Assembly: GCA_002794465.1 (NCBI GenBank) | Contig: MTSL01000014.1 | Location: 1-32,000, forward strand | Reading direction: 5' to 3' | Source: Paramicrosporidium saccamoebae KSL3 | Lineage: Eukaryota; Fungi; Cryptomycota | Length of the DNA: 32,000 bases | In this document: piece after piece, positions 1-32,000 of the stretch | How the letters are laid out: every line of letters starts with the position of its first letter | Position numbering within the stretch: the first letter of the stretch is position 1 | Translations under genes and position numbers: made by a program | Notes under the pieces: model-generated | The model's input: the letters and a program-made list of their open reading frames with translations, nothing else | Database searches by the model: none | What the model was told of the DNA's origin: nothing

Positions 1-14
1 ATCTTGAAACAACC

Positions 15-1697
15 ATGCGGCAAGCACTTGACCATCAATGCTACGAGGTCCCGAAACTCCTCATGTATCATCCAATGTGGGATGATCAGGAACAGGAGCA
101 TTGGGCTTGGGCCATGACATATGGAACTCCAGCCTTTATTCCGGATCGACAGGAATTTGAGTGGGATAACTACTGGCCCATGATTTTCAAGGCCGACAAT
201 GCTGAATTCTACGAGGTGGTGCGTCACAAGCCGTTCTTGAATGGACTATCCAATCACGAGCTGCACAAACACATTGCCATGTATGATTCACTTAACATCC
301 TTGATCGCTTCTACCCAAACATGGCCAGAGAAATTGCAATGAATGCCGACTTGGTAATCCAACATGGGCCCTCTCGCATCATCGACCAAATTGTCGCCAC
401 TATGCAGGATTTACACCTCGACACTAACCACATTGCCCCCGATGCTGTGAAATCTTCCAAGGCTCTCCAATATCTTTTCTACCTAGACTATCACCAAATT
501 CCACGGCTTTGTCTGATGCTAACGGGTGGTACGCCAAAAATTAACCCCGAGTGTGCGGGATGGCTCGCCGGGCACGGTTGCCTGGCATTATTGCAAGAGA
601 TACTCCAGGGGAATGGTGATGTTGGCTGCAACCATGATGCTCTTTGCCGTTTAGCCATCAGAGGAGACAATCTTGATGCAGTAAAATGGCTACATTGGAA
701 AAAGAGGATGCAACCCCCATCAACTACACTGATGTGCGATATTCTCGAATCGGGCAATGTGGAGATTGTCGGCTGGATAGTTTCCGAATTTAAAGATCAT
801 ATTGATTGGAATGACGTGGTTAAGCGTTCCTACGGGGACATTCACACTCACAAAGGCATTAAATACCTTCAGCAGAACGCTATTGTCACTTTAACTCCTG
901 GTCAAGACATCTTCGTATCGGCAGCAGAGGGTGACTTGGAAAGATTAAAGTCTACGCTTGCAACCGTAGAGAACTCCACTAAACATTTGAATAGGGCAGC
1001 GTGTGCTGCAGCAATGGGTAAACAAACTAGAATTCTCGAATGGCTTGAAGAACAATACAAATGCCTTCGAGAGAGTTTCTTTGTGAGGTGTGCCTGTGAT
1101 GCGGGCCGTTTCTCCGTTTTGAAATGGGCTTTTGAGAGGCGCGATTATTACGCATTACCTATGAGCGCCTTCTCTGAATTAGACATATTAAACTGTTTCA
1201 TGCACGCCGCCATGTATAAAAGGCGAGAGGATATGGATTGGATATTGGAAAGCTTTGGTAAGAATGCCCTGCTAAGCGTGAGTGATATTTATCAGCAAGT
1301 CGATTATTCTCAAGAAGAGACATACCTTGAGGCTCTCGGATGGATGGCACTAAAACCAGGAAACACTGTCGAGGTTAATCCAAGGATGATGGAGGACGCT
1401 GCTAAGGTTGGTCATGTACGGGTATTCCAATGGCTGTGTAAACAAGGTCAGACTCCAACTTTAAACGTTGCAAAGATAGCTGCAAAACATGGTAAAATTG
1501 GCATTCTCAAAGCGATACACGCGGAAGATTCAGCGTTGGTGTGCAGTGTAGAGGTAGCTAATGAGGCGGCTAAAAGTCAGAGTGTGTGGCGCTATGACAT
1601 CTTGGAATGGATGTGGGAGGCGTGCACAATACTTCCAACCGAGCCGGAAGAGGACAGCCATCTCCAAAATTGGGTGGCCGACAAGAGCAGTTGTTGA
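15..1697 (+). CDS. Ankyrin-like repeat protein, paralog 1 (probably 5'-truncated by the window edge)
   Basis: 560-aa ORF with degenerate ankyrin-type repeats (AAMGKQTRILEWL, AAKVGHVRVFQWL, AAKHGKIGILKAI). Collinear with 5015..7021 (HGPSRIIDQIVAT vs HGPPRIIDQVIAS; KALQYL in both). The frame is open from position 3 to the ATG, and the paralogs have longer N-termini. Confidence 0.8.
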   Translation: MRQALDHQCYEVPKLLMYHPMWDDQEQEHWAWAMTYGTPAFIPDRQEFEWDNYWPMIFKADNAEFYEVVRHKPFLNGLSNHELHKHIAMYDSLNILDRFYPNMAREIAMNADLVIQHGPSRIIDQIVATMQDLHLDTNHIAPDAVKSSKALQYLFYLDYHQIPRLCLMLTGGTPKINPECAGWLAGHGCLALLQEILQGNGDVGCNHDALCRLAIRGDNLDAVKWLHWKKRMQPPSTTLMCDILESGNVEIVGWIVSEFKDHIDWNDVVKRSYGDIHTHKGIKYLQQNAIVTLTPGQDIFVSAAEGDLERLKSTLATVENSTKHLNRAACAAAMGKQTRILEWLEEQYKCLRESFFVRCACDAGRFSVLKWAFERRDYYALPMSAFSELDILNCFMHAAMYKRREDMDWILESFGKNALLSVSDIYQQVDYSQEETYLEALGWMALKPGNTVEVNPRMMEDAAKVGHVRVFQWLCKQGQTPTLNVAKIAAKHGKIGILKAIHAEDSALVCSVEVANEAAKSQSVWRYDILEWMWEACTILPTEPEEDSHLQNWVADKSSC

Positions 1698-1948
1698 AAA
1701 TAAACCTCATCCAATTAGTACTGCCTGATGGTCGCAGTATTTAGGAAACGGAAAGATTGTTGGCGGTACTATGTTGCGTTGTTTCTATGCACAGGTAAAA
1801 CGATCAACACATCCAATTTTATCGAGATCTAATTTGCCGAATAAGCAAAACTCTTGGCTGTAACCTGTGACATTTCGTGGTAGACGTCAATTTTTTCCTG
1901 TTGCTCCTGAGCTGTAGGAGCGCTATCTGGGTCGGACTCGCCAATAAG

Positions 1949-2082
1949 TGTGACGTAGAGGATGGATTAGTTGGGTATTTGTGTGCTAGAGTGGATCGCT
2001 TTGCTGGGTATCCATACTATTCTAGGATTAGCAATGAACAAGCCCCCTTCCCGTCCATACTATTTATCCCCACCACGCGACA
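1949..2082 (-). mobile_element. Dispersed TG...CA element, copy A (134 bp)
   Basis: Reverse complement reads TGTCGCGTGGTGGGGATAAATAGTATGGAC...CAAATACCCAACTAATCCATCCTCTACGTCACA. Aligns to the copy at 29942..30142 with three deletions. Confidence 0.8.
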
Positions 2083-2249
2083 GCCTGTTACTGAAAGACC
2101 ACAAAATCAACTTTTCCGACCCGCCTCACAAATCCCATCCGACTTGTTTATTAGTACAATGCACAGCGTTCGCCGCTCTTCCCATTCCACACGCGCTACT
2201 AATTCAGGCAGTTTCCATCTCCGCCCTAATCCAAGACATTCTAACCCAG

Positions 2250-4139
2250 CTAACCAATCCTTGTGATTTCATCTAGCGGCTCTTGGTCCATTTGCTCCAC
2301 CTGCAGCTGCCACTCTTTTCTTCTTTGATAATCTTTCACTCTTTCCACCATCGCTAAGGATATATTATAGCTCCCCAAGCTCTGAAGACGCTCCCAATCT
2401 GGAAGCAGCTCGGGCCTTTTTGCAAAAATCCACAGCACCAACTCTGTCGCCTTCGTAGAGTAAAAGGATGTCCTAATCCCGTCCAGGAGAGAGTTTTTAG
2501 ACGGGAATGCGTCTGGATTCTTTTCGATAATCCAATCTAATGCTTTAATGTTCCCAGTACGTACTGCTGCGCCAGCCATCTCCAAGTTAGCGACGTCCAT
2601 ACCCAGAGCTCCGGAAAGCCATTCGTGAATGTCTATACCAGTCTTTTTGGAAGCACAAAGCTCCAACAAGTCTTGAGCAGTAAAGCGTCCTGGATCATGA
2701 AAATACACACTCTGTATATATTCAACTGGCTGGTTTTTTAGCTCGTCCACCGTGGGCATGTACCGCCCATCTTTAGTCTTGCCATAAAGATAGCTTAGAA
2801 GCGCTAAAAATTCTCTTCGCACCTCAATGTCATAGCTCCATCTGTATCGCCTAAAGCTAATAGCTTCCCTGCTAGGCAGTAGTTGTGGTTGCTCCTCTAC
2901 GGCCCAAATAACAAAAGACCATTCTTCACAGTCGATTGCATCATTGAAATCTCCCTCTGTAAAAATGATTTCATGTTTCGTCTTGTAAATTTTTCGGCCT
3001 GTCCAGAGAGCCACCCGGTACCGTTTCAGCGCTATAGCATGGCGATAGAGCAGCTCTAGTGGGACCAGCCTAGGTTTAATACCATATAATTCAACAATCA
3101 TGGCATAATGCCACATAGTTAGTTCACTCGCATTTTCCTCTTGATAGGCTTCAGGCGGAAACTCTTTGTTGTGACGATACAGAAACTTGAATATTTCAAC
3201 GTGTCCTTTGATCATGATGTTTGATATGCATACCTTACTCGGCTGTACTGTAGGGTCAGTAAAATAAGCCCACTGAAGAATCTCTAGGCATCCATGATTA
3301 ACAGCATAGTCCAAGCTCTCCTGGTCCAGTAAAAAATCCCTTTTCCGCTTGTATAGGACTTCAAGTAGTTCCCGTGAATCGTTATGCATGGCCCATTCCA
3401 CTACCCATGAGACATTCACAATGTCGCTGTTGACTGACAAAAGAAAATCAAGGGCATTAGGATCACGAATCTTCACATTGAGCGTTAAACCGTCAAATAT
3501 TGTGGAATCTTTTTCATGTAGTAGACGCAGAGTATTGGTGTGTCCCAATCTGGCCAATTCTTGCACATTGCGACCTTTAGGATTAACATTCATCCCCAAA
3601 TGTTGAAGAATCTTGGCTGCGTCGAACAATTCCAAAGCCTCCTGAGATGGTACAAAAACTGTATCCAAGCCGAGTAGCAAAGGATTTGCTCTTGCATATT
3701 TGAAGAATTCAACGTTATCGGCTCTGAATATTTGTTCCCAACAAACTTTCCAGTCAAACACCATGCCATCCCACAGCTCCTCGTGAAACAAAGGCAATCC
3801 AAACAGCCGTGCGTAAATCCAGTGATAGTCTCTCGGACCCCCCGAGCCGAGAAGAAACATTCTTTGAGCACAGCAGAGAATGTATTTGTAGTCCATGCGA
3901 AGCGCCTTTTCTACAAGGCACTTGGGATCCATCTCGAAAACCTGGTTACCAAAGGCAATAGGACACGCATCGCGAATGGGCATCCCTTCCTCTTTAACGG
4001 CGTTTTCAAGTTCCTTGTCAAGTTCGCCCACTGATGATAGGTTTTCTTGACGGTCGCTCAGTTCAGTAAACTCTACGCCCTTGGAAGCACCTCCTCGGCC
4101 CAGAAAGAGTAAAAACGGAATGATCACAGAGCACAGCAT
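2250..4139 (-). CDS. Secreted ankyrin-like repeat protein, paralog 2 (most divergent)
   Basis: 629 aa with a hydrophobic N-terminus (MLCSVIIPFLLFLGRGGAS). The block FDWKVCWEQIFRADNVEFF matches paralog 1 FEWDNYWPMIFKADNAEFY. Repeats such as AVNHGCLEILQWA and AVRTGNIKALDWI. Confidence 0.75.
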   Translation of the reverse strand: MLCSVIIPFLLFLGRGGASKGVEFTELSDRQENLSSVGELDKELENAVKEEGMPIRDACPIAFGNQVFEMDPKCLVEKALRMDYKYILCCAQRMFLLGSGGPRDYHWIYARLFGLPLFHEELWDGMVFDWKVCWEQIFRADNVEFFKYARANPLLLGLDTVFVPSQEALELFDAAKILQHLGMNVNPKGRNVQELARLGHTNTLRLLHEKDSTIFDGLTLNVKIRDPNALDFLLSVNSDIVNVSWVVEWAMHNDSRELLEVLYKRKRDFLLDQESLDYAVNHGCLEILQWAYFTDPTVQPSKVCISNIMIKGHVEIFKFLYRHNKEFPPEAYQEENASELTMWHYAMIVELYGIKPRLVPLELLYRHAIALKRYRVALWTGRKIYKTKHEIIFTEGDFNDAIDCEEWSFVIWAVEEQPQLLPSREAISFRRYRWSYDIEVRREFLALLSYLYGKTKDGRYMPTVDELKNQPVEYIQSVYFHDPGRFTAQDLLELCASKKTGIDIHEWLSGALGMDVANLEMAGAAVRTGNIKALDWIIEKNPDAFPSKNSLLDGIRTSFYSTKATELVLWIFAKRPELLPDWERLQSLGSYNISLAMVERVKDYQRRKEWQLQVEQMDQEPLDEITRIG

Positions 4140-4181
4140 ACAACGTGTCCAGGAAGCGGTTTCGATGCACCCCTGGCGTGA

Positions 4182-4217
4182 TCAGCCACCCCGGTACAGT
4201 TGCGCCGGGGTGGCTGA
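4182..4217. repeat. Perfect 13-bp inverted repeat with 10-nt loop
   Basis: TCAGCCACCCCGG-tacagttgcg-CCGGGGTGGCTGA, 42 bp upstream of the paralog 2 ATG. Confidence 0.9.
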
Positions 4218-4611
4218 CTACTTGAATTATCGTTGTGCAAAGTAGTAAAATAAGTAGTAAAATGATTGACTAGTTCACTGTTGAATTAATAGTGAACGAG
4301 CTCTCTTCCTGTCTGAAAAAGTACTCGGTGACACTTGGAGATGACTTTTTCGAGGCACTGTCAGTCTGAATGAAGAGTGAGTGAGGGGCGAGTGAGACAG
4401 AACACGTCTATTGAAAGACAGCCGTTACAGGCAGCACAAGTTGACTGTTCTGGCACCAAAATTGGCAAATGACTTGAATTATTTACCCTACTACAACTAT
4501 TAACAGTCTGGAACAATAATCAAGATTTTTAAGACAAACGCTCTGGTTAGTCATGGATTGTCTGATGTGGTTTAGACCTTTTTAGGCTGTAACTGTTAAA
4601 CAGCATCCACT

Positions 4612-4767
4612 TGTCACGTAGTGGGGATAATACCGCGGCCCGGTTTAGGCGAGAAGAGAACCTGTTCACTGCTAATTCTAGAATAGTATGGCTACACATC
4701 TCACTGTCCTCAAATACCCGACTAATCAATCCTCTGCCTCCGCCTCTGTCTTTGCCTCTACGTCACA
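4612..4767 (+). mobile_element. Dispersed TG...CA element, copy C (156 bp)
   Basis: TGTCACGTAGTGGGGATAA...CCTCAAATACCCGACTAATCAATCCTCTG...CCTCTACGTCACA. CACT flanks both ends (4608-4611 and 4768-4771). Confidence 0.8.
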
Positions 4768-5014
4768 CACTTATTATTGGCGAGTCCCATCCAGATCCGG
4801 ATAGCGGTCCCACAGGCCAGTTTGGTTATATTAAGAATGGCTACCTATATGCTACATACTCTAATAAAAGTGCGTTCACCCATCAAAAATAGCCACAAGC
4901 TTTAATAAACGATTTTGTCAGTCCGTGACTGGCCGTTGCGGAACGGGTAAAGACAGCAATTACCACCCTTACCACGTAATACCTGGTTGGCTCTTTAAAG
5001 GAGTTTTATTAGTG

Positions 5015-7021
5015 TCACTGGTCGTTTTTGTCTGCCACCCATTTTTGGAGATCCTTATCCTTCCCTAGATTGGTTGGAAGTTTCTTGCACGTCTTCCACA
5101 TCCAGTTCAAGTAATTATACTTCCACACGTTCCCTTTAGCTACCAAGTTGGCAACCTCGTCAGTACACACCAACGATGCATCGATTACATGGATCGCTTT
5201 TAGGAATTCAAATTTACTAAAGTCTGCAGCCCTCGTCGCGACATTTGCAGTTATGGGCAGTCCTTGCTCAAGAAGCCACCATAAAATTTCCACGTGGCCT
5301 AATTCGGCCGCCCGTAGCATCATACCCGGTTCAGTCTTAGCAGCGCCATTTGTCTTTGAGACGATCCATTTGAGAGTTGCTAGATACGCGTCCTCGGACA
5401 CACCGTCAAACCACGGATAGATTACACCCAAACGGGGCAGCACGTCATTACAAAGGGTTTTCGATATCCATTCCGCAAAGTCCTGATTGTTGTGCACAAA
5501 GGCATAGACAAGACACTTTGATGCATTAACGCGAGTCCCGTCATGTCTAGGCGCTATTCTGGAACTGTCAATCTTGGCAACCCAGCGCAGAACAGTCTCA
5601 TCGCCCATCCTGCATGCTTCTTCCACAGCATCGCTGTTCGGAAGAGTCCCTGACTGGTCAAATGCCCATTGGAGGATTTCTTTGTGGCCATTCTTTGCTG
5701 CAGAATTTGCTACACTTTGCCACGGGAAATCGAGTACCGATTCAGCAAGCGCAGTTTGCAGTCCTTGCAACTCACCTTTGGTTGCCAACAAACAGAGCTT
5801 TACCTTGCGCGGCGACAAGACACTAACAGTGTCCATAAGATATTTGATCATTTCCTGAGAGTGTGGGCCATGGTAAGATCCCTTTTCCACCACCTTGTCC
5901 CAATCAATTCTCTTTCCAAACTCCTCAAATGTCCATTTGACAGTTCCTAAATTCCCTGCCGTTATGGCGCTAGAGACTGTATATTCTGATGGAATCTGCA
6001 TCTTTTCCTTAGTTTGCAGAAGCTTCAAGACATCAATACTGCCCTTTGTGATAGCTATATCGCAAAGAGTGCTATAGATGTGTTTGATCTTGAGAACTCC
6101 TTCAAGTATTTCTTGCACCAGCGGTAAACAGTTATGCGCGACGAGCCATCCTACACAGTCGGAGTGAACTGTTGGTATGCCCTCACGGAACTTCAGACAC
6201 ATGTCTGGGATTTGAGTGTAGCCGATATGGGAGAGATATTGGAGCGCCTTGGCAGTTTTCACATCCTGAGGAGCCACGTGGCTGGTGTCGAGGCGCAGGT
6301 CTCGATTAGAAGCAATGACTTGGTCAATGATACGCGGTGGTCCGTGCTCAGTCATCAAATCCACATCCTCTGCAATCTTTTTTGCCATTTCCGAGTTTTC
6401 CAAATTTAAAAACTTGAAAATGTTGACTGCATCATGCATGATGATACTTTTAGACAGTTCAACTCTGGAAATTTCCTTTAAATACGGCGCATCGCGGACA
6501 TGTTCAAGCTTGAAAATTTCACTTGCATCATAAATGACAATGTTCTTAAGCATGTCAGTTTCGGGAATGCCCCTAAAATACGAAGTTTCGCGGATTTGCT
6601 CAAAGAGCTTAGCATCGTCGGGCTTGATTATCAATTCCCAAAAGCTATCAAATTTGGGTGGCGCCAAATTATGGGGCTCCAAATGATGGGGCTCCAAATG
6701 ATGGGGCGCCAAATGATGGGGCTCCAAATGATGGGGCGCCAAATGATGGGGTGCCAGATTGAGACCGGCTCCTTTCTGCGCTACTATTTTTTCATCTGCG
6801 AGAGCAAGATCACCAGGTATCAATGCAGACTCCATACAAATAAAGCCGTCTTCAGGCAACTCGGCACTAATTGAGCCTCTACAAATTTTCGAGCTTCCAG
6901 CAGTTGAGCTGTTATCAGCCTCCGCTTCTAGCCTGGAAGAGTCGACGGTTCGATCCACATTTAACGAAAACAGAGTTACTGTGAACCAGAACATGCGGTG
7001 GGTAACATTAAAGAGTCTCAT
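5015..7021 (-). CDS. Ankyrin-like repeat protein, paralog 3, with a His-Pro pentapeptide repeat
   Basis: 668 aa, collinear with paralog 1 to the C-terminus (LQKWVADK vs LQNWVADK). Repeats AAKNGHKEILQWA and AAELGHVEILWWL. Moderately hydrophobic N-terminus; exact start uncertain. Confidence 0.8.
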   Translation of the reverse strand: MRLFNVTHRMFWFTVTLFSLNVDRTVDSSRLEAEADNSSTAGSSKICRGSISAELPEDGFICMESALIPGDLALADEKIVAQKGAGLNLAPHHLAPHHLEPHHLAPHHLEPHHLEPHNLAPPKFDSFWELIIKPDDAKLFEQIRETSYFRGIPETDMLKNIVIYDASEIFKLEHVRDAPYLKEISRVELSKSIIMHDAVNIFKFLNLENSEMAKKIAEDVDLMTEHGPPRIIDQVIASNRDLRLDTSHVAPQDVKTAKALQYLSHIGYTQIPDMCLKFREGIPTVHSDCVGWLVAHNCLPLVQEILEGVLKIKHIYSTLCDIAITKGSIDVLKLLQTKEKMQIPSEYTVSSAITAGNLGTVKWTFEEFGKRIDWDKVVEKGSYHGPHSQEMIKYLMDTVSVLSPRKVKLCLLATKGELQGLQTALAESVLDFPWQSVANSAAKNGHKEILQWAFDQSGTLPNSDAVEEACRMGDETVLRWVAKIDSSRIAPRHDGTRVNASKCLVYAFVHNNQDFAEWISKTLCNDVLPRLGVIYPWFDGVSEDAYLATLKWIVSKTNGAAKTEPGMMLRAAELGHVEILWWLLEQGLPITANVATRAADFSKFEFLKAIHVIDASLVCTDEVANLVAKGNVWKYNYLNWMWKTCKKLPTNLGKDKDLQKWVADKNDQ
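6660..6762 (-). repeat. 15-bp coding tandem repeat, about 6.5 units
   Basis: + strand units GG(C/T)(G/T)CCAAATGATGG encode (A/E)PHHL on the minus strand. Confidence 0.95.
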
Positions 7022-7336
7022 CGTGCAGCGTGCCTACCTTAGTTAGTCATTTATTCGGTTGGTAAATTATATGAATGAGCCAGCCAATTACGATTGGAAG
7101 ATGCGATCAATTATTTTTATAGGGACGGCGCTTTAAATTTATCGTTGAGCGGTCTTAGCCCCGAGACAGTGGGCGGATTTGTTAACCAAACTCTGTTTAG
7201 CAGACCCTTTATTGACTCGCTCGCACGAAAACGGCCAGATCGACCCATCACTTTGCTTATTGCACGCCCTTGACTCTCCTTCCCATCAAATCTGCAATGT
7301 TTACATTTTATTTGGCCTCGGCCACAATTTGGAGAC

Positions 7337-9229
7337 CTAAACGGCAAGACGGTCGTACAGCCCATTAGTTTTCAACCATTCAATCACGCCATCTCGGTTG
7401 TGGATTCTCGCCTAAACAAAATTAAACAAGTAAACACAGTACAATATCCAAAATGTTCCGTCCGTCCTCATCAGAAAAGTCTAGGGAAACTCCAATGTCG
7501 AATAGAAGGGTAAGCACTCCAGCATCATTAATTCTTACAGCATGCATGACAGCATGTTTAATGCTCGAGGGCAATGTCGACAGTTTTGCTCCAGTCTCCA
7601 GTAAAGACGCTATGATTCTGTGTGCGTTCTCGGACCTTTTCCGGATCCATCTTTCAATTGCCTCCACCAACTATACCCAATGATCATACTAAAAATCGAT
7701 TATACAGGAGTCTTTCCAAGAGAATCGCGCAAGTGGACATTGGCACCGTGCTGCAATAGCCATTTAACCGCCTGATAACTCTCACAAGACACGGCAACAT
7801 GAAGTGGAGTCCGAAGATCGTAATCGACGCAATTTACGATATTTTCGTGATAAGCTAGCGACTCTAAAGCGGCAACATTGTCTTTAGAGGCTGCGACGTG
7901 AATGATGAGGGGACGCAATAGCTCGTCCACAGCACCGCGATGACCAGGCGCTGCCGAGATCAAAGCGGAATTGAACACTATCCCAAGCCAATCCACCGAA
8001 GACGACAAAAACTTGTCCTTGTGCATGAGAGGGATGGTAAGCTCTCCCCTCAGACTCTCTGACACAAGCCGCCGAACCGTCTCTAGATCAAGTTCAGGCT
8101 GCCCCAACAAATAACTTAGCTTGACCAGTGCGCACTCTACCGTCATGTCTCGTCCCGAAATGACGCCAGCCTCAGCCAGCGCATGGCCTGTCGAATAGAT
8201 TTCCGACACAGTGCCCCGTTGGCATTGGGTGATATTGACAATCACCACACCGCGATCAACAGCCTCTCTTATTACTTGAATGAGCTCAGGGCGATTGTCG
8301 GGGGCATTCCCAGTCCCAAATGTCTCCAGAATAACGCCCCTCGTCGGTGCAGCCAAAAATGCCCTTAGCGAATTTGCCGTGATTCCAGGGAATATCCTCA
8401 AACATCCGACATTGGGATCCATCTGTCCCTTGACTTTGAATGGCGATAGATCTGTTGGACGCAAAACCTCTGCCCATTCAATGTCAATATCAACGCCCAC
8501 TATACCCAGCGGTTTTAGATTCGGACTTGAAAAGGCTTCAAATCCAACCGCATTCGACTTGGACACTCGATTGCCTCGATACAGCCGATGGCCAAAGAAG
8601 AGGCACACTTCGGGTATCATAAAATGGCCAGCGATTGTGAGGGCACCCAGGAGATTGTCTCTAGCGTCATTGCGAACCTCTGAAAATGGAATTTGGGAGC
8701 CTGTGAAAATCACCGTCTTGCCCAGGTGCTGTAGGAGAAACGATAATGCAGAGGCGGTATAGGCCATGGTATCGGTGCCATGCAAGATCACAAATGCGTC
8801 ATAGGCCTGGTAATGGGCTTCAATATCCTTGGCAATCTTGATCCAATCGTCCATCACCATATTGCAAGAGTCCTTGAGCGGGTCATACTCCAGCACCTGA
8901 TAAACAATCCTCTTTCCGTACATGGAGGGCTTCAAGGCCAACATTTGACCAATATTGTTATCCATTGAGGTAATGTCGAATTGCGGGTCATTCTCTGCGA
9001 GATGGGATAGACTGTTTACAAACTTGCTGTCGTTAAAGCTACTGTCATTGGCAAGATAATTAGACAAGTATCCTGCCACTGGAAAATATCCATGCACCGG
9101 GTCATTCCTCATCCCAATGGTTCCTCCACAGTACAAAACAAGTACTTTGGAAACGGCATTGCCGGTCATATTTTGTACCGGTGCTGATGCCTTGGCATAC
9201 TCGACCACAGTGTTAGTGTGCCAATTCAT
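7337..9229 (-). CDS. ASPG: Type I L-asparaginase/lysophospholipase with C-terminal ankyrin repeats (3 exons)
   Basis: Motifs LYCGGTIGM, HGTDTM, TGSQIP and ETFGTGN, with ankyrin DYDLRTPLHVA. GT-AG introns 7671..7705 (35 nt) and 7412..7442 (31 nt) restore GKTP|LVEAI and NILDI|ARIHN, ending at the TAG at 7337. First in-frame ATG is 9229; the track start at 9364 is TTG. Confidence 0.9.
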
Positions 9230-9362
9230 AGTCCCTGGCGCCCACTTTGCATAGTCGGTAAAGTGGCGTGGAACTAGGTGCAAGGTAAGATTAGGTGTAA
9301 TGTGGGGTTTGGAATAATGGTGATTGAGAGACTCAAATGGAAGGGGATTTTGAATCACTCGC

Positions 9363-9458
9363 AATCTCTCATGTTTTTAATCTCTAAATCTCTCATGTTT
9401 CTTAATCTCTCAACATCCCAAATCTCTCATGTTTCTTACTCTCTCAACATCCCAAATC
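9363..9458. repeat. Pyrimidine-rich tandem repeat (24+34+34 bp units) in a divergent promoter
   Basis: AATCTCTCATGTTT(C)TTA(A/C)TCTCT occurs three times; two units continue CAACATCCCA. Confidence 0.9.
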
Positions 9459-9501
9459 AACTCGACTCAAAAACCCCCCACGCACCCCAATTCAAACCGG
9501 G

Positions 9502-19945: not shown

Positions 19946-20142
19946 CAGGATCCGCTTATGATTGGTAATCCTGATAGTTATCTACAGCCCAATCCAGATG
20001 TATTGGGAATGTCTGGCCTATAGGCAGGATTTACCATTTCTCAATTATGATTGGTCCGCGGGTGTCACAAGTTGGCCCTATTGGAAAACGGCTTCCCCCA
20101 CAACCGTTTTGAAGGAACTGACGCACAGAACCGGACGGCGAT

Positions 20143-21296
20143 ATGAGTACTGAAGAGCAAGGTGGAAATGCGGATTTTTTAGCTGCAGCTACTGCGGAAA
20201 TCCAAGAAGTGGCATTGCAATCCCCCTTGGCTAATAGAGAGGCTGAGCTCCGGCGGTCTATGCTGGAAATACACAACGATGCATTACTGACTCCAAAGGA
20301 AAAGGCCCAGCGAATGCAAGTAAGCACTTGTTTGTGTCATACTGATGATAGGATTTAATGATTGGCAAGTTCAACTTGAAACGGCCAGTATCAAGAAATT
20401 CCGAATTGTCTCGTTCAGGCTCCATACGAAGCCCTGCACCCGAAGACCAAAGTGCAATCGAGTCGCTCATTATTTCAGACGAAGATCGGGTTCCATCATT
20501 TCATACTAATGGACAGGATGCAGATGGCCAGAAAAACCTTGGCTGTCGCCATTACCGGTGTAATTGCAAATTCCGTTCGGAATGCTGCGAGGCCTGGTAT
20601 ACATGTCGACTTTGTCACGATGAGAAGGAAGACCATAGTATAGACCGGTACAGCATTAGATATATGCTGTGCATGTTTTGTCAGACTCCCCAGCTGGCTG
20701 CAAAGTCGTGCAGATCGTGCAATCGATCAATGGCGCACTATTTCTGTGGCATTTGTAATCTCTGGGACGATGATCCAGAGAAACCCATTTTCCACTGTGA
20801 AAAATGCAAGATTTGTCGAAAAGGGGTCCGAGAGGACTTTGTACACTGTGACCGATGCACTGGATGCATCAGCGCCTCCCATTACCCAAATCACAAATGT
20901 TTGGATGGGTCCCTGCAGAGCAGCTGTCCGATTTGTGGGGAGAATCTGTTCACCACAACTACAGCGGTTCTCTTTATGCCCTGCGGCCATGCGATCCATT
21001 TTCTGTGCCATCACGAGCACACAAGGAATTCTTATCAGTGTCCGATATGTCTAAAGTCCTTGAGCAACATGTCACATTTCTTTTCCAGAATAGACGAAAT
21101 GATGGAATCCCAACAAATGCCCGAGGAATACACAAGAGTCAAGTCGCAGATTCTGTGCAACGACTGTGAGAAGAAGAGTGTTGCTAAATTCCATTTCGTC
21201 TACCATCGATGCGAGCATTGCTCCTCATATAATACAAAACTACTGCGGACATTTAGTAGTGACGACGTTTCCGCAGAATCAGGTGAGCAACATTAA
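20143..21296 (+). CDS. RCHY1: CHY zinc finger / RING E3 ligase (Pirh2-like), 2 exons
   Basis: GCRHYRCNCK...CRLCHDEKEDH (CHY), RING CPICGE...CGHAIH...CPIC and terminal CNDC...CEHCSSYNT. Intron 20320..20351 (GTAAGC...ATAG, 32 nt). Confidence 0.93.
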
Positions 21297-21342
21297 ATAA
21301 ACATTTCCAGAACTATATAAGGATGAGTTGCATGAATAATGC

Positions 21343-23914
21343 ATGACGACAGAATGGTCGACGGATGATGATACCGCGCGAGATGAGGAATCTTGCATCA
21401 TGTCCTTGGTGTTCAAGCGAGGAGTGTTGGGTGCAGCAATACTTGAACGTGATGAGCAAGGAACCATGTTCATGATGAGGTGTGTACCCGAAACGGTCGG
21501 ATTTACGACATCAGAACAGTGTACACCCCGATACTCTCCCTTAATGCGCAATAGTGGTTTTTGAAAAAGTACCTGACATCATTATTGTTCCTGGCCGCGG
21601 CGAATACGAGTTTATTCAAAAAGTCGAGAGCTTGGTCCAGGAACTTCAGTCTCAAAAGGCAAGGACCGAGTTGGTGCGAGGAATGGCCAGTGAATTTAAG
21701 CCTGCAATGTTGCAAATTACCTTGCAGATGCCGAAAGAGGCCATCGAGGCAAATTCCCTTTCGGTATACTACTTTGCGGTACTCGAGTAATGCATAGATC
21801 TCTGCAGCTTCATCAATCATTTCGTTTCTCAAGCGCAGCACTCCAAGTGCACCACTCCCATGCTCCGCAGAATGGTTCAGCCGATCTCAGGGCGTCGCGC
21901 TAGACCAGGCATCTCTTCTTGCCTTGCAAATTATAAATGATGACTCACATCCAAACATGCATCTGTCAAATCGAGAGGGAGGGCTATCCTTGCTGAGTAG
22001 CCTTATATGTGAGCCTAATTTATAGCGCTAATGAATCAGTGCAAGTCTTCGCCAGGAAGAACCCTGATTAAACATTGGATTACAAACCCTTTGATCGATA
22101 AGAATGAAATCAACAAGAGGCTCGAGGCAGTGGATTGCTTCATGAAAATGCAACAGGAATCAAACATGATTACGTCAATTCAAAAATGCTTCCGTGGGCT
22201 ACCACGGATCAGAGTATTAATAGCGCAACGCTATAAATTATCCATAGGGTGCGCTCTGTGGAATCCGAGGCCAGCCCAAATTGACCAACTTTGAAGATCT
22301 TTGCAAGGCAAGTGTAGTTATAACCTACTTGACTTGATAGTTCCTGAGCGGAATGACAGAAGTGTGTCAAATACTTTCGGCAGGCAACCACGACAACTTG
22401 TCAGAGGTGAATGTTGGTCTGATAACTGAGCTAAACTCTACAATTTCCGGAATCGTACAGCGAGACCTTTATTAACAGCATAGATTGATTTTTCACAGTC
22501 GCGAATACAAGGAAGAATAGTGATTAGGTCCAAGGTGAATCCTGATCTGGATCAAATACGAAAACAATATACGGGGCTGCCTGAATTTTTAGCCAACATT
22601 GTCAATCAGATCGCAGCCCGCATTACGAGCACAAAAGTCAGTACCATCAACGTCGTCTATTTCCCTCAGCTTGGATTTCTAGTTACCATTCCGCTTACCA
22701 AGGAGACTGAGCTTCAGTCAATTGGAGATTGCGGTTTTGAACTGCAATTTAAAACGGAAAAGGTGGCCTACTTTAAGGATACGGCCACTAGAGGTCTTGA
22801 TTCCGAGATTGGTGACATTTTTGCCGACATTGTTGATTTGGAAATTGAAATTGTTCGTGTTCTTGCTGATCAGATTGTGCCACATTGCGCCACGCTATCC
22901 AAGTATGAGAGGCTGCTGGCTGAGGTAGATTGTCTGCAGTCCTTTGCCTCCTTTGCCCTGGAGAACAATTTAGTGAGGCCAGAAATTGTCGAGGACGAGA
23001 CGTTGGAGATTGTAAATGGGAGGCACCTGCTGCAAGAGCGAGTCTGCCATGGCGTGGTAGGCAACGACTGCATCTTTGGAGAGAAAAGACTTTTAATAAT
23101 CACGGGACCAAACAGTTCTGGAAAGAGCATTTATATGAAACAGGTAGATCTGATCTACAGTGTGTATTAAGCTGTAGGTGGCTTTGATTGTGCTCATGGC
23201 CCAAATGGGAAGCTTTGTCCCGGCCAAGCAGGCACGAATTGGAATAGTCGATAGGATTTACACTCGCATACAAACACGCGAGACGATCAGTTCGGTATAT
23301 TTTTCCTGTCGAGCAAACTTTAGGGGTCGAGCGCGTTTCAAACCGACTTGCTCCAGATTAAACGAGCGATTGAAGGATCAACAGAAAGATCCTTGATTCT
23401 AATCGATGAATTTGGAAAGGGAACCATCCCCAATGACGGAATCGCAATATTCACTGGCTTGATGAGGTACCTTATCACAAAGGAAAAGTGTCCGCGCACT
23501 ATTGCCATTACACATTTTCATGAAATCTATCAACAGGGACTACTCTCTCAAGATCTTCCCATCAGATGGAGCACCATGGACCTGCTAGAAGGCGAAGGCG
23601 ATAGTGTTGTCTTTTTGTACAAGGTAATTTCGGGCAAGACTCAGTCCAGCTTGGGAATTCGCTGCGCCCGTGCTGCAGGCATAAAACAGAGCACTCTAAG
23701 TAGGGCCGAGATCCTGACTGGATTGTATGCGGCCAAAGTGCCAAGCATTGACATTCGCTACGCCAGAGTTGATCCAATATTGGAAAAGTGTGCACTTGAT
23801 TTGATCAAATCAGTACAAGACGCTAATGAATCTGTTGAGGATGTTCAGAATATCGCCAAGATGCTTGTCCACAAACCACGCAATGTAGTAGACTTTAAAG
23901 TTGTGAGCTTGTAA
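21343..23914 (+). CDS. MSH5: Meiotic MutS homolog 5 (9 exons, about 771 aa)
   Basis: [15 protein letters not shown]|[15 protein letters not shown] and the MSH5-type LQI...SHP...GLSL block. Introns 21521-21554, 21764-21797, 21997-22025, 22214-22247, 22308-22340, 22455-22483, 23144-23177 and 23295-23323 give one continuous frame of 772 codons. Confidence 0.88.
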
Positions 23915-24055
23915 GGGTGGGTTGATCGAAAGACTTTTATTCATAATGTCACTGCAACTTGTTCGTGCAAACTAGGCCGTTGGATTGACAATAAACAAGT
24001 TACCTCATCTTTCCAAATCCCTCCCTTATCTCATAATTGATTTTGTTAAATTGTG

Positions 24056-24071
24056 GGCCTTTAAAAAGGCC
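24056..24071 (-). promoter_or_regulatory. Histone mRNA 3' stem-loop
   Basis: Minus strand CAAAT-GGCCTT-TTTA-AAGGCC-CACAA: a 6-bp stem with a 4-nt U-rich loop, 27 nt after the H2A stop codon. Confidence 0.85.
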
Positions 24072-24098
24072 ATTTGTATGATTACAAGGCGAACAGGT

Positions 24099-24494
24099 TT
24101 AGTATTCCTGAGACTGAGAGTCTTCCTTGGATCCCTTCTTGGGGAGGAGGACCTGGTGGATGTTGGGCAAGACACCACCGCTGGCAATGGTAACGTCACG
24201 GAGAAGCTTGTTCAACTCTTCGTCGTTGCGGATAGCCAACTGGAGGTGACGGGGAGAAATGGTCTTCTTCTTGTTGTCAGCAGCAGCGTTTCCGGCCAAC
24301 TCGAGAATTTCAGCAGTCAAGTACTCCAAGACGGCAGCGAGGTAGACGGGGGCACCGGAACCAATACGTTGAGCATAGTTGCCCTTGCGGAGGAAACGAT
24401 GGATACGACCAACGGGGAACTGGAGTCCAGCCTTATCAGAGCGGGACGTGGCCTTGCTTGAGTTATCTTTCTTGCCTCCTTTTCCGGCAGCCAT
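24099..24494 (-). CDS. H2A: Histone H2A with C-terminal SQEY (H2A.X-type) motif
   Basis: [25 protein letters not shown]...[18 protein letters not shown]...GGVLPNIH. Intronless, ends SQSQEY. Confidence 0.99.
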
Positions 24495-24532
24495 TTGCTA
24501 TACTACTCAGTTGAGTGTAGCCCCCTCCTCGA

Positions 24533-24678
24533 CCCCCCGCCCTTTATACCCGGCCCAATTGGCGGGTAAACTCGCCCGCTCCCCTGGTCCCGCCAATTTT
24601 TGGATTAGCCAGGGATTACAGCATCCAGCCCGCCAAACAGCCAAAGTATGGGGGATGTGTGCAGGGTGGGTTGATTGG
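24533..24678 (-). promoter_or_regulatory. H2A proximal promoter: GC box, TATA box and CCAAT boxes
   Basis: Minus-strand GGGCGGGGGG (24533-24542) and TATAAA (24543-24548). CCAAT/ATTGG at 24555, 24558, 24593 and 24674. Confidence 0.55.
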
Positions 24679-24796
24679 CGTGTGAGAGGGATGTAGAGCG
24701 GATTAACTAATGTGTTGAATAGTAGGTTCATCATTAGACTTTAACGAGTCCCCTTCAATTCAACAGTGATTTACGGGTTCTATAAAAATATTTTAT

Positions 24797-26930
24797 TTAG
24801 AACAAGAGATCAAATTTTGGATGCAAAAGGACCGTAGGATCATTCTTTAGGGACTTTATGGGCTTTCCAGCAACAACCGTCTCAATCTCTTCACGAGTCA
24901 GCGTCTCATAATCCAAAAGTGCGGCAGCTAATTTATCGAGTTGGGATCGATGGAGGGAAATGACTGCCTTGGCTCTGCTTTGAGACTCATCGAGGAGCCG
25001 CCTGATTTCCGAGTCGATCAGTTCGCGGGTCTGAGGGCTTAGTGTGTCCCATTCGTCATCTCCAATGACTACCGTTCCCACCTTGTCGCTCATTCCAAAT
25101 TGTGTCACCATGGCTCTTGCAATAGCGTTTGCCTGTGAAAAGTCATTGCTGGCGCCAGTGGTAATGTTGTCATCGCCAAATACCATCAATTCGGCCACTC
25201 TTCCTCCCATCGCAACATCCATCCTGGCCAGGAGCTGGGCTTTGCTCACGGACAACTCGTCCTTTTCTGGTAGCTGCGTCACCATTCCTAGAGCTCCTCC
25301 ACGCGGCATAATTGTAGCCTTGTGGATCGGATGTGCGTGCTTGGAGAACATTGCCACAATTGCATGGCCGCCCTCGTGATAGGCAGTGACGCGTCTCTCC
25401 TCCTCAGTGATGATTGTGGACCTTCTCTCAACGCCCATGAGCATCTCGTCCTTTGCTTGCTCTAAATGATGCATTGTCACCTCCAGCCCATTCTCCACCG
25501 AGGCGACAATCTTGGCCTGATTTACCATTTTGTACAATTCCGCACCGGAAAAGCCCGGAGTGGCACGAGCCATTACAGCAGTATCCACATCCAGCGACTG
25601 ATTCACGTCCTTCAAATACATTTCCAGAATCTGCTTCCTCCCCCGAACGTCAGGTAGTGGCACGTGGACGTGACTATCAAATCGCCCAGGCCGCAGCAAA
25701 GCTTTGTCGAGACTTTCTGGCAGATTGGTGGCGGCAATCACAATGACTCCAGTGTTCTCGGCAAACCCGTCCATCTCTGTAAGCAGTTGGTTCAGGGACA
25801 TTCTGGAGTGCTGCGGATCGCGGGGATTCCTCTTACTTCCGATTGCATCAATTTCGTCAATGAAAATGATTGCCGGTGCCTGCTCCTTGGCGCTGTCAAA
25901 CATTTGGCGGATCCTCATGCTGCCGACGCCAACAAACACTTCATCAAACTGTGAACCGGAGGCGTAGATAAAGGGGACATTGGCTTCTCCAGCGACAGCC
26001 TTTGCCAGCAAAGTCTTGCCTGTCCCAGGCGGTCCCACGAGCAAAACTCCCTTTGGCATCTTTGCCCCAAGCTTGTTAAACTTTGTTGGGTTCTTCAGAA
26101 ATTCAACAATCTCCTCCAGTTCCTTCTTTGCCTCGTCGCATCCTTGGACATCGTCAAAGCTGTACGTCTTCTCAACTGTATCTTTTTTGAAAAATTTGTG
26201 CACTTTTGTCGAGATTCCGCCTAGCCGTTGATCGTTCATTGTGAACACTGAGTAAACAATGGTTCCTACAATGAGAACATTGAGGACGGTCCAGACTCTC
26301 TTCCATCCGCTCGATGAAGTTGTGGTCTGAACAAAAATGGGCCGGTCCTTGGTGCCAAAATTCAAAAACGGAATCGAAGACGGACCATTTACGGCCTCTC
26401 CCTTGCTTCCAGAAGCAATAAACAGTCGTGCTGCACGATCAAGCTGATTAGTCTCATACAGAGCCGCCAGGTAGAGTGAAGCACATTCTTCGTCACGGGC
26501 ATATCTCATGTTTTCGAATCTCTGTATCACCACCTCTGGCTCGCTATCCACAAGCTCCCTATATAGTGCCGCCTGTCGTACTGAGCTGGCTGGTTCGGCT
26601 TCGGCAAGTTCTTCCAGTCGAACAATATCTCTACCGAACCGAAAGAAGAAACGTCGCTGAAGAAGGGGCTGGACGGGAGGCTGTCTTGGTCTTGGCTGAG
26701 TATGTAATGTGCGTTTAATGAGGGAAAACGGTGACCGCATCTCCTGTGCAGTGCAGAGCCTTTCCTTTTGTGTAATAGCTGCTTTGGCAATAGTCTCGGA
26801 CCCAAAAATACTACACATCGACCTCTAAATAGTCAGCATCCAAAGTACCCAGTACCGGTAATACGGCAGAGCTCGTTTGCAGAGTTACGGAACATGGCCG
26901 CTTGGTTGAACCTTGCGGCAATACACTCAT
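24797..26930 (-). CDS. YME1: Mitochondrial i-AAA protease (FtsH family)
   Basis: [24 protein letters not shown], second region of homology LLRPGRFD and HEGGH zinc motif. A probable extra 5' exon joins via intron 26825..26855 (31 nt), with candidate ATGs at 26930 or 27026. Confidence 0.93.
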
Positions 26931-27266
26931 AAATTTGCGCAACGAAGACTCGAGACCATGTGTGCCTGAAGAGTTGTAGCTCGCTAAAACTGAGGAATAA
27001 GAGTTGTTCCAACAACCCGACAGCATCGGACTCCTGATTGGCTCCACCGTGGACGCGATTTATGGACTATTGTATTGGATCTAAAGATAGACATTGGGAT
27101 CAAAGATGGGCATTAAAGGTAGATATCACAATCCAATGCATACCATCTGACTAATTAAATAGAGATATCAAAATGAATCAACAGCGCTCCACATCAGAGT
27201 AGTCAACAGGTGTTAAGATTATATCGGCCAATTATATCCCGAAATTCCACGCCGGTCTGCTTGGGA

Positions 27267-28225
27267 ATGTCGGACGGCACTATCAACTTTTTGAGTGGCA
27301 CTGCCGGTGGTATATCCCAGGTGCTGGTGGGCCATCCATTCGACACCCTCAAGGTGTGACCATTGGCCATAATGGACTCTTGCTCGTAGGTGCGGCTGCA
27401 GACGCAGAATGGCCAATACCGAAACGCCGTGGATTGCTTTGTTAAGACTTTGAGGGCCGAAGGCGCAGCAGGCTTGTATAAAGGTGTCGGATCCCCAATC
27501 CTTGGAATCGGCTTCTGGTATTCTTCAAGTCCGTTTTTGAACACTGTAGCAATGCTATCCTATTTTCTGCCAATGGGTTCTTTCGAGGCCTGCTTGCCGT
27601 AGAGGGTCAAGCACTTTCCCTTGGTAGTCAGTCTCCTCAATGCGTCATCTTATAGGTCAATTGACAATGGCAGGCTCCATGGCAGGTTCCGTGATGGCCT
27701 TTGCCAATTGTCCAATCGAGCTATTGAAAGTTCGGCTCCAAATCCAAGATCCATCGCGTCCACGAATCTACACAAGCATTTTTGACTGTGCACAAAAGTC
27801 ATACGCTGCCCACGGACTCAAAGGCCTCTATCGCGGATTTACAGCCACCGTGATGCGTGATATTCCAAGCTTTGCAGGCTACTTTGGTCTTTATGAAGGA
27901 ATGAAGATGATGCTAAAGTCCGAGGGCAAGGAGCTGGGTCATTTTGATCTTCTCCTGGCGGGTGGACTGGCAGGATTTGGTACAAGGATTGTTCTAATGT
28001 TCATTTATAGGCGCTTGGTTGCCATGCTACCCACAAGATGTTATCAAGTCCCGAATGCAATCTTCTGCACACTACCCTAACACATACGAATGCGCCGTCT
28101 CAATTTACCGCGACGGCGGTATACGCGCCTTTTTCCGCGGCTTTGGTCCAACAATGTTACGTGCCTTCCCTGCCAACGCGGCTACCTTGTATGTCTACGA
28201 ATTTGTTAGATCACAACTTCAATAA
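27267..28225 (+). CDS. Mitochondrial carrier (SLC25; YMC1/CRC1-like), 5 exons
   Basis: Three PxDxxKxR-type signatures (HPFDTLKVRLQ, CPIELLKVRLQ, YPQDVIKSRMQ). Introns 27354-27389, 27518-27549, 27624-27655 and 27980-28010 give 275 aa. Confidence 0.9.
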
Positions 28226-28293
28226 ACGCTGGCTACTACTGCGAAAAGATCCACGTGGTTTATTCTTTAAATAATTGCGCAATCCCATACAAT

Positions 28294-29921
28294 ATGCGCG
28301 CGCTGTTCAGTCGAGTTGGGCAACAAATTTCATCATCGGGAGTAAGAAGGACGAGAAACTTTTCATCAGCCTGTAAGCAACTCATCATTGATTGATCGGA
28401 ATAGTGGAAAATGACACTGTCAATAGAGAGGGAAGGGAGCCATCGTACATTGCATTGGACGTGTTGTCGTGACCATGTAGATTCTTTGAATCTGTCGAGC
28501 TCTACTATAACCGTGCAACAAAGCTGCTTGGTGACCGATTCTCCGCCGCCACGCTCGATCACATCCGGGCACCTGACACCAGTCTCAGCTTTACCTTCCC
28601 CATTGAGCGTGCTGATGGCAGCACTGAGATTATCACCGGCTACCGCGTTCATCACTCCAGGCATCGCACACCCACCAAAGGTGGGATTCGATTTTCCAAA
28701 AATGTCAATTTGGATGAAGTATCTGCGCTGGCAATGCTAATGACCTTTAAATGTGCAATCATCGAAGTTCCGTTTGGAGGTAGATGAAAAGTTGCAATTG
28801 ACTATTCTGTAGGAGCCAAGGGCGGAATTTCAATTGATCCCGCAGAGTGGGATCCTGTCAGACTCGAGCGGATCACCAGACGCTACACCTTGGAGCTGTG
28901 TCAAAAGAACTTTATCGGCCCAGCTATCGATGTACCCGCACCGGATATGGGGACTGGCCAGCGCGAAATGTCCTGGATTCAGGATACCTATCGACAGTTC
29001 TATCCGCACGAAGTAGACGGAATTGGCTGTGTCACTGGCAAGCCAGTCAACCAAGGCGGAGTTCGCGGTCGAACCGAAGCCACCGGCCTTGGAGTGTACT
29101 ACACAGTCCGCGAGTTTCTCAAGTTCCCCGAAATCCAGCGAAAAACGGGCATTAGTGGCATTAAAGGTGCTCGTATTGCCATTCAAGGCTTTGGTAATGT
29201 CGGCGCATGGGCAGCGCATTTTTTTTCCGAAAACGGAGCCAAAATTGTGGCCATTGGAGAACGTGATTCGTGTCTGTTCAACTCGGAGGGGCTCAACGTC
29301 AAGGCAGTTTCAGAGTACTTTTTGCAAAAGGGAACGCTATCAGGCTTTGAATCGTTGGGTACGGCGCATAATGCTGATCCCAAAGCAGTGCTGGAGGCGG
29401 AATGCGACATTTTGATTCCAGCGGCAATGGAACATCAGATCACTATGGAAAATGCTCATTTGATCCGTGCCAAGATGGTTGCCGAGGCCGCCAACGGACC
29501 AACCACTCCCTCTGCGGACCGGAAACTACATGAAGACGGCATTATAGTCCTCCCTGACATGTTGACTAATGCTGGAGGCGTCTGTGTCTCGTACTTTGAA
29601 TGGCTTAAGAACCTCAGTCATGTCCGTTTTGGACGGCTCAGCAAACGATGGGAAGAATCCTCAAAAGGCCACATGCTTGATCTCATCGAAGCCTCGGTGG
29701 GCACTAAATTCGAGGAGCAAGTGCGGCGAATCGTCGGGGAAGGAGCCAGTGAACAGCAAATTGTATATAGCGGACTGGAGGATACCATGATCAATGCGTG
29801 TGCAGAAGTACGCGGCGTGGCCATGGAAAAGAATGTTGATATACGCACAGCCGCCATGTATGCAGCGATAGTCAAGGTGGCAGATTGTACAGATACCTCT
29901 GGAATGATTTTTATGAAATAA
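28294..29921 (+). CDS. GDH: Mitochondrial NAD(P)+ glutamate dehydrogenase, GLUD1-type, 4 exons
   Basis: Arg/Ser-rich presequence MRALFSRVGQQISSSGVRRTRNFSS. Motifs PTKGGIRF, VPFGG|AKGG, DVPAPDMGTG, GRTEATG and IQGFGNVG. Introns 28373-28404, 28445-28480 and 28780-28812 give 508 aa. Confidence 0.95.
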
Positions 29922-29941
29922 ATTTTGAATGTCAGTAAGGG

Positions 29942-30142
29942 TGTCGCGTAGTGGGGATAAATAGTATGGACTGTCGGGCGGGAAGGGGGGGGTTTGTTCA
30001 CTATTAATCTTAGAATAGCATGGATACACATCTCACTGTCCTCAAATGCCCAGCAAAGCAATCCACTCTAGCACACAAATACGTCTTTTCCAAACTAAGG
30101 AACTATCCTCAAATACCCAACTAATCAGTCCTCTATGTCGCA
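29942..30142 (+). mobile_element. Dispersed TG...CA element, copy E (201 bp, carries all three internal modules)
   Basis: TGTCGCGTAGTGGGGATAAATAGTATGGAC...CCTCAAATACCCAACTAATCAGTCCTCTATGTCGCA, starting 20 bp after the GDH stop. Confidence 0.85.
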
Positions 30143-30401
30143 AGAGGGCCCCGATTGCTGATGGAATGTCAGTAGGAGAGAACTCAGATTTTTATAAAGC
30201 GCTCCTTAAGTAATAATAAAAGAATCCCATCCACTTGTAAAACTACATAGTACTGCCCCTATTACACAGCTCCCACTATTTGACAAATTGCATTAGGCTT
30301 AAAGCTAGAAATCTTTGTGCCAGGGCTAAGCTCCCCTCAAGGCCGCAATCTACTCCGTCCCGCCTGCCAGTCTCGTCGCACAACCAGTGACCGCTCATTC
30401 C

Positions 30402-30712
30402 ATGGCTAGTCAAGCAGCTGACTTTCCCTTTGCAACCCATTTAACTTGTCAAAGCTACACACCTTGCAGCAACGGGAACCCCAAAATAGCCGCCTTCAAG
30501 GCCCGTCACAATGGGGCGTTTTACGAATAGCACTGTATCCACATAACCAGCACTTCTCGAAATCTCCTCTGAATGAACTCCAGAGGTTTGAGGATAGTAG
30601 CTACATTTGCTCTGGGGCTTTCCAAGCGTCCACAGTCATACGACGACTACAGACACTTGAAAAACTCCAGCGCAACTCTAATGTCGTGCGGTGGTTGATA
30701 TTGCGTGATTAA
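30402..30712 (+). pseudogene. Possible mitochondrial ribosomal protein bS6 (MRP17-like) with a -1 frameshift at GGGG 30513-30516
   Basis: Joining the ATG-30402 frame to the 30446..30712 frame gives ...HNG-GVLR...Y...FQAS...VVRWLILRD, about 104 aa, with bS6-like motif spacing. Judged from recalled family pattern only. Confidence 0.35.
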
Positions 30713-30949
30713 TTGGGTTCCATGGACTTTGTGAAGCAAGGAAACGCGAGCTTATCTATTATAGTCTCGACGAGTTAGTAATAGTATTCATAAGCGCCTC
30801 GAGCTAGGGCGACGTTCCTTTCATTTTCGGATGGAAGAATTCTCTCTATAAGTATGTACGTAAAAGTTCCTACGTCATAATATAACCCACCCAATGCCCA
30901 ACACCTACTACCCAATGTATCGTATACACCTTGAATTCATGGTTGTTTA

Positions 30950-31522
30950 TTATTCGGCATGCTCGCGATAGTTGGTTGGGTGCAAGGTCTGCTCTTCAAA
31001 CTGCGGACCATAACCATTTGGCATGTCATAGACCGGATCGTGCTTCCAATTAGCCTGATAGCCAGGCGATGGTATTATGGGAATTCTAGATCGCTCATTA
31101 TCCGATAGTAACCGCATCATTATGGTTCCCAAAATTACCACTCCAAAGACTAGACCGAGCATCAGTAGTACTCCTACTGCGTAGATGAACATTTCTGGTG
31201 GCGTCACTGTAGTCTCGCCAAGTTTTACATTGTAGTTGTTCTGAACGACAGCATCACCATGAATCAGTTGTGGTTCTGGTAGTGGCTCATCTTCAGTCAA
31301 TTCTTCGAATTCACTCTCAACAGTCGAATTATCGGATGCATTATCGGATAATGCAGTCTCCTGGATAGCTGATTCAGCACTAGTGGACAGGACCAGTTCA
31401 GTCCCCCGCATAGCTGATGCAGCTTCCAAGGTCCTGGTTACAATTGGAAAATATGGTTCACTGGACCGAGATCTTGCACAAATGGCCAACCCAAATAGCA
31501 ATGGTAATAGAAGCCGGTTCAT
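30950..31522 (-). CDS. Orphan type I membrane protein
   Basis: Signal peptide MNRLLLPLLFGLAICA, Ser/Glu-rich ectodomain, one TM segment (FIYAVGVLLMLGLVFGVVILGTIMM) and a Pro/Tyr-rich tail. Confidence 0.75.
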   Translation of the reverse strand: MNRLLLPLLFGLAICARSRSSEPYFPIVTRTLEAASAMRGTELVLSTSAESAIQETALSDNASDNSTVESEFEELTEDEPLPEPQLIHGDAVVQNNYNVKLGETTVTPPEMFIYAVGVLLMLGLVFGVVILGTIMMRLLSDNERSRIPIIPSPGYQANWKHDPVYDMPNGYGPQFEEQTLHPTNYREHAE

Positions 31523-31647
31523 GAGGACATATGTAACGGCGGGCTTATCAACGAAGATTGGTGCGATGTTTGAGAAGATGTGATTTCATTGGTTCGTTCC
31601 AAAACGACGGACAATTATTGGTTAACGGATATTAGTTGACTCGCTAG

Positions 31648-32000
31648 ATGCCGCCTCGAAAACGCAAAATTGAAGATGTCAAAGCCAACACGGAACCAGT
31701 ACCGACTGTTCCACCTGCTACACCCAAGAACATGAAGGTGACAGAGTTGAGGGAAGCATTGGTAGCCCACGGCCTATCGCCAAAAGGACTCAAGAAGGAG
31801 CTTGTCGACAGGCTGGAAGAATTCCTGGACGTAAAAGTAGCGCCTACGCCTCTTCAGACAGTTGCCACGATTGAATCGCCCCAAGAAACTAGTGCGAAAA
31901 TTGAGCAGAATCCGAAATCACCAACAAGAGCGCGCAGCACCACCAAGAAAGCTATTCTCGAAGAGGAGAATGTTGATTATAGCACAGAGCCCGAGGTTAT
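31648..32000 (+). CDS. SAP-domain nuclear protein, 3'-truncated (not in the ORF track)
   Basis: MPPRKRK (NLS-like) followed by MKVTELREALVAHGLSPKGLKKELVDRLEEFL, a typical SAP motif. The frame is open to the window end. Confidence 0.85.
   Translation, partial: MPPRKRKIEDVKANTEPVPTVPPATPKNMKVTELREALVAHGLSPKGLKKELVDRLEEFLDVKVAPTPLQTVATIESPQETSAKIEQNPKSPTRARSTTKKAILEEENVDYSTEPEV

Follow-up and report, generated by a model that had tools for sequence, protein, structure and literature searches.

Element copies in the window

The window, i.e., the whole 32,000-nucleotide stretch of DNA from the amoeba parasite Paramicrosporidium saccamoebae that was analysed, carries five copies of a short repeat with TGT...ACA ends, designated A, C, D, E and F. 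Exactly these five were returned in the window by an nhmmer profile (E-values from 5e-57 to 3e-17), in agreement with the coordinates and strands given for five clear copies in a first-pass annotation of the same DNA. The profile was built from copies across a sample, the window's five included; this sample, on which the detailed copy analyses were performed, comprised about 45 copies from about 150 kb of contigs and was biased towards E-like copies. All copies lie between long ORFs, in line with the intergenic placement noted before.

Copy A (1949–2082, minus strand, 134 bp) is a short form without a target duplication, situated between two convergent ankyrin-repeat ORFs and abutting a fragment (1907–1948) of a second repeat family, referred to as family 2. 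Copy C (4612–4767, plus strand, 156 bp) sits inside a family-2 element, where it occupies the hot site of family 2, and splits that element into a left part at 4537–4611 and a right part at 4768–4968, both on the plus strand. Comparison of the flanks of C revealed the target duplication CACT at 4608–4611 on the left and 4768–4771 on the right. Copy D (12460–12620, minus strand, 161 bp) lies between genes for an M1 aminopeptidase and CwfJ and has no duplication left. Copy F (19724–19945, plus strand, 222 bp; profile match to 19947), the first bases of which are mutated to TTT, has the flanks CAGC/CAGG and splits a further plus-strand family-2 element (left end 19704–19723, right part 19946–20131) at a point 8 bp upstream of the hot site. 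Copy E (29942–30142, plus strand, 201 bp) has the flanks AGGG/AGAG and begins 20 bp past the stop codon of a glutamate dehydrogenase (GDH) gene. The 4-bp flanks previously listed for C, E and F, and the lack of matching flanks for A and D, were the same in the present analysis.

A possible sixth copy, G (14127–14271, plus strand), did not hold up and was not counted as a member of the family. G was missed by the profile, had no other match in the genome and was family-like only over about 16 bases at its start and about 17 at its end. Its similarity to one third-subfamily copy gave a z of 3.5 and that to another a z of 0.9, and a putative orthologous counterpart of G in a relative gave a z of 1.2, which was not significant. 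G may be an ancient copy belonging to a sister subfamily, or the resemblance may be due to chance. Within the range given earlier, E, F and G begin 20, 56 and 15 bp, respectively, past a stop codon.

Copy number and ends of the family

Approximately 430 copies of the element are present in the 7.19 Mb P. saccamoebae assembly, accounting for about 1% of the genome. Genome-wide searches, which the first-pass annotation had proposed as a check for additional copies, gave 464 occurrences of the left-end 16-mer (up to 2 mismatches) compared with 19 for a reversed control, and 260 occurrences of a 25-mer right core (up to 3 mismatches) compared with none for the control, numbers well in excess of chance. 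The density of one copy per 6 kb previously put forward applies locally but not to the genome as a whole, where the average is about one per 16 kb.

The elements are non-coding mobile DNA of 105–335 bp, most being 155–205 bp long. Their ends conform to TGTYR...ACA, with TGTYRCGTAG on the left and CTACGTCACA on the right. The common left end, common right end and imperfect inverted relationship between them were found as first described, the inverted repeat being 10 nt long with 8 of 10 positions matching; past 10 nt, similarity between the two ends was no better than that of shuffles. The border of the element is sharp at both ends, mismatch in the profile falling from 0.62 in the flank to 0.035 at the first element base. 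Although new as a family, it is ordinary in type.

Target duplications and empty sites

Target duplications of exactly 4 bp were perfect for 9 of 33 copies and matched in at least 3 of 4 positions for 19 of 33, whereas the corresponding values for shifted controls were 0.3% and 5% (P about 1e-15). The duplicated sequences included CACT, AAAG, CGCT, AGTG, CCTT, ATTC, CTTT, CGTT and CTAT. One 5-bp duplication was noted among the copies and none of 8–30 bp. The target itself was symmetric: in 14 of 19 sites the second base ahead of the duplication is T, and in 14 of 19 the second base following it is A, which corresponds to a weakly palindromic preference of the form A-T-N-[4 bp]-N-A-T. These duplications show that the copies arose by insertion rather than locally. 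The family is not young, since only 27% of the duplications are still perfect and the median pairwise identity among copies is 83%.

Filled and empty versions of the same site were found both within the genome and between relatives. Uninterrupted family-2 copies read CATCCRCTTAT in about 110 places and CATCCACTTAT at the insertion point of C, and this same family-2 site is split by the element with duplication of CACT or CGCT. The element lies in one orientation in all 21 filled copies of this hot site. Empty orthologous sites, a further check suggested at the outset, were found in syntenic uncultured relatives: one relative lacks copy D in its orthologous M1-CwfJ spacer, although both flanks align there, and two lack copy E downstream of the GDH gene. 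The family had no match in 28 kb of DNA from the two relatives lacking E.

Interior modules and structural variants

The division of the interior into two subfamilies was not sustained, as the interior is built in mosaic fashion from modules present in varying numbers and comprises more than two subfamilies. A tail module of 33–35 bp is present in one to three copies per element, and sublineages were distinguished by deleted interiors, a duplicated head or multiple tails. A deleted form of only 105 bp retains 3 of 4 duplication bases, and in two-headed forms the duplication (CGTT/CGTT and CTAT/CTAT) is found at the outer head. Because duplications persist even around elements that have lost interior sequence, gained a second head or acquired several tails, MITE-like mobilisation is favoured, and the copies are probably short non-autonomous elements that were moved by way of their ends, in preference to the lone LTRs considered below. 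Characteristics shared with MITEs are the small size, lack of coding sequence, high copy number, inverted ends and duplication of fixed length, the inverted repeat being at the short end of the range.

On contig 47, two direct copies lie 371 bp apart, each with its own duplication, and a miniature LTR element consisting of two copies around a short core was rejected for this reason. Abutted right and left ends, as at a circle or dimer junction, were seen in a single case with an 8-bp spacer, which represents two neighbouring copies.

Search for a partner enzyme and comparison with lone LTRs

Copies bracketing gag/pol or a DDE transposase, which the first-pass annotation had suggested looking for, were not found, and no autonomous partner was identified in the assembly. 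No candidates were obtained in the assembly for the integrase domains rve and rve_3 or for the Harbinger-type transposase domain DDE_Tnp_4, and its single RVT_1 locus is telomerase. An autonomous transposon with the same ends was absent from the assembly and from exact-pattern scans of metagenome contigs, in which the element pattern had no match. Scans of viral sequences yielded a chance 17-mer match without further likeness in one case and nothing in another. The assembly was binned from a metagenome (PMC5701793) and many of its contigs end inside element copies, so that long repeats could be missing from it; as the assembly is incomplete, the lack of gag-pol and integrase there is no proof of absence.

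The same circumstance lends some weight to a different reading, namely that the copies are lone LTRs of a small Ty3/Gypsy-type retrotransposon, left behind by LTR-LTR recombination, the gag-pol region having been purged from what is a compact genome or left unbinned. This is possible, though doubtful. TGTNR ends with 4-bp duplications are a signature of Gypsy LTRs (PMC2836005), target duplications of LTR elements measure 3–6 bp (PMC10045372), and the present elements, with TGTYR...ACA ends, a short imperfect inverted repeat, a fixed 4-bp duplication and a non-coding length of a few hundred bp or less, resemble Ty3/Gypsy solo LTRs in each of these respects. The weakly palindromic target is likewise of the sort that integrases show. 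However, the assembly yielded no pair of direct LTRs enclosing a primer-binding site, gag-pol and a polypurine tract, no pairing of copies around an internal region and no gag, integrase or reverse transcriptase other than telomerase. Inner flanks that recur and resemble a primer-binding site or polypurine tract were absent among approximately 45 copies, and each member of the direct pair on contig 47 has its own duplication. The extreme variability of the interior is a further difference from solo LTRs. Forms of 105–335 bp that show large interior deletions, head duplication or one to three tails were all inserted with duplications, whereas an LTR has to retain its promoter, R region and polyadenylation site and would hardly tolerate such changes. 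The consensus, as read by eye, contains no AATAAA signal.

An inverted repeat of 10 nt is no less typical of LTRs than of MITEs. As the family is not young, its source could have been an old retrotransposon from which every internal part has since been lost.

Gene context and host function

Of 35 copies that were classified by position, 32 are next to the 3' end of one gene or more, and the other three lie between divergent gene starts. This placement, the starts of E, F and G at 15–56 bp past stop codons and the conservation of the first 20 nt, which exceeds that of any other part of the element, are the features expected if the host had multiplied and kept the element as a conserved cis-regulatory or 3'-end module or as the gene for a small structured RNA, e.g., for transcript termination. 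A domesticated 3'-end module had been offered as one reading in the first-pass annotation. The further evidence has largely refuted this interpretation, which is now very improbable. Orientation relative to the adjacent gene 3' end was random (24 sense, 23 antisense). Private substitutions were as common over the leading 20 nt (15 in 620 cells) as within the interior (about 70 in 4340 cells), although variants common to several copies avoid the ends. None of 28 predicted pairs showed a compensatory change, the consensus fold was weak (-14 kcal/mol for about 180 nt) and Rfam at gathering thresholds gave no match; together with the ARAGORN result for the window, in which no tRNA-like gene was detected, these findings led to rejection of a structured RNA or RNA family. 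In addition, the 4-bp duplications show insertion, and the orthologous spacers of relatives lack D and E. The 3' bias of the copies is accounted for by selection against promoter insertions in a genome with 76% gene space (PMC5701793). The element thus appears to have no host function.

The layout of the element head, i.e., 7 nt followed by TA and then GTGG...CCAC, also bears on a SINE of tRNA origin, copied by the reverse transcriptase of a LINE, in which the head would be the decayed acceptor stem and D-arm with a polymerase III A box. By eye, the head is like the first 25 nt of a tRNA, and it includes GCGTAGTGG, which is close to the A-box consensus. Against this stand the ARAGORN and Rfam results, telomerase as the sole reverse transcriptase in the assembly and the defined TGT/ACA ends. 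The fixed 4-bp duplication and the missing A-rich or simple-repeat tail refute a SINE, which leaves this origin hardly credible.

Proposed mechanism

MITEs are mobilised in trans and need only their own ends. By this mode of mobilisation, favoured here, each copy would have been inserted by a DDE enzyme, which the ends and duplication length suggest to be of the retroviral-integrase or IS3-IS481 type. The enzyme would recognise both ends and cut the target with a 4-bp stagger, preferentially at the A-T-N-[4 bp]-N-A-T site. The ends alone would suffice, as the deleted, head-duplicated and one- to three-tailed sublineages have all moved, and the enzyme was probably supplied in trans. With the enzyme gene absent from the assembly, the copies would now be relics under neutral decay, persisting mostly downstream of genes and inside family-2 elements, where insertion presumably does little harm.

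Comparison with other integrase-related elements

Among known systems, IS481EU elements share with the present family TGT...ACA (TNT..AYA) ends, inverted repeats that are mostly shorter than 50 bp and, in several families, duplications of 4 bp; their non-autonomous families likewise number hundreds of copies (PMC10045372). They differ in that some IS481EU families show discrete duplications of about 15 or 25 bp (PMC10045372), which were not seen here, and in that no IS481-like transposase was found in the assembly; moreover, they are known only from Trichomonas and its relatives (parabasalids) and not from fungi or Rozellomycota (PMC10045372). An undescribed lineage of integrase-related transposons, moving by cut-and-paste or copy-out in early-diverging fungi and having a transposase either too divergent for the rve models or external (e.g., from the amoeba host or a co-resident), would fit the IS481EU-like signature and the integration in one orientation at one position of the family-2 MITE, but is improbable.

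The view of the copies as relics of an integrase-family element, as first proposed, is supported by the duplications, ends, palindromic target, empty sites and copy number, whereas the Ginger family named in that proposal does not fit. Ginger1 and Ginger2/TDD also have TGTNR ends, and their integrase-like transposase generates duplications of 4 bp (or 5 bp) (PMC2836005); a search for its rve domain gave no candidates in the assembly. However, their inverted repeats measure 40–270 bp and 50–180 bp and their targets are CCGG/CCGT and RTATAY, respectively (PMC2836005), in contrast with the 10-nt inverted repeat and with duplications that are neither CCGG nor CCGT/ACGG and a target that is not RTATAY. 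Ginger was rejected because both inverted repeat length and target sequence disagree.

The 'TGT' MITE family of Nosema microsporidia offers a precedent, being similarly short and non-autonomous, with inverted repeats that start with TGT and no assigned superfamily; its duplications, compared by description only, are 5–6 bp as opposed to 4 bp (PMC4405373). Nosema microsporidia are relatives of P. saccamoebae.

Contribution to the P. saccamoebae genome

In the P. saccamoebae genome paper, repeats were put at 0.53% of the genome and were mostly simple (PMC5701793). The present family alone makes up about 1% and the second family adds more, which points to substantial unrecorded transposon activity in this reduced parasite genome. 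Beyond the repeat record, the assembly breaks and the markers described here, the biology is ordinary. Several contig ends are breaks in the assembly caused by copies of the family, and the longest spacers between genes are filled with them. A copy can pass for a small gene or a regulatory motif. The copies also constitute dated insertion markers for comparing Paramicrosporidium lineages.

Copies of the TGT element in the window and in the genome

The window (bases 1–32000 of contig 149 of an assembly of 7.19 Mb in 222 contigs) contained the long, mostly uninterrupted ORFs of a compact eukaryotic genome. Among these were genes for an M1 aminopeptidase, CwfJ, UPF1, a Yme1/FtsH protease, glutamate dehydrogenase (GDH) and several ankyrin-repeat proteins, one of which carries a fused asparaginase domain. 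Genes were called by ORF heuristics, both here and in the approximately 150 kb of genome sequence sampled for analysis of the TGT element, a family of short non-coding sequences with TGT...ACA ends; the 30 main loci of this sample were picked for similarity to copy E. A profile HMM made from copies across the sample, including those of the window, returned exactly five in the window, in agreement with the first-pass annotation: A (1949–2082, minus strand), C (4612–4767, plus), D (12460–12620, minus), F (19724–19945, plus) and E (29942–30142, plus). The ends and 4-bp flanks reported for these copies were confirmed on reading each copy with its flanks, and a right-end block and interior similarity common to all five were detected in the window with a repeat finder. 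A possible sixth copy, G (14127–14271), was missed by the profile, had no other match in the genome and was left uncounted; its head showed only weak likeness to third-subfamily copies (z 3.5 to one copy and z 0.9 to another).

Genome-wide, a degenerate 16-mer from the left end gave 464 matches with up to 2 mismatches, as opposed to 19 for a reversed control, and a 25-mer from the right end gave 260 matches with up to 3 mismatches, as opposed to none for its control. The number of elements was estimated at approximately 430, below the left-end count, because some left ends are internal duplicates. This corresponds to a density of about 1 per 16 kb and to roughly 1% of the assembly, compared with the 0.53% of repeats, mostly simple, given in the genome paper (PMC5701793). 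Several contigs start within a copy (C39:77–101, C76:87–111, C131:84–108, C150:92–116 and C108:89–104), and thus the TGT element breaks the published assembly at these contig starts.

Target duplications and empty sites

Insertion was evident from flanks of the 33 copies with both ends defined. Thus, the 4 bp outside TGT and ACA were identical in 9 copies and matched at three of four positions in a further 10, whereas the corresponding values for shifted-flank controls were 0.3% and 5% (P ~1e-15). The only duplication of another length was a single 5-bp case, and none of 8–30 bp was found in the flanks of copies searched. Boundaries were sharp at both ends, mismatch to the consensus being 0.62 in the flank versus 0.035 from the first base of the element. 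Among 19 reconstructed target sites, 14 had T two bases ahead of the duplication and 14 had A two bases past it, the weak palindrome that would be expected of a two-fold symmetric enzyme complex joining ends across a 4-bp stagger.

Empty sites were of two independent kinds, paralogous sites within family 2, a separate dispersed repeat family, and orthologous sites in relatives. The family-2 site CATCCRCTTAT was uninterrupted at approximately 110 places genome-wide and was split exactly by the TGT element in other family-2 copies, with CACT or CGCT duplicated. A search for empty orthologous sites, as proposed in the first-pass annotation, was positive for the spacers that hold D and E. In a metagenomic relative with the same order of M1 peptidase, CwfJ and UPF1 genes (CwfJ 77% identical), D was absent from the M1–CwfJ spacer, to which both of its flanks aligned. 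Similarly, post-GDH spacers of two syntenic relatives (GDH 92% and 72% identical) were 290 and 162 bp in length, as opposed to 1028 bp, copy E included, in P. saccamoebae. No match to the TGT element or family 2 was found in 28 kb of DNA from relatives.

Other features of these spacers were also noted. An AATAAA-bearing block at ~12380–12440, just past the M1 aminopeptidase stop codon, was conserved in the relative, unlike the remaining spacer, and is probably the 3' end signal of this gene. E, together with 21 further bases, lies between the two copies of a ~14-nt direct repeat (GAATGTCAGTARG; 29923–29941 and 30164–30178), and the ORF-free spacer that follows E (30143–30949, approximately 800 bp) far exceeds the 290- and 162-bp spacers of the relatives.

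Structure and age of the element

The 166-nt consensus consists of a head, a G-run with body, and a tail, its ends forming a 10-nt inverted repeat with 8 matching positions and nothing significant beyond. The head, TGTCGCGTAGTGGGG, continues into either of two short variants, and the tail is built from diverged 33–35 bp modules, each starting CAAATAC, the last of which bears the end CTACGTCACA. Copies differ mainly in modules that are present, absent or repeated. One to three tail modules with their ends occur per copy, and in a 105-bp form about 60 bp are missing between two ATAGTATG repeats. In at least 11 two-headed copies, a truncated first unit runs directly into a second, complete short one, the internal junction being GATGCACA|TGTCGCG. 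In loci of this subfamily (L039–L044; contigs 41, 79, 212, 169 and 188), the 4-bp duplication was at the outer rather than the inner head (CGTT/CGTT, CTAT/CTAT and ACAA/ACAG), which indicates that the composite transposed as one unit.

The family is middle-aged and decaying: pairwise identity has a median of 83%, or of 90.5% when each copy is compared with its nearest neighbour in the sample (97% for the best pair), and only 27% of duplications are still perfect. The copies in the window, 78–93% identical to their nearest neighbours, are among the older ones.

Affinities of the element

An autonomous DDE or gag/pol partner, which the first-pass annotation had suggested looking for, was not found. 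Domain searches of the assembly detected no rve, rve_3 or Harbinger-type domain, and reverse-transcriptase matches were confined to one single-copy gene in three pieces (L033 4968–7888, contig 124), the middle part of which matched solved telomerase structures (E 1e-44); its three-piece form suggests introns or frameshifts.

The profile of the TGT element (10-nt inverted repeat, exactly 4-bp duplication, target A-T-N-[4 bp]-N-A-T) did not support Ginger, a family named in the first-pass annotation. Ginger1 has inverted repeats of 40–270 bp and 4-bp duplications of CCGG or CCGT, and Ginger2 has inverted repeats of 50–180 bp, 4–5 bp duplications and an RTATAY target (PMC2836005); the TGT element differs from the former in repeat length and duplicated target and from the latter in repeat length and target. 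Closer agreement was noted with IS481EU, in which inverted repeats are mostly under 50 bp, ends are TGT...ACA and duplications are 4 bp in several families, but IS481EU is recorded only from parabasalids (PMC10045372) and its transposase is absent from the assembly.

The alternatives of solo-LTR-like and MITE-like copies fared differently. The ends and duplications of the TGT element agree with those of Gypsy-type lone LTRs (short repeat, TGTNR ends, 3–6 bp duplication), but neither paired copies nor internal parts were present. Moreover, a lone LTR does not move by itself, so on this reading each variant would once have had to serve a live retrotransposon as a working LTR, a poor fit with a range of 105–335 bp in which deleted, two-headed and multi-tailed forms all carry duplications. 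We therefore regard lone LTRs as the rather unlikely second choice and, because of these variant forms, moderately favour MITE-like copies mobilised in trans through their ends. MITEs with ends starting TGT and 5–6 bp duplications are on record from Nosema (PMC4405373), and thus the TGT element represents a new family of a kind already known.

Association with family 2

Family 2 is approximately 150 bp in length and has inverted ends, each some 15 nt long and starting TAAAGGCCCTGTT. Its interior contains a CTATAAAGA box, AATAAA-like motifs lie close to either end, and it is probably flanked by TA. It accounts for at least ~120 copies genome-wide and for about 3% of sampled DNA. In the window, family-2 elements occupy 4537–4611 plus 4768–4968 and 19704–19723 plus 19946–20131, and further family-2 sequence lies at 1907–1948. 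Copies C and A are at the family-2 site CATCCRCTTAT and F is 8 bp upstream of it. Overall, 16 of 40 TGT-element profile hits (~37 distinct copies) touched family-2 sequence, and junctions at many family-2 positions indicate that many of these insertions were independent events.

Approximately 21 copies genome-wide occur at CATCCRCT^TAT (4604–4623 in the window), all in one orientation, the reverse-orientation junction being essentially absent genome-wide. Either a composite was multiplied by the machinery of family 2 itself or this site is a specific target at which integration takes place in one orientation. The nested copies belong to several sublineages and include both CACT/CACT and CGCT/CGCT pairs, a mixture cleanly explained by neither alternative.

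Relation to host genes

The suggestion of a domesticated 3'-end regulatory module was not supported. Of 35 classified copies, 14 were between convergent, 18 between tandem and 3 between divergent gene pairs, compared with approximately 9, 17 and 9 expected under a 1:2:1 ratio (chi-square ~6.9 by hand arithmetic). Gene space makes up 76% of this genome, and the 3'-end bias fits selection against promoter hits there. Copies were in sense orientation to the neighbouring gene end in 24 cases and in antisense orientation in 23; the consensus fold was weak, and 0 of 28 predicted pairs showed compensatory changes. Private substitutions were equally frequent in the first 20 nt and in the interior, whereas variants common to several copies avoided the ends, indicating that ends were constrained during propagation and not after insertion. 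As read from these substitutions, the pattern of constraint is that of a mobile element and not of a maintained cis-element.

Other repeats in the window

Four tandem arrays were noted. Two are in spacers, one with 20-bp units, five to six in number, downstream of UPF1 (17937–18056) and one with 17-bp units between divergent promoters (9386–9453). The other two are coding repeats, of 33 bp in ORF 18168–19667 (19400–19630) and of 15 bp in ankyrin ORF 5015–7021 (6645–6764). A short CCAGACC/CCATACC-type repeat directly upstream of the UPF1 start (~14315–14345) was strongly expanded at the matching place in the relative (L036 ~2880–3010).
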